From an uncultured Bacteroidota bacterium (GTDB lineage Bacteria > Bacteroidota > Bacteroidia > Bacteroidales > F082), in the NCBI GenBank assembly GCA_913009685.1, contig CAJVXP010000002.1, positions 50,172-114,171 on the forward strand: DNA of 64,000 nucleotides, given 5' to 3'. A model generated the notes under the pieces. That model made no database searches, had not been told where the DNA came from, and worked only from the letters and a program-made list of their open reading frames with translations. The translations under genes and the position numbers were made by a program. Positions 1 to 64,000 of the stretch are shown here, in pieces. Numbering within the stretch: position 1 is the first letter of the stretch; each line of letters starts with the position of its first letter.

Positions 1-345
1 GATGTAACTACTGTGGATCAGAACAAAAATTGTATAGCATGGATACGGAAGGCCGCCGATAACTTTCAAATGGAAAATATATTGGTAAAACAGGCAGACT
101 GTTTCCGGTTCATGTCCCAATGTACCCGGCAATATCAATTCATTTTTGCCGACCCGCCTTACAACTTAGAGCGTATTGAAGATATCAGCCGGCAGGTTTT
201 CAAAAACGACCTTTTAAAAGAAGGCGGCTGGCTTGTGGTGGAACATCCTAAGGAAATTGATTTTTCAGAGCAGCAGTATTTTTCCAGCCACCGGAAATAC
301 GGAAAAGTTAATTTTAGCTTTTTTCATTTTGTAAACAATGGATAA
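1..345 (+). CDS. rsmD: 16S rRNA m2G966 methyltransferase RsmD, 5'-truncated by the window edge
   Basis: Frame is open from base 1; motifs FIFADPPY, GWLVVEH and RKYGKVNFSFF are typical of the RsmD C-terminus. Confidence 0.85.
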   Translation, partial: DVTTVDQNKNCIAWIRKAADNFQMENILVKQADCFRFMSQCTRQYQFIFADPPYNLERIEDISRQVFKNDLLKEGGWLVVEHPKEIDFSEQQYFSSHRKYGKVNFSFFHFVNNG

Positions 346-410
346 AAGATCCGCAGACAACAAAATCTTCCGGAAATTTTATACCTTTACTTCCTTTTAA
401 TTCCGTAATT

Positions 411-1973
411 ATGAACAGAGACCTGAATTTAGAAAAGCTGAAAAAGACACCTCTTTGGGATGTTATCGTTATTGGCGGCGGCGCCACCGGGCTGGGAACT
501 GCCGTGGATGCCACTACCCGCGGATTCAAAACCCTGCTGCTCGAGCAGGCTGATTTTGCCAAAGGAACTTCCAGCCGGAGTACGAAACTGGTTCATGGCG
601 GCGTTCGTTACCTCGCCCAGGGCGATATTTCGATGGTGCTCGAAGCACTGAAAGAACGTGGACTCTTACGCCAGAATGCCCCACATCTCGTTCGCAATCA
701 GGCATTTATTATTCCAACATACGAATGGTGGGACGGCCCTTTTTATACCATTGGTTTAAAAGTGTATGATATGATGTCCGGGAAACTGGGACTGGGACCT
801 TCCGAACGGGTGAACACAGAAGCCGTTACCAAAGCCATCCCCAACCTGAAAAAAGAAGGGTTAAACGGAGGAGTTATCTATTACGATGGTCAGTTTGACG
901 ATGCCCGTCTGGCCATCAGCCTGGCACAAACCTTAGAAGACAACCGCGGAACCGCCCTTAACTATTGCAGGGTAACCGGCATTTTGAAAGACAAAATGGG
1001 CTTTGTGGACGGGGTAACCATTTTAGATACTGAAAACAATGAAGTTTACGATATCAGGGGGAAAGCCGTGATTAACGCCACCGGCGTTTTCGCTGACAAC
1101 ATCATCCAAATGGACCATCCCGAAACAAAAAAAACCATTGTCCCTTCGCAAGGTGTCCATATCATCCTCGACAAGAAGTTTCTACAGGGCGACACGGCCA
1201 TCATGATCCCCAAAACGCCCGACGGACGTGTACTGTTTGCCGTGCCGTGGCATGGTAAAGTAGTGGTAGGCACCACCGATACCCTCATGAACGAAATCAG
1301 TCTGGAACCACGGGCTTTGCCTGAAGAGATTGATTTTATCCTGAATACAGCGGGCGAATATTTGGTTTATCCTCCTAAGAGATCCGATGTGCGCAGCGTG
1401 TTTGCCGGTCTCCGTCCGCTGGCAGCACCAGAGGAAGAAGGCGAAAAAACCAAAGAGATCTCCAGAAGCCATAAAATCACCATCTCCCCCACCGGGCTTA
1501 TCACCATCACCGGCGGAAAATGGACTACCTACCGGAAAATGGGGGAAGACGCCATTGAAAAAGCTATTCTCATCGGTGGACTTGAAGAAACACCCTCGGT
1601 AACAGACAACATGCCTATCCATGGATATGTAAAAAGTTTTGACGATAAAGATCCGCTGCACTATTATGGTTCGGACAGAGACAAAATAAAAGCGCTTGTG
1701 CTGAAAGACCAAACGATGGCAGAGCCGCTGGTTGAAGGATTTCCTTATACCAAAGCGGAGGTGGTTTGGGCCGTACGTGAAGAAATGGCTCGAACAGTGG
1801 AAGATTTCCTGGCACGCCGCAGCCGGTTTTTGCTGTTAGATGCCCGGAAAAGTATGGAAGCAGCGCCCGCAGTGGCCAAAATCATAGCCGAAGAGTTGGG
1901 CTTCAGGCGCCGCTGGCAACGGGAACAGATAGAAAAATATACCACGCTGGCCAAAGGCTATATTTTGGAATAA
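411..1973 (+). CDS. glpD: FAD-dependent glycerol-3-phosphate dehydrogenase/oxidase
   Basis: IGGGATG FAD motif, GTSSRSTKLVHGGVRYL, GGKWTTYR; adjacent to glpK. Confidence 0.95.
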   Translation: MNRDLNLEKLKKTPLWDVIVIGGGATGLGTAVDATTRGFKTLLLEQADFAKGTSSRSTKLVHGGVRYLAQGDISMVLEALKERGLLRQNAPHLVRNQAFIIPTYEWWDGPFYTIGLKVYDMMSGKLGLGPSERVNTEAVTKAIPNLKKEGLNGGVIYYDGQFDDARLAISLAQTLEDNRGTALNYCRVTGILKDKMGFVDGVTILDTENNEVYDIRGKAVINATGVFADNIIQMDHPETKKTIVPSQGVHIILDKKFLQGDTAIMIPKTPDGRVLFAVPWHGKVVVGTTDTLMNEISLEPRALPEEIDFILNTAGEYLVYPPKRSDVRSVFAGLRPLAAPEEEGEKTKEISRSHKITISPTGLITITGGKWTTYRKMGEDAIEKAILIGGLEETPSVTDNMPIHGYVKSFDDKDPLHYYGSDRDKIKALVLKDQTMAEPLVEGFPYTKAEVVWAVREEMARTVEDFLARRSRFLLLDARKSMEAAPAVAKIIAEELGFRRRWQREQIEKYTTLAKGYILE

Positions 1974-2009
1974 ATCCGGGAAGAAAATTCCTTTTTTTTT
2001 AAACGTACT

Positions 2010-3494
2010 ATGGGGAAAAACTACATTCTTGCATTGGACCAGGGAACTACCAGCTCCCGTGCCATCATTTATGATCACGCGGGGAAAATACGGGCAATGG
2101 CACAGAAAGAGTTCCGGCAGATTTTTCCCAAACCCGGATTTGTGGAGCACGATCCCATGGAAATCTATAGCTCACAAATCAGTGTTGCCGCTGAAGTGCT
2201 GGCTCAGATGGAGATTCATGATAACGCCATTGCCGCAATAGGCATCACAAACCAGCGTGAAACAACCATTGTCTGGAACCGGAAAACCGGAAAACCAGTG
2301 TATAACGCCATCGTATGGCAGGACAGGCGGACTTCGGCTTATTGCGATCAGTTGAAAAAAGAGGGCCTTCAGAGCCTGATAGCCGGAAAAACAGGATTGG
2401 AAATTGATGCTTACTTCTCGGCTACCAAAATCAGATGGATCCTCGACAATGTCCCCGGAGCGCGCAAAACCGCCGAAAAAGGAGAGCTGGCTTTCGGCAC
2501 CGTGGACAGTTGGCTCATTTGGAACCTGAGCAACGGCAAAGCCCACCTGACCGATATCTCCAACGCTTCGCGAACAATGCTCTTCAACATCCACTCCATG
2601 AAGTGGGACGAGGATTTGATCCGGCTTTTTGATATTCCGGCTTCTATGCTTCCCGGGGTAAAAGCCAATAGCACATATTTTGCCGACACCTCCGGACTGA
2701 TTTTTTCATCAAAAATTCCTATCAGCGGGGTGGCCGGCGACCAGCAGGCGGCACTGTTCGGACAGATGTGTGTCCACAAAGGCATGATGAAAAACACTTA
2801 TGGAACCGGATGTTTTATCATGCTCAATACCGGGAACAAAGCCGTCCGGTCAAAAAACAGGATGCTCACCACCATTGCCTGGCAGCTGTGCGGTGAAACT
2901 ACCTATGCATTAGAAGGAAGTGTTTTTGTGGGCGGCGCTGTTGTTCAATGGCTTCGCGACGGGTTGCAGTTTATTAAAACAGCACAATCCAGTGAAAAAC
3001 TGGCGCTTTCGGTGGAAGATACGGGAGGCATTATTTTCGTGCCTGCTTTTACAGGGCTGGGGGCGCCACACTGGAAACAGGATGCACGGGGAATGATTTA
3101 CGGCATCACCCGCGGAACAACCCGGGCACATATCACACGTGCAGCACTGGAAGCCATTGCTTACCAAAGCTATGACGTTATAAAAGCGATGCAACAGGAT
3201 GCCGGTTTTACCGTTGAAAATCTGCGTGTCGATGGTGGTGCGGCAGCCAACAATTTCCTTATGCAAATGCAGGCAGATGTTTTACATACCAACGTCCAAA
3301 GACCTGTGGTACTGGAAAGCACATCGCTTGGGGCAGCCTATTTTGCAGGACTTGCCGTCGGCTTTTGGCAGGACGTGAAAGAAATTGAAAGTCAGTGGAA
3401 GGTAGAAAAAGAATTCGTTCCAACCCAATCTCCCGAAGCTATTGAAAAAAGTATCGAAGCCTGGCACGAAGCGGTACGGAGAGTTTTACAATAG
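2010..3494 (+). CDS. glpK: Glycerol kinase
   Basis: [38 protein letters not shown]. Confidence 0.97.
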
Positions 3495-3557
3495 CAACAA
3501 AGTAAGAAGTTTAACTTTCTTGTTTTAAACATTTTATATTATCAGGGCGTTATCCCG

Positions 3558-4238
3558 TTAAAGAAATCTGTCAGGGTAATTGGTGAAAAGTGCCTCCACA
3601 TTCATCTCCTGTAATCGTTTAAGAAGACGGGGATTATTAACGGTATAAACCCATACTTCCAGCCCGTGGCTATGAATTTCGTTTACCAGTTCCGGACTTA
3701 CCACCCGCATCGGGATATTGACAGAAGTAGCTTTCAGCGCCTTTGCCAAAGCTATAAAGCCATGCGGATGCCTTTCATAAAGGATACCGATTTTTGAGAG
3801 ACGATCAATCTCCCGGAACTGCATTAGCTGCTGATGGTCAAAAGAAGAGATATAAAAATCTTCGGTTTGCCAGCCACGATTTTCTTTGTAATAGTGAAGC
3901 AAACCGGCTGTAGGAGCTGCCACTCCCGAACCTTTAAGTTCGATGTTAATTTTAGCCCGCCGGTTCACCAACCTCAGCACTTCATGAAGGGTAGGAATTC
4001 TCTCTCCTTCACCTGCATCTGCCTGTTGCAATTCGTGAAGGGTTTTATCTGATACAAAGCCTTTTCCCGAGGTTGTCCGGTTGATTTTCTCATCATGGAT
4101 TACCACAAGCTCGCCGCTGGCACACCGATGAACATCCAATTCAATCATTTCAACCCCCATCCGGATGGCTCTTTCAAAAGAAGCCAGTGTGTTTTCAGGC
4201 GCAGTTCCACTCGCACCGCGATGTCCGATTATGAGCAT
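3558..4238 (-). CDS. Cytoplasmic glycerophosphodiester phosphodiesterase (UgpQ/GlpQ family)
   Basis: IGHRGASGTAPENTL, ELDV, VIHD, NIELK, VYTVN; convergent with glpDK. Confidence 0.92.
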   Translation of the reverse strand: MLIIGHRGASGTAPENTLASFERAIRMGVEMIELDVHRCASGELVVIHDEKINRTTSGKGFVSDKTLHELQQADAGEGERIPTLHEVLRLVNRRAKINIELKGSGVAAPTAGLLHYYKENRGWQTEDFYISSFDHQQLMQFREIDRLSKIGILYERHPHGFIALAKALKATSVNIPMRVVSPELVNEIHSHGLEVWVYTVNNPRLLKRLQEMNVEALFTNYPDRFL

Positions 4239-4313
4239 ATTTTCAATATTTAAAAAACCAGATGACGAGGTTCACTCATTTTCACTAAAACAAATCAAAA
4301 TTTTCCGGTTTAT

Positions 4314-5312
4314 CTATTGGTCAGCATACATTCCTACCCCGTGAAAGCCTTCGGAAGTAGCGTAGGCCCGAAACATGCCGGGGGTATTGAAAGTCATGGT
4401 GAAATGACCGGTGCGGTCCACGGCAATAACGCCTCCCTCGCCACCCTGTTTTTTCAGTTTGACAAGGATGTCATAATTGGCAGCTTCTTTCAGACTAAGA
4501 CCGGAATATTTCATAAGAGCGCTAATATCGTAGGCTACAACATTGCGAATGAAGTACTCGCCGTATCCGGTACACGAAACAGCGCAGGTAGCATTGTCAG
4601 CGTAAGTGCCGGCTCCAATAATAGGTGAATCGCCTACGCGACCATACATTTTACAGGTCATACCTCCGGTGGAAGTTCCTGCAGCTAGATTTCCGTGTTT
4701 GTCTAAAGCCACGGCTCCTACTGTTCCGTGCTTTTCGCCCTGCGCCATTTTGGCTTTAACTTTCAGATAAGATTTCCATCGGCTTTCCGTGAAGAAGTAA
4801 CTACTGTCCTCCATTTGCAATCCCTGCTTTGCAGCGAAAATTTCGGCACCTTTTGAGATGAGCAAAACGTGGGGCGTGTGTTCCATAACCGCACGCGCTG
4901 CCAAAATAGGATTTTTTATGACGTGCACGTTGGCCACGGCACCGGCCATAAGATTCTTGCCATCCATAATGGAAGCATCCATTTCGTTCTCTCCTCTTGC
5001 GTTAAAAACAGAACCTTTTCCGGCGTTAAAAAGCGGAGAGTCTTCCATCATGGTGATGCATTTGGTAACCGCATCCAGAGCCGAACCTCCCCGTTTTAAA
5101 ATAAATTCACCCGAATCGATGACCTGTTGCAACTTGTCGCGATAGCGTTTTTCTTTTTCGGGAGTCATCAGTTTTTTTTCAATCACTCCGGCGCCACCAT
5201 GAATGACGAGCACATATTTTCCTAAAGTTTTCTTGCCGCTGTTTTTTACAGGCTGGCAGGAAGTAAATACCAGCAATGTTAATGAGATGAGGCTAATAAG
5301 ATATTTTTTCAT
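4314..5312 (-). CDS. iaaA: Isoaspartyl peptidase/L-asparaginase (Ntn hydrolase), predicted lipoprotein
   Basis: IHGGAG, FNAGKG, autocleavage site HG/TVGAVA, GRVGDSPIIGAG; N-terminal lipobox-like VFTSC. Confidence 0.9.
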   Translation of the reverse strand: MKKYLISLISLTLLVFTSCQPVKNSGKKTLGKYVLVIHGGAGVIEKKLMTPEKEKRYRDKLQQVIDSGEFILKRGGSALDAVTKCITMMEDSPLFNAGKGSVFNARGENEMDASIMDGKNLMAGAVANVHVIKNPILAARAVMEHTPHVLLISKGAEIFAAKQGLQMEDSSYFFTESRWKSYLKVKAKMAQGEKHGTVGAVALDKHGNLAAGTSTGGMTCKMYGRVGDSPIIGAGTYADNATCAVSCTGYGEYFIRNVVAYDISALMKYSGLSLKEAANYDILVKLKKQGGEGGVIAVDRTGHFTMTFNTPGMFRAYATSEGFHGVGMYADQ

Positions 5313-5341
5313 GAGTTATAATTTTGAGTTACAATGATTTA

Positions 5342-6142
5342 CTAATGTGCTATAGACTGGCTCACAAGGGGAAGAAACAAGCTTTTAAAGTCGTAAATTC
5401 CGAACATTTGTGCCGAGGTCATTAAAACAACGACAACAATTACCCATTTGACAAAAACCACCCCCTTTTTAACAGCCATCCTTGAGGCTACCAAAGCCCC
5501 AATCATATTACCGAGGGCCATTATCAGACCATATTTCCAGTTAATTTCGTTATTATAATAAAATATAGCCAGGGTAAAAGGAGCGTAGGCCAGAATAATC
5601 AACACTTTGATGGCATTTGCCTTTACCAAATCGTAGCCGGCGCCGAGCACAATACCCGCCAACAAGAAGTAGCCCACCCCCATATGAATAAATCCGGCAT
5701 AAATTCCGATAAAAAAGAAAATGACATAAGTACTCCAGCTAACAGGTTTCTTTCTCACCTCAGCCTTTCCATAAATATACTGCTGTGGTTTGAATAAAAT
5801 AATCACCAGCATCACCAGCATAATGACGCCAATAGCTTTCTCAAAGATGGCCTCGTTAATGTCAACGGCCACCCATGCGCCCACGAGGGAACCGAGAATA
5901 GCCGGAATGGAAAGATAGAGCGCCTTGCGTTGTTCCAACACTCTTTGTTGTTTGAAACTGGAAACCGCCACCAAATTTTGAAGTGCAATGGCTACCCTGT
6001 TGGTCCCATTTGCCACCGTGGCCGGCAGCCCCAGCATAATCAAAATAGACAACGAAATAATACTCCCTCCGCCGGCCAGCGTATTAATAAAGCCTACCAA
6101 AACACCCGAAAGAACCAGTGCTAAAAATTCAACAGTACCCAT
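5342..6142 (-). CDS. TauE/SafE family (sulfite exporter-like) membrane protein
   Basis: GFINTLAGGG, ANGTN, GIYAGF..GVG; about 8 hydrophobic segments. Confidence 0.88.
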   Translation of the reverse strand: MGTVEFLALVLSGVLVGFINTLAGGGSIISLSILIMLGLPATVANGTNRVAIALQNLVAVSSFKQQRVLEQRKALYLSIPAILGSLVGAWVAVDINEAIFEKAIGVIMLVMLVIILFKPQQYIYGKAEVRKKPVSWSTYVIFFFIGIYAGFIHMGVGYFLLAGIVLGAGYDLVKANAIKVLIILAYAPFTLAIFYYNNEINWKYGLIMALGNMIGALVASRMAVKKGVVFVKWVIVVVVLMTSAQMFGIYDFKSLFLPLVSQSIAH

Positions 6143-7903
6143 TTATTCTTTAATTATGAAACCATGCAGGATTTTAAAAAGTTCTTTTGGATTGAACGGT
6201 TTGGCAATAAAGCCATCCATTCCGACCGCCATGGCCTTCTTGCGGTCCGATTCCATGGCATTGGCGGTAAGTGCCACAATAAAAGCATGACGTTCGCCTT
6301 GTTCTTTTTCAAATTTTCGGATTTGCCGGGTTGTTTCAAGACCATCCATCACAGGCATTTGAATATCCATTAGAATCAAATCATATGGATTTTGGATATA
6401 CTTTTCCAACCCTTCTTTTCCGTTGTTGGCCACATCCAGCTTACAACCACTCTTTTCAAGGGTTATTTTGCTGATTTTCTGATTAATCAGATTATCCTCC
6501 ACCATAAGAATACGGAATTCTTTCAACAGTTCTATAATCTTCGACTCATCAAACGGTTTTTCTTCCGGCATTTCAGTTCTCAAAGGAATGGCAAATGAGA
6601 AAAGGGAGCCTTTTCCCTCTTTGCTTTTCACCACTATTTTACCCTTCATAATTTCCACCAGCCTTTTGGAGATGGCCAGGCCCAGGCCTGTCCCCTGGTA
6701 GCTTTTGGTACTTGAGATATCCACCTGCGAGAAGCTCTCAAATATTTTATTTAAGTGAACATCATCAATACCTATACCGGTATCTTCCACTTCAAACCGC
6801 ACTGTTATATAGTCGTTTCCCAAGGCTTTTTTAGGGGTAATTCTAAGCCAGACACTACCCTCATGAGTAAATTTTATAGCATTCTTCAGTAAATTTCCCA
6901 ACACTTTTCGAAGAGAAGCTTCATCGCCGGTAAAAAGTTCGGGCAGTTTCGGGTCAACTTTTATTGAAAAATCTATTCCCTTATTTTTTGCCTCTCTTTT
7001 AAATTCCTTTTCCAGATGATTTAAGAGTGATGGCATAGAGAATTTGCCGGGTTCGGATTTAAATTTACCCGTTTCTATGGCCGAAAACTCAAAGACATCT
7101 TCGATAATACCCATCAAATGCGTGGCAGACATCAGTAAACTCGTCAGATAATCATTTTGATTTTTCTCTAAGTTCGTCTGACCCAGAATTTCCGCCATTC
7201 CGATAATGCCGTTTAGGGGTGTTCTTATTTCATGGCTCATGTTGGCAAGAAACCGGTCTTTAATATGCATGCCTTCCTCAGCGAGATCGCGGGCTTGCCT
7301 TAGCTGTAGTTCATAATTTTTCTGACTACTGATATCCCAGGAGACACCTATCAGCCCAATGATTTTCCCTTCCCTGTTACGTACTGGTGCAATATTGGTA
7401 TGTACCCAGATTTTTTTTTCATTCTGCTCAACCTGTTCTTCCACATTATAGAAAAAGCTACCATCTTTAATCACCTGTTTTTCAAGTTCCTGATATTTTC
7501 CCTGAGGCAAATAATGATGAAAAACTTCTTTTAAGGTCTTTCCCATCACATCTTTCCGGGTCAGGCCGGAAAACTCCAAAAAGGCTTTGTTTACAAGCTG
7601 ATACCGGAAATCGCTATCTTTAAAATAAACTAAAGCAGGGATTGTATTCAATAAGGTATTCAACCTCTTCGCCTGGCGTTCCTGTTCCTGAAGGGCCCTT
7701 TTCAGATCTTCGGAAGTCTTGGTAAGCAACGAATTCACAACATTTTTATCCTTTAAAGCCCGTTGCAGTTTAAAATCAAGGATATCAGCCTCCATGGACA
7801 ACCGGCTTATCTCGCTTTGCATCTCAAGCTTTAACTTGATGAGGTCTTCTTCCTCATCAATGCGGTTGAGCTTTTCGGCCAGTTGTTGAATAATTTTCTG
7901 CAT
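6143..7903 (-). CDS. Soluble hybrid histidine kinase (coiled coil-PAS-HisKA-HATPase-REC)
   Basis: FLANMSHEIRTPLNGI H-box, NLLKNAIKFT, DTGIGI, GTGLGLAI, receiver LMDIQMPVMDG; no transmembrane segment. Confidence 0.93.
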   Translation of the reverse strand: MQKIIQQLAEKLNRIDEEEDLIKLKLEMQSEISRLSMEADILDFKLQRALKDKNVVNSLLTKTSEDLKRALQEQERQAKRLNTLLNTIPALVYFKDSDFRYQLVNKAFLEFSGLTRKDVMGKTLKEVFHHYLPQGKYQELEKQVIKDGSFFYNVEEQVEQNEKKIWVHTNIAPVRNREGKIIGLIGVSWDISSQKNYELQLRQARDLAEEGMHIKDRFLANMSHEIRTPLNGIIGMAEILGQTNLEKNQNDYLTSLLMSATHLMGIIEDVFEFSAIETGKFKSEPGKFSMPSLLNHLEKEFKREAKNKGIDFSIKVDPKLPELFTGDEASLRKVLGNLLKNAIKFTHEGSVWLRITPKKALGNDYITVRFEVEDTGIGIDDVHLNKIFESFSQVDISSTKSYQGTGLGLAISKRLVEIMKGKIVVKSKEGKGSLFSFAIPLRTEMPEEKPFDESKIIELLKEFRILMVEDNLINQKISKITLEKSGCKLDVANNGKEGLEKYIQNPYDLILMDIQMPVMDGLETTRQIRKFEKEQGERHAFIVALTANAMESDRKKAMAVGMDGFIAKPFNPKELFKILHGFIIKE

Positions 7904-7909
7904 GGTGCT

Positions 7910-9052
7910 TTACTTCCCTTTTTTTCTTAACAAAGCCAATGTGAAAGTTTGATTATAGAAAGAGCAGTGACCATTGTCGTTGTTTCCAATTTCACCATAA
8001 GTAAAAAAACCTGCCAGCGGCTTTTTCCATTTAATAGAAGCCAGTTTTATTTCGGCAGAAATCAGCGGACCCAACGCTATGTGGCGGGCAATACACGAAA
8101 ACAAAAGCAGCAAATCGGCTTTTTGATTTTTATCGTGAAAGGAGATAATTTTATCGCGTGTGTTTTCCATAATCTCAAAACCCGGAGAGGTAGAAAAGGA
8201 GACAGAGGAACCCTGTGGAACAGAGCCGGCAAATATCAAACTGCGCTGTTTTTTATTGATGCCGGTAACCGCCCTTAAAACAGAAGTTCCATCGCTGTTT
8301 TTTACCATAAAAGGATATTCTATCCCGACACCAGGAAGATCCTCTTCTTTTACATTCAGATAGTCCATATACATATCCAGCGCTGGTAATCCATTGATTT
8401 CAAAGACAATATTACCGTCAGAACGATTCACGGGAAACTCGGCTCCAAGGCTGACCCATCCGCTGCTAATCATTCCGGTCAGCTCAATTTTATTTTGGTC
8501 GAAAACCAGAACCATGGCGCCTTCATTGGAAATAGCGTGATTTGTAAAGACAAAAGTCTGCTCAAAACGCGCATCATCTCCGGCAAGTCCGCCAAACATG
8601 GGAAGCTGATTTCCGCTTTTACTCAGGACTCCTTCCACCAAAGCCTGCCCATCCATAAGAATACTGCTGGCACCAATAATTACAGAAGGATGCCTGAAAG
8701 AAGCGTTTATTTTGTTTCCCAGCACCTGCCCCAGCTCAAAGGAAGAAAGCTTGCCCCGCTTTATTAAATGCAACCGGAAACTATCAGGCGAAATATCCGT
8801 CAATACAACAACGGCAGATTTTTCACGGATATAATTATTTTTTGTATCAAACAGAATTTCCCCCCCCGTACTGCTACCAAACAACGTAATCTGCTGTGCT
8901 TTAAAAATGTCCATAAGACGGGTTAAGGGGAATTCAACAGAAACAAAAGCAAAAGCCAGCGAAGGTCTAAAGCCAACGGTATTCAGTGCGTGTTCAAATT
9001 TTATCTGAAAATCACTAAACGACTCTGAAACAAATGCATGTGTTGAAATCAT
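7910..9052 (-). CDS. FIST-domain (NosP-like) sensor protein
   Basis: FGSSTGGEI, FGGLAGD, FSCIAR, GFFTYGEIG, NQT motifs of FIST_N/FIST_C; start placed at MISTHA, downstream of a TATCTTTG -7 box. Confidence 0.88.
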   Translation of the reverse strand: MISTHAFVSESFSDFQIKFEHALNTVGFRPSLAFAFVSVEFPLTRLMDIFKAQQITLFGSSTGGEILFDTKNNYIREKSAVVVLTDISPDSFRLHLIKRGKLSSFELGQVLGNKINASFRHPSVIIGASSILMDGQALVEGVLSKSGNQLPMFGGLAGDDARFEQTFVFTNHAISNEGAMVLVFDQNKIELTGMISSGWVSLGAEFPVNRSDGNIVFEINGLPALDMYMDYLNVKEEDLPGVGIEYPFMVKNSDGTSVLRAVTGINKKQRSLIFAGSVPQGSSVSFSTSPGFEIMENTRDKIISFHDKNQKADLLLLFSCIARHIALGPLISAEIKLASIKWKKPLAGFFTYGEIGNNDNGHCSFYNQTFTLALLRKKGK

Positions 9053-9204
9053 TATGGCTCCACATAGTGTAAAGCAAAGATATAAAATCTTTTGATTTAT
9101 ATTGAAATCCCAAACCAGGGCATATTGTTGCCACAAGACACGAGTCAGCCGCATGAAAAACCGGCGCACAAGATTTGCTTCGGTTGAGGTAGAGGATTTG
9201 GAAA

Positions 9205-10263
9205 CTAAAAAGGCTTGCTTTTCTGTTTTTTCAGTGCATCCCAGCCTTGTGCTGTCAGCTCTATTTGTTGGTTGTCGGAAGTAATCAACCGGTTTCCTTC
9301 GGCTGCTTCGGTAATGTAACCGATAATGCTAATACCCGGCATTTCCTTTATCTTTTCGTAATCTTTTTGGTCGATGGTGAAAAGCAGTTCATAATCTTCG
9401 CCACCGTTCAACGCCGCTACTGCAGGGACGATGGAAAACTCCCGCGCCGTGTCAAAAGTAACATGGTCGATAGGAATATGTTCTTCATGGATCACCACCC
9501 CGGCATCTGACGATTTGGCAAGGTGCAAAGCTTCCGAAGCCAGCCCGTCTGAAATATCTATCATAGCTGTTGGAACAACACCCTTTTCCTTTAATTTTCT
9601 CACCATGTCTGTACGGGCTTCCGGTTTTAATTGTCTTTCCAAAATATACTCCCTGCCTTCCATATCGGGCTGCATGTCGGGATTAGCCCGGAAGACCTTT
9701 TTTTCACGCTCCAGCAGGAGTAGTCCCATATATGCACCGCCCAAATCGCCGGTAACACACAAGATATCACTCGGTTTAGCTCCTTTGCGGTAGGTAATTT
9801 TATCTTTCTCAACCTCACCGATTACAGTTACGGAAATAAACAATCCGTGCAGGCTACTGCTTGTGTCTCCACCGACAAAATCAACTTTGTAGAGTTCACA
9901 GGCTTTTTTAATACCAGCATAAAATTCCTCTATAGCTTCCAATGTATATTTGGCTGAAATTCCCAATCCAACAACAATTTGTGTGGGTACACCGTTCATG
10001 GCTGCCATATCCGAAAAATTAACAATGGCCGATTTATAGCCGAGATGTTTTAAAGGAGTGTAGGCCATATCAAAATGAACCCCCTCGATGAGCAAATCGG
10101 TGGATACAAGCATATATTTTCTGCCTCCGGTCTTTAGCACGGCAGCATCATCGCCCACCCCTGCAACAGTGGATTTCTGTGTTAGTTTTATGTCTTTTGT
10201 AAGATGGTCAATGAGTCCAAATTCGCCCAGTTCGGCTATGTTGGTTAATTTTTGTTCGTCCAT
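9205..10263 (-). CDS. thiL: Thiamine-monophosphate kinase
   Basis: GEFGLI, GVGDDAA, EGVHF, NFSDMAAM, DISDGL, GGEDYELLFT. Confidence 0.95.
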   Translation of the reverse strand: MDEQKLTNIAELGEFGLIDHLTKDIKLTQKSTVAGVGDDAAVLKTGGRKYMLVSTDLLIEGVHFDMAYTPLKHLGYKSAIVNFSDMAAMNGVPTQIVVGLGISAKYTLEAIEEFYAGIKKACELYKVDFVGGDTSSSLHGLFISVTVIGEVEKDKITYRKGAKPSDILCVTGDLGGAYMGLLLLEREKKVFRANPDMQPDMEGREYILERQLKPEARTDMVRKLKEKGVVPTAMIDISDGLASEALHLAKSSDAGVVIHEEHIPIDHVTFDTAREFSIVPAVAALNGGEDYELLFTIDQKDYEKIKEMPGISIIGYITEAAEGNRLITSDNQQIELTAQGWDALKKQKSKPF

Positions 10264-10351
10264 GGTTAAATTTTTTGCAAAAGTAACAAAAGAGCATGAC
10301 TGCCGTAATACGGAAAAAGTTTCTGCTTTTTAAAAGATCTCTGTCAGGATA

Positions 10352-10509
10352 TCAAATAACAATAAAGACAAACAACAAATTACAGATAATTTCCAAACCC
10401 CAAAATTCAAAATAACAAACCTGATAGTTTTTTCCGGAAAGGTTTTGAACATTGATTTTTTGAATTTGATTTTTATTTGTTATTTGATTTTTCAGATTTG
10501 TTATTTCAT
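10352..10509. repeat. Imperfect inverted repeat made of degenerate ~7-nt units (AAATAAC-like left arm, GTTATTT-like right arm), short spacer
   Basis: Left units AAATAAC, AAACAAC, AAATTAC, AGATAATTTCC, AAACCCC, AAAATTC; right arm is their complement and ends TTGTTATTTCAT. Confidence 0.75.
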
Positions 10510-10664
10510 GAACTTTACCCATAGTAAGTAACATAGAACCATTTTGTCATTTCATTTTCACAGAACTTCAGAGTCGAAAAAGTAAAAAGATTATTCAAAG
10601 CAGCTGTTTTTCCATGATATTTTCGGAAAAACGTATTTTCCCTCCCATCATAAGGGATAAATTG

Positions 10665-10672
10665 TATTTTTG
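10665..10672 (+). promoter_or_regulatory. Bacteroidota sigma-A -7 box upstream of ruvA
   Basis: TATTTTTG matches TAnnTTTG, 37 nt before the ATG. Confidence 0.55.
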
Positions 10673-10709
10673 TCTTTCAACTTTAACGCAAACAAAACCC
10701 GATAACAAC

Positions 10710-11291
10710 ATGTACGAATATTTCAGCGGAAAATTGGTGGAGAAAAATCCAACGTACGTTATTATTGATAATCAGGGGATTGGCTTCTTACTCAACATCT
10801 CGCTCAACACTTTTGACAAAATAAAAGACCGGGAATCGGTAAAACTCTATGTCCATTTTGTTGTGCGTGAGGATGCACAAATTCTCTATGGTTTCGCAGA
10901 CGAAGCAGAACGCTCCCTGTTCAGGGCACTGATATCTGTTTCGGGGGTAGGGGCCAATACGGCGCGGCTGGTACTTTCGTCGTTGACCACCGATGAAGCT
11001 TACAACGCCATCTCGGGAGGGGATGTATCAACATTACAAAGTGTTAAAGGTATTGGCGCTAAAACAGCCCAACGTATTGTGGTTGACTTGAAAGATAAAC
11101 TTGTAAAACAAGGCTTCCTGCCCGACAAAACCGGCCTTTTACACAATACAATGAAAGATGAAGCGTTATCAGGATTGTTAATCCTTGGCTTTAATAAAGC
11201 TACAGCTTCGAAAGTGCTGGACAGGGTTTTGAAACGGTCAACCTTTGACAGTGTAGAGGGGTTGATAAAAGAGGCTCTAAAAAATTTATAA
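10710..11291 (+). CDS. ruvA: Holliday junction branch migration protein RuvA
   Basis: VREDAQILYGF, ISVSGVGANTA, VKGIGAKTAQRIVVDLKDK; start at MYEYF. Confidence 0.95.
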   Translation: MYEYFSGKLVEKNPTYVIIDNQGIGFLLNISLNTFDKIKDRESVKLYVHFVVREDAQILYGFADEAERSLFRALISVSGVGANTARLVLSSLTTDEAYNAISGGDVSTLQSVKGIGAKTAQRIVVDLKDKLVKQGFLPDKTGLLHNTMKDEALSGLLILGFNKATASKVLDRVLKRSTFDSVEGLIKEALKNL

Positions 11292-11336
11292 AAACAAGAG
11301 AGCTTTTGCCGGCTCATTTTGGTTAAATAAAATAAG

Positions 11337-14300
11337 TTGAGGGATTTAGTTTTTTACTTCTCACGTAAGATATTTTTCGTGTTGGTCGTAATGGCATCTG
11401 CCATGCTGACGGAGAGTCCCCTTTTTGCACAAACGGCCGACACCACACTTACGGATACGCTGCACAACCAGCTGATTTATCCGTTCAGGGAAATAACCGG
11501 AAATCCGTACCTCGATACGCTCAACCAAAGCCCGCTGTTCCTAAGAAATCCAAACAACATCAAAAAGGAGGTTATTTATAATCCCAAAACCAACACGTAC
11601 GAATTTGTTACCAAAGTGGGTAATTTTGAATACCGGACGCCCACCACGCTGGATTTTGAAGATTACCATAAACTGGAGATGAAAAAAAGTATTGAAAAAT
11701 ACTGGCAGCAAAATGCACAAACAGCAGGGACATTCAAAGGGAAGCGACTTATTCCGAAACTTTACATCAAAGGTAAAGCTTTTGAACAGATTTTTGGCAG
11801 CAACGCCATTGATATCCGGCCGCAGGGTTCGGCGGAGATCAGCTTTGGGGTGCTCTCCAATTTCCGCGATGATCCATCATTAGATGTGCGGCAACGGCAC
11901 ACCACCAATTTCGATTTTAATGAAAAGATTCAAATGAATGTTACCGCTAAAATCGGGACGAAATTAACTTTTAGGGCCACTTATAACACCGAATCTTCGT
12001 TTAATTTTGAAAATACCCTGAAACTTAAATATGAAGGAAGCAAAGATGACATCATTCAGAGTATTGAAGCCGGGAATGTGAGCCTCCCGCTGAACTCCAC
12101 CCTGATAACAGGTGCACAAAGTCTTTTTGGTGTTAAAACAAAACTTCAGTTCGGCAAGACCTCCGTAACAGCTGTTTTCTCGCAACAGCAAAGCGAAACG
12201 AAAAATATTACTGTCCGAAACGGCGCACAACAAAACAGCTTTAAGCTTACACCTCTCGACTACGAAGATAACCGACACTTTTTTATTAGCCAGTTTTTCC
12301 GCGACCATTATGAAAAAGCCCTGAGTACGTTACCCATTATTTCATCGGACGTAAACATTACCAAAATTGAAGTGTGGGTTACCAACATCGGTCCGGCAAC
12401 GGAACAAAACCGGAACATCATTGCTTTTACCGACCTTGGAGAAGGCAGACAAAGTGAAATTTATAACAAATATGTTCATACATTGCCAAACGGAGTCCTC
12501 CCAACCAATAATTCCAACAACCTTATTAAACGGATGGATACGGCACAAATACGCAATATCAATACTGTTTCCACTTATCTCACCGGTGACCCGTTCGGCA
12601 TCGGAAGAAACAATTATTTTGTTGCAGGTCAGGATTTTGTGAAGCTTGAAAACGCACGCCGGCTGAAACCTTCGGAATATACCGTCAACAAAAAGCTGGG
12701 ATTTATCTCCCTTAACACCACTCTGAATCAGGACCAGGTACTTGCCGTTGCCGTTCAATATACCGTCATTGGACACGACAGCGTTTTCCAGATTGGAGAA
12801 TTTTCAGACCAGGGCGTTACTTCTCCCAAAAACCTGATTGTTAAACTTTTAAAAAGTAACACACTGAACACCCGGATGCCTATGTGGAACCTGATGATGA
12901 AAAACGTCTATTCCATTGGCGCTTATCAGGTTCAAAAGCAGGGATTTATCTTAAACATTCTCTATTCAGGTAATGATCAGGATATTCCTACCGGCTATTT
13001 CACCGAAGGGCCTTCGAATGTTAAAGGTGTTCCTTTGATTCATGTGCTGGGATTGGACAATTTGGACCAGCAACTTAATCCTATTCCCGGAGGTGATGGT
13101 TTTTTTGATTTTATCGATGGAGCGGCCACACAGGGAGGAACGTTTCAGGCAAGTAACGGACGACTGTTTTTTACCGTGCTGCAACCTTTCGGCGAATATA
13201 TTCACGATTCTGTTTTCCCCAACAACCCTGATTTGGCCAACAAGTACGCTTTCGATTCGTTATATACCCTGACAAAAACGGGGGCGGAACAGTTTCCCGA
13301 TAAAAACAAATACATCATCGAAGGTTATTACAAATCGCAATCGGGTTCCAGCATCAGCCTCAACGCCATGAATGTGCCGCGCGGTTCGGTGAAGGTTACC
13401 GCCGGCGGAGTTCCTCTTACTGAAAATGTGGATTACACCGTGGATTATACGCTGGGTCAGGTAACCATTTTAAACCAGGGGATTTTGAACTCCGGAACAC
13501 CTATCCATGTTTCGTTGGAAAGCAACTCCCTGTTTAATTTGCAGCAAAAGCGGATGATCGGGATTCACGTTGACCACGAGTTTAATAAACATCTGCATCT
13601 TGGCGGAACTATCTTGAATCTTCACGAGCGTCCGCTGACACAAAAAGTGAATTACGGCGAAGATCCTATTTCCAACACTATTTGGGGTCTCGACATGGCT
13701 TACAGCAACAATTCGAGATGGCTTACTAAGATTCTTAGTAGTTTGCCAGGAACCAACCCCAGGATTCCTGTCAAAATTAATTTTAATGCCGAGATGGCGC
13801 AGTTTCTGCCCGGCCATTCTAAAACAGTAGGCAAATCAGGGACCAGTTATATCGATGATTTTGAGGGCGCCAAATCAACCATTGACCTTATGAATGTGGG
13901 GTCCTGGTTTTTGGCCAGCACACCGCAGGGGCAGCCAAACCTGTTTCCTGAAGCTTATTCGCGCAGCGGACTTGACTATGGAAAAAACAGAGCAAAATTT
14001 GCCTGGTACGTGATTGACCCCACCATATTTTATGATACGCGGGGGATTTATCGCCCGAAAAATATTTCCAAAGATGAAATCTCCAAAAACTCAACGCGTC
14101 AGGTGCTGGAGACCGAAGTATTTCCCAACAAAGATATTCCCAACGGAACGGTAACCAACATTCCGGTGCTGAATCTCGCCTTCTATCCTTCGGAAAGGGG
14201 TGAGTATAATTACGATGTAAAACCCGGAAAATATTCTGCCGGAATAAAGGCTGATGGTAGTCTTGCACGTCCCGAAACACGATGGGGCGGTATTATGCGC

Positions 14301-17300
14301 AGCCTGGAAACGACCGATTTTCAGGCAGCTAACATTCAGTATATTGAATTTTGGATGATGGACCCGTTTACGAAAGACCCCAGCAACAGCGGTCAGTTGT
14401 ATATTGACCTCGGCGATGTTTCGGAAGACCTTCTGCGCGATGGCCGCAAAAGTTACGAAAACGGACTTCCCACCTCCAGCGTGGTAACCGATGTGGACAC
14501 CACAATTTGGGGCCGTGTTCCCACCAAACAGGCGTTGGTAGAGTCGTTTAGCAATATTGCCGGTTCGCGTCAATTTCAGGATGTGGGTTATGACGGGCTA
14601 AGTGATAAAGACGAAAGATCTTTTTTTAAGAAAAACTATTTGAAGCTCATCAACGACAGGTTTGGTACCGGCTCCAAAGCGTATAAACTGGCCGATAAAG
14701 ACCCTTCTGCAGATGACTATCATTACTATCGTGGTACTGATTATGACAGCGAACCGCTCTATTCCAGCATTTCGGAACGCTATAAGAATTACAATGGCCC
14801 CGAAGGAAACTCCCCGACTAATGCCCAGAATACCGAGCCTTACAAGACCAGCGCCACCAACCTCCCGAACCAGGAAGATATTAACCATGACAACACGCTG
14901 AGCGAATCGGAACGATATTTTCAGTACAAAGTTAATCTTGACCCGACCCAAATGGTGGTAGGGAAAAATTATATTGCCGATGTACATGAAGCGGGAAATA
15001 TTCGTCTCCCAAACGGCAATGTTACCAGCGTGAAATGGTATCAGTTTAAGATTCCGATTCAAATGCCTACAAAGGTTGTGGGAAATATCGAAAACTTCCA
15101 GTCCATTCGCTTTATGCGTGTGTATATGAAAGGTTTTTCGAAACCTATTATTTGCCGGTTTGCTACTTTTGGTTTGGTAAGAGGCGAGTGGCGAAACTAT
15201 TTGCATTCGTTGCTTGCGCAAGGAGAATATGTTCCCGGAGATGCCGGAAACCAAACCAAATTTGTTATTTCGACGGTAAATGTGGAAGAAAACTCAAACC
15301 GGATTCCGATTCCCTACGTCATTCCCCCCGGCATTAAAAGGGAGGTAAATTTCGGAACCACAAATTATGTCAGGCTGAATGAACAATCACTGCAATTTAC
15401 AGTGGTGGACCTCAAAGATGGAGAAGCACGCGGGGCATATAAAAATACAAATTTCGACTTCCGGCAGTACAAAAAAATAAAGATGTACGTGCATGCGGAG
15501 AAACGTTTGGCAGATGAAGACCTGAAAGATGGTGATTTGACGGTTTTTATCAGACTCGGGTCCGATTTTACACAAAACTATTATGAATATGAAATGCCGC
15601 TGAAGTTCACGCCCTGGTACACATCCTCTGCCGACCCGAATGCCATCTGGCCGGAACAAAACCGGATGGTGCTGGTGCTTGATAAGCTTATTAAGGCCAA
15701 ACAAGAGCGTAACATTGCCATGCGTAATCCTAATTCAAACGTTACTTTGCAAAGACCGTTTGTTGTTTACGATGGCGGAAACAAAATTACCGTTGTGGGA
15801 AATCCGAGTTTTAACGATGTCAAAGGAATTCTGATTGGCGTACGAAATCCTAAAAGAAAAGGCACTAATCTAAATGATGATGGAGAAAAAAAGGATGCTA
15901 TCATTTGGGTGGATGAACTGCGATTGACCGATTTTGACAAAAAACCCGGATGGGCAGGCACCGGAAGGCTCGAAGCCAATCTCTCCGATTTGGGTCGTGT
16001 TATGATAAGCGGCGCTTACACCTCGGCGGGTTTCGGGAGCCTTGACCAGAAGCTGAATGTCATTTCGCAGAATAACTCCCTGAACTACAGCGTGGCCACC
16101 GATCTGGACCTCGGCAAACTTTTTCCTAAAAAAACAGGGCTTATAATTCCTGTCCATTTTGATTACGGAAAAGGAATTAATACGCCGAGATACGATCCGT
16201 TAAATCCTGATACCAAACTTAGCGACGACCTGAACACTTATGTGGATAAAGCCAAGCGTGATTCTGTGAAAAATATGGTTATTGATTATACACGGCGGAC
16301 AAATATTAACTTTATGAATGTGCGAAAAGAACGCACCAACACCGGTAAAAAGAAAAACAGAAAACCACAGATTTACAATTTGGAAAACTTCAATTTCTCG
16401 TTTGCTTATTCACAAATTTATCATCACAATATCGACATAACCTCCGACCGCCTGAAAACATACCAGGGTGGATTGGGCTATAATTTTAACACCAGGCCGA
16501 AGAATTTCAGACCTTTTTCCAAAAGCAAAAAAGTTTCGTCACCCTGGTTGCGATGGATCAGGGATTTCAATATTTACCTGTGGCCCAAAAGTCTGTCTTT
16601 CAGGTTTAGCATGAACAGGATTTTCGACAGCCGGACGTACCGCGATAAGAGTTTTGGTGACATTATTACCAGACCCACCTACAAACGCGACTGGACATAC
16701 AACAGAGATTACTCTTTTAAATATGATTTTTCCCGTTCGCTTTCGCTGGAATATGTTGCCGGCGCCAGGGCATATATACGTGAACCACAGATTTATCCCG
16801 ATAAAAACACACAACAGTGGGAAGAGTATAAACGTGAAATCTGGAGTCAGATTTGGAGTATGGGAACGCTGCAGAATTTCAACCAGTCGGTGAAAGTAAC
16901 TTACCGCCTTCCTTTGTCAAAACTCCCGCTTACCGACTGGATGAACAGCTCTGCGAGCTATCAGGTGCAATACAACTGGAATGCCTCGCCGGTTGCCGTT
17001 CAGCAGCGGCTTGGAAATACCGTTGAAAATGCACGAAACATCCAGTTCAATGCCGGTGCCGATTTTAACCGGCTGTATAATAAGATTCCCTTTCTAAAAA
17101 AACTGAACCGCCGGAATTACAGAGGCCGGCCGCAGAGTCGAATGGGCTTTGCACAACAAAAGAAGCCCTCTGCTGTTAAAGATAGTACGGAGAAAAAACG
17201 TAACGGGCCGGGTATCGGTAAAACCTTTGGAGAAGGAGCTTTACGGTTTCTGATGCTGGTGAAAAAAGTAAATTTTGTTTACCGGCGTTCCGATGGTACG

Positions 17301-18614
17301 CAGCTTCCGGGTTTTGTCCCCGTTCCAGACATTGCCGGCGTCAACATTAATGATGGCGCACCGGGTTTGGGCTTTGTGTTTGGTAGTCAGAAAGATATCC
17401 GCCAAAAGGCTGCCCAAAACGGATGGATTACCTACGACACCATTCTCAATCAGGCATACATCACCAAACTTACGGAACACATGTCGTACAAGGTGAATAC
17501 AAATATTTTGAATTTTATTAAAATTGATTTGGATGGAGACCGTGTTTTTTCTAAAAATTACACTTCTTACTACCGCTTTGACCCTGCGGTTAATGATTTT
17601 GTGAACTATTCGCCGCAGGAAGCCGGCAATTTCAGCATCACATATCCATTTATTGCCACCTCTTTTGAGAAAAATAATGACAATAATATTTCCGCAACTT
17701 TTGAACAGTTCAAAGCTAACCGGAAAGAAATAGCAGAGCGACTTGCAAAAAATAATCCGGCGTGGTCGGGACAGTATGTTTACGACAGTATTGCCGGCGA
17801 CTATTTTCCCCTCGGATACAACTCGAACCAACAACAGGTGATGTATTATTCTTTTCTGGCAGCATATTCCGGCAAAGCTGCAGGAAAAATCGGAATTACA
17901 AAACCGTTTCCTTCCTTCCCGCTGCCCAACTGGCGGGTAACTTTCAGCGGACTTACAAATATTAAAGCTATCGGAGAGATTTTTCGGGGTTTTAACATCA
18001 GCCATGGTTATCGCTCTCTGTTAAGTATCAATGCATGGAAAACCAACATTATTTATGATTCGGATAATCAGGGAAAAACCTTCGACAACAGCAACAATTT
18101 CATAAACCAATATGATGTCGGGGTAGTCTCGTTTTTTGAACAATACAGCCCGCTCATTGGTATTGATTTTACCATGAGAAACAGTCTCGGCGGAAAACTT
18201 GAATACAAAAAGTCACGAAATGTGGTGATGAGTTTTGTAAATAACCAGCTGACGGAAATCGACAGCAAAGAAATTGTGATTGGCATGAGCTACCGATTAA
18301 GAGGACTGAAATTCTCTGTGGGGAATTTCATGGGAAGAAGAAGTAAAAAATACAACACCGACCTGAACCTGAAATTAGATGTGGGTATTCGCGATAACAA
18401 AACCATCTTGCGGCGGATTGATGAAAGCACCAACCAGGTTTCGGCAGGTTCCAAACAGTTTACACTTAACTTCTCTGCCGACTACATGCTTAGCCAAAGC
18501 CTGCAGTTCAGGGCTTATTTCAATATGAATAAAAATGCACCCTACATTTCGTCGCAACTGGCTAATGCTACGACAAGTGGCGGATTTACCCTGCGTTTTA
18601 ATCTGGCACAGTAG
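11337..18614 (+). CDS. sprA: Type IX secretion system outer-membrane translocon SprA/Sov
   Basis: 2425 aa, signal peptide, IFGSNAIDIRPQGS, IEAGNVSLPL, SYIDDFEG, YIEFWMMDPF, GDVSEDLLRDG; C-terminal beta strand; follows ruvA as is usual in Bacteroidota. Confidence 0.95.
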   Translation: MRDLVFYFSRKIFFVLVVMASAMLTESPLFAQTADTTLTDTLHNQLIYPFREITGNPYLDTLNQSPLFLRNPNNIKKEVIYNPKTNTYEFVTKVGNFEYRTPTTLDFEDYHKLEMKKSIEKYWQQNAQTAGTFKGKRLIPKLYIKGKAFEQIFGSNAIDIRPQGSAEISFGVLSNFRDDPSLDVRQRHTTNFDFNEKIQMNVTAKIGTKLTFRATYNTESSFNFENTLKLKYEGSKDDIIQSIEAGNVSLPLNSTLITGAQSLFGVKTKLQFGKTSVTAVFSQQQSETKNITVRNGAQQNSFKLTPLDYEDNRHFFISQFFRDHYEKALSTLPIISSDVNITKIEVWVTNIGPATEQNRNIIAFTDLGEGRQSEIYNKYVHTLPNGVLPTNNSNNLIKRMDTAQIRNINTVSTYLTGDPFGIGRNNYFVAGQDFVKLENARRLKPSEYTVNKKLGFISLNTTLNQDQVLAVAVQYTVIGHDSVFQIGEFSDQGVTSPKNLIVKLLKSNTLNTRMPMWNLMMKNVYSIGAYQVQKQGFILNILYSGNDQDIPTGYFTEGPSNVKGVPLIHVLGLDNLDQQLNPIPGGDGFFDFIDGAATQGGTFQASNGRLFFTVLQPFGEYIHDSVFPNNPDLANKYAFDSLYTLTKTGAEQFPDKNKYIIEGYYKSQSGSSISLNAMNVPRGSVKVTAGGVPLTENVDYTVDYTLGQVTILNQGILNSGTPIHVSLESNSLFNLQQKRMIGIHVDHEFNKHLHLGGTILNLHERPLTQKVNYGEDPISNTIWGLDMAYSNNSRWLTKILSSLPGTNPRIPVKINFNAEMAQFLPGHSKTVGKSGTSYIDDFEGAKSTIDLMNVGSWFLASTPQGQPNLFPEAYSRSGLDYGKNRAKFAWYVIDPTIFYDTRGIYRPKNISKDEISKNSTRQVLETEVFPNKDIPNGTVTNIPVLNLAFYPSERGEYNYDVKPGKYSAGIKADGSLARPETRWGGIMRSLETTDFQAANIQYIEFWMMDPFTKDPSNSGQLYIDLGDVSEDLLRDGRKSYENGLPTSSVVTDVDTTIWGRVPTKQALVESFSNIAGSRQFQDVGYDGLSDKDERSFFKKNYLKLINDRFGTGSKAYKLADKDPSADDYHYYRGTDYDSEPLYSSISERYKNYNGPEGNSPTNAQNTEPYKTSATNLPNQEDINHDNTLSESERYFQYKVNLDPTQMVVGKNYIADVHEAGNIRLPNGNVTSVKWYQFKIPIQMPTKVVGNIENFQSIRFMRVYMKGFSKPIICRFATFGLVRGEWRNYLHSLLAQGEYVPGDAGNQTKFVISTVNVEENSNRIPIPYVIPPGIKREVNFGTTNYVRLNEQSLQFTVVDLKDGEARGAYKNTNFDFRQYKKIKMYVHAEKRLADEDLKDGDLTVFIRLGSDFTQNYYEYEMPLKFTPWYTSSADPNAIWPEQNRMVLVLDKLIKAKQERNIAMRNPNSNVTLQRPFVVYDGGNKITVVGNPSFNDVKGILIGVRNPKRKGTNLNDDGEKKDAIIWVDELRLTDFDKKPGWAGTGRLEANLSDLGRVMISGAYTSAGFGSLDQKLNVISQNNSLNYSVATDLDLGKLFPKKTGLIIPVHFDYGKGINTPRYDPLNPDTKLSDDLNTYVDKAKRDSVKNMVIDYTRRTNINFMNVRKERTNTGKKKNRKPQIYNLENFNFSFAYSQIYHHNIDITSDRLKTYQGGLGYNFNTRPKNFRPFSKSKKVSSPWLRWIRDFNIYLWPKSLSFRFSMNRIFDSRTYRDKSFGDIITRPTYKRDWTYNRDYSFKYDFSRSLSLEYVAGARAYIREPQIYPDKNTQQWEEYKREIWSQIWSMGTLQNFNQSVKVTYRLPLSKLPLTDWMNSSASYQVQYNWNASPVAVQQRLGNTVENARNIQFNAGADFNRLYNKIPFLKKLNRRNYRGRPQSRMGFAQQKKPSAVKDSTEKKRNGPGIGKTFGEGALRFLMLVKKVNFVYRRSDGTQLPGFVPVPDIAGVNINDGAPGLGFVFGSQKDIRQKAAQNGWITYDTILNQAYITKLTEHMSYKVNTNILNFIKIDLDGDRVFSKNYTSYYRFDPAVNDFVNYSPQEAGNFSITYPFIATSFEKNNDNNISATFEQFKANRKEIAERLAKNNPAWSGQYVYDSIAGDYFPLGYNSNQQQVMYYSFLAAYSGKAAGKIGITKPFPSFPLPNWRVTFSGLTNIKAIGEIFRGFNISHGYRSLLSINAWKTNIIYDSDNQGKTFDNSNNFINQYDVGVVSFFEQYSPLIGIDFTMRNSLGGKLEYKKSRNVVMSFVNNQLTEIDSKEIVIGMSYRLRGLKFSVGNFMGRRSKKYNTDLNLKLDVGIRDNKTILRRIDESTNQVSAGSKQFTLNFSADYMLSQSLQFRAYFNMNKNAPYISSQLANATTSGGFTLRFNLAQ

Positions 18615-18751
18615 GAGTTAGGAAGTTCGTTGAATTGCAAAAAATATAATAGATGCTCACAACTTCAGCATCGACACTCAATCGGAAGGAGGAAAAGGAT
18701 CTTCCAATTACTACGCTTTAAATCAACTAAATTTCAAATAACATAATAAAA

Positions 18752-21700
18752 ATGAAAAAAATTACGTTTAGCCTTTTACTTTTGTTAAGCCTGGCATTTT
18801 CGTTTACACTTATGGCCCAACAGCTTGACCTGTCTAAGTTTGACGGGATGAAATTCCGCAATATAGGCCCTGCCGGGATGAGCGGTCGTGTAACAGCCAT
18901 CGATGTCAACCAGAAAGACCCGCGGATTATGTTTGTAGGAACAGCTTCGGGGGGCTTGTGGCGTTCTGCCAACAGAGGAATCTCCTGGAAACCTGTTTTT
19001 GATAAACAAAAAGTTATGTCCATCGGCTCCATTGCCATCGACCAGCACAATCCCGATATTATCTGGGTCGGGACGGGTGAAGGCGAACCGCGCAACAGTG
19101 TCTCTTCCGGCTACGGACTTTACCGTTCGCTGGATGGTGGTAACACGTGGCAACTGATGGGGTTGGAAAAAACCCGAAACATCTACCGCATCACTGTCAG
19201 TCCTGACAATAGCAATGTGGTTTATGTGGGCGCTATCGGCACCCCGTGGGGCCCCAGTCCTGACAGAGGATTGTATCGCACCGAAGACGGCGGAAAAACC
19301 TGGAAGAAAATTCTTTACGTAAACAACCAGACCGGCGTGGCCGACATGGTTATGGACCCGACGAATCCGAAAAAATTATTTGTCGCAATGTGGCAATATC
19401 GTCGCTGGCCGTGGTTTTCCAAATCGGGAGGCCCCGGCTCGGGATTATATGTTACCTACGATGGAGGTGACCATTTTACAAAGATAACCGCCAAAAACGG
19501 GTTACCCAAAGGGGACTTGGGACGTATCGGCCTCGCTGTGTCCGCCAGTAATCCCAAGGTAGTATACGCCCTGATTGAATCAAAAAAGAACGGTTTTTAC
19601 CGCTCAGACGATGGAGGTAAAACATGGAAACTTCGTACAACCAAAAATATCGGCGACCGCCCTTTTTACTTTTCAAACATTTATGTGGACCCGAAAAATG
19701 AAAATTATGTCTATACGCTTTTCACCCGCGTAAACAAAAGCATCGACGGTGGCAAAACTTTCCAGCCGCTTATCGGGCGAAATATTCATCCCGACCATCA
19801 CTCGTGGTGGATCAGCCCGACAAATCCGAAATTTATGATGGATGGAAACGACGGCGGACTGGCCATCACCTACGACCAGGGAAAAACCTGGCGTTATGTA
19901 CAAAATCTGCCGGTGGGGCAGTTTTACCACATCAATGTGGACAACGATTTGCCGTATCATGTGTATGGCGGCATGCAGGACAACGGCTCCTGGCGCGGAC
20001 CGGGATACGTATGGGCACGAGGCGGCATCATCAATGCTTACTGGCAAAATTTGATGGGCGGCGATGGCTTTGATGTGGTTCCCGACCCATCTAACAATCG
20101 CTATTGCTATGCCATGTGGCAGAAAGGCCATGTGGGACGTGTGGATCTGAAAACAGGATTTTCCAAAAGTATCCGTCCGGTAGATCCGCAAGGTAAACAT
20201 TTGCGATTTAACTGGAATGCAGCCATTTCAGCCGATCCTTTTAATAAAGACGGCCTTTATTTCGGAAGTCAGTTTTTACACAAAAGTACCGACCACGGCA
20301 ACAGTTGGACCATCATCTCACCCGACCTGACCACCAACGACACGACAAAACAAAAACAGGCCCAAAGCGGTGGCTTGACTTACGATGCAACCGGCGCCGA
20401 AAACTACACCACCATCACGGCCATTGGTCCCAGCCCGATAAAAAAAGGCGTTATCTGGGTGGGTACCGATGATGGAAACGTCCAATTAACAAAAGATGAT
20501 GGCAAACATTGGAAAAATCTGGTGAAAAAGATGAAAGGCCTCCCCGAAGGAAGCTGGACGGCACAGGTTGACCCTTCGACGTATAATGCCGGTGAAGCGT
20601 TTGTGGTGATGAACAATTACCGTCAGCAGGACTTTTCTCCCTATCTGTACCACACTACCAATTATGGGAAAAGCTGGGAAAATTTGGGGAAAAATGATAA
20701 CATTTTTGGTTACTGCCTGTCGTTTGTCCAGGACCCGGTAGAACCGAAACTTATGTTTCTCGGCACAAGCAGCGGTCTTTATGTTAGTGTTGATGGCGGA
20801 AAAAACTGGACTCACTGGACAAAACATTATCCTGCCGGCGTTCCCACCCGCGACATGGTGATTCAGCCGCGCGAAGCAGATTTAGTCATTGCAACTTTCG
20901 GACGTGCTATTTACATTTTGGACGACATTCGTCCGTTGCGCGAAATTGCAGCCAAAGGAACCGCATTGCTTGATAAACCCATTCATGCTTTTACTCCACC
21001 GGTGGCTTATGAAGTGAGCACTAAAGGAGAACCCGGCATTTTTGCCGGCGGCGCCAGCTATTTTCATGGCAAAAATAAACCCCTCGGTGCCATGCTGACC
21101 TTTTCGGTAAAAGAAGGAGTGAAAAAACCGGCTGCTGACGGCAACAAGCAGAAAGAACAAACGAAGCGTCAGGACGATGAGCATCCGGGACAAAAAGCAC
21201 CCCTGGCAAAAAAAGTAACCATCAAAGTGATAGATGAAAATGGAAATGTTGTGCGAACACTTTCCACCGTTCCTAAAACGGGAATTAACCGGGTTAACTG
21301 GCACCTCGACCGAAAAGGCTACCGCTTCCCCGGAAGTCCAAAACCGAAAAAACACGCCGGCGAATTGGGTGGTGGCGGCTATGTTATTCCCGGGACTTAC
21401 AAATTGGTATTTTCTTATCAGGGGCATTCCGATTCTACCAGGCTGACGGTAAAATCCGACCCGCGGCAGAACATTTCCACAGAAGCCATGAAAGCCAATT
21501 ATGCTTTGGTGCAACCGGTGCTGAAAAAAATGCAATCGCTTGCCGAAGCCGTTGACCGGTTAAAAGAAAGCAAGAAAACCATGCTGGAGGTTGCAAAACT
21601 ATTGCCCCAAAAGAAAGACAAAAACTACAATGCTTTCGAAAAGATAAGCAAGGTAATGAAAGATTCGCTCAAGGCCATAAATGCGGCTATTTCCCCGCCG

Positions 21701-21946
21701 AAAAACATTCAGGGAATCTACAGCAACCCTAAACTGGTAACTACCAGATTACGGGGAGTCTACAGCATCATCTTCGAGAGGGAGCCGCTCAATGCGACGG
21801 AAAAACTGGTGCTGAAGCAGTCGGAAAATATCATTGACAACACGTTGCAGCGTATCGATAATTTTTTCAAAAACCAATGGACAGCTTACAAAAAAACAGC
21901 GGAGGGCATGAAACTTTCGCCCTTTAATAAAGAGGAGAAAAAGTGA
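18752..21946 (+). CDS. Secreted VPS10/sortilin-like BNR-repeat beta-propeller protein (annotated glycosyl hydrolase-like)
   Basis: Signal peptide; RNIGPAGMSGRV start; many SxDGGxTW Asp-box repeats; ATFGR; C-terminal Ig-like and helical region. Confidence 0.85.
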   Translation: MKKITFSLLLLLSLAFSFTLMAQQLDLSKFDGMKFRNIGPAGMSGRVTAIDVNQKDPRIMFVGTASGGLWRSANRGISWKPVFDKQKVMSIGSIAIDQHNPDIIWVGTGEGEPRNSVSSGYGLYRSLDGGNTWQLMGLEKTRNIYRITVSPDNSNVVYVGAIGTPWGPSPDRGLYRTEDGGKTWKKILYVNNQTGVADMVMDPTNPKKLFVAMWQYRRWPWFSKSGGPGSGLYVTYDGGDHFTKITAKNGLPKGDLGRIGLAVSASNPKVVYALIESKKNGFYRSDDGGKTWKLRTTKNIGDRPFYFSNIYVDPKNENYVYTLFTRVNKSIDGGKTFQPLIGRNIHPDHHSWWISPTNPKFMMDGNDGGLAITYDQGKTWRYVQNLPVGQFYHINVDNDLPYHVYGGMQDNGSWRGPGYVWARGGIINAYWQNLMGGDGFDVVPDPSNNRYCYAMWQKGHVGRVDLKTGFSKSIRPVDPQGKHLRFNWNAAISADPFNKDGLYFGSQFLHKSTDHGNSWTIISPDLTTNDTTKQKQAQSGGLTYDATGAENYTTITAIGPSPIKKGVIWVGTDDGNVQLTKDDGKHWKNLVKKMKGLPEGSWTAQVDPSTYNAGEAFVVMNNYRQQDFSPYLYHTTNYGKSWENLGKNDNIFGYCLSFVQDPVEPKLMFLGTSSGLYVSVDGGKNWTHWTKHYPAGVPTRDMVIQPREADLVIATFGRAIYILDDIRPLREIAAKGTALLDKPIHAFTPPVAYEVSTKGEPGIFAGGASYFHGKNKPLGAMLTFSVKEGVKKPAADGNKQKEQTKRQDDEHPGQKAPLAKKVTIKVIDENGNVVRTLSTVPKTGINRVNWHLDRKGYRFPGSPKPKKHAGELGGGGYVIPGTYKLVFSYQGHSDSTRLTVKSDPRQNISTEAMKANYALVQPVLKKMQSLAEAVDRLKESKKTMLEVAKLLPQKKDKNYNAFEKISKVMKDSLKAINAAISPPKNIQGIYSNPKLVTTRLRGVYSIIFEREPLNATEKLVLKQSENIIDNTLQRIDNFFKNQWTAYKKTAEGMKLSPFNKEEKK

Positions 21947-21974
21947 AAAAACTCAGGTTCAAAGCTTAAAAACA

Positions 21975-22038
21975 GAGTGTTGGGGTGCCGGGGTGATGTA
22001 ATGTGTAATTTATGACCCCAATACTCCAACACTCCAAT
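21975..22038. repeat. Inverted repeat of degenerate 8-nt units
   Basis: GAGTGTTG GGGTGCCG GGGTGATG ... ACCCCAAT ACTCCAAC ACTCCAAT; about 20-bp imperfect stem. Confidence 0.6.
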
Positions 22039-22359
22039 TTATTTTACGCAAGGTGTTGGCTGTTATCCTTGCCCTGATTGCACTCAGGCTGTTTTTGTCA
22101 AAACAGACCGGTTATAATTTTTTTTTACACTTAAAATTGTGCCAAAAATTATTTTTTTTATTATTCACCGGGTTATCTTCATCTAAGCATTTAAGCCTCT
22201 GGTTTTTATTTTTTATACACGATGCCATGTTAATAAATTTCTGACAGAACATGTGCATTTGTATTGTACATTGCAGAAGAATCCAAAATAGCTTCCTTTT
22301 GGTTTAGTATATTAAAATTAAGTTAGTTATCATGTATTTAATATAGTATTGTTACGATT

Positions 22360-25104
22360 ATGGAAAACGATTTACTCTTTAGGTTTGATAGTGAAACCAG
22401 TCATAATTCATCATTAGAAACGGAGAAAGCCGAGCAGGAAAAAGGGTTTTATGAGAAGGTACTTGAAGAGAGGAAAAAGAATGAAATTGCCGCTGAAGGA
22501 AAGATGAATCTGACCGTGGCCAAATTTAATTTGAAAAGTTCCTCTTCTGCAGAGGATCTGACACAAACGCCTGCAGAAAGTCAGGAGAAACCTTATTCGT
22601 ATGATGAAGTGGTGGAAGCTTCTACAGAATACTTTGGGGGAGATGGTCTGGCAGCCGGAGTGTGGGCCAATAAATATGCGCTGAAAAATAGTCAGGGAAA
22701 TATTTTTGAGAAAACTCCTGATCAGATGCACCGGCGGATTGCACGCGAAATTGCACGCATCGAGCAAAAGTACCCAAACCCTTTGTCTGAGGATGATATT
22801 TACGAAGTACTCCGTAAGTTTAAATACATCATTCCGGCAGGGAGTCCCATGGCCGGTATCGGAAATCCACATCAGATATCTTCTTTGTCCAACTGTTTTG
22901 TTATTGGCAATGACGGCAATTCCGACTCTTATGGAGGGATCATGAAAATTGACCAGGAACAGGTACAACTGATGAAACGTCGCGGTGGTGTGGGCCACGA
23001 CCTGACACATATCAGACCCAAAGGAAGTCCGGTAAAAAATACGGCACTTACCTCAACGGGTGTCGTCCCTTTTATGGAACGTTACTCAAACTCAACCCGC
23101 GAAGTGGCACAGGATGGCCGTCGCGGTGCACTCATGTTGAGTATTGGCATTAAACATCCCGATGCAGAGACTTTTATCGATGCGAAAATGGAACAGGGAA
23201 AGGTAACCGGTGCCAATATTTCCGTAAAATTAGATGATGAGTTTATGCAGGCGGTAAAAAATGATACTCCATACATTCAGCAATATCCCATAGCTGCCAA
23301 AGAACCCAAATATAAAAAGGAGATTAACGCACGCCAACTATGGGAAAAAATTGTTCACAACGCCTGGGCCTCGGCCGAACCGGGAATCCTGTTTTGGGAT
23401 ACGGTCATACGGGAATCTATTCCCGATTGTTATGCCGACAAAGGTTTCCGGACAGTTTCCACCAATCCCTGTGGCGAAATTCCGCTTTGTCCTTACGACT
23501 CTTGTCGTTTGCTGGCTATTAATCTGTACAGTTATGTGGAGAATCCGTTTACGGATAAGGCTTATTTCAACGGCGATTTGTTTAGCAAACACGTGCACAT
23601 TGCCCACCGCATGATGGATGACATTGTGGACCTGGAGGTTGAAAAAGTGGATGCTATTCTGACCAAAATTGATGCCGATCCCGAATCAGTGGAGATAAAA
23701 TATACCGAACGCCGGCTTTGGGAAAAAATTCGTGAAAAATCGTTAACGGGACGTCGTACGGGGATTGGCATCACTGCCGAAGGCGATATGCTGGCTGCCC
23801 TTGGATTCCGGTATGGTTCGGAAAACGCCATTAATTTTTCAGTAGAGGTTCATCGTCTTTTGGCGCTCGAAGTCTACAGCAGCTCCGTTGATTTGGCAGA
23901 AGAACGGGGTAGTTTTCCCATTTATGAAGCAGAACGCGAGCAGAATAACCCTTTCATAAAACGCATTAAAGAAAACGCACCTAACCTTTATGAAAAAATG
24001 AAACGCGTTGGCCGGCGTAATATTTCAATGCTTACCATCGCCCCAACAGGAAGCGTAAGTATTTGTACACAAACTACTTCCGGTATTGAGCCGGTTTTTA
24101 TGGTCTCTTATAAACGGCGCCGCAAAGTGAATCCCAACGATAAAAACGTAGCCGTTAGTTTTGTGGATGAAGTTGGCGATACCTGGGAAGAGTTCAATGT
24201 GTTTCATCCCAAGTTTGAGGTGTGGCTGAAGTTAAATAATTATAATGTGGACGAGGTGAAGAACCTTCCGGAAGAGCAGTTGCAGGAAATCATTAAAAAA
24301 TCACCATATTATAAAGCTACCTCAGCCGATATCAATTGGGTAAGCAAAGTAAAAATGCAGGGAAGAATCCAGAAATGGGTGGATCATTCCATTAGCGTTA
24401 CAGTTAATATTCCCGAAAACATTCCCGAAGAGATGGTCAGTGACATTTACATGGCTGCCTGGGAGAGTGGATGCAAGGGAATGACTATCTACCGTGAAGG
24501 TTCCCGTGCCGGGGTACTGGTGAGTAATGATAAGAAAGAAGAAAATGCATTTAAAGAGACCAGTGCGCCTCACAGACCCAAAGTTTTGGAAGCCAACATC
24601 CTTCGCTTTCAGAATAATTATGAAAAATGGATTGCCGTAGTGGGAAAACTCGATGGTCGTCCATACGAAATTTTTACCGGAAAAGCTGATGACTTCTATT
24701 TGCCGCCGGCAATAGAAAAAGGATGGGTTATAAAGAATAAAAAAAAGGGCGAACATTCACGTTACGATTTCCAGTTTGAAGATAAACAGGGATATAAAAT
24801 TACCATAGAAGGTTTGTCGCGCTCATTTGATAAAACTTACTGGAATTATGCCCGGCTTATTTCGGGTCTTCTCCGTCATGGTATGCCATTGGCTTACGTT
24901 GTTACCCTTGTGGGAAACCTCAACGTGGAAGAAGACAACATCAACACATGGAAAAACGGTGTGGTGAGAGCGCTGAAACGTTATCTGCAGGATGGTGAAA
25001 AAGCGGCAGACAAAGAAGCCTGCCCCGAATGTGGCGAAGAAGCGCTGGTTTATCAGGATGGCTGCCTCACATGCAGTGCCTGCGGCTATTCCAAATGTGG
25101 ATAG
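22360..25104 (+). CDS. nrdJ: Class II adenosylcobalamin-dependent ribonucleotide reductase
   Basis: SLSNCFV, RRGGVG, TNPCGEIPL, TIAPTGS, GCKGMTIYR; C-terminal TSCPD-like region and CPECG..CSACGYSKCG zinc ribbon; no intein visible. Confidence 0.95.
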   Translation: MENDLLFRFDSETSHNSSLETEKAEQEKGFYEKVLEERKKNEIAAEGKMNLTVAKFNLKSSSSAEDLTQTPAESQEKPYSYDEVVEASTEYFGGDGLAAGVWANKYALKNSQGNIFEKTPDQMHRRIAREIARIEQKYPNPLSEDDIYEVLRKFKYIIPAGSPMAGIGNPHQISSLSNCFVIGNDGNSDSYGGIMKIDQEQVQLMKRRGGVGHDLTHIRPKGSPVKNTALTSTGVVPFMERYSNSTREVAQDGRRGALMLSIGIKHPDAETFIDAKMEQGKVTGANISVKLDDEFMQAVKNDTPYIQQYPIAAKEPKYKKEINARQLWEKIVHNAWASAEPGILFWDTVIRESIPDCYADKGFRTVSTNPCGEIPLCPYDSCRLLAINLYSYVENPFTDKAYFNGDLFSKHVHIAHRMMDDIVDLEVEKVDAILTKIDADPESVEIKYTERRLWEKIREKSLTGRRTGIGITAEGDMLAALGFRYGSENAINFSVEVHRLLALEVYSSSVDLAEERGSFPIYEAEREQNNPFIKRIKENAPNLYEKMKRVGRRNISMLTIAPTGSVSICTQTTSGIEPVFMVSYKRRRKVNPNDKNVAVSFVDEVGDTWEEFNVFHPKFEVWLKLNNYNVDEVKNLPEEQLQEIIKKSPYYKATSADINWVSKVKMQGRIQKWVDHSISVTVNIPENIPEEMVSDIYMAAWESGCKGMTIYREGSRAGVLVSNDKKEENAFKETSAPHRPKVLEANILRFQNNYEKWIAVVGKLDGRPYEIFTGKADDFYLPPAIEKGWVIKNKKKGEHSRYDFQFEDKQGYKITIEGLSRSFDKTYWNYARLISGLLRHGMPLAYVVTLVGNLNVEEDNINTWKNGVVRALKRYLQDGEKAADKEACPECGEEALVYQDGCLTCSACGYSKCG

Positions 25105-25155
25105 CTCCGGGAAACTTTGTTGTCGGATAAAAATGATTTCTTTTCCCCTGAATTA

Positions 25156-25623
25156 TCAATTAAAAACATGCAACAGGCTCCCATCATAAACCGTATGATA
25201 TTCAATCAAAGGATAGCGGCCGTTTCCCTGAATCAGTGAACCATCCAATAACTGATAGGTATTTCCGGTACACTCGTCTTTTGCAAACGGATAATATTTT
25301 CCTACAATAAGTTGCGTACACTGACTGCCGGTGCAACATTTGTTGGGATCGTTGGGTGGCAGGCGGTCGTATGCTTTGAAAGTGTTCTGGCTTTCGCGAT
25401 AAATAATTACGCCCCGCGAACCCGGCCCGATATAGGCACTCTGATCGCCATTAGCGACATAAATCCAACCTCCCACAGTATTTAATCCCTGATAAAAAGT
25501 GGAATTGGGGTCGATATCAATTTGGATAATTGCCCGCGGGTCGTTAGGATTAATGTTGGTTTTATTACACGAACCCAAAACAATACCTCCTAAAATAGCC
25601 ACAAATAGCATTAAACGTTTCAT
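25156..25623 (-). CDS. Lipoprotein of the Bacteroidota Rieske-like family, lacking canonical Fe-S ligands
   Basis: MKR plus hydrophobic stretch plus LGSC lipobox; GSRGVIIYR...FKAYD...YQLLDG..G..RYPLIEY pattern. Confidence 0.65.
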   Translation of the reverse strand: MKRLMLFVAILGGIVLGSCNKTNINPNDPRAIIQIDIDPNSTFYQGLNTVGGWIYVANGDQSAYIGPGSRGVIIYRESQNTFKAYDRLPPNDPNKCCTGSQCTQLIVGKYYPFAKDECTGNTYQLLDGSLIQGNGRYPLIEYHTVYDGSLLHVFN

Positions 25624-25767
25624 TGTTTCCGATTGAACTGCAATGATAACTAAAAAACCAAAAAGGAAAACTACTGTTCTTCGCAGAATCTCCCGTTTAT
25701 TAAAATAAAGTTGTTCTATGTTGTTTATAGTAGGTATATCAGGATGTCTTGGTGCCGTGTAAGGAAA

Positions 25768-25960
25768 AAATGTCAAAAAATTCCAAAATAACAAAGAGAC
25801 AAATAACAAATAAATCCCAATATTCAATGTCAAAACATTCAAATTTTAGCATGAATAATGGTACATATAATTGTAGGGGACTTCTAATACGGTTTTGGTT
25901 ATTGCTTTTTGATGCATTGGTGATTATTTGGTTTTTGTGGATTGTTATTTGTTATTTCAT
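25768..25960. repeat. Second inverted heptamer-repeat element, same family as 10352-10509
   Basis: Left AAATTCC AAAATAAC AAAGAGAC AAATAAC AAATAAATCCC AATATTC; right GGTTTTG GTTATTG ... GTGATTATTTG GTTTTTG ... TTGTTATTTCAT. Confidence 0.75.
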
Positions 25961-26065
25961 TAAAATGCACTCCACACAAATCGATATAGAACCAATAAAG
26001 TTGTTTATATCGCATTCGAATTCTTATTTAAAAACAATCTGTATTAAGGGATATTAGCCTGTGGA

Positions 26066-26091
26066 ACAGGTTTCTGCCTGGAGAAACCTGT
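26066..26091. promoter_or_regulatory. Perfect 10-bp inverted repeat with 6-nt spacer upstream of cyc2
   Basis: ACAGGTTTCT-gcctgg-AGAAACCTGT. Confidence 0.4.
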
Positions 26092-26106
26092 GGTAACACA
26101 TCTCTT

Positions 26107-26124
26107 ATGTGACATAAGTCACAT
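26107..26124. promoter_or_regulatory. CRP/FNR-family (or Rex-like) operator upstream of cyc2
   Basis: ATGTGAC-ATAA-GTCACAT contains an exact TGTGA-N6-TCACA. Confidence 0.65.
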
Positions 26125-26263
26125 CACACCTGTCCGGATGAAGATAATTTTACAAATTCTTCTTTTGAAGTTATTTCTTATTAAAGGTTACAGCAGTCAG
26201 TTATTGAAAAGTTAATTGCAAAAAGAATCATCGTAATTAATTATTAACAAATTCTTAAAAGTT

Positions 26264-27658
26264 ATGAAAAGAAAATTATCATGTGAAGAAAAGAAAGCCA
26301 AAAAGGTATCTTTTCTTAAGAAAAACGGACTATCTCTTGTAGGGGGGTTCGTCTTCTTTCTTTTCCTGGTATCCAGTTCGGGAACAGCCATGGCTGTTCC
26401 AAGCTTTGCACGGCAAACGGGTTTATCATGTTCTGCCTGCCATACGGTATTCCCTGAGCTAACTTCCTTTGGAAGACAATTTAAGCTCAATGGATATACG
26501 CTTACGGGCATAAAAACCATTAACCAAACAAAAGTAAAAAAGGACGGAAAGAAAAGCGCTATTCTTAACCTGCTTAGTATTTCGCCTATTTCTGCCATGT
26601 TTCAAACAGGAATTACACATGTCAACAAAACCATTCCGGGAACCCAAAACAACAACGTTGAGTTTCCTCAACAAATGAGTTTGTTTTATGGTGGGCAAAT
26701 TACACCTCACATAGGAGCATTTATTCAGATTACGCTGGATGATGAATCCGGGACTATTGGCATGGATAATACTGATATTCGCTATTCAAATCACAGCAAC
26801 GGAAAAATACCTTTCACTTATGGGCTTACGCTGAACAATAATCCAACTGTTCAGGATGTTTGGAACACAACCGCCGCTTGGGGATATCCCTATACCGCGT
26901 CGGGAGTAGCTCCCACACCTGGTGCAGGACCCATCATCGAAAATCTCGGCGGAATGGTAGCCGGATTGGGAGGCTATGGACTTCTGAATAATCTTTTTTA
27001 CTTTGAATTTACAGGTTATGGTACTGCCCAACTCGGAGCAGCACTTCCCCCGGATGCATCGGTAGCCGGCGTCATAAAAGGAATCGCTCCTTACTGGAGA
27101 TTTGCTCTTCAGCATCAATGGACTAAAACTTATCTCGAAGCGGGTACTTATGGAATGTCTGCAAACATGTTTCCCATGGGGGTTTCCGGTTTGGCTGATA
27201 AATATGCCGATTTCGCATTTGATTTACAATATGAATATATGTTTTCAAAAGGACAGTTTACTTTACACACCACTTACATTACTGAAAAACAGACGCTTAA
27301 TGCTACACACAAAGCTGGCGACAGCCAAAACCTTTCCAACAAATTAAATACTTTTAAATGTGATGGAAGTGTGTTTTTGAAAGCAGGCGTGAACTTCACC
27401 CTGGGTTATTTTAACACTACCGGAACAGCTGACAATGTTCTGTATGCTCCTGCAGACATGGAAGGAAGCAGAGCAGGAACACCAAACAGCAGCGGTATTC
27501 TCGCTCAATTCGATTATTTACCCTGGGCAAATACTAAAATCTCTCTGCAATATGTGGCTTACAGTAAATTCAATGGCGCCAAAACAAATTATGACGGCTC
27601 CGGAAGAAAGGCCTCAGACAACAATTCTATTTACCTCCAGCTATGGTTTTTATTTTAG
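26264..27658 (+). CDS. cyc2: Cyc2-type fused monoheme cytochrome c / outer-membrane beta-barrel porin (putative Fe(II) oxidase or electron conduit)
   Basis: Signal peptide ending AMA, then VPSFARQTGLSCSACHTVFPELTSFGRQFKLNGY (AxPxFARQT + CxxCH + PxLxxFGRxFK Cyc2 signature); NNNVEFPQQMSLFYGGQITPHIG, NNNPTVQDVWNTT, APYWRFA, YLPWANTKISLQYVAYSKFNG; terminal Phe (BAM signal). Confidence 0.88.
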   Translation: MKRKLSCEEKKAKKVSFLKKNGLSLVGGFVFFLFLVSSSGTAMAVPSFARQTGLSCSACHTVFPELTSFGRQFKLNGYTLTGIKTINQTKVKKDGKKSAILNLLSISPISAMFQTGITHVNKTIPGTQNNNVEFPQQMSLFYGGQITPHIGAFIQITLDDESGTIGMDNTDIRYSNHSNGKIPFTYGLTLNNNPTVQDVWNTTAAWGYPYTASGVAPTPGAGPIIENLGGMVAGLGGYGLLNNLFYFEFTGYGTAQLGAALPPDASVAGVIKGIAPYWRFALQHQWTKTYLEAGTYGMSANMFPMGVSGLADKYADFAFDLQYEYMFSKGQFTLHTTYITEKQTLNATHKAGDSQNLSNKLNTFKCDGSVFLKAGVNFTLGYFNTTGTADNVLYAPADMEGSRAGTPNSSGILAQFDYLPWANTKISLQYVAYSKFNGAKTNYDGSGRKASDNNSIYLQLWFLF

Positions 27659-27712
27659 CAATTTAATAGTCTAATCTTTTCCTGAATTTCTATTCCTTTA
27701 ATAAAGTTGCGC

Positions 27713-27748
27713 AAACCCGTACGGAAAGCCTTTCGTACGGGTTTATTA
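27713..27748. terminator. Hairpin between convergent cyc2 and phosphoesterase genes
   Basis: AAACCCGTACG-gaaagccttt-CGTACGGGTTT followed by an AT run. Confidence 0.7.
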
Positions 27749-27835
27749 TTAGCGCACTACGGACTTTTTCAGCAGACCCTAATAAATTATGACGATAAAT
27801 ATGTATCAGAAAATCTTTGCAAATAAGTACGACAC

Positions 27836-30304
27836 CTATTCATCATCGTCGTCAGGCATGGCTTTTTCATTTACAAAAGCACTGTGAACAGGAGCCGGGA
27901 CAACAGAATTGGCCCCTTTTACAGCCTTCCAGATAATTTTGTTATACTCCCCGTCCGGAATGGCATCCGCATGGGAAAAGTTTAATTTTTCCGATAATTT
28001 GGCGCCATACGAATACCGCGTGTTCAGCTTGTTCATGTCCACTTTGGGGACTATGGCATTATAACTTTTCAAATAAGTCGTGTCGGTAATGGAATGCAGA
28101 ATGGCATGGGCAGCAAGGTCGTACTGTGTCATAGGCGGAAGACCCAAAATCAGCTCCATGGTTTTCAACACCCCGGAAGTGGAGTACATGGTATGATCTA
28201 CAAAATGTCGTTTCACATAAGGTCCGATGACGAGCAATACCGACCGGTGAGCATCCACATGGTCAGGGCCATTTTGTGCATCGTCTTCCAACACAAACAA
28301 AATGCTGCTTTTCCAGATGTTGCTGTGTGAAATCTTATCCACTATCAAACCGAGCGCATAATCGTTGCGAGCCACATACGCAACAGGGGTAAGGCTTCCG
28401 GGACGTGTACCGCGGCAATGGTCGTTGGGCAAACGTATCAGGTTAAACTGAGGAACTTTTCCTATGGCCACAATACTGTCAAAATCATGTGCCCAGATTT
28501 TAGCACGTTCCACGTCGGGAAAAGAAAGATTAAAACCCGGATAAGCCTTGCAGGTGTATGGCACCAAATTAGAATCGCGGGGGTGGAAAGGTCCTTTCAA
28601 CGAATGTGTAAAAGCCATGAATTCACCATAGTTGCGGAAAGTTTTTCCGTGAGAAAGTACATCGTTCCAGATATATCCGGAAGAAGGTGCAGCAGCAGGA
28701 ACGCCTCCTTCAAAATCGTAAGTGGCACCTCTGTGACCATAATTCACAGGCCACAGCTTTTCTACATAATCAGTGGCATAAGCAGCTGTGGACCAGTTGT
28801 GCCCATCGGCGCTAACCTCCGCATCGGTATAGAAATTATCATAAAGAGTGTATGTTTTTGCCAGCTTATGCGCATTGGGCGTAATTTTCCGGCCAAACAA
28901 ACAGAGTGTGGAATCGCCGTTTCCTTCGGACACATCGCCCAAAACCTCGTCATAGGTCCGGTTTTCACGAATAATATAGAAAATATGTTTTATCTGAGCA
29001 CTTCCTTTGCCATCAGGTCTTTTGGGAATAACGGATTGGTCACTTTCCTCTTTCACTTTTTTGATAAAAGGGGTGTTGTCATAAACTTTTCGGCTCATTT
29101 CTGCCAACACTTTACTTTGTGGAAAATCTATCACCGAAAGAGTTCCTTTAAACATTGTTCCCGTATAATTTTCACGCCAGTTTCGCGGTTTTCTTTTTTC
29201 AGGATTGGGACCATGGGGGTTAGCACGCGAAGCAATTCCCTTTCCATTGGCAACCAGTATTTTTCCTGATCTCAGATACCGCACAGCCGTAGGATACCAC
29301 CCGACGGGAATAAAACCGAGGTTTCTGGCATGCCCTGGTTTTTCCACATCAAAGACTGCGAGATAATTGTTGTCGGCATTAGCAATAAGCAATTTACTAC
29401 CATCCGGTGACAGAGCCAGCGCATCGGGGGTGCTGCCATAAGGCAAATTGGGAAGCAGCGCCGTATGAATCGTCTCGCTAACCTCATTTTTTACCAAATC
29501 GATAACTGTAGCACTGTTATTATTGGCATTGGCAACAAAAAGCCGGCTGTCGTCGCGGCTAATGACCATATCATTGGGATGATCTCCGGTTTTATAACGA
29601 TGGGTAATGGCGTAATTGTTCAAGTCAATTTCGACCACCATAGCTTTCCCCCAAATGGAAACATAAGCATAACTTTGGGCTTGATTGATTTTAATGTCGT
29701 AGCATTTGCCGGGCATTTCGACCTTTTTTATCACTTTTTTGCTTTTCAGGTCAACCACATAAAGCATGTTGCTTTTCTGCGAAACCGCCAGCAGTTGGTT
29801 TTTCTTTTTGTTAAAAGCCAGTCCGGTGAGCGAAATATCTCCTTTCGGAAATTTCTTCCCGATCACCAGGGTATCAGCCGGATAGAGTTTTGCTTTTTTA
29901 AAATTGAAAACATACACAACATTATTATTCCCGCCGGAAACATACAACCGTTTGCCGTCAGGACCAAAAGTCAGCCCCACCCAGGTATTGCTGACAACGT
30001 ACCGCTGCACTTCTTTCAACGTTTTTATGTCAACCACCGACAGTGAGTTAATGCCCATACCGCTATTGGACGTAATAGCATACTGATCGTTTTTAGTAAC
30101 CACCATGTTAAGTGGCAACTCACCAATGGGAACTTGTTTACCCGAAGGGGTGAGCCTCCATCCATTGGGCAAAAGGGTATAATTTTGGTATCTACCCGGA
30201 AGCTCAACCGAACCCGGCTTGTTTTGTGCCTGAAGCATGCCGGAAACCGAAAACACCAAAATCATCAACCACAACAAGCGTTTGTTAGTACAATACTTTG
30301 TCAT
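27836..30304 (-). CDS. Secreted YncE-like beta-propeller fused to an alkaline-phosphatase/phosphoesterase domain
   Basis: Signal peptide; YVTN-like repeats (LFVANANNNS, IPVGWYPT); IFYIIRENRTYD, SADGHNW, LPNDH, EDDAQNGPDHVDAHRS. Confidence 0.85.
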   Translation of the reverse strand: MTKYCTNKRLLWLMILVFSVSGMLQAQNKPGSVELPGRYQNYTLLPNGWRLTPSGKQVPIGELPLNMVVTKNDQYAITSNSGMGINSLSVVDIKTLKEVQRYVVSNTWVGLTFGPDGKRLYVSGGNNNVVYVFNFKKAKLYPADTLVIGKKFPKGDISLTGLAFNKKKNQLLAVSQKSNMLYVVDLKSKKVIKKVEMPGKCYDIKINQAQSYAYVSIWGKAMVVEIDLNNYAITHRYKTGDHPNDMVISRDDSRLFVANANNNSATVIDLVKNEVSETIHTALLPNLPYGSTPDALALSPDGSKLLIANADNNYLAVFDVEKPGHARNLGFIPVGWYPTAVRYLRSGKILVANGKGIASRANPHGPNPEKRKPRNWRENYTGTMFKGTLSVIDFPQSKVLAEMSRKVYDNTPFIKKVKEESDQSVIPKRPDGKGSAQIKHIFYIIRENRTYDEVLGDVSEGNGDSTLCLFGRKITPNAHKLAKTYTLYDNFYTDAEVSADGHNWSTAAYATDYVEKLWPVNYGHRGATYDFEGGVPAAAPSSGYIWNDVLSHGKTFRNYGEFMAFTHSLKGPFHPRDSNLVPYTCKAYPGFNLSFPDVERAKIWAHDFDSIVAIGKVPQFNLIRLPNDHCRGTRPGSLTPVAYVARNDYALGLIVDKISHSNIWKSSILFVLEDDAQNGPDHVDAHRSVLLVIGPYVKRHFVDHTMYSTSGVLKTMELILGLPPMTQYDLAAHAILHSITDTTYLKSYNAIVPKVDMNKLNTRYSYGAKLSEKLNFSHADAIPDGEYNKIIWKAVKGANSVVPAPVHSAFVNEKAMPDDDDE

Positions 30305-30460
30305 CTCTTTTTACTTCAAACTGAAAAACAAAAGTACTGAAAATATACAGGAAAAATGACTGTTTCCCGGCTGGTAATACCCGGCACAAAACTTCCATAT
30401 TAATTTCGGGGACTTCTAATAATTACTTCGCATCAAGATTTTTCTACTTTTGTACAACAA

Positions 30461-31558
30461 ATGTCAGCAGGAAAAAGAATATTGCTTTGCCCTATGGACT
30501 GGGGGCTGGGTCACGCTACACGCATAACGCCCATTATACGGCTGTTGCAGCAGGCGGGAGCCGAACCCGTCCTGGGTGCCGATAACAAGCCGCTACAGTT
30601 TCTCCGGCGACAGTTTCCCAATTGTGAATGGATTCGAATTCCGGGATTCGAACCGGAGTATCAAAAAAAGGGTTCACTGCCTATCAGAGTAGCCACAGAT
30701 TTTCCGCAAATGCTGAAAGCCGCTGCAAAAGCACATGTGCTGCTGGAAAAAATTGTTGATGAGCAAAATATTGATGCCGTCATCTCCGACAACCGCTACG
30801 AACTTTGGTCAGAAAAAGTGCCCACCATTTTCATGACACACCAGCTCAACATTCTGTTACAGGGTATTCTTTCTTCCGGACGCCCGGTGATTAAGAAAAT
30901 GATTAGCAGCTTTATTATCAGACATAACGAGTTATGGATTCCCGATTTTGAAAGCGAACCTAATCTCTCCGGAAAGCTCTCTCATGTACGAAAAATGCCA
31001 CTTAAAAACAGCTTTTTTATCGGACCACTGAGCCGCTTTGAAGGAGAAAAAGCAGAAACCAATAAGCAAAACATGAATGATTTGGATGTGCTGTGTCTGC
31101 TTTCCGGGCCCGAACCCCAGCGAACCATTTTCGAAGATTTACTGTTAACCCAGCTGACTAACTCGGAATTAAAAGCCGTGATCCTTTCCGGGAATCCGGG
31201 CGAAACGGAAAGGAAAGTTCAGGGAAATGTGAAATTGAGCTCCCATGCCGGGGATGAAGAGATGCTGTCGCTTATCCAATCGGCAAAAACGGTTATCTGC
31301 CGGTCGGGATATAGCAGTATTATGGACTTGGCAAGTCTGGGGAAAAAGGCGATTTTTATTCCCACTCCCGGACAACCCGAGCAGGAGTATCTGGCAAAAA
31401 AGCTGAAAAAGCAGGGGCTCTATTACTCGTGTAGCCAAAAGGAATTCTCTCTCAAAAAAACGCTGGAAGAATCCCAAAAATACAGCGGACTGCATCTTAC
31501 CAACACTTACAAAATCCTGAGGGAGCGCATCGATGCACTACTGAAAAGCCTCAGCTGA
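30461..31558 (+). CDS. GT-B glycosyltransferase (GT28 C-terminal / MJ1255-like family)
   Basis: DWGLGHATR, ISDNRY, SGPEPQR, CRSGYSSIMDL, IPTPGQPEQEYLA; TACTTTTG -7 box at 30445-30452. Confidence 0.85.
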   Translation: MSAGKRILLCPMDWGLGHATRITPIIRLLQQAGAEPVLGADNKPLQFLRRQFPNCEWIRIPGFEPEYQKKGSLPIRVATDFPQMLKAAAKAHVLLEKIVDEQNIDAVISDNRYELWSEKVPTIFMTHQLNILLQGILSSGRPVIKKMISSFIIRHNELWIPDFESEPNLSGKLSHVRKMPLKNSFFIGPLSRFEGEKAETNKQNMNDLDVLCLLSGPEPQRTIFEDLLLTQLTNSELKAVILSGNPGETERKVQGNVKLSSHAGDEEMLSLIQSAKTVICRSGYSSIMDLASLGKKAIFIPTPGQPEQEYLAKKLKKQGLYYSCSQKEFSLKKTLEESQKYSGLHLTNTYKILRERIDALLKSLS

Positions 31559-31613
31559 AAATTATTCTCTGCCGAATTCTTATCTTTGCCTGATAATTTT
31601 CAAAACGCTTATT

Positions 31614-32345
31614 ATGCTCATTCACGAGAACATGAAACTGGCCGATGTGATTCAACACGACCACACGCTGGTTCCTATCATAAACCGCTTTGGCATCCAT
31701 CTCGGTTTTGGTAACGACAACATTGCCGAAATCTGCCAAAAACATCATCTCAACATCGATTTTTTCCTGACCATTTTAAATGCTTTTCACGACATACACT
31801 ATTTCCCAAAAGAGCAGCTTCAACGTTTTCCGGCGGCCATGCTTATCGATTACCTGCAAAAGGCACACCGTTATTTTCTTGACGATAAAATTCCTGAAAT
31901 TTCGGCACTAATGGATAAAATGGCAGAAGAATATCCTTTAGATGAAACAACCTTCCGGCTTATCCGGAACTTTTTCACCGAATACGCACAGGAACTCAAA
32001 AAACACATACAGCGGGAAGAAGAAAAAATCTATCCCTATGTCCTTTATTTAGAGAAAGTGTTTTTGGATGGCAGTATAGATGAATACCTCAGGAATCAAA
32101 TCAGGAGTTATCCTATTTCTGAGTATGAATCCGAACACGAGAATATGGAAGAAAAACTCTTCGATCTTAAAAATATCCTCATTAAATACCTCCCTGAACC
32201 AAGGAAAGACGAGCTTGGCTATCAGATTTTGAGAGAGTTGTTTACGCTTGAAAAGGAGATGAACGAACATGCCCGCATCGAGAATTTAATTTTGATTCCG
32301 AAAGTCAAAGCCATGGAAAAAATACTGAAAAACAAAGAAATCTAA
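31614..32345 (+). CDS. Hemerythrin-domain (Ric/ScdA-like) di-iron protein
   Basis: ScdA_N-like RFGIHLGFG..IAEIC; ligand motifs HRYF, HIQREE, EH, HARIEN; TATCTTTG box at 31581-31588. Confidence 0.85.
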   Translation: MLIHENMKLADVIQHDHTLVPIINRFGIHLGFGNDNIAEICQKHHLNIDFFLTILNAFHDIHYFPKEQLQRFPAAMLIDYLQKAHRYFLDDKIPEISALMDKMAEEYPLDETTFRLIRNFFTEYAQELKKHIQREEEKIYPYVLYLEKVFLDGSIDEYLRNQIRSYPISEYESEHENMEEKLFDLKNILIKYLPEPRKDELGYQILRELFTLEKEMNEHARIENLILIPKVKAMEKILKNKEI

Positions 32346-32346
32346 A

Positions 32347-32952
32347 ATGGCCGATATTAAAAGCATGATTATCATTGAGAAGCACTACCTGCTACAAGCC
32401 GGCACGGAAGCCCTGATACAGGAGATTCCGGGCATCATGCATGTAAAATCCTATTCTGGAGATGAACCTCATTTGACCGCCATCATTTTAAAACATAAGC
32501 CCGATTTGCTTATCATAAATCCTTTCTCACTCTCTCCGGAGAATGCTGCCTTACCTCGTAAGATACATTCTAAACAAAACACAAATCTTATTGCCCTGAT
32601 ACGAAAAGAAGAGAGAAACCAGCTCTCTTTCGATTATTCGGAGATATTTTATTATGAAGACAGCAAATATGTGTTGGAGAAAAAGCTACGAAACAAAATC
32701 GGAAGTCAGAAAAACGAAGAAACAAACCATAAGGAACTCAGCCAGCGAGAGTTGACCATCCTAAAGCAAATTGTTCTGGGGTTGACTCATCAGGAAATAG
32801 CAGACAAGCTGTTTCTGAGTGTCCATACCGTAAACACACACCGCAAACACATCAACAAAAAACTGGGCATTAAAACGGTATCAGGACTTAGTGTGTATGC
32901 CATTATGAACCACATCGTAAAACTGGAAGAGCTGGCCAACAACGCCCGTTGA
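32347..32952 (+). CDS. LuxR-family regulator with a degenerate (pseudo-)receiver domain
   Basis: C-terminal LSQRELTIL...GLTHQEIADKLFLSVHTVNTHRKHINKKLG; PDLLIIN has Asn at the phospho-Asp position. Confidence 0.88.
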   Translation: MADIKSMIIIEKHYLLQAGTEALIQEIPGIMHVKSYSGDEPHLTAIILKHKPDLLIINPFSLSPENAALPRKIHSKQNTNLIALIRKEERNQLSFDYSEIFYYEDSKYVLEKKLRNKIGSQKNEETNHKELSQRELTILKQIVLGLTHQEIADKLFLSVHTVNTHRKHINKKLGIKTVSGLSVYAIMNHIVKLEELANNAR

Positions 32953-33081
32953 GCCTCTGGCACAGCCATCCGCCGGCGCCGGAGGTGAACATTATTCCAT
33001 AAAAAATCTCTCCCAAACCGTTTGTACAGAAAAGAAAAACATTATTTTTGCCGTAGTTATTTATACTAAATCTAAATTACA

Positions 33082-33585
33082 ATGAAGACAATCGGACTTT
33101 TTTACGGATCAACATACGGCATGACGGAAAAGATTGCCGAAAAAATAAAAATAGCTTTTGGAAAACACAAAGTTGTCCTTTACAACGTGAAAGACGCTCC
33201 CCAAGAGGCTTTGAAAGAATATGATTATCTGATCTTCGGCACCTCCGCATGGGGTATTGGCGAAATGCAGGATGACTGGGAACGCTGGATTTTCGAATTG
33301 GAAGATATTGACTTTTCGGGGAAGAAGGTGGCCCTTTTCGGGCTGGGAGATCAAAAGGAGTATCCGGAAAGCTTTGTTGATGGGTTGGGAACCCTTTATT
33401 GCCGCCTGCCCGACAAATCGGTTGTAGTGGGAGAATGGCCCACAGTTGGTTATAAATATTATTTTTCCCTTGCCGACAAGGACGGAAAATTTGTAGGGTT
33501 AGTTTTGGACGAAAACAACCAACAGGAAAAAAGCGATGAGCGCATCCGTAAATGGGTAATGCAGTTGGAAAAAGAATTTGTTTAG
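33082..33585 (+). CDS. fldA: Long-chain flavodoxin
   Basis: FYGSTYGMTEKIA, GTSAWGIGE, VALFGLGDQ..YPESFVD. Confidence 0.92.
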   Translation: MKTIGLFYGSTYGMTEKIAEKIKIAFGKHKVVLYNVKDAPQEALKEYDYLIFGTSAWGIGEMQDDWERWIFELEDIDFSGKKVALFGLGDQKEYPESFVDGLGTLYCRLPDKSVVVGEWPTVGYKYYFSLADKDGKFVGLVLDENNQQEKSDERIRKWVMQLEKEFV

Positions 33586-33604
33586 TCCACAAAAAGCGCT
33601 TGTG

Positions 33605-34069
33605 TTAAAAAAGCATCATTCCTGAAATTCTTTTTCGTTTTCCCGTATTCCGGCTACACATGAAGAGGTATTGCCAACCCATCACTGCCGTAACGGCCAA
33701 TACGGAAAGCAGCACATGCGATTCGGACAAAAACTGCAAAAGACGATTTTCAAAATGAAACAAACTACTATCCAGAAACTGAAAGCTGAAAATTCCGGTT
33801 AGCTTTTGTATCACGGCAGGTGTAGATCCTGCATCGGGAAACAGAAAAACAGATGCCAATAGAATAGCAGCAACAGCCAAACCGATGACCATCCAGGCAA
33901 CTTTTGAAATAACCGGCTTATAAACAAATCCGGAAGCTTCCTCCTGATTTATTCTTTGCATAAGATGTCGCGTAAAATCCGCCGGTGCATGTTCCGCGCC
34001 AACAGACGAAAACAAGCTGTCCAATTGTTTGTCCATCTCTGTTTCTGAAATATTTTCCTGATGTTTCAT
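33605..34069 (-). CDS. Membrane protein, probable anti-sigma factor
   Basis: Overlaps the sigma-factor stop by 4 nt; N-terminal APADFTRHLMQRI helix followed by two hydrophobic segments. Confidence 0.65.
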   Translation of the reverse strand: MKHQENISETEMDKQLDSLFSSVGAEHAPADFTRHLMQRINQEEASGFVYKPVISKVAWMVIGLAVAAILLASVFLFPDAGSTPAVIQKLTGIFSFQFLDSSLFHFENRLLQFLSESHVLLSVLAVTAVMGWQYLFMCSRNTGKRKRISGMMLF

Positions 34070-34662
34070 CTTTTGTTTTCTCCTTTCAGGGAAGGCATCT
34101 CCCCACTTAAACGCAAAAGTTTGTCATATAGTTTTTTCCGTACCCGGAATAATTTAGTTTTCACATTAGAAATACCCCAACCGGTGATGGCTGAAATTTC
34201 CTCCACCGGTAGTCTCTCAAAATAGTAAAGCACGACAAGGAGACGATCCGTTTCCGAAAGTTCACCAATAGCACCATGCAACCGGCGGTATTGTTCTTCG
34301 CGTTCGTGCCACGGCATTTCATCCGCCTCCGTTTTCTCAGTCAAATGCTGTTCGTCCCACCCATCAGCCACGGGAAGCGTGGTTTTTCGCTTCCGCAACC
34401 GGGTGATACACTCATTGTATGCAATGCGGTAGAGCCAGGTGGAAAATTTGGCATCCTGCCGAAACCCGGACAAATTGCGAAACGCTTTTACAAAAGCATC
34501 CTGTGCCGCATCTTCCGCCTCTTCACGCTGCTTCAACAGGCTGAATGACAAGGTATAGACAAAATCTTTATAACGGTCGGCAAGATAACCAAAGGCACGG
34601 GTATCACCCTGCAATACTGCCTGCACCCATTGCAAATCTTCCCTGTTTCGCTCTTTCCCCAT
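34066..34662 (-). CDS. ECF sigma-70 factor
   Basis: AEDAAQDAFVKAF, KFSTWLYRIAYN (region 2); EEISAITG..SNVKTKLFRVRKKL (region 4). Confidence 0.93.
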   Translation of the reverse strand: MGKERNREDLQWVQAVLQGDTRAFGYLADRYKDFVYTLSFSLLKQREEAEDAAQDAFVKAFRNLSGFRQDAKFSTWLYRIAYNECITRLRKRKTTLPVADGWDEQHLTEKTEADEMPWHEREEQYRRLHGAIGELSETDRLLVVLYYFERLPVEEISAITGWGISNVKTKLFRVRKKLYDKLLRLSGEMPSLKGENKR

Positions 34663-34670
34663 TGTGAATT

Positions 34671-34697
34671 TGACGCCGGAACTCTTTTCGGGTTACA
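34671..34697 (-). promoter_or_regulatory. ECF-type promoter of the sigma gene, probably leaderless
   Basis: TGTAAC-N16-CGTCA on the minus strand; -10 ends 8 nt before the ATG. Confidence 0.7.
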
Positions 34698-34749
34698 ACT
34701 TTAATAAAATAATTTCCATGCTGTCAATGGTAAAAATAGCGCATTCGGC

Positions 34750-34776
34750 TGTAACCGGATTGACAATTTTGCGTCA
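34750..34776 (+). promoter_or_regulatory. ECF-type promoter of the DUF6249-like gene
   Basis: TGTAAC-N16-CGTCA, identical boxes and spacing to the divergent promoter. Confidence 0.7.
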
Positions 34777-34818
34777 TAGAGGCAAACAAACAAGATTATT
34801 CATTTAAAATTTACCAAA

Positions 34819-35169
34819 ATGGCTGATAATATTTTAGTTCCCCTTATCGTTTTCGCAACAATCTTCGGCATTGTTTACGTTTTTCTCACCACCCGCAACA
34901 AGGAGCGTCTTTCACTCATCGAGAAAGGTGCTGACGCCTCCCTGTTCAACAGCAACCGTAAATTCTTCTGGAAAAACTTCACGTTATCTTCCGGCATGTT
35001 ACTGGTGGGCATAGGCATAGGCATTATGATTGGCGCTTTACTTTCAAAAAGTATCCCGCTTGAAGAAAGCATTGCCTATCCCATGAGCATTTTCACTTTC
35101 GCCGGGCTTAGCCTTATCATCTATTATTTCGTTGCACGAAAGATGGATAAAACAGACAAAGAGCAGTAG
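34819..35169 (+). CDS. Small membrane protein, DUF6249-like
   Basis: TM-RNKERLSLIEKG-TM-TM; commonly divergent from ECF/anti-sigma pairs in Bacteroidota. Confidence 0.75.
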   Translation: MADNILVPLIVFATIFGIVYVFLTTRNKERLSLIEKGADASLFNSNRKFFWKNFTLSSGMLLVGIGIGIMIGALLSKSIPLEESIAYPMSIFTFAGLSLIIYYFVARKMDKTDKEQ

Positions 35170-35191
35170 CTGGGTTGCAAGCATACCGAAG

Positions 35192-35223
35192 AGCCGGGCA
35201 GATATAATCTTCCCGGCTTTTTT
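35192..35223 (+). terminator. Rho-independent terminator
   Basis: AGCCGGG...CCCGGCT followed by a T run. Confidence 0.7.
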
Positions 35224-35272
35224 CATTCCCGCATCTGCCTATTTTCATACTTTTGCAAACAAATTTACAACC

Positions 35273-36121
35273 ATGATACCAAACTTCATTGTGTGGAATG
35301 TCAGTCCCGATATCTTTACCCTTTCAAAATCGATTCCTCTTATCGGCGGTTTTTCTTTGCGCTGGTACGGTTTGCTGTTTGCGCTGGCTTTTGTAGCAGG
35401 CTATCTGATTATTCTCAAGATTTTCAAAAAAGAAAATATAGGTGAAAAAGAAACGGACACTTTGTTCACTTATATGTTTGTGTTCACTTTAGTTGGTGCA
35501 CGGCTGGGGCATGTTTTCTTTTACGAACCCCACTATTTCCTTGCCCATCCCTTGCAGATTCTCGAAGTATGGCATGGCGGGCTGGCCAGTCACGGAGCAG
35601 CTATTGGCATTTTGCTGGGATTATATATTTTCTCAAGAACACAACATCGTTCCTACGTTTGGGTACTCGACCGGGTAGCTATTGTAGTTCCGTTAGCAGG
35701 TTTTTTTATCAGGATGGGGAACCTCATGAACTCTGAGATTATCGGCAAAGCCACTACCCTGCCCTGGGGTTTTGTCTTCAAACGTGCATTTGAACCACAA
35801 TACGCCATTGGAGCACATCATCCTACGCAAATTTATGAAGGGCTGGCATACCTGCTCATCTTCTTTTTCTTATACCGGTATTACTGGCGCCATACTGAAA
35901 ACCTTAAACCCGGAAAACTCTTTGGCTTTTTTATGTTGTTGATTTTTTCGGCTCGTTTTCTCATCGAATTCCTCAAAGAGCCTCAGGAGCCGTGGGAACA
36001 ACACATGTTACTGGATATGGGACAATTACTAAGTATTCCTCTGATTATTCTGGGTGTCATCATGTTGATATGGTCGGGCAAACAAAAAGCCCGGAACGTT
36101 GATGAGCCCCGGGCTATTTGA
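35273..36121 (+). CDS. lgt: Prolipoprotein diacylglyceryl transferase
   Basis: LRWYGL, GARLGHV, GGLASHG, RMGNLMNSEI.G, HPTQIYE, RFLIEF, MGQLLS; TACTTTTG box at 35248-35255. Confidence 0.95.
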   Translation: MIPNFIVWNVSPDIFTLSKSIPLIGGFSLRWYGLLFALAFVAGYLIILKIFKKENIGEKETDTLFTYMFVFTLVGARLGHVFFYEPHYFLAHPLQILEVWHGGLASHGAAIGILLGLYIFSRTQHRSYVWVLDRVAIVVPLAGFFIRMGNLMNSEIIGKATTLPWGFVFKRAFEPQYAIGAHHPTQIYEGLAYLLIFFFLYRYYWRHTENLKPGKLFGFFMLLIFSARFLIEFLKEPQEPWEQHMLLDMGQLLSIPLIILGVIMLIWSGKQKARNVDEPRAI

Positions 36122-36138
36122 ATCTTTCTTTACCATCT

Positions 36139-39100
36139 CTATTTTATCGTTCCCTCCATTAGCTTAAGCTGGTCGTAAAACCCCGTCTTGAATTTCTTCG
36201 ACAGAGCATCCTGATGGTAATTTTTGGTAAGGCCCGAAAGCTGCTGAAGAGCTGTCAAAGCCTCCCTGATATTGTTGTTGTAATACGCAACAAACCGGTC
36301 GTTCAGGCTGTTGTAGTAACGCAGGTCGTCCATGTAACGATTGTAAATCTCCGTGGCAACCTTGTTTCCTTTTTTAAAAGCACCTGACTGATAATACAAC
36401 AAAGCCCATTGGATAGTGTAATAGTTAAAAGGGAATTTACTGTTTGGGAAGAAATAGATTCCTCTATCGAGTACATTAACAGCAGAGTCGTATTTGTGCA
36501 GATGTACCATTGCCTGCGCCAGGCGGATATAAGATTGTCTGGCAATAAAGGAGTTCCTGAAACTTTCGCGGTCCACATGCACATCCGGCATGTTCAACCG
36601 CCCCCAACGTGCTTTTTTGCTCATAAGAATCCGGTAAGAATCTCCGGGGTCAACACCGCCAACCCCTTTGATATAGTCCATGGCCGGAATAGGTGTAAAC
36701 TGGTAAACCAAGCCTCTCATGTGACTATATTTTTCCACATTAAACACCTTACTCACACTAGAGGGATTGGCAAAACAAATTGGTCTTTTCCAGTGGTTGT
36801 TGGCAATTAAATCCAGCAACATCACATCGCTGCGGTACAGATAACCCTGTGTAACCGTCCATCGAATCTCTTTCACAATTTTCCCTGCATTTTTGAGAGA
36901 TACCGTACCTGAATTCACGACAGACGCAGAGTCCACTTTCAATATCAGGTCTTTGCTCGGAAGATAATCGATTCTATCACCAGATTGCATGGACACTTTG
37001 GTGCCCGGATTGTCACTCCTAATGAAATCAACAGCATCCTTTAGGGAAACAGCCCCTTTAATTGCGGAATAGACCGGGATATAATTCATCAGTCCCCGAT
37101 CATATTTCTCCGAAGGAATTGACAACGGCAGCGGTGCGGAATTATATTCCTGCTTGAACATTTGGTCAACATACCACGCCCCACCGGCCAGCATATAGTT
37201 CACCACCCGCACATCCGTACGGATACCTTCCACCTCCTGGGCATACCAAAGCGGGAAAGTATCATTGTCGCCGTTAGTAAACAAAATAGCGTTGGGCGGA
37301 CAACTTTCGAGATACATAACCGCAAAATCACGTGCCGAATATTTGCCCGAACGGTCGTGCGAAGGCCACTCTTCTTTAGCCATATTGGCCGGCACCAAAA
37401 CCAGACTGAGCACTATAACCACCGCTGCAGCAATCTCTTTCTTTCCAAAATATTTTTTAACACTTTCGTAAAGTGACAACACCCCGAAACCTATCCAGAT
37501 GGCGAAAGCATAAAACGAACCCACGTAAGCATAATCCCGCTCACGGGGTTGCATCGGCGTCTGGTTCAGGTAAATAATAATGGCAACGCCCGTCATAAGA
37601 AAGAGCATCCATATCACCCAGGTATCTTTTTTACTCTTGGAAAGCAGAAAGAAAAAACCGAGAAGACCAAGTATCAGTGGCAGGAAATAGAGCCTTGCCC
37701 GGGCCGGATTTTTCATGCTTGCAGGCAGATGTGCCTGATCGCCAAGACGCATTTTATCGATAAAATTGATTCCGCTGATCCAGTTTCCGTGGTTGATCTC
37801 CCCCTGTCCTTCGATATTATTTTGTCGTCCCACAAAGTTCCACATAAAATAGCGGATATACATGTGGTCGAACTGATAGGTAAAGAAAAATTTCAGATTA
37901 GTGGCAAAACCCGGTTTAATGAGGACTTTGGTCTTCCCGTTACCTATATCCACCCTTATGGGGGTCCCTCCGGTACCTCCGTAAGCCTGGCTTTTGTAAA
38001 TTCTGATATGACTGGGTTTCTGGTTGCTCCACATGCGGGGAAAAATGGTTTCAAAACGAGGATCGTAAACCGGAATGGTTTGTTTTCTATCATCAATAAC
38101 CACATATTTTCCCTTTTTATCATCTCTTTTGTAAACGGGAGTTCCGTTTTCACGGCCGATTACAGGTGCATCATAATACTGTCCGTAAAGCAGCGGCCAC
38201 GTTCCGTATTGTTGACGGTTAAGATAAGCTAACAGATCAACGGCGTTTTTCGGATCATCTTCATTAATAGGCGTATCTGCATTAGAGCGGATAACCAACA
38301 TCAGAAAAGAAGAATAGCCAATCAACACAAAAGTAAGCGCCAGCAGAATGGTATTGTAAACCACTTTCCCATTTCTTTGGGTATAATAAATTCCGTAAGC
38401 GAGAAGACCAATCAAAGCAAGAAAATAGATCACCGTGCCGACGTTGAAAGGCAAACCCAAATTATTTACACAGAAAAGCTCAAACTTCCCGGCAAAATTA
38501 ACCACCTGAGGAATAATGATATACATAATAATAGCAAGAATACCTATAGCCATAATTCCTGCCCCGATAAATCCTTTCCAGGAAAATTTGTATTTTTTAA
38601 AATAATAAACATAAACAATGGCCGGAATAGTCAGCAGGTTCAGCAAATGCACACCGATGGCGAGACCACTAAGGTAAGCAATCAACAAAATCCATCGAAA
38701 TCCGCTGCGTTCGTCGGCTACCTCTTCCCAACGCAGGATAGCCCAGAATGTTATAGCCGTAAAAAAAGAAGACATTGCATAAACCTCCGACTCCACCGCA
38801 GAGAACCAAAACGAATCGCTAAAAGTATAAGCCAAAGAGCCTACCATACCGGCGCCAAGAATAGCCCACATTTGACCTTTGGTCAGTTCATCACCCGTTT
38901 TTTTGATATAAATTTTTTTGGCAAACAGCGTAATGGTCCAGAAAAGAAACAGAATAGTGAAAGCGCTGGCCAACGCCGACATAATATTAATCATCATGGC
39001 CACATGTGCCACATTACCAAAGGAAAACAGTGAAAAGAACCGGCCCATCATCTGGAACAGTGGCGCTCCGGGAGGATGACCCACTTGTAATTTGAAAGAG

Positions 39101-39225
39101 GTAGCGATATATTCACCCGGATCCCACCAGCTTGCCGTAGGCTCGATGGTGGAGAGATAGACAAAGGCAGCAATAACAAAAACACCCCATCCAACCCGGT
39201 TATTCAGTTTCTTAAATTTGTTCAT
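36139..39225 (-). CDS. DUF2723 family GT-C-fold membrane protein (TMEM260-like)
   Basis: SWWDPGEY, HPPGAP, FWFSAVESEVYA, GVHLLNLL, RERDY, FTNGDNDTFPLWYAQEVEG; many TM segments. Confidence 0.85.
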   Translation of the reverse strand: MNKFKKLNNRVGWGVFVIAAFVYLSTIEPTASWWDPGEYIATSFKLQVGHPPGAPLFQMMGRFFSLFSFGNVAHVAMMINIMSALASAFTILFLFWTITLFAKKIYIKKTGDELTKGQMWAILGAGMVGSLAYTFSDSFWFSAVESEVYAMSSFFTAITFWAILRWEEVADERSGFRWILLIAYLSGLAIGVHLLNLLTIPAIVYVYYFKKYKFSWKGFIGAGIMAIGILAIIMYIIIPQVVNFAGKFELFCVNNLGLPFNVGTVIYFLALIGLLAYGIYYTQRNGKVVYNTILLALTFVLIGYSSFLMLVIRSNADTPINEDDPKNAVDLLAYLNRQQYGTWPLLYGQYYDAPVIGRENGTPVYKRDDKKGKYVVIDDRKQTIPVYDPRFETIFPRMWSNQKPSHIRIYKSQAYGGTGGTPIRVDIGNGKTKVLIKPGFATNLKFFFTYQFDHMYIRYFMWNFVGRQNNIEGQGEINHGNWISGINFIDKMRLGDQAHLPASMKNPARARLYFLPLILGLLGFFFLLSKSKKDTWVIWMLFLMTGVAIIIYLNQTPMQPRERDYAYVGSFYAFAIWIGFGVLSLYESVKKYFGKKEIAAAVVIVLSLVLVPANMAKEEWPSHDRSGKYSARDFAVMYLESCPPNAILFTNGDNDTFPLWYAQEVEGIRTDVRVVNYMLAGGAWYVDQMFKQEYNSAPLPLSIPSEKYDRGLMNYIPVYSAIKGAVSLKDAVDFIRSDNPGTKVSMQSGDRIDYLPSKDLILKVDSASVVNSGTVSLKNAGKIVKEIRWTVTQGYLYRSDVMLLDLIANNHWKRPICFANPSSVSKVFNVEKYSHMRGLVYQFTPIPAMDYIKGVGGVDPGDSYRILMSKKARWGRLNMPDVHVDRESFRNSFIARQSYIRLAQAMVHLHKYDSAVNVLDRGIYFFPNSKFPFNYYTIQWALLYYQSGAFKKGNKVATEIYNRYMDDLRYYNSLNDRFVAYYNNNIREALTALQQLSGLTKNYHQDALSKKFKTGFYDQLKLMEGTIK

Positions 39226-39406
39226 CAATGTAGATTTTGAAAATGAATCAGGCTGCGAATTTAGGAAATTTAACCCATGCGCTGAAATTTTAAGAAATTT
39301 TAAAGTTCAAGGTCAGGCTACCACCAACCAAAAACAGGAACAAATTTGTCATATTTAATATGGTAAAATATTATTAGCCAACAACTGCAAGAATTAAAAA
39401 AAATAG

Positions 39407-39414
39407 TACATTTG
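39407..39414 (+). promoter_or_regulatory. Sigma-A -7 box of the tRNA-rimP-nusA-infB operon
   Basis: TACATTTG 9 nt before the tRNA. Confidence 0.65.
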
Positions 39415-39423
39415 CACCCCGAT

Positions 39424-39494
39424 TGTCCGATGGTGTAATGGCAGCACTGCAGATTTTGGTTCTGCCGGTTCAGGTTCGAATCCTGGTCGGACAA
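39424..39494 (+). tRNA. tRNA-Gln(TTG)
   Basis: Acceptor TGTCCGA/TCGGACA, anticodon arm GCAGA-ttTTGgt-TCTGC, T arm CAGG-TTCGAAT-CCTG; CCA not encoded. Confidence 0.95.
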
Positions 39495-39518
39495 CAGAGG
39501 TTAAGCGAGAATGATTTG

Positions 39519-39543
39519 GAGGGGACGGATGTCCCCTCTTTTA
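39519..39543 (+). promoter_or_regulatory. rimP leader hairpin (terminator/attenuator-like)
   Basis: GAGGGGAC-ggat-GTCCCCTC-TTTT directly before the rimP start. Confidence 0.65.
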
Positions 39544-39549
39544 TTGAAA

Positions 39550-40011
39550 ATGATTAGTGAGAAACAAATAAAAAAGTGGGCTGAAGAACAGCTCGAAGGT
39601 ACTGACCGTTTCGTGGTACACGTGAAGGTAAGTCCCGAAAATGCCATTCATATTATTATGGACAGCGATTCGGGTGTCAGTATTGAACACTGTATTGCCC
39701 TGAACCGGTATATCGAGCATCAGCTCAACCGTGATGAAGAAGACTTTGAGTTGAAAGTTCTTTCATCGGGACTGGAATTTCCTTTTTCCACGCTGCGCCA
39801 GTACAAAAAATATATTGGAAAGCGTATTCAGCTAAAGCTGGAAAACGGTACCGAAAAGAAAGGTGTTTTACAGGCGGTAAACAGCGAATACATTGTTTTA
39901 CAGGAAGAAACCGAAAAGAAATATAAAAAAACCATTAAAAGGGTAACAGGTGAAAGTATTCGTATTTCAATGGATGAGATTAAACAAGCTAAAGCGGTTA
40001 TAGAATTTTAA
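39550..40011 (+). CDS. rimP: Ribosome maturation factor RimP
   Basis: DSDSGVSIEHC, FELKVLSSGL, RQYKKYIG; first gene before nusA. Confidence 0.9.
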   Translation: MISEKQIKKWAEEQLEGTDRFVVHVKVSPENAIHIIMDSDSGVSIEHCIALNRYIEHQLNRDEEDFELKVLSSGLEFPFSTLRQYKKYIGKRIQLKLENGTEKKGVLQAVNSEYIVLQEETEKKYKKTIKRVTGESIRISMDEIKQAKAVIEF

Positions 40012-40030
40012 TTGAAAAAAACAGAAAGAA

Positions 40031-41266
40031 ATGGATAACATAAACTTGGTCGAGAATTTCTCGGAATTCAAAGAGTTCAAAAACATCGACAGGGAAACCA
40101 TGATGCGCATCATCGAAGATGTGTTCCACAGTATGCTTGAAAAAAAATATGGTGAAGATAGTAACTTTGATGTAATTGTAAACATCGATCGCGGCGATTT
40201 GGAAATCTGGCATAACCGTGAAATCGTTGAAGATGGCGAGGTGGAAAATCCCAACACACAGATTGCTTTTTCGGACGCCATCAAAATCGAACCTGACTTC
40301 GAGGTTGGTGAAGAGGTTTCCGAGCAAATCTTTCTTTCCGATTTTGGCCGCAGAGAGATCCTCAATGTTCGTCAAAACCTGGTGGCCCGCGTTATGGATT
40401 ACGAAAAAGACAATATCTACAAGAAATACAAAGAGAAAGTAGGTGACGTGCTTACCGGAGAAGTATACCAGATATGGAAAAAGGAAATTCTCCTGTTGGA
40501 TGACGAAAACATTGAGTTAATTCTGCCCAAATCGGAACAAATCCCCTCCGACTATTTTAAAAAAGGAGATAATATCCGTGCCGTGGTTTCAAAAGTAGAC
40601 ATGCGAAACAGCAATCCGGTTATTATCCTGTCGCGGACTTCACCGGTTTTCCTGGAACGGTTGTTTGAAGCAGAGGTTCCGGAAATTTACGATGGTCTGA
40701 TTACCATTAAAAAGATTGTACGTGTCCCCGGCGAAAGAGCCAAGGTTGCCGTAGAGTCTTATGATGACCGCATTGATCCGGTTGGTGCCTGTGTGGGCAT
40801 GAAGGGCTCCCGTATCCACGGTATCGTCCGCGAATTACGTAACGAAAACATCGATGTAATCAACTACACCACCAACGAAAGTCTTTTTATTCAGAGGGCT
40901 CTTTCCCCGGCCAAAATCACTTCAATACATTTGGACGAAGAAAATCATCGTGCCGATGTCTATATGAAATCCGATCAGGTTTCGCTCGCTATTGGAAAAG
41001 GAGGTTTCAATATCCGGCTTGCCGGACAACTTACCGGATATGAAATTGATGTCTATCGCGATTCGGATACCGACTCGGAAGATGTAAAACTACAGGAGTT
41101 CTCAGACGAAATTGACCAGTGGATTATTGATGAATTAAAAAATATCGGTTGCGACACGGCAAAAAGCGTACTGGAGCTGGATGTCCATGAGCTTGTTAAC
41201 CGTACCGACCTCGAAGAAGAAACTATTCGGGAAGTTATTCGTATTCTTAAGGCTGAGTTTGAATAA
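40031..41266 (+). CDS. nusA: Transcription termination factor NusA
   Basis: EVPEIYDG, RVPGERAKVAV, DPVGACVGMKGSRI, LAIGKGGFNIRLA. Confidence 0.97.
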   Translation: MDNINLVENFSEFKEFKNIDRETMMRIIEDVFHSMLEKKYGEDSNFDVIVNIDRGDLEIWHNREIVEDGEVENPNTQIAFSDAIKIEPDFEVGEEVSEQIFLSDFGRREILNVRQNLVARVMDYEKDNIYKKYKEKVGDVLTGEVYQIWKKEILLLDDENIELILPKSEQIPSDYFKKGDNIRAVVSKVDMRNSNPVIILSRTSPVFLERLFEAEVPEIYDGLITIKKIVRVPGERAKVAVESYDDRIDPVGACVGMKGSRIHGIVRELRNENIDVINYTTNESLFIQRALSPAKITSIHLDEENHRADVYMKSDQVSLAIGKGGFNIRLAGQLTGYEIDVYRDSDTDSEDVKLQEFSDEIDQWIIDELKNIGCDTAKSVLELDVHELVNRTDLEEETIREVIRILKAEFE

Positions 41267-41328
41267 TCCCCCTGTAAGTGGGAAAAAATGTATTTCAGGA
41301 TTAAAAAAAGATAAAAAAGCAAAACTAT

Positions 41329-44300
41329 ATGGCCGAAGCAAAAAAAATAGTACGATTAAGTAAAGCTGCCAGGGAGTTTAATATCAGCATGAATACGATT
41401 ATTGAATTCTTTGAAAAAAAAGGTTTTAAAATGGAAAGCTCGCCTAACACTAAGCTGGCCCCTGAAATGTATGAATTACTGATTAATGAGTTTCAGGCAG
41501 AGAAAGCCGTAAAAGAAAGCGCCCTTAAAAAGGGTCTTGAGTTTATAGGTAAAGAAACCATCAGTATTGAAGATGCTCTTATTAAAGAGAAACCGGTTAC
41601 TCAGGAAGAGTTTAAAGAATCGGATGAGCTTTTTATTACCAATACCAATGTTGGTTTTGATTCCACTGCGAAAGCAACAAAAGAAGAAATCATTCCTCAG
41701 AATGAAGAAGAAGAAAAAGCAGAACCGGAAATAAAAGAAGCAACAATCGAAAAACCGAAAAAAGAAGAGATTCCCAAAACGGATGTGTTACCTGCTGTAA
41801 AAGCAGAACCGGAAAAAGAACAGCCGGCAGCGGAAAAAGAAGCTGAACCCATTCCTGAAAAAGAGATCGTTAAGCCGGAAGAAGAAAAACCGGAAATAAC
41901 TCCCAAGCCTGCACCGGAAGAAGAAAAACCGGCAGCTGTCAAAGAGCAGAAGACCTCAGCCCCTGAAGAAAAAGGGATCAAGATTATGGGAAAAATCGAC
42001 TTGGAAAGCCTGAACCAAAAAACAAGACCGGCAAAGAAAACCAAAGCCGAAAGAAAAAAAGACGCAATACAGAAAAAAGGAAAAAATCAGCAGAGAACAA
42101 TTAAGGAACAAGAGAAACCGGCCAAAACGACACCTGCCGAAGAAATAAGATCAAAAAAAACAGAAGGGAAACAGGCACCAAAAGAGGATAACTTTATTCC
42201 TACAAAAGTTGAAAAACTAATCGGCCCTAAAATAGTAGATAAAATTATTCTTCCCGAAAAGAGAAAACCGGTTGCTTCATCTTCCGGCGAAGGCCACAAT
42301 AAAAAGAAAAGGCGTAGAATTGATACCCGCAAAAAAAGTGAAATAACGAAAGACAAAAGTTTTGCGGGCAAAGGAAAACATGACCGTCACCAGAAGGCCG
42401 GACACGGACATCCGAAAGTAATTAAACACGAGCCTACGGAGGAAGAAATCCAAAAACAAATTAAGGAAACACTGGCTCGGCTGGCTCCTACCGGAAAATC
42501 AAAATCTTCAAAATACAGAAGGCAAAAAAGGGAAAACATCTCCCATGCCCACGAAGAAGAGCTGAAAAAACAGAAACAGGAACAATTTATTCTTAAAGTA
42601 ACAGAATTTCTGACTGCCAATGAGCTTGCCAACATGATGGATACCAATGTTAATGATATCATTAAAACATGTATGCAAATTGGTCTTTTCGTGTCTATTA
42701 ACCAACGTCTCGATGCAGAAACAATCTCCCTGCTTGCTGAAGAATACGGATATAAGGTGAGTTTTGTCGATGTGGAAAATCACGAATCTTTGGAGGTTAA
42801 AGAAGAGAAAGACGACCCGTCCAAACTTGTGGGCAGAGCGCCCATCGTTACGGTCATGGGCCATGTTGACCACGGAAAAACCAAATTGCTCGACTATATC
42901 CGTAAAGCCAATGTGGTAGCTGGTGAAGCAGGCGGGATAACCCAGCATATCGGTGCATATGAGGTTACGACCGCCAACAACAAAAAGATCACCTTCCTCG
43001 ACACCCCGGGCCACGAAGCTTTTACTGCCATGCGGGCCCGTGGAGCTAAAGTTACGGATGTAGCCATTATTGTTATTGCCGCCGACGACGATGTGATGCC
43101 TCAGACCAAAGAGGCCATAAATCATGCACAGGCAGCAGGGGTTCCCATTGTTTTTGCTTTTAACAAAATTGACAAACCCACAGCCAATGTGGATAAAATT
43201 AAGGAGGAGCTGGCCGGCATAAATATTCTTGTTGAAGACTGGGGAGGAAAATATCAGTCGCAGGATATCTCGGCCATTACCGGTCAGGGAGTTCAGGAAT
43301 TATTGGAAAAAGTTTTGCTTGAAGCCGAAATGCTTGAGCTAAAAGCCAATCCCGACAAATCCGGAAAAGGCACTGTCATTGAAGCTTCTCTCGATAAAGG
43401 CCGGGGTTATGTCTCCACCATTCTGGTGCAGGATGGCTCCATTACCAAAGGTGATATCCTGATTGCCGGACCTGTTTTCGGACACGTGAAAGCCATGTTT
43501 AATGAAAGAGGCGAGAGTGTAAAATACGCAGGACCTTCCACTCCCGTTTTGTTGCTGGGGCTGAATGGAGCACCGCAGGCCGGTGATACATTTAATGTCC
43601 TGACCGATGAAAAAGAGGCCAAGTCAATTACTACCAAACGGCAACAGCTCATTCGTGAACAAAGTATGCGTTCGCAAAAACACATCACACTGGATGAAAT
43701 CGGTCGTCGTATTGCCATAGGTGACTTTAAAGAACTGAACATTATTGTAAAAGGAGATGTGGATGGCTCCGTTGAAGCGTTGAGTGATGCTTTACTGAAA
43801 CTTTCCACAGAAGAGACCAAAGTAAATATTATCCACAAAGCAGTGGGTGCCATTACCGAGTCGGACATTTTGCTGGCTTCGGCTTCTGATGCCATTGTCA
43901 TTGGTTTCCAGGTAAGGCCCATGCCGCAGGCACGTAAACTGGCTGAAAAAGAGCAAATTGACATTCGCCTCTATTCGATCATTTACAAAGCTACCGAAGA
44001 ACTGGAAACTGCCATTGAAGGTATGCTCGCACCCAAAATGGAAGAAAAAGTTACCTGTAACCTTGAGGTTCGCGAAACTTTCAAAATTACGAAAGTGGGA
44101 ACCATTGCCGGTTGTTATGTTATGGATGGTAAAATAAACCGGAATACCCGCGTTCGCCTGATTCGTGACGGCATTGTAGTTTACACCGGAAACCTCGGCT
44201 CGTTGAAACGCTTCAAAGATGACATGAAAGAGGTTGCTGCCGGTTACGAGTGTGGCTTGAATATCGAAAACTTCAACGACATAAAAGTGGGCGACATTAT

Positions 44301-44340
44301 TGAAGGTTTTGAAGAGGTTGAAGTTGCCCGTAAAAAATAA
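41329..44340 (+). CDS. infB: Translation initiation factor IF-2
   Basis: [40 protein letters not shown]; E/K/P-rich N-terminal linker. Confidence 0.97.
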
Positions 44341-44357
44341 CAAATCGTTAATCGAAT

Positions 44358-44394
44358 AAAAAAAGCCTTGCGTCAGGTTCGATACAAGGCTTTT
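44358..44394. terminator. Bidirectional terminator after infB
   Basis: AAAAGCCTTG...CAAGGCTTTT. Confidence 0.75.
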
Positions 44395-44425
44395 GCGGGC
44401 GGGCTTTTTGGGTATTGCTACCCGA

Positions 44426-44620
44426 TTAAAGGAAAAAGGATCGCTTGTTAATAACAGAATAAAGACGGTAATGTTTCTTGTCGGTCTGGTCAAAGAAATA
44501 AACATTAGAGTCTTTAATAAAAACTTTGGCGGAAAGTTCTTTTACATCCTGCTCTTTGAGTCCTTGACTGGCAAGTTCTTTCAGCGAGAATATTTTGTTA
44601 ATTTGCATTGCCGTTTCCAT
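44426..44620 (-). CDS. Hypothetical 64-aa protein
   Basis: ATG 1 nt after the stop of the upstream zinc-ribbon ORF; globular-looking composition; ends just before the terminator. Confidence 0.55.
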   Translation of the reverse strand: METAMQINKIFSLKELASQGLKEQDVKELSAKVFIKDSNVYFFDQTDKKHYRLYSVINKRSFFL

Positions 44621-44621
44621 A

Positions 44622-44768
44622 TTATTTAACTTTTATTTTTACCTCTTCTTTTGCACAAACCGGACAAAAAGAATCTTTTATAATTGTTACATAACCACAG
44701 CGAGGGCATTTGTAATAATGATGTACTTTGATTTTAGGGTTCTTTATTGCCGGTTTCGTTCTTTCCAT
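44622..44768 (-). CDS. 48-aa zinc-ribbon/rubredoxin-like microprotein
   Basis: YKCPRCGYV...FCPVCAK, two CPxC knuckles. Confidence 0.6.
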   Translation of the reverse strand: MERTKPAIKNPKIKVHHYYKCPRCGYVTIIKDSFCPVCAKEEVKIKVK

Positions 44769-44780
44769 AGGAATTTTGTT

Positions 44781-44796
44781 AACAACTGCTGTGCCA
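44781..44796 (-). promoter_or_regulatory. Sigma54-like -24/-12 promoter
   Basis: TGGCAC-AGCAG-TTGT (consensus TGGCAC-N5-TTGC, one mismatch). Confidence 0.45.
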
Positions 44797-45037
44797 TATT
44801 TTAAACAGCGCACTTGTTAAATTGCCAACCGGTTACCCTTCACCCATTTATAAGACAAACAAAACAAAGACATGGGCCAGACTATCATATCAGCTATTCT
44901 CAAATCATGTACAGTTTCGGAGAAATTCCGTTTTCGGAAACAGCGAATTCATCCGATATAATAAAAAGAAGTTCGTTGTTTAAACGGGGACGGTTATCGA
45001 TGGTACCATACGTGTTATTTTATATTTTTGTAAAAAA

Positions 45038-45907
45038 ATGAAAACGTTAAAGATGAAATTCAGCAATTATCCATATTCGCTTTCTGCGCTAAGCAAAAGA
45101 ACCCGGGAAATCATAGACCAACAGTTTCGGCCAGGCGAAAAGCTGGCAATGTACAAAACCATTTTGGGACTTATAGACCTGACAACATTAAGTGGTAATG
45201 ATACACAGGAAAAGGTAAGGCTTCTTTGTGAGCAGGCTGTCGGTTTTGAAAACCGGGCATTAGGAACACCCAAAACGGCCGCGGTATGCGTTTATCCGGT
45301 TTTTGCTGAAATAGTTTCCAAATCTTTGAAAGGTTCCGGTGTAAAAACCGCTTGTGTGGCCGGTGCTTTCCCCAGCGGACAATCTCCTTTGGACGCCCGT
45401 CTTATGGAAGTAACTTATGCTATCGAAAACGGAGCTGATGAGATTGACATGGTCATTAGCCGTGGCCGCCTTATCGAAGGTGATGCCGAATACGTTTTAA
45501 AAGAGGTGAAAGCACACAAAGCGGTTTGTGGTAAGCATCATTTAAAGGTCATTCTGGAAACCGGCGAACTGAAAACGCCCCAACTTATCAGACAAGCCTG
45601 TATCCTGGCACTGGAGGGAGGAGCCGATTTTTTAAAAACCTCAACAGGAAAAGTCCTGCCGGCTGCTACACACGAAGCTGTACTGATTATGCTCGATACC
45701 ATCAAAGAATATTATAAAGTCAAAGGAAAAATGATTGGCATAAAACCAGCAGGCGGCATCTCAACACCCGAAGAGGCATTGAATTATTACCTTCTCGTTC
45801 AATCGGTTCTGGGTGAAAAATGGCTTAATAACAACTTCTTTCGTATAGGCGCCAGTCGCCTTGCAGGAAATCTCTATCACGCTATTGAAGAACTTGCTAC
45901 TGTTTGA
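45038..45907 (+). CDS. deoC: Deoxyribose-phosphate aldolase
   Basis: IDLTTL, AAVCVYP, GADEIDMV, LKVILETGEL, FLKTSTGK, KPAGG, RIGAS. Confidence 0.95.
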   Translation: MKTLKMKFSNYPYSLSALSKRTREIIDQQFRPGEKLAMYKTILGLIDLTTLSGNDTQEKVRLLCEQAVGFENRALGTPKTAAVCVYPVFAEIVSKSLKGSGVKTACVAGAFPSGQSPLDARLMEVTYAIENGADEIDMVISRGRLIEGDAEYVLKEVKAHKAVCGKHHLKVILETGELKTPQLIRQACILALEGGADFLKTSTGKVLPAATHEAVLIMLDTIKEYYKVKGKMIGIKPAGGISTPEEALNYYLLVQSVLGEKWLNNNFFRIGASRLAGNLYHAIEELATV

Positions 45908-45982
45908 ATATTACAGACTATGATTGGCAAAAAGCCATAGGCCGGACTCTTCCTTTTTCACTTTGTTGCAGCCTTTTCAATA

Positions 45983-46453
45983 CTAAATAAAGGGGTTAAT
46001 ACAAAGATTCCCGAAGTTGTTTTCTCTATATAGAAAGGGATTATCTTCATAATTATTCTCATCGCGAAACTTTTTGTTTTCTTTTTTTCTTATTTCCTCG
46101 TTAAGAATACCTTGTTCTTCAGAGAGTTTTGACAACACTTTATCGTAAATTTTGGCCACCTCATCACCCTGACTGTTGTAATAATTCAAACTGGCTTTGA
46201 TTTGGCTTTTAGTTACATGATAATGGTCGAACAAAACCTCATAGTAGCTTTTTTCGATATCGGTATATTCCGGATAATGAGTCCGGTTGTAAACGACAGC
46301 ACCCTCAATAAGCTCCATATCCGTAAGTATCCCGGCCATTTTGTCTTTGGGAATAAGGTTGACCGGCTTTTTTACGATATCCTTATTTACCTTGTAGCAT
46401 CCCGAAAAGATGAAAGCAAGAAGAATCAGTAACAATATAAAAGGCTTCTGCAT
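45983..46453 (-). CDS. Lipoprotein, DUF4296-like
   Basis: FSGC lipobox; KPVNLIPKDKM..IL.DM.L.E; SLNYY. Confidence 0.75.
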   Translation of the reverse strand: MQKPFILLLILLAFIFSGCYKVNKDIVKKPVNLIPKDKMAGILTDMELIEGAVVYNRTHYPEYTDIEKSYYEVLFDHYHVTKSQIKASLNYYNSQGDEVAKIYDKVLSKLSEEQGILNEEIRKKENKKFRDENNYEDNPFLYRENNFGNLCINPFI

Positions 46454-46456
46454 GGT

Positions 46457-48664
46457 TTAATTCCCCACTTCTGATAAAAATTTAATCCGCATCAGCCTCA
46501 CCTCTTCCTCATTATATTCAGCTTCTCCAAGCTCAGCCAGAGCTTCTTCCACAGAATCGGTCTTAGCTTCCAAAAAATAATCATAAATATCTTCCTGATG
46601 ATATTCGTCCACATGTTCATCAATATAGTAGTTGATGTCAAGGCGGGTTCCGGAAGATATAATTCTTTCTATTTCCGATAACATCTTGTCCAGGGTCAGG
46701 TTTTTTGCATGGGCAATATCTTCGAGAGGAAGTTTCCGGTCAATACTTTTAATAATATAAACCTTTAGTCCCGATTTGTTGATAACTGACTTAATGACAA
46801 TATCATTGGGACGCATAATGTCATTTTCTTCCACGTACTGCTTAATAAGATCGCAAAAAGGTTGTCCGTATTTTCTGGCCTTGCCGGCACCCACACCAAT
46901 AATTTGTTGCATTTCTTCCAGGGTTATGGGATACTGAATAGCCATATCTTCCAGCGACGGATCCTGAAAGATTACAAAAGGAGGCAGATTTTCTTCATGA
47001 GAAATTTCCTTACGCAAATCTTTCAACATAGAGAACAGTATAGGGTCGGAACCACTCATTCTCTGTCCTTTTCCCTGAATAACAATATCATCATCTCCCC
47101 CGCTTTCGTAATCATGGTCCTTGGCAAGCATAATGCTGTATGGGTGCAAAATAAATTCCTCTCCTGCTTTTGTGAGTACTAAGATGCCATAATTTTCAAT
47201 TTCTTTTTCAAGCAAACGCTGAATTAAGGCTTGCCGAATGACCATCACCCAATAACGACTATTTTTTTCTTTTCCCTTACCAAAAACATCTGTTTTGTTC
47301 AGCTTAATAGCTTTTACATCTCCGCTTTTCTTTCCGGCGATAACATCGGCAATCATATTCACCTTGTACTGTTGCTTTAACGCTTTAACCGTTACCAGTA
47401 CGGTTCTCACATCTTCCTTCCCTTCAAACTCTTCTTTAGGGTTCAGACAATTGTCACAGGAGCCGCAATTTTCTTTGGTATAAACTTCTCCAAAATAATG
47501 CAGTAATAATTTATGCCGACAAACGGATGACTCCGCATAAGCAACCGTTTCAAAAAGCAGCTCTTTTGCAATTTCCTGTTCTGCCACCGGCTTGTCCTTC
47601 ATAAATTTTTCCAACTTCTGGATATCATCGTAGCTGTAAAAAGTAATACAGTTGCCCTCGCCACCATCGCGACCGGCGCGACCGGTTTCCTGATAATAGC
47701 CTTCAATACTTTTAGGGATATCGTGGTGAATAACAAAACGGATATCCGGCTTGTCGATACCCATGCCAAAAGCAATGGTGGCCACAATGACATCCTCCTC
47801 CTCCATCAAAAACTTATCCTGATTATTACGCCGGGTAGCGGCATCTAATCCGGCATGATAGGGCACTGCTTTAATGCCATTCACCACAAGCGTCTCTGCA
47901 ATTTCAACCACTTTTTTACGACTCAGGCAATAAATGATACCTGATTTCCCCGGTTGTGTCTTTATGTATTTAATAATGTCTTTGATGACATTTTTTGTCT
48001 TGGGGCGCATCTCATAATACAGATTTGGCCTGTCAAAAGATGATTTAAACACGTGGGCATCAGCAATATCCAGTGTTTTCAAAATGTCCTCCTGCACTTT
48101 TAGTGTGGCTGTGGCAGTCAGGGCAATAACCGGAACCTGATGACCGATTGCCTGAATAATGGGTTTTAACTTACGATATTCAGGTCTGAAATCATGACCC
48201 CATTCCGAAATACAGTGGGCTTCATCAATGGCATAGAATGAAATGGGTATCTGTTTAAGAAACTGAATGTTATCTTCTTTGGTAAGGGACTCGGGAGCCA
48301 TGTATAGTAATTTGGTTTTGCCGATGAGCAAATCAGAACGCACCTGGTTCATTTCAGTTTTCGAGAGCGAAGAGTTCATAACGTGGGCTATTCCTATCTC
48401 GGAACCGAAGTTACGGATCATGTCCACCTGATTTTTCATTAACGCAATCAATGGGGATACAACGATGGCAGTACCCGGTTTGACGAGAGCGGGGAGCTGA
48501 TAGCACAAAGATTTTCCACCGCCTGTGGGCATAACGACAAAACTGTCATTTCCTGCCATGAGATTGTTGATAATAACTTCCTGATTCCCTTTAAATTTTG
48601 AAAAACCAAAAAAGCTTTTCAGCAAAGGTCTCAAGCCATATATGTCATTATTTATACTTTCCAT
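46457..48664 (-). CDS. recQ: ATP-dependent DNA helicase RecQ
   Basis: MPTGGGKSLCYQLP, DEAHCISEWGHDFRP, QETGRAGRDG, Zn site CR..CGSCDNC, HRDC domain. Confidence 0.97.
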   Translation of the reverse strand: MESINNDIYGLRPLLKSFFGFSKFKGNQEVIINNLMAGNDSFVVMPTGGGKSLCYQLPALVKPGTAIVVSPLIALMKNQVDMIRNFGSEIGIAHVMNSSLSKTEMNQVRSDLLIGKTKLLYMAPESLTKEDNIQFLKQIPISFYAIDEAHCISEWGHDFRPEYRKLKPIIQAIGHQVPVIALTATATLKVQEDILKTLDIADAHVFKSSFDRPNLYYEMRPKTKNVIKDIIKYIKTQPGKSGIIYCLSRKKVVEIAETLVVNGIKAVPYHAGLDAATRRNNQDKFLMEEEDVIVATIAFGMGIDKPDIRFVIHHDIPKSIEGYYQETGRAGRDGGEGNCITFYSYDDIQKLEKFMKDKPVAEQEIAKELLFETVAYAESSVCRHKLLLHYFGEVYTKENCGSCDNCLNPKEEFEGKEDVRTVLVTVKALKQQYKVNMIADVIAGKKSGDVKAIKLNKTDVFGKGKEKNSRYWVMVIRQALIQRLLEKEIENYGILVLTKAGEEFILHPYSIMLAKDHDYESGGDDDIVIQGKGQRMSGSDPILFSMLKDLRKEISHEENLPPFVIFQDPSLEDMAIQYPITLEEMQQIIGVGAGKARKYGQPFCDLIKQYVEENDIMRPNDIVIKSVINKSGLKVYIIKSIDRKLPLEDIAHAKNLTLDKMLSEIERIISSGTRLDINYYIDEHVDEYHQEDIYDYFLEAKTDSVEEALAELGEAEYNEEEVRLMRIKFLSEVGN

Positions 48665-48809
48665 GTATTCGGTAATATAAATTAAAATAGTACTTTTGGA
48701 CGATTAATCGTTACTTAAAAAACGATTAATTCCTAATTAGTTTATTGCATTGAACTATTACAAATATATTAATAATATTTTACAATAGCGCTAAAAATAT
48801 TTTTAAAAA

Positions 48810-49775
48810 TTGAAAAATTTAGAAAAAATTCGCCAAATTGCTCTTCAGACCATTGCTATGGAAAGCAAAGCGGTTGATAATTTAAAAAATTCCGTAAACC
48901 AGGATTTTGCCGATGCGGTCGAGATTATTTATAACTCACATGGCCGGGTAATAGTAACCGGTATTGGGAAAAGCGCCCACATTGCCTCAAAAATTGTAGC
49001 CACGCTGAATTCGACCGGAACCCCGGCCATTTTTATGCATGCCGCAGATGCTATTCATGGCGACCTCGGTATTGTCAGGAAGGAAGATGTGGTGATTGCC
49101 ATTTCCAAAAGCGGGGAAACCCCTGAGATAAAAGTTCTGGTTCCTCTGATAAAATCACGGGGAAATCAATTGATAGCCATTGTGGGAAACATCAATTCTT
49201 ATCTCGCTATCCAATCGGATAAGGTACTGAATGTTACTGTTGAAAAGGAAGCCTGCCCCAACAACCTGGCTCCTACTTCCAGCACAACAGCACAACTCGT
49301 TATGGGAGATGCTCTTGCTGTCAGCCTGCTGGAATTACGCGGTTTTACCCCCGGCGATTTTGCAAAAATCCATCCCGGAGGCACACTCGGCAAACGGCTA
49401 TATATGCGGGTTGCCGATCTTTTTGAGCGTAACCAGGTCCCTAAAGTCAATATCAATGAGACTATGGAAAACGTTATTCTCGAAATCTCATCCAAACGCC
49501 TCGGAGCTACCGCCGTCATGCAGAATCAGGTTCTTGTGGGAGTAATAACAGATGGCGATTTACGCCGTATGCTGGAAAAACATACTGATTTCAAAGAATT
49601 AAAAGCAGCCGATATTATGACCGCACATCCGCAAACCATTCAAAAAAACCGGCTGGCTGTTGATGCACTTGGTATCATGAAAGAAAATAATATTACTCAA
49701 CTTCCCGTTCTCGCCGGAGAGAAATATGTGGGAGTTGTGCATTTGCATGACATCTTAAAAGAGGGTATCTTATAA
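48810..49775 (+). CDS. kdsD: Arabinose-5-phosphate isomerase (KpsF/GutQ, SIS + CBS)
   Basis: GIGKSAHIA, HGDLG, SKSGET, EACPNNLAPTSST, HPGG, ITDGDLRR. Confidence 0.93.
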   Translation: MKNLEKIRQIALQTIAMESKAVDNLKNSVNQDFADAVEIIYNSHGRVIVTGIGKSAHIASKIVATLNSTGTPAIFMHAADAIHGDLGIVRKEDVVIAISKSGETPEIKVLVPLIKSRGNQLIAIVGNINSYLAIQSDKVLNVTVEKEACPNNLAPTSSTTAQLVMGDALAVSLLELRGFTPGDFAKIHPGGTLGKRLYMRVADLFERNQVPKVNINETMENVILEISSKRLGATAVMQNQVLVGVITDGDLRRMLEKHTDFKELKAADIMTAHPQTIQKNRLAVDALGIMKENNITQLPVLAGEKYVGVVHLHDILKEGIL

Positions 49776-50140
49776 TGAAAGCCGTTAAACCCAATGATTT
49801 TGATGCTTACCGGGAAGCTATGAATAAAAAACTGCTCTCTGCTCCCAACAATAAAATCATCAAACGTATATTTAATGTGGATACCAATGCTTACCGACCG
49901 GGCGCTTTGGATGAAAAAACAAAGGAAATGATGGGGCTGGTAGCTTCCATGGTGCTGAAATGCGACGACTGTATTTATTATCACCTGGAGCGCTGTTTTG
50001 ACAAAGGTGTTCAAACCGAGGAGCTTATGGAAGTTTTTGGTGTTGCCAATCTCGTGGGTGGCACCATTGTCATTCCACATACACGCCGGGCAATGGAATT
50101 TTGGGAATATTTGAAAGAAAACGGGGAAAACAAGAAGTAA
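49775..50140 (+). CDS. Carboxymuconolactone decarboxylase/AhpD-like protein
   Basis: GALDEKTKEM..LVAS...CDDCIYYH; start overlaps the kdsD stop. Confidence 0.85.
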   Translation: MKAVKPNDFDAYREAMNKKLLSAPNNKIIKRIFNVDTNAYRPGALDEKTKEMMGLVASMVLKCDDCIYYHLERCFDKGVQTEELMEVFGVANLVGGTIVIPHTRRAMEFWEYLKENGENKK

Positions 50141-50144
50141 AAAT

Positions 50145-50894
50145 ATGAAACTGTGGACAAAAAATCTGGTTAAAAAATATCATCAGCGAACGGTGGTAAA
50201 AAAAGTTTCCATCGAAGTGAATCAGGGTGAAATTATCGGGCTGCTGGGACCCAACGGCGCCGGCAAGACCACCACTTTTTACATGATGACCGGACTGATA
50301 AAGCCTTATGAGGGACAGGTTTTTTTCGATGACATGGAAATCACACACTTACCCATGTACAAACGGGCAAAACTCGGCATCGGCTACCTGTCACAGGAAG
50401 CCTCCATATTCAGGCAATTAAGCGTGGAAAACAACATAAAAGCAGTTTTGGAATTTACCAACTTTTCACGTGCAGAACAGAAAAAACGACTGGAATCCAT
50501 GTTGGATGAGTTTGGGCTGCAACGCATCCGTAAAAGTCTTGGTATCCAGCTTTCGGGAGGAGAACGTCGTCGGGTGGAAATAGCCCGTTCTTTGTCGGTT
50601 GACCCAAAATTTCTTTTGCTTGACGAACCTTTTGCCGGGGTTGACCCCATTGCTGTTGAAGATATTCAAAGTATTGTGGCAGAACTGAAAACCAAAAATA
50701 TTGGAATCCTGATAACCGACCACAATGTGCACGAGACATTGTCGATTACCGATCGCTCTTATCTGTTGTTCGAAGGTTCTGTAATGAAATATGGCACATC
50801 CGAAGAGTTAGCCAACGACAAACAGGTTCGTAAGGTTTACCTCGGACAAAATTTTGAATTGCGGAAAAAAGATTTGATGAATAATAAGGATTAA
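50145..50894 (+). CDS. lptB: LPS export ABC ATPase LptB
   Basis: GPNGAGKTTTFY, LSGGERRRVEIAR, LDEPFAGVDPIAV, ITDHNV, VYLG. Confidence 0.95.
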   Translation: MKLWTKNLVKKYHQRTVVKKVSIEVNQGEIIGLLGPNGAGKTTTFYMMTGLIKPYEGQVFFDDMEITHLPMYKRAKLGIGYLSQEASIFRQLSVENNIKAVLEFTNFSRAEQKKRLESMLDEFGLQRIRKSLGIQLSGGERRRVEIARSLSVDPKFLLLDEPFAGVDPIAVEDIQSIVAELKTKNIGILITDHNVHETLSITDRSYLLFEGSVMKYGTSEELANDKQVRKVYLGQNFELRKKDLMNNKD

Positions 50895-50901
50895 CCGGAA
50901 T

Positions 50902-51636
50902 TTATCCTTGTATATCAGTCAGATACATAATGAGTGACAGAAACAGATAAAGGAGAAAGATAAAGGGAACTGCCAGCATCTGAAGCCAGATAACCAACAC
51001 CAGAGAAATAGCAAGAAAAACATACTTCATCATGTTGTCGTTCCATCCAAAAGATTTAAATTTCAGCGAAAACATTGGAAAAGTGGTAATGAGCAGCAGT
51101 GACCCGAAAATGGTAACGGTTAGCAAAAAATAGGTGTTGGTAACAATCATATACGAAAAGTCCTGTAAAGGATACAGCTGCTGACGTATGACAGGTAAAG
51201 AAGCAATCAAAATGGCCAAAGCCGGAGTGGGGAGCCCATTGAATGAAGTGGCCTGAGTTTCATCAATATTAAATTTTGCCAGCCGCAAAGCCGACATCCA
51301 TGGAACCATGATGGCCAAAAACGGAAGAAAATCTATGCTCGATGCCACGGGGTTGCCATGGCTTAACAAAAACATTTGATACAGAATAAAACCCGGTGCA
51401 ACACCAAAAGTAACCATGTCGGACAACGAATCGAGTTGCAGTCCTATTTCCGATTTGGCATGGAGTAGCCGGGCGGAGAACCCATCAAAAAAATCAAAAC
51501 CGGCACCCACAAAAACGAAAATTCCGGCAAGCACCAAATCCGCCGGCGTTCCTTTAACACCAAAATATACTGAAACAATTCCTGAAGTCAGGTTCAGGAG
51601 AGTGATACTATTGGGGATATGATTTTTAAGTGCCAT
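50902..51636 (-). CDS. pssA: CDP-diacylglycerol--serine O-phosphatidyltransferase
   Basis: PNSITLLN, DFFDG..AR...G.QLDSLSDMVTFGVAP, RLAKFN, F.GLPTP. Confidence 0.9.
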   Translation of the reverse strand: MALKNHIPNSITLLNLTSGIVSVYFGVKGTPADLVLAGIFVFVGAGFDFFDGFSARLLHAKSEIGLQLDSLSDMVTFGVAPGFILYQMFLLSHGNPVASSIDFLPFLAIMVPWMSALRLAKFNIDETQATSFNGLPTPALAILIASLPVIRQQLYPLQDFSYMIVTNTYFLLTVTIFGSLLLITTFPMFSLKFKSFGWNDNMMKYVFLAISLVLVIWLQMLAVPFIFLLYLFLSLIMYLTDIQG

Positions 51637-51758
51637 ACGTAAATTTTATTCAAAATTACAAAGAAAACAGTTAAAAAGTATTTTTTTCTTACATATCCTT
51701 TTCGTAGTTAAGTTTCCGGTTACGATGTTTCTTACTTTTGCCACCTCAAAACAAAAGC

Positions 51759-52976
51759 ATGAATCCATCCGGTATCAGAATAGAAGATTTTAACTACCCG
51801 CTGCCCGACGAACGCATAGCCAAATACCCACTGGTACAACGTGACGGATCTAAGCTTTTGTATTTGAACAAAGGTCAGATATCAGAACGGAGATTTTCGG
51901 AAATACCGGATCTACTGCCGGATAATGCACTTTTACTTTTCAACGAAACACGCGTTATTCAGGCACGGCTGCTGTTTAAAAAATCTACCGGGGCACACAT
52001 CGAAATATTTTGTCTGGAACCGGTGGAACCGGTGAACGATTTTCAACTGGCCTTTCAGCAACGTCCACCTGTGGTGTGGAAATGCCTTGTGGGTAATGCC
52101 CGAAGATGGAAAAACGAAACGCTGGCCGTCAAAATGCAAATCCGAAATCAGGAGGTACGTCTTTTTGCTGAAAAAAAAATAAAACTTTCCGATGCCTTTT
52201 TGGTCTCTTTTTCCTGGGAGCCGGAAGACATCTCTTTTGCAGATATACTGGAATCTTCCGGACTAACGCCCCTGCCTCCTTACCTGCACCGCGAAGCTGA
52301 AGTTTCCGATAAAACACGTTATCAAACCGTGTATGCCCGCCTCAACGGGTCGGTAGCCGCACCCACAGCCGGATTGCATTTTACCGAAGCTGTTTTAAAC
52401 CGCCTGGATGAAAAAGGTATTGATAAGGATAAACTGATTTTGCATGTTGGAGCCGGTACTTTTAAACCAGTGTCTGCCGAAACCATTGGCGAGCATGAAA
52501 TGCACACCGAGCAAATCCGGGTTCCCGTCGACACAATCAAACATCTGTACCAGGCTAACGACAAGTTTATCATTCCGGTGGGCACCACCTCTATGCGGTC
52601 GCTGGAAAGCCTGTTTTGGATGGCGCTACGGCTCCGGTCGGGGAAAGACCATGCTTTTAGTGTTTCGCAGTGGGACCCGTACCAATTGGAAATACCGGAA
52701 GATTTCTCAACCCGCCAGGCTTTGGAAATCCTCATTTCAAAAGCCGAAGACGAAAAAACCACGGTGCTGAAAGGCGAAACGCAGCTTATGATTGTACCGG
52801 GTTACCGGTTCCGCTTTGCCAAAGGACTCATTACCAATTTTCATCAGCCCAAAAGCACGCTGCTTTTGCTGGTGTCAGCACTCATTGAGGACAAATGGAA
52901 AGAAGCTTATGATTTTGCCCTTCAAAACGACTTCCGCTTTTTGAGTTACGGCGATAGTTGCTTATTCCTCCCTTAG
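51759..52976 (+). CDS. queA: SAM:tRNA ribosyltransferase-isomerase (Bacteroidota long form)
   Basis: FNYPLP..RIAKYP, NETRVIQARL, PLPPYL, GSVAAPTAGLHFT, LHVGAGTF, TNFHQPKSTL, SYGDS. Confidence 0.93.
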   Translation: MNPSGIRIEDFNYPLPDERIAKYPLVQRDGSKLLYLNKGQISERRFSEIPDLLPDNALLLFNETRVIQARLLFKKSTGAHIEIFCLEPVEPVNDFQLAFQQRPPVVWKCLVGNARRWKNETLAVKMQIRNQEVRLFAEKKIKLSDAFLVSFSWEPEDISFADILESSGLTPLPPYLHREAEVSDKTRYQTVYARLNGSVAAPTAGLHFTEAVLNRLDEKGIDKDKLILHVGAGTFKPVSAETIGEHEMHTEQIRVPVDTIKHLYQANDKFIIPVGTTSMRSLESLFWMALRLRSGKDHAFSVSQWDPYQLEIPEDFSTRQALEILISKAEDEKTTVLKGETQLMIVPGYRFRFAKGLITNFHQPKSTLLLLVSALIEDKWKEAYDFALQNDFRFLSYGDSCLFLP

Positions 52977-53162
52977 GCTCCCTTTACTTTCAAAAAAATT
53001 GTTAACCATTCACAGCACCACAGTCATTTGGTTAATAAATGGTTATGTACTTTTAGTGAATAACTAACAGCCCGGTATATTAAAAAAACGATGTAATTAA
53101 TTGGGTTTGTGAAATTTCCGCTCTATTTTTGGAGGAATATTCATCACAAAAACAATTAACCT

Positions 53163-54932
53163 ATGAAAGAGATTACCCATGATGCGCAGAAGTTTTTTGA
53201 CTTACGAGAGTTTGTCCTAAACGGCAAGTCCTATGAAGAGGTGGCAGAAGGTTTTAAATGGCCGCGTATTACCAAGTTTAACTGGGCTGTGGATTATTTT
53301 GATGTCATTGCCGAAGGCAACCAAAAGCCGGCACTTATTTTTGCTGATGCCGATGGCAATGAGGAAACCGTTACTTACGACGAGATGATGAAACGGTCGA
53401 ATCAGGTGGCCAATTTTCTCAGCGATATTGGCCTTGAAAAAGGAGACCGTGTCATGCTGATGATGGACACTTCCGTTGAAATTTATGAATTGTTTTTGGG
53501 GATTATGAAAGCCGGAGGCGCCATTATTCCAGCTTCAACATTGCTTTCTCCCGCCGATGTTGCAGACAGAATTGTCCGGGGAGATGTAAAATATGTGATT
53601 GCTCATAAGCAATATCATAATCGTGTGGATGAAGCCGGGGAAGCCTTGTTCAGGCTCAAAGGGCTTATCTGTGTAAAATCTCCCGAAGAAAAGTGTGTTT
53701 GTGAAAGTAAGGAAAATATTCCCTGCTGGGTCGATTATAGAGAATACCAGAACTACGATGAAAATTTTGAGACAAATTTTATTACTTTTTCGTCCGATAT
53801 ATTGTTTCTGTTTTTTACATCCGGTACAACTTCAAAACCCAAGCTGGTGATGCATCCACATCATTATCCCGTGGGACATCTGACCACCATGTATTGGCTT
53901 GACCTGAAACCAGATGATGTGCATTACAACATCAGCTCACCGGGATGGGCCAAATTTTTATGGAGTAGTTTTATCGCTCCGTGGAACGCAGGCTGTACGG
54001 CTTTTACCCTGAAATATGATCAGTTTGACGCCGACAAAGTTCTAAAAGCCATGGAGAAATATAAAATCACCAGCCTTTGTGCTCCTTTGAGTGTATGGAA
54101 ACTTTTCGGAAGCAAAGATTTCTCAAAGTATAAGTTTTCTCTGAAAAAGATGGTAAGCGCTGGCGAACCCGTTAATCCGGAAATCAGCAAAATGGCAAAG
54201 AAACTCACAGGCATTGAGTTGCGCGAAGGTTACGGACAAACGGAAACGACAGCTATGGTGGGTACTTTCCCCGGAATGAAAACAAAACCCGGCTCCATTG
54301 GAAAAGTAGCTCCGGGATACGAAGTGAAAATTTTAAACACCCAACTTGACGAAGTGGAACGCGGAGAAGATGGACAGATTTGTTGTGCCATATATCCTGT
54401 TAAGCCCATGGGTCTGCTAACAGCATACGAAGATCCGCAACGCAACAAAGATATTTTCAAAGGCGGCTGGTACCTCACCGGTGATACCGCGTACATGGAT
54501 AAAGAGGGATATGTACACTTTGTAGGTCGTGTGGACGATGTCTTCAAAAGTCTGGATTATCGCATCAGCCCCTTTGAGGTGGAGAGCGAAATTATTGAAA
54601 ATCAAGCTGTACTGGAGGTCGGCGTTATTCCCACTGTAGACAAAAAAGACCGTATTGTTCCCAAAGCATTTATTGTTTTGAATCAGGAATACAGGCCCAA
54701 CCGGAAAATGGCGCTGGATATTTTCCGTTTTATCAGAGACCATATAGCCCCGTACAAACGACCCCGTTCTATTGAATTCATGGATGAATTCCCAAAAACC
54801 ATCAGCGCAAAAGTCATGCGTAAAGACCTGCGTGCCTATGATGAGGAACTGAGAAAAGAGGGAAAAACAGGCAAATATGAATTCTTTGAATCGGATTTTG
54901 CCAAAGAGCTGAATCTGAGGAAAAGGAAATAA
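53163..54932 (+). CDS. AMP-forming acyl-CoA synthetase (short/medium chain)
   Basis: FTSGTTSKPK, EGYGQTET, YLTGD, GRVDD, PKTISAKV. Confidence 0.92.
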   Translation: MKEITHDAQKFFDLREFVLNGKSYEEVAEGFKWPRITKFNWAVDYFDVIAEGNQKPALIFADADGNEETVTYDEMMKRSNQVANFLSDIGLEKGDRVMLMMDTSVEIYELFLGIMKAGGAIIPASTLLSPADVADRIVRGDVKYVIAHKQYHNRVDEAGEALFRLKGLICVKSPEEKCVCESKENIPCWVDYREYQNYDENFETNFITFSSDILFLFFTSGTTSKPKLVMHPHHYPVGHLTTMYWLDLKPDDVHYNISSPGWAKFLWSSFIAPWNAGCTAFTLKYDQFDADKVLKAMEKYKITSLCAPLSVWKLFGSKDFSKYKFSLKKMVSAGEPVNPEISKMAKKLTGIELREGYGQTETTAMVGTFPGMKTKPGSIGKVAPGYEVKILNTQLDEVERGEDGQICCAIYPVKPMGLLTAYEDPQRNKDIFKGGWYLTGDTAYMDKEGYVHFVGRVDDVFKSLDYRISPFEVESEIIENQAVLEVGVIPTVDKKDRIVPKAFIVLNQEYRPNRKMALDIFRFIRDHIAPYKRPRSIEFMDEFPKTISAKVMRKDLRAYDEELRKEGKTGKYEFFESDFAKELNLRKRK

Positions 54933-55005
54933 TTTGTTTTTCTTTTAGAAACAGAATTCCGGTTTTCCGGGCGACCAAATGGGGAACTTTCTCTCTAAAT
55001 AAAGG

Positions 55006-55132
55006 CCCGTCTTTGCGATAAGCTTTGGGGAGGACTGTGTGCCGGCGGCGAAGAAACAATCCCACGGCCTAATACCCAAACCAGGGAAAGGTGTCTGTAT
55101 TACGTGGTTGAAATGCAGAGATGAAGTACGGC
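55006..55132. other. GC-rich structured intergenic element upstream of mobA (leader RNA or MITE remnant)
   Basis: Stem TTTGGG-AGG-CTGTG / CACGG-CCT-CCCAAA (55024-55080) and hairpin TCTGTATT/AATGCAGA (55094-55119). Confidence 0.4.
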
Positions 55133-55201
55133 ATAATTTTCTTCTGTTTTTTCCTCGTGATAATCATGAAAACAATAAATTTGCTCTTTCTATTGAAGAA
55201 T

Positions 55202-55804
55202 ATGACAATAAACAGGGAAGAAATTACCGGAATCATTTTGGCCGGCGGGCGTAGCAGCCGCCTGGGAAAGGATAAAGGACTGTGCGCTTTTAAGGGAAAG
55301 AGCCTGGTATCCTATGCCATTGAAATCCTGAAGCCCCTTTGCGGGAATATGATAATTTCGGCTAATTATTTTCCGGAGAAATACGCTGCCTTTGGTCTGC
55401 CTGTTGTTCCCGATGAAATACAGGGAATCGGCCCCATGGGCGGAATTCTGACTTGTCTGAAGCAATCGAAAACACAGCACAATCTGGTGCTTTCGTGTGA
55501 TACACCTTTTGTGAACACGGATGTTTTTCGACATCTTTTAAATGAAGTGGAAAATTTTCAGGTGGTTTGTCCGGCACACGAAACGTTTCTTCTGGAACCA
55601 TTAAGCGCTTACTACAACACCAACGTGCTGGGCGATTTAGAGGAAGCCATTCGTAAAAAAGAATACAAAATGATGCGGTTTTTTAAAAGAATCCGGTTTA
55701 AGTCGGTGAGCATTCATGAGCAGCTACCCTTTTTCAGTGATTATCTGTTTTTAAATCTAAACACACCCGGGGATTTGGAAAAAGCGGAGGGACTAACGCT
55801 ATGA
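55202..55804 (+). CDS. mobA: Molybdenum cofactor guanylyltransferase
   Basis: GIILAGGRSSRLGKDK, GPMGGI, SCDTPF, EPL, NLNTPGDL. Confidence 0.9.
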   Translation: MTINREEITGIILAGGRSSRLGKDKGLCAFKGKSLVSYAIEILKPLCGNMIISANYFPEKYAAFGLPVVPDEIQGIGPMGGILTCLKQSKTQHNLVLSCDTPFVNTDVFRHLLNEVENFQVVCPAHETFLLEPLSAYYNTNVLGDLEEAIRKKEYKMMRFFKRIRFKSVSIHEQLPFFSDYLFLNLNTPGDLEKAEGLTL

Positions 55805-56994
55805 GCCGGACGGCACAACAGCAGGATGACCTTTGGCTGAGAGCTGCCGTAATAGGCGGCCTATGGGCTTCTATCGAGATTATCGTGGGTAGCTTTTTAC
55901 ACAATTCACGGATACCTTTTGCCGGTTCTATCCTCGCTTTTACCGGAACCATTTTACTCATTGGCTTTTACCAGATATGGCCTTACAGAGGACTGATTAT
56001 CCGCGCGGGACTGATTACAGCCATTATGAAATCTGTTTCGCCCAGCGCCATTATCCTTGGCCCCATGACAGGTATTATGCTGGAGGCTATCCTTATCGAA
56101 AGTATCATTTATCTCCTCGGAGCAAATCCTTTTGCCTACATGACAGCCGGTGTTTTCAGCCTTTCCAGTGCGCTTCTTCATAAAATTGTCAGCCTTATCA
56201 TTTACTATGGTTTTAATCTTGTTAAGATTTATGTGAACGTCATCAATTTCGGGTTGAAGCAATTGCATCTTGGTCAGGCAACGGATTTACAAATTTTGTG
56301 GTTCCTGCTTTCCTTTTATGTTGTCTTCGGCGTCTTGTCGGGATGGCTGGGATATGTCATTGGCCGGAAAGCCCTGAAACTGAAATCGGAGCCGGACACT
56401 ATTGACCGGAATAGAAAAATGAATACCACAAAAGAGTTTTTTATTCTCGACAAAAACCAGAATACTTCGCTGCTTTTGCTGGCATTTCACATGATAGCAC
56501 TTCCCGTGGGACTGCTTATAGTGAACACTAACCACCAGCTTTGGGGGCTTGGTTTTATGGCTGCTTATACACTTCTGTCCGGATTTGTTTACCGACGTAC
56601 GCTACGGCGCTTGCGAAAGCCTGTTTTCTGGTCACAGTTGGTAGTGATTGTGTTACTCTCGGCGCTGTTCTGGAATTTTGGCAAGCCTAATCATCAATGG
56701 TTTAGCCTGGAAGGCTTCCTTATCGGTTTCGAGATGCTTTTGCGGGCTCTGTTTATTGTGGTTGGCTTTTCAGCCCTTAGTGTGGAACTGCTTAACGAGC
56801 ATGTACGCAGTTTTCTTTACCACATTGGCTTCGGTCGTTTTTACAAAGGTATCGGTCTGGCGTTCGGCTCTTTACCTGTTATGATCGGCCTGCTGCCCTC
56901 TTCAAAAGAAATTTTTCATTCTCCGGTAAAATCTTTGTTGAAACCATTGATCATGGCGAATCAATGGTTGGAGATATTCAGAAGAGAAAGCTGA
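55801..56994 (+). CDS. Uncharacterised polytopic membrane protein, possibly a fused ECF S/T component
   Basis: About 10 TM segments; AAVIGGLWASIEII.GSFLHN.RIPF.G; ATGA overlap with mobA. Confidence 0.65.
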   Translation: MSRTAQQQDDLWLRAAVIGGLWASIEIIVGSFLHNSRIPFAGSILAFTGTILLIGFYQIWPYRGLIIRAGLITAIMKSVSPSAIILGPMTGIMLEAILIESIIYLLGANPFAYMTAGVFSLSSALLHKIVSLIIYYGFNLVKIYVNVINFGLKQLHLGQATDLQILWFLLSFYVVFGVLSGWLGYVIGRKALKLKSEPDTIDRNRKMNTTKEFFILDKNQNTSLLLLAFHMIALPVGLLIVNTNHQLWGLGFMAAYTLLSGFVYRRTLRRLRKPVFWSQLVVIVLLSALFWNFGKPNHQWFSLEGFLIGFEMLLRALFIVVGFSALSVELLNEHVRSFLYHIGFGRFYKGIGLAFGSLPVMIGLLPSSKEIFHSPVKSLLKPLIMANQWLEIFRRES

Positions 56995-57007
56995 GAGTCT
57001 GTATTAT

Positions 57008-58693
57008 TTATTTCGTTCCGATAATCCTGAAATAATCCTTCAATACCAATGCATTTTCCGCCTGGGTAGTGAAAATCTCGAGAAGTGCCGGGCGATTGTT
57101 TTCACGATAAAAATCAGGCAGTTGGCCTATTAGTTCGGTTTCATTTTCCGCTTTGAAATAGCGCAGACCGAAAGCTTTGGCCAGCATCTCGGCTTTCCAG
57201 TGATGGGCTGTGGCAAAAAACAGTTCCCGCTGGGCTGCAGTGTCAGGCCCCGTGATAAAACGGAAAATGTCGCCGCCACCGTTGTTAATGACAATAATTT
57301 TCAGATTAGCTGTCAGGTTTAGGTTCATCAGGGCATTCGAATCGTAAAAAAAGCCCATATCACCGGTGATGACAGTATTGATTTTCGCTTTTGCGGCAAA
57401 GGCTGCTCCGGCTGCCGTGGAAACCTGCCCGTCGATACCGCTCACCCCGCGGTTGGAGAAATAATGAAATTTAGAAATACTCCCAAAAAGCTGGGCATAG
57501 CGCACGGGCGTGCTGTTTCCCAAATGCAAAAGGGTGTTTCCGGGTATTTCGCGAAACAAAATCTCATAAACTTTCAGGTCGCACCAGCCGGTTTTCGCCA
57601 GAAAAGCTATGCTTTTTTGCAAAACATGCTCTTTGTGCCTTTGCCAGAAACTCCTGTATTCACTTGTGTTTTCGGTCAGATTTTCCTTTTCCTGTGTGAG
57701 AAAATCAGCCGCATCCGCCCGAATAACGCCGGTCAGGCAAAAGTAAGTGTCTCTTTTTTCTCCGGAAGGGGAAATATGCCAATGATGTTTGGCCGGATGC
57801 GCCCGCAACAGCTTTTTGATCTTTTTCGACACAACGGAAGTGCCAAAAGTAATCAGTAACTCCGGTTGAAAATCAGCTATTTCTTCCTCCGGAATCTTCG
57901 CGATGAGGTTGTCGATTTCATCCATGAAACCGGGTGCATGGAGGTTGGAGGTGGTCTCGGTCAACACAGCGACTTGTGGTAATCCGGACAAGTGGTGTAA
58001 TATTTCATTTAGCTTTCCCGAAGGTTTTCCCTGCCCTGCAATAAGCAATATTTTCCGGCTTTGCTGCCAGTCGTGTAGAAATGCCAGCCGGATGCTTTCG
58101 TCTACCGGAGGCAGCTTTCCAAAAGTATCAAAAGCATTTCCGGTCATCGGCTCACCAGTTTGTTGGTACAACGGCTCATCAAAAGGAATATTGATGTGTA
58201 CCGGACCGGGTTCCGGAAACCGGGTCTCGTCAATGGCTTCATTAATCAGCCGGTTTACTTTCTCTTTTTCTTCTTCAGTCGTTATCTCCAGCGGAAGTGA
58301 ACAGGACTTTTTGATGTAGTTGGCAAAAACATTTTCCTGCCGGATGGTTTGCCCGTCACCCACATCAATCAGGTGCGGAGGCCGGTCGGCGGTAAGCACC
58401 AGCAACGGGATTTTCTGATAATAAGCCTCTGCAATGGCCGGAGCATAGTTGAGCACGGCGCTGCCCGAGGTACAGGCAATGGCCACCGCTCGTTGCTTTT
58501 GCTGGGCCATGCCGAGGGCAAAAAAGGCGGCACTGCGTTCGTCAACAACGCTCACAGCCTGAATATCCGGATGTTGGGCAAAGGTAATAATGATGGGCGC
58601 ATTACGCGAACCCGGCGACAACACAATTTCCCGCAGCCCCTTTTTTGTAAAAATATCTGCCAGCAGGCTGATGGTTTTTTTATCTGAAGTCAT
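57008..58693 (-). CDS. menD: SEPHCHC synthase
   Basis: SPGSRNAP, DERSAAFFALG, CTSGSA, TADRP, NRGVSGIDG, GD..F.YD.N, NNGGG.IF; start overlaps the menF stop. Confidence 0.95.
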   Translation of the reverse strand: MTSDKKTISLLADIFTKKGLREIVLSPGSRNAPIIITFAQHPDIQAVSVVDERSAAFFALGMAQQKQRAVAIACTSGSAVLNYAPAIAEAYYQKIPLLVLTADRPPHLIDVGDGQTIRQENVFANYIKKSCSLPLEITTEEEKEKVNRLINEAIDETRFPEPGPVHINIPFDEPLYQQTGEPMTGNAFDTFGKLPPVDESIRLAFLHDWQQSRKILLIAGQGKPSGKLNEILHHLSGLPQVAVLTETTSNLHAPGFMDEIDNLIAKIPEEEIADFQPELLITFGTSVVSKKIKKLLRAHPAKHHWHISPSGEKRDTYFCLTGVIRADAADFLTQEKENLTENTSEYRSFWQRHKEHVLQKSIAFLAKTGWCDLKVYEILFREIPGNTLLHLGNSTPVRYAQLFGSISKFHYFSNRGVSGIDGQVSTAAGAAFAAKAKINTVITGDMGFFYDSNALMNLNLTANLKIIVINNGGGDIFRFITGPDTAAQRELFFATAHHWKAEMLAKAFGLRYFKAENETELIGQLPDFYRENNRPALLEIFTTQAENALVLKDYFRIIGTK

Positions 58694-59790
58694 GGGGCAA
58701 AGTTCCGTAAATTTTCCACAACCGACAAGATGGTGGACGACTTGTCTTCCGTTTCCTGCCACTCTTCTTCCGGTTTGGACGCCGCCGTAAGCCCGCCACC
58801 CACATAAAGTGCAAGTTTTTCATTTAAAAAGCGGGCACAACGCAGATTCACAAAAAGATGCGATCTGTTCTCCATTTGCCACGGTCCCAGAAAGCCGGTG
58901 TAAAAATGCCGCTGATGTTTTTCCGTTTCGCTGATGAGCTGCCATGCTTTTTCTTTAGGCAGGCCGCATACCGCCGGTGTGGGATGTAACGCTTTAACGA
59001 AATGTCCGGTTTTTCCGCGCAAAGCGGTAACCGGAAGGCGAAATCGTGTGCAGATGTGCGCCAGACTGCCGGCAAAAATTGTCTCCGGTCTGCTTTCTTC
59101 ATAATTTTCAATACGAAGTTTCCCGATTTGTTCCTCCACAAAACCCGTAACAAAAGCCTGCTCCTCTTTTTCCTTTTCATTCCAGGTCAAAGGTTTTTCG
59201 CCGGCATTACATTTTTGTGTTCCGGCCAGTGCCATGGTTTCGTAAAAACTACCGTTACGGCTGAGCAGCGTTTCCGGAGTAGCGCCGGCCCAAATCCCTT
59301 CGCCGGGCAGATGAAAAAGATAGACAAAAGCGTCAGGATAGCTTTGCCGGAAAGTGTCAAAAAACATATCGAAATCGAAATCCGGCGACAATGGTTTTTC
59401 CAAAACCCGCGACAACACTACTTTTCGGACTTCACCATTTTTAATCCTGTCAACAAGTTTGTTCACCTGCTGCAGGTAAGTTTCTCTATCAGCGACAAAG
59501 CTTTTATCCTCCGGAAGCTGAAATTCTTTATCCGGAAAAGAATCAAGTAAAGCGATTAATTTTTCCTTTTCCAAACGGTTCCGGGAAACAAATGCAGGCT
59601 CAATCAAAAAAGCTTTTCCGTTTTTATATGAATCAAAAGGCGCTATTACAAAACCCTTTTGCTGTTCTAACTGCGCCAACGAAAACTCCCGCACAGGGCC
59701 CGGCTGAACCACAAAAACCGGCAACTTCTCCCCGGGAAGCCGGTAAACAGCAAAAGTTATATTTTTGGTTAACAGTTGACGAATAAGCAT
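58690..59790 (-). CDS. menF: Isochorismate synthase
   Basis: KVVLSR, GATPE, ALAGT, LHPTPAVCG, LFVNLRC, GGGLT, EWQET..K. Confidence 0.9.
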   Translation of the reverse strand: MLIRQLLTKNITFAVYRLPGEKLPVFVVQPGPVREFSLAQLEQQKGFVIAPFDSYKNGKAFLIEPAFVSRNRLEKEKLIALLDSFPDKEFQLPEDKSFVADRETYLQQVNKLVDRIKNGEVRKVVLSRVLEKPLSPDFDFDMFFDTFRQSYPDAFVYLFHLPGEGIWAGATPETLLSRNGSFYETMALAGTQKCNAGEKPLTWNEKEKEEQAFVTGFVEEQIGKLRIENYEESRPETIFAGSLAHICTRFRLPVTALRGKTGHFVKALHPTPAVCGLPKEKAWQLISETEKHQRHFYTGFLGPWQMENRSHLFVNLRCARFLNEKLALYVGGGLTAASKPEEEWQETEDKSSTILSVVENLRNFAP

Positions 59791-59828
59791 TTATATCAAA
59801 ATTTTGGTATGTGTACGACCTCCGTACA

Positions 59829-60260
59829 TCACTCCTGTGGATTTCTTTTCTTTACAACAAAAATGGTCACGCGGCAAGTGGAAATAAGGTGACCTCCTTC
59901 GTCTTTTATGTCCACACTCCAGATGTGGGAGCTGCGTCCGCGGTGCATAATCACCGCCTCGCCAATGACCCAGCCACTGCGGGCGCTACGCACATGGTCG
60001 GCAGAAACATGCTGTCCTTTTACATCAAATTTTTCGCGGTCAACCATTAGCGCAGAGCCAATGCTTGCCAGCGTTTCGGCCAGTGCCAGTGTCGCCCCGC
60101 CGTGCAAAATCCGCATGGGCTGAAATGTCCGCTCGTCCACCGGCATACGTGCTTTCAAGTATCCCGTCCGTGCCTCGAGATACTCTATCCCGAGCTGCTC
60201 CATGAGCGTCCCTTTGTTCATTTTGGAAAGCTCTTCTATGCTAAATGTCTCCTGTTCCAT
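59829..60260 (-). CDS. menI: Hotdog-fold thioesterase (DHNA-CoA hydrolase, MenI/YdiI-like)
   Basis: MPVD.RT.QP..ILHGGA..LAET; lies in the men cluster. Confidence 0.8.
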   Translation of the reverse strand: MEQETFSIEELSKMNKGTLMEQLGIEYLEARTGYLKARMPVDERTFQPMRILHGGATLALAETLASIGSALMVDREKFDVKGQHVSADHVRSARSGWVIGEAVIMHRGRSSHIWSVDIKDEGGHLISTCRVTIFVVKKRNPQE

Positions 60261-60374
60261 GGGTTTTGATTTAAAAGCAAAGATACGGTTTTCAACATTC
60301 CCTGCTTCGGGCATCCGCGTCCAAAGATATTCACTCCTGCTTTAATCGTCTATAATTGAATATCATTGTAAAAA

Positions 60375-61853
60375 TCACTGTATCAATTGTTTGGTATTCA
60401 CTGTAATGGGCCTGTTTTTCTGAAAATCATACAGTGTCAGTTTGCGCAGCTCATAATAGTTTATCCAGTAATCACGCAATGTTTTGAAATAATTCAGCCG
60501 GGCGTTGTCGTTGTCAATCTGAGCATTGTTCAGCTCCAGCACATCGTTTACCTTGCCAATAAGGTATCGTTCGTGGGTTACCACATACCGTTTTTGCGCC
60601 ACCGTATCCGATTTGGCTGCTATGGCCAGTTGTTTTTTCTGCATGGCAAATTGCATGACGCTCAGGTAAATGTTTTGTTCGAAATCAATCTTATCCTGTT
60701 GAACAGCCGTTTTTACCAGATCCTGATTCGACTCGGCTATTTTGATCCCTCCTTTTGCTTTCCCCCAGTCGAGGAGCGGCAGGGTAATACCCATGCTCAC
60801 CCGTTCCTGGTTCAAAGGGTTTTGATAAGCTTGCTGTAGCGTATGCGATGTCTGCGAAAGTCCGAAACTGGCGTACAAATTCATGTCGAAACGGCCGTTC
60901 ATTTTGGCCATGTTCAACTGGCTGGCCGCCTCCAGCAGGCGCTGGGTAAACGCCAGTGCGGTGGAAGTGTTGAGTTTGGCCTCTTCAACGGCTTTGCTTA
61001 CCGAAACATTAAAAAAAGAGGTCAGTAGCGGTGGAATAAGCTCAATCCGATCACTGCCGGTCAGCCGCAAATAGGATTTAAACCTGAAAAGTTTGTCGTT
61101 GTAAGCTAACTGCGCCTGTTCCACCGAAGCATCTGCTTTCAGAAAATTCAGTTGTAATTGCAGCAGGTCGTTTTCAGCAATTTTGCCGAGGTTATAACGC
61201 CCTTTGGCAATTTTGTAAAGCGTGTCGTAGTTGTGGTAATTCTTTTTGGTAATTTTCCACTCGATTTGTGCCGTGAGCAACGAAAAAAAGTAGCTGGTGG
61301 CTTTTATGGCAATATCTTCTTCCGACTCCATGTAAATCCGTTTGGCTTCTTCGTACTTTAACGGCTCTATTTTTTTGCTCCATTTGTAAGGATTATAAGT
61401 AAAAACAGGTTGTATAAACCCTATATTTATCATATTACTGAGATATTGACGGGTGGTAGTATCCGGGAAAAAGTTATCCATACGTTGCAGACCGGTATTC
61501 ACAAAAATCTCACCACCGGTAAGACCTATTTTTTGATTTAACGAAAGGCCGAGCGAATAATTTGAAACGCTTTGTGATGCGTATGAAATGGTTCCATCAG
61601 GAGCAGAGATCGCGTTAATGCTCCGGTTGATGTCGGGCAGGGTGGCCGCGAGATTCAGGTTGGGCAGATAGGTTGCCTTGAAAGTGCGGTACTGCCAATA
61701 GCTTTTTCTGAAGCGATGCTTGGCCATCAGTGCATCCGGCGACTGCTTTTGAGCAAGGTGAATAACCTGAGCCAGTGTATAACGTCTCATCGGCTGGGCA
61801 GGTAGCAGCCCGGCGCTTAAAATAATGAATGCGAGAAATATATATTGTTTCAT
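60375..61853 (-). CDS. TolC family outer-membrane efflux protein
   Basis: Signal peptide; YLPNLNL, RYNLGKI..NDLLQ, LPLLDWG, RYLIGK repeats; start uncertain. Confidence 0.88.
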   Translation of the reverse strand: MKQYIFLAFIILSAGLLPAQPMRRYTLAQVIHLAQKQSPDALMAKHRFRKSYWQYRTFKATYLPNLNLAATLPDINRSINAISAPDGTISYASQSVSNYSLGLSLNQKIGLTGGEIFVNTGLQRMDNFFPDTTTRQYLSNMINIGFIQPVFTYNPYKWSKKIEPLKYEEAKRIYMESEEDIAIKATSYFFSLLTAQIEWKITKKNYHNYDTLYKIAKGRYNLGKIAENDLLQLQLNFLKADASVEQAQLAYNDKLFRFKSYLRLTGSDRIELIPPLLTSFFNVSVSKAVEEAKLNTSTALAFTQRLLEAASQLNMAKMNGRFDMNLYASFGLSQTSHTLQQAYQNPLNQERVSMGITLPLLDWGKAKGGIKIAESNQDLVKTAVQQDKIDFEQNIYLSVMQFAMQKKQLAIAAKSDTVAQKRYVVTHERYLIGKVNDVLELNNAQIDNDNARLNYFKTLRDYWINYYELRKLTLYDFQKNRPITVNTKQLIQ

Positions 61854-62159
61854 ATTAACGGGTTGTGGGGTTGAATGGGTTTTAGCCATCATTGTACAAA
61901 TGTAAGACGAATATTTTATTTGTGCATTCATGAGATTGTCGGTTTGCCACTAATAACAACGGATTTTCATCTGCTCATCTCCAAAGACGAGTGTCACAAA
62001 CCCCAATTTTATCTCCCAAAAAATGTCAATTCGGGCAAAATCATCTCCAAAAAAGTGTACTTATCTTCCTTTTTTTAACCTGTTTCTTTGGTTTTTACGT
62101 GTGTTTGCTTTACCCCAATGGTGCAACGCTTTGACCATTTTTAGGTTTATTTTCAATTG

Positions 62160-63527
62160 CTAATCATGCCGCAACGACTCCACAGGATCTTGCAAAGCGG
62201 CTTTTCTGGCCGGGAGATAACCAAAAACAATGCCCACGGCAGCAGCCACCCCAAATGACAGCAGAATAGACCAAAAAGAGACAATGGTCAGAATACCAGT
62301 AGTCAGCATAATGACTTTGGCCATAATCACACCAAGTAGAACACCAATGATGCCTCCGCTGATACTGATAAACGTAGATTCGGCAAGAAACTGAAACACA
62401 ATGTCTTTCTGCGTGGCTCCCGTGGTGCGGCGCACACCTATTTCGCGGATACGTTCCATCACCGAAGCGAGCATAATGTTCATAATGCCAATGCCGCCTA
62501 CGAGCAACGAAATGCCGGCAATGGCGCCCAGCACAATATTAAAAATATCCTTGGTTTTCTGTTCCTGCTTCAGCAACAGCTCCGGAATTTTTATTTCAAA
62601 ATTTTCGATGTGCTGATGCCTGCGCAACAACATTTTTTTGATAATCTGTGCTGTGGGAACCAGCTGGCTACTCTTTTTTACCTGAACCACAATCTTGTCT
62701 AACTGGTTGTTGTTTTGCCCGTTAACACCTCCATTGCCGCTGCTAAAAACAGTTACCGAACCACCCATGACCACAATTTGTCCTCCTCCGCCTATGAGCG
62801 AGGTCTGGTTGATAAGCGACCGGTCTTTGTAGCGAAGCAGGATAGTTTTCAGAGGGGTAAAAATACTGTGGTTGTAATCGGAAATACCCATGTTTTCAGC
62901 TTTCTTGTTCACCTGCTGCCCCTCAACAATCCCGATCACCTGAAGCCAGATATTGCCTGCTTTTAGCTGTTTCCCCAACGGATCTTCATCCGGAAAGAGT
63001 TTAGCCGCCACCTCCGGACCGATGATACAAACCGGCTTGCCTTTTACAGCCTGCCGTGCAGTGAAGAAGATACCTTTTTTAACGGATAAATTAAAAACCC
63101 GAAAAAAGGCGGGACTGACTCCGCTAAGTTTGGCTGCCATTTTTTTGCCGCTACGCGAAGCCTGGATGTTGTAAACAATCTCCGGGCTTACCCGTTCCAC
63201 CGTGGGAATGATTTTTTGAATATTTTCCGCATCTTTCAGCGAAAGTCCCGGGACAAATTTCTTTTGCGTGGATTTTTCCTGTTCTTTGTCATTTTCACGG
63301 TTATCGTCCCGGTTATCCGCATTTTTCACAGGCAAAATCACAATGTTGTTTACCCCAACCATTTTGATTTGTTTCAGAATCTCCTGCCTCGCGCCGTTGC
63401 CAACGGCCATCATGGCAATCACGGCAGCCACGCCAAAGATAATACCCAACGCCGTCAGTATGGAGCGTGATTTATTCAGGAAAACCGCTTCAAGCGAGAC
63501 GGATAATATTTGTAAATAGCGTTCCAA
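62160..63527 (-). CDS. MacB/FtsX-type ABC transporter permease
   Basis: RSILTALGIIFGVAAVI, ISLLVGGIGIMNIMLASV.ER.REIG.R, PARKAA.QDPVESLR. Confidence 0.92.
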   Translation of the reverse strand: MERYLQILSVSLEAVFLNKSRSILTALGIIFGVAAVIAMMAVGNGARQEILKQIKMVGVNNIVILPVKNADNRDDNRENDKEQEKSTQKKFVPGLSLKDAENIQKIIPTVERVSPEIVYNIQASRSGKKMAAKLSGVSPAFFRVFNLSVKKGIFFTARQAVKGKPVCIIGPEVAAKLFPDEDPLGKQLKAGNIWLQVIGIVEGQQVNKKAENMGISDYNHSIFTPLKTILLRYKDRSLINQTSLIGGGGQIVVMGGSVTVFSSGNGGVNGQNNNQLDKIVVQVKKSSQLVPTAQIIKKMLLRRHQHIENFEIKIPELLLKQEQKTKDIFNIVLGAIAGISLLVGGIGIMNIMLASVMERIREIGVRRTTGATQKDIVFQFLAESTFISISGGIIGVLLGVIMAKVIMLTTGILTIVSFWSILLSFGVAAAVGIVFGYLPARKAALQDPVESLRHD

Positions 63528-63627
63528 TAGAAAAAATTAAATGACTTAAACAAAAAAGCTAAGGTAAAAAGTTTCTGAAGAACAGCAACCGGCAGCACTC
63601 TTCCGGCGATAACTTTTGCATAAGTAA

Positions 63628-63787
63628 GGAATTGTAACGAAATAACCTGCCGGTTTCAGCTTGTTCTTTTGCGCTTTTTCTTCGTTGCAAAAGTTTTAAA
63701 TAAACTGTGGCTATTCTCGACTTTTGTGCCTTGAAAAATCACAAAATTACTTCGTCGATTCCCGTCACTTTATTTCGTTACAAAACC
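63628..63787. mobile_element. 160-bp MITE with 18-bp terminal inverted repeats and 3-bp TAA target duplication
   Basis: TAA|GGAATTGTAACGAAATAA ... TTATTTCGTTACAAAACC|TAA (16/18 match, inner 14 bp perfect); internal imperfect palindrome. Confidence 0.75.
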
Positions 63788-63980
63788 TAAGGATGTTCCG
63801 GCTTTTTAGGACTCTGAATCTTTTCCCTATAACTTCCGAATGGTAAATCAGGAAGAATGTGGACCTTGTAGCGGTCATGGGTATCATTGCAAGAAAAGAG
63901 ACCTGCTTTTGCAAAACTAACGAAGCAACTTCATTATACTACTCGCCTTATTCCCTTCATTTTTATACTAACTTTGTAAC

Positions 63981-64000
63981 ATGGCAAAAACGAAAACAAC
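63981..64000 (+). CDS. Start of a gene cut by the window edge (MAKTKT..., resembles the RadA N-terminus)
   Basis: ATG 4 nt after a TAACTTTG -7 box (63969-63976); only 6 complete codons are visible. Confidence 0.4.

What the first reader, a model, noticed from the sequence alone, without database searches (positions are those of the whole stretch)
26264..27658. Stand-alone Cyc2 iron-oxidase-type cytochrome-porin in a Bacteroidota genome
Seen: signal peptide, the Cyc2 N-terminal signature with a single CxxCH, a beta-barrel body and a terminal Phe. Known: Cyc2 is the outer-membrane Fe(II) oxidase of Acidithiobacillus ferrooxidans, Zetaproteobacteria and Gallionellaceae. From memory of the A. ferrooxidans protein, NNNVEFPQQMSLFYGGQITPHIG and YLPWANTKISLQYVAYSKFNG match it closely, which suggests cluster 2. 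Bacteroidota are regarded as organotrophs. The gene here is monocistronic with its own terminator and has no neighbouring Cyc1, rusticyanin or oxidase genes. Inference: an undescribed extracellular electron uptake or release route (Fe, FeS minerals, or a partner cell) feeding a menaquinone chain. Caveat: the His I recall as the proposed distal heme ligand in A. ferrooxidans appears to align with Gln (GAFIQIT), so heme ligation and function may differ.
Basis: partly seen in the sequence, partly recalled or inferred. Interest (0 to 1): 0.85.

Follow-up and report, generated by a model that had tools for sequence, protein, structure and literature searches.

The report
Lone Cyc2 porin with hidden partner

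Summary
Observation confirmed. The ORF is a cluster 2 Cyc2: 33% identical over its length to A. ferrooxidans Cyc2, with a predicted 16-strand barrel. It is no binning artefact: 17 of 23 congeners carry it, and G000 has a second copy and a cytochrome c synthase.

"Undescribed" is too strong. Cluster II Cyc2 in vent Bacteroidota is published (PMC9769843), and this scan noted Cyc2/c/bc modules on other DNA.

New here: the gene is alone in position but probably not in regulation. A Crp/Fnr-type palindrome followed 21 nt later by a Bacteroidota -7 element precedes it and an unlinked Rieske/cytochrome b-dihaem c operon, here and in congeners. All 16 family genomes with that complex carry cyc2; none of 6 cyc2-negative ones has it.

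In 6 of those 16 genomes I found no enzyme that drains cytochrome c, so I lean slightly to outward flow (quinol to metal, 0.42) over Fe(II) uptake (0.38).

The His-to-Gln change is real, but that His is a proposed iron site, not the distal ligand. A lumen Met (112 or 169) is the better ligand candidate.

The parts
26108..26123 (+). Palindromic Crp/Fnr-type box (TGTGA-N6-TCACA), 140 nt upstream of the start codon; shared with the Rieske operon at G000 C19:20632
   Evidence: Present upstream of 12 of 25 other cyc2 copies examined in the family.
26145..26152 (+). Bacteroidota -7 promoter-like element (TAnnTTTG, one mismatch) exactly 21 nt after the box; class II activator geometry inferred
   Evidence: Same spacing at 23 of 23 cyc2, Rieske and cytochrome c sites. 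The consensus and geometry are recalled.
26264..27658 (+). cyc2 gene, cluster 2, paralogue lineage A (464 aa)
26264..26395 (+). Sec signal peptide, residues 1-44
   Evidence: the mature start matches the A. ferrooxidans cleavage register
26393..26461 (+). Cyc2 signature: AXPXFARQT, CxxCH (56-60) and PXL
26588..27655 (+). Predicted 16-stranded beta-barrel ending in Phe
26597..26599 (+). Met112, inferred lumen-facing candidate distal haem ligand; replaced by Met169 in sequences that lack it
   Evidence: orientation inferred from strand alternation
26726..26770 (+). Inner metal site equivalent: Q155/D168/N169 in place of A. ferrooxidans H119/D137/D138
27092..27211 (+). Outer metal site equivalent: Y277 and D316, matching Y262/D308
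   Evidence: (Tyr in 103 of 103, Asp in 101 of 103)
27713..27744 (.). GC-rich hairpin between convergent genes, likely a terminator
57011..59790 (-). menD and menF-like genes (context: menaquinone synthesis)
   Evidence: 87-90% identical to congener genes that I named from their sequence, with no family scan

Best explanation
The gene encodes a cluster 2 Cyc2 haem-porin that likely forms the surface end of a wire running Cyc2, periplasmic monohaem cytochrome c, Rieske/cytochrome b-dihaem c complex, menaquinone, is predicted to be switched on with that complex by one Crp/Fnr-type activator, and in this heterotroph more likely carries electrons outward to dissolved Fe(III) or another metal than inward. 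Shown: family, cluster, co-occurrence, operon linkage in relatives, shared upstream motif. Predicted: the fold. Inferred: co-regulation, the shuttle (not in the G000 assembly), His/Met haem ligation, and the direction. Outward flow would let the Rieske/b complex run forward and conserve energy.
For: Wire: cyc2 and the Rieske/b complex co-occur in the family, 16 both, 3 cyc2 only, 0 complex only, 6 neither (p 5e-4, overstated because the genomes are kin). No such link with cbb3, NosZ, cNor, peroxidase, bo3 or bd. Of the best 80 GTDB loci, 54 have an adjacent monohaem c and 11 the cytochrome b-dihaem c, 8 of them co-directional.

Regulation: a matrix built from 12 congener cyc2 boxes, with G000 left out, scores only two strong sites in G000: the Rieske operon (27.6 bits) and this gene (26.6); the next site scores 13.5. 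A perfect box lies upstream of 9 of 15 Rieske operons. Spacing to the -7 element is 21 nt at 23 of 23 such sites and at 0 of 16 sulfur-gene sites. The genus pattern has 47 sites against 4 in the reversed control. A complete cyc2-negative congener has the flanking genes adjacent and no box.

Direction: in 6 of 16 cyc2+complex genomes (84-99% complete) I found no cbb3/aa3, NosZ, cNor or peroxidase. NirK was not found in 5 tested, TsdA/SoxA not in 5, and NirS gave only weak partial hits in 2 of 5. G000 and G011 show no oxygen reductase at all. A multihaem lipoprotein cluster accompanies the module in 10 of 15 congeners against 1 of 9. The route quinol, bc1, Cyc2, Fe(III) is proposed for A. ferrooxidans (PMC8790237).
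Against: Every purified Cyc2 in the papers read is an Fe(II) oxidase.

The 3 cyc2 genomes without the complex all have a cbb3-size oxidase, and in G017 cyc2 ends a cbb3 operon; that is the inward layout. G004, G007, G013 and G020 have quinol oxidases (bo3 verified only for G004), so inward flow through the quinone pool has a sink. One Cyc2 has Em -130 mV, which would make that flow easy.

G000 is 88% complete and 2.1 Mb against about 3 Mb in congeners. It lacks the monohaem shuttle found in 20 of 23 congeners, so its missing oxidases may be assembly gaps.

The raw count of boxes in G000 is not above chance: 4 perfect sites against 0-5 in 10 shuffles, and 2 composite sites against 0-4 in 20 shuffles. 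The case rests on position and conservation. 13 of 25 other cyc2 copies and 6 of 15 Rieske operons lack the box. The regulator is not identified. A multicopy element lies between the box and the G000 Rieske start.
Confidence: 0.42

Rival explanations
1. The same wire runs inward. Cyc2 oxidises dissolved Fe(II); electrons go by cytochrome c to cbb3, cNor or NosZ where present, or back through the Rieske/b complex to menaquinone and then to bo3/bd. This gives a heterotroph supplementary energy (chemolithoheterotrophy).
For: Family biochemistry. The outer metal site Y262/D308 and D137, reported as supported by mutagenesis (review text), are kept. cyc2 sits in a cbb3 operon in G017. 22 of 23 congeners have a haem-copper family hit and 18 of 23 have bd. 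PMC9769843 reads such MAGs this way.
Against: cyc2 tracks the Rieske/b complex, not any oxidase. 10 of 16 cyc2+complex genomes lack cbb3. G000 and G011 show no oxygen reductase. The inner site is altered (H to Q in 103 of 103; D138 to N or M). Reverse flow through a Q-cycle costs proton motive force that a heterotroph does not need to spend (established knowledge).
Confidence: 0.38
2. The wire is reversible or serves another substrate, such as copper ions, sulfur species or soluble shuttles, acting as a redox valve or detoxification route rather than an iron respiration step.
For: The second paralogue lies in a copper-resistance island with CopA, DUF302, DUF2231 and a Met-rich protein, in G000 and at least five congeners. 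A T-variant of the same palindrome controls DsrE-TusA-MvhD-HdrA, polysulfide reductase-like and FadL-like genes in congeners. The inner metal site differs from the acidophile enzyme.
Against: The sulfur-gene sites have another inner base (C in 36 of 46 half-sites at cyc2/Rieske/c against 2 of 32) and no -7 element at 21 nt, so they look like a separate regulon. The copper-island copies lack the box. I found no paper showing such activity for Cyc2.
Confidence: 0.15
3. The gene is a leftover: in G000 it has lost its shuttle and works only as a porin, or is not expressed.
For: No monohaem shuttle in the assembly. The G000 copper island lacks the cytochrome c that congeners carry there. A mobile element sits in the Rieske leader.
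Against: Intact ORF, intact haem motif and metal-site residues, an intact promoter motif, 91% identity to the nearest congener, and a synthase is present. The whole housekeeping locus of the shuttle (murB, sensor kinase) is also missing from the assembly, which points to a gap.
Confidence: 0.05

Closest known systems
Cyc2 of Acidithiobacillus ferrooxidans (B7JAQ7, cluster 2, rus operon)
   Same: 33% identity over the full length. Same signature, single haem and 16-strand barrel. H16, D137, Y262 and D308 equivalents kept. Same side of the tree, SH 98.
   Different: No rus operon partners. H119 is Gln and D138 is Asn. A lumen Met is present that the acidophile proteins lack. The partner is a Rieske/cytochrome b-dihaem c complex in a menaquinone heterotroph.
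Cluster 1 Cyc2 (Mariprofundus PV-1, Ghiorsea TAG1, Chlorobium)
   Same: Same family motif and architecture; neutral-pH hosts.
   Different: Presumed cluster 1 proteins from green sulfur bacteria match mostly the N-terminal 110-240 residues at 55-69 bits, against 195 bits for rus-operon Cyc2. PV-1 and TAG1 sequences were not in my comparison.
Cluster II Cyc2-like proteins of vent Bacteroidota MAGs (Zhong et al. 2022, PMC9769843)
   Same: Same phylum, habitat type and cluster. A named record from that study's MAG set encodes an 81% identical protein in the same neighbourhood.
   Different: The passages read give no partners, promoter or direction test. The supplementary table cells were blank as text, so I could not see which MAG was scored cyc2-positive.
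Proposed Fe(III) reduction chain of A. ferrooxidans (quinol, bc1, CycA1, rusticyanin, Cyc2)
   Same: Same order of carriers as my preferred reading (PMC8790237).
   Different: Rests on proteomics and transcriptomics in an acidophile that uses ubiquinone and rusticyanin; here menaquinone, a fused cytochrome b-dihaem c and a monohaem shuttle.

Membership tests
Cyc2 family | AXPXFAR[Q/K][T/Y] motif before CXXCH and PXL after it | tested here: met
   definition
Cyc2 family | Single haem c site, length at least 365 aa, signal peptide | tested here: met
   464 aa, one CxxCH
Cyc2 family | C-terminal 16-stranded porin barrel | tested here: met
   Predicted model, pLDDT 92, 16 strands; OprP Z 21.9
Cyc2 family | FeGenie Cyc2 HMM hit | not testable with these tools
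   FeGenie models are not among the libraries held
Cyc2 cluster 2 | Groups with A. ferrooxidans Cyc2 apart from clusters 1 and 3 | tested here: met
   FastTree of 131 rows, SH 98. Caveats: long branches flagged, the IQ-TREE run did not finish, and the outgroups are presumed cluster 1 (green sulfur bacteria) and five unassigned distant proteins, not named references.
Cyc2 cluster 2 | Outer metal site Y262/D308 | tested here: met
   Y277/D316
Cyc2 cluster 2 | Inner metal site H119/D137/D138 as in A. ferrooxidans | tested here: not met
   Q155/D168/N169, one of three kept. This describes the acidophile enzyme rather than the cluster: all 103 other sequences have Gln.
Iron oxidase (function) | Holoprotein reduced by Fe(II), with a suitable midpoint potential | not testable with these tools
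   Needs purified protein
rus-operon iron oxidation system | cyc2-cyc1-cup-coxBACD-rus linkage | tested here: not met
   Neighbours are nrdJ, a lipoprotein and a phosphoesterase; no COX1 found in G000
c-type cytochrome | Host has a maturation system | tested here: met
   1032-aa protein at C3:64175-67273 with the WWD motif; CcsB model 186.9 bits against a cut-off of 187.6, just under
Crp/Fnr class II regulon | TGTGA-N6-TCACA box at fixed distance before the promoter element | tested here: met
   the consensus and the class II geometry are recalled
Crp/Fnr class II regulon | Cognate regulator identified and shown to bind | tested here: inconclusive
   Four Crp/Fnr genes in G000; only C6:70766-71401 has the Arg-Glu recognition helix. 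Binding is not testable here.

The most novel reading that the evidence does not exclude
In vent Bacteroidales and other FCB heterotrophs, cluster 2 Cyc2 is the terminal metal reductase of a three-part, energy-conserving chain (menaquinol, Rieske/cytochrome b-dihaem c, monohaem c, His/Met-ligated Cyc2). A dedicated Crp/Fnr regulon holds it together after the operon has broken up. Many MAGs now scored as iron oxidisers on cyc2 alone would then be iron reducers.
Probability: 0.33. Interest if true: 0.8.

Novelty: new variant of a known kind. Interest (0 to 1): 0.52.

Why it matters
cyc2 is widely used as a marker for iron oxidation, yet most of clusters 2 and 3 is untested (PMC8406198). This case names the likely partner complex, a promoter motif and a candidate haem ligand, and points to genomes where an oxygen- or nitrogen-oxide sink for cytochrome c seems absent. 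That makes the direction of electron flow testable. Named Flavobacteriaceae species (Yeosuana aromativorans, Gaetbulibacter aestuarii) carry 64% identical proteins with the same key residues, so the test need not wait for a vent isolate.

Tried and rejected
Binning artefact or chimera: rejected. 17 of 23 congeners carry the gene and the nrdJ-side locus is conserved in 8 of the 19 congener or family stretches fetched. GC is 41.9%; GC3 is low (4th percentile), as it is for the paralogue and the cytochrome b gene, so an old transfer is not excluded.

Pfam, NCBIfam and PDB sequence searches gave no hit. Fold searches returned only porins and other barrels, with no solved Cyc2 among the rows listed. 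The first fold, on 31 rows with the signal peptide, left the haem domain unresolved (pLDDT 68). The ESM Atlas gave only 'cytochrome c' clusters. No RNA holder was listed for the region.

The A. ferrooxidans plasmid homologue is not the rus-operon Cyc2.

The divergent lipoprotein (25156-25620) is not part of the unit: it is present in 5 of 5 genomes without cyc2 at that locus and shows no similarity to the Rieske protein.

One regulon with the sulfur genes: disfavoured. A structured RNA in the Rieske leader: only a sub-threshold Rfam hit; the insert is a repeat. Rieske potential from sequence was not informative, and my Qo-motif search returned nothing. The Melioribacter paper holds no Cyc2, Rieske or secretion terms.

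Literature searches for the partner and regulon link: 'Cyc2 Rieske Bacteroid menaquinone' gave 1 paper, a green sulfur bacteria review; 'cyc2' with lineage names gave 6, none containing cyc2; 'cyc2 Fnr binding motif regulon' gave 441, 15 listed, one with cyc2, on RegBA in A. ferrooxidans. No complex prediction was run. Oxidase types were assigned by score and length class; only G017 (cbb3) and G004 (bo3) were verified by family scan.

Full report
1. Observation. The ORF at 26264-27658 encodes 464 aa with a signal peptide cleaved after A44, one CxxCH, the published Cyc2 signature and a final Phe. A model of the mature chain from 135 aligned relatives is confident (pLDDT 92, pTM 0.89) and shows 16 barrel strands behind a small helical haem domain; its best structural match is OprP (Z 21.9). 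Neighbours are nrdJ, a divergent lipoprotein and a convergent phosphoesterase, with a hairpin after the stop.

2. Cluster. A pattern made from published residue numbers retrieved two cyc2 genes in complete or near-complete rus operons. One also had Y262 and D308, which were not in the pattern, and falls in the 90% cluster of A. ferrooxidans B7JAQ7. The window protein is 33% identical to B7JAQ7 over its length (E 2e-64). In a FastTree of 131 proteins its clade joins the rus-operon proteins (SH 98) apart from proteins of green sulfur bacteria (FMO in 3 of 3 tested) and five distant ones (long branches flagged). Cluster 2 is supported; FeGenie could not be run.

3. Residues. Against B7JAQ7: H16 = H60, H119 = Q155, D137 = D168, D138 = N169, Y262 = Y277, D308 = D316. 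Among 103 other cluster 2 sequences Gln is invariant, Tyr is in 103 and Asp316 in 101. The modelling paper proposed H119/D137/D138 and Y262/D308 as iron sites (passages). A 2026 review reports mutagenesis support for Y262/D308 and D137/D138 and only the proximal His as predicted axial ligand (section 19 read). A Met stands at 112 or 169 in 105 of 109 sequences; the four exceptions are Acidithiobacillus sequences (three rus-type, one plasmid-borne). All 11 other sequences that lack Met112 have Met169, in two separate clades, against 7 of 94 that keep it. I infer a lumen Met, probably the distal ligand; no distance could be measured.

4. Distribution. G000 (2.1 Mb, 88% complete) has a second copy at C3:100697-102091, 62% identical. 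17 of 23 congeners and the one other family genome carry one to three copies; 2 of 16 other genomes of the order have only weak hits. In a draw of 400 genomes of the phylum only 3 have full-length close relatives. Two paralogue lineages, A (window) and B, predate the genus and lie in tandem at this locus in G012. Named records with the closest proteins include a Candidatus Sulfidibacterium MAG (68%) and a vent MAG that its authors class as Bacteroidales F082/SZUA-53 (81%, same neighbours); the lineage is inferred from these.

5. Partners. Of the best 80 of 587 GTDB loci, 54 have a monohaem cytochrome c within 700 bp, 11 a cytochrome b-dihaem c fusion (8 co-directional, usually cyc2-c-Rieske-cyt b) and 3 a pentahaem plus molybdo-family gene. 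In the family, cyc2 is next to Rieske/b in G004, G013, G020, G023 and G024 and ends a cbb3 operon in G017. G000 has the complex at C19:21083-23709. Presence table over 25 family genomes: 16 both, 3 cyc2 only, 0 complex only, 6 neither; no association with cbb3, NosZ, cNor, peroxidase, bo3 or bd (the genomes are kin, so p values overstate). The monohaem shuttle is in 20 of 23 congeners but not in the G000 assembly. A System II synthase and men genes are present.

6. Shared promoter. Aligning ten upstream regions showed a palindrome at 26108-26123. It is present (at most 1 mismatch) before 12 of 25 other cyc2 copies and perfect before 9 of 15 Rieske operons; two of the six negatives had truncated upstream DNA. 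A matrix from the 12 congener sites finds two strong sites in all of G000: the Rieske operon and this gene (27.6 and 26.6 bits; next 13.5). At all 23 cyc2, Rieske and cytochrome c sites a -7-like element follows after exactly 21 nt; it does so at none of 16 sites before sulfur genes. Of 47 genus-wide perfect sites (4 in the reversed control), 12 precede cyc2 or its remnant, 9 Rieske, 1 the shuttle, 21 sulfur-related operons or their regulators, and 4 lie inside genes. Against this, the bare number of boxes in G000 is within chance, and the regulator is unknown. In the complete cyc2-negative G008 the flanking genes are adjacent with no box, so the box travels with cyc2.

7. Direction. G000 shows no haem-copper oxidase, bd, NosZ, peroxidase, NirK, NirS, TsdA or molybdo-enzyme, but it is incomplete, and 22 of 23 congeners have a haem-copper family hit. 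More telling, 6 of 16 cyc2+complex genomes lack every cytochrome c-fed sink searched, including G004 (99% complete; only bo3, bd and a qNor-size protein) and G011 (95%; no oxygen reductase found, uptake-type hydrogenase present). There the complex's cytochrome c side has Cyc2 as its only evident outlet or inlet. Forward flow conserves energy and has a precedent proposed for A. ferrooxidans (passages). Reverse flow into menaquinone and on to bo3/bd stays possible, the more so as one Cyc2 titrates at -130 mV (passages), and the three cbb3 genomes without the complex look inward. I put outward at 0.42, inward at 0.38, another substrate or reversible use at 0.15, and a relic at 0.05. The wire itself, whatever its direction, I put near 0.85.

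8. Prior knowledge. Cyc2 in Bacteroidota is in print: cluster II in vent MAGs (PMC9769843, passages and part 1 of 4 of one supplement), FCB group (PMC7329443, passages), Bacteroidetes ORFs (PMC11333457, passages). Also read as passages: PMC6850669, PMC7029218, PMC10654088, PMC12451612, PMC13458620, PMC5492636; PMC8406198 as passages plus section 12. Earlier notes of this scan saw Cyc2/c/bc modules on other genomes, which I read after my own synteny results. I found no paper on the shared promoter or the Met swap. The library lacks most subscription papers, including Leng et al. 2022, and bioRxiv supplements and figure trees could not be seen.

9. Verdict. A real cluster 2 Cyc2 in a lineage where the family is already known. 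It gains interest from a probable two-operon regulon and a testable question of direction. New variant of a known kind; interest 0.52.

Noticed in passing
G000 C2:16326-18038 (L005:8327-10039), same contig, outside the window: Nine-haem cytochrome with a type IX secretion C-terminal sorting domain: a candidate surface-displayed cytochrome.
   Followed up: no
G000 C3:82442-94822 (L001, L002, L058): Multihaem cluster: NapC/NirT-like 6-haem, DUF5777 barrel, monohaem lipoprotein, 6-haem lipoprotein, 4-, 19- and 7-haem proteins, cytochrome b561 and two Crp/Fnr genes. The 6-haem lipoprotein is in 11 of 24 genus genomes, 10 of them cyc2 plus Rieske/b.
   Followed up: partly
G000 C3:95421-102091 (L002): Second cyc2 (lineage B) in a copper island: DUF302, small metal-binding protein, CopA, DUF2231, Met-rich protein; a CusCBA-like pump lies upstream. 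Congeners carry a monohaem c in this island; G000 does not.
   Followed up: partly
G000 C19:20719-20890 (L003): A roughly 170-bp element with inverted ends, 13 copies at 90% identity or more, 6 at contig ends, inserted between the box and the Rieske start. It may dampen the operon and explains some assembly breaks.
   Followed up: partly
L225, L228-L231, L234, L236-L243: Congeners have a DsrE-TusA-MvhD-HdrA-HdrA operon with divergent Cys-rich Crp/Fnr regulators and a T-variant box, plus Psr-like and FadL-like genes under the same variant; the operon is not in the G000 assembly.
   Followed up: partly
G000 C33:19085-22221 (L004): A second Rieske gene followed by a cytochrome b fused to 11 c-type haems; a similar pair lies beside the sulfur operon in G004.
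   Followed up: no
G000 C10:50703-53814 (L204): Type III sulfide:quinone reductase gene divergent from a Crp/Fnr gene.
   Followed up: no
G016 C24:13692-14187: A 3' fragment of a cyc2 lineage A gene and a box remain behind the intact B copy: a decayed tandem pair.
   Followed up: no
L069 (G004 C110): A cyoABCD-type bo3 quinol oxidase in a Bacteroidales genome; similar-size hits in five more congeners.
   Followed up: partly
window 25156-25620 (-): Cys-rich lipoprotein with no Pfam hit, conserved beside nrdJ with or without cyc2.
   Followed up: partly
window 31614-33585: Hemerythrin/RIC-like protein, LuxR regulator and long-chain flavodoxin 4 kb downstream of cyc2, also near it in several congeners.
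   Followed up: no
L232 (G009 C35): Adjacent 25-haem and 20-haem cytochrome genes in a cyc2-negative congener.
   Followed up: no
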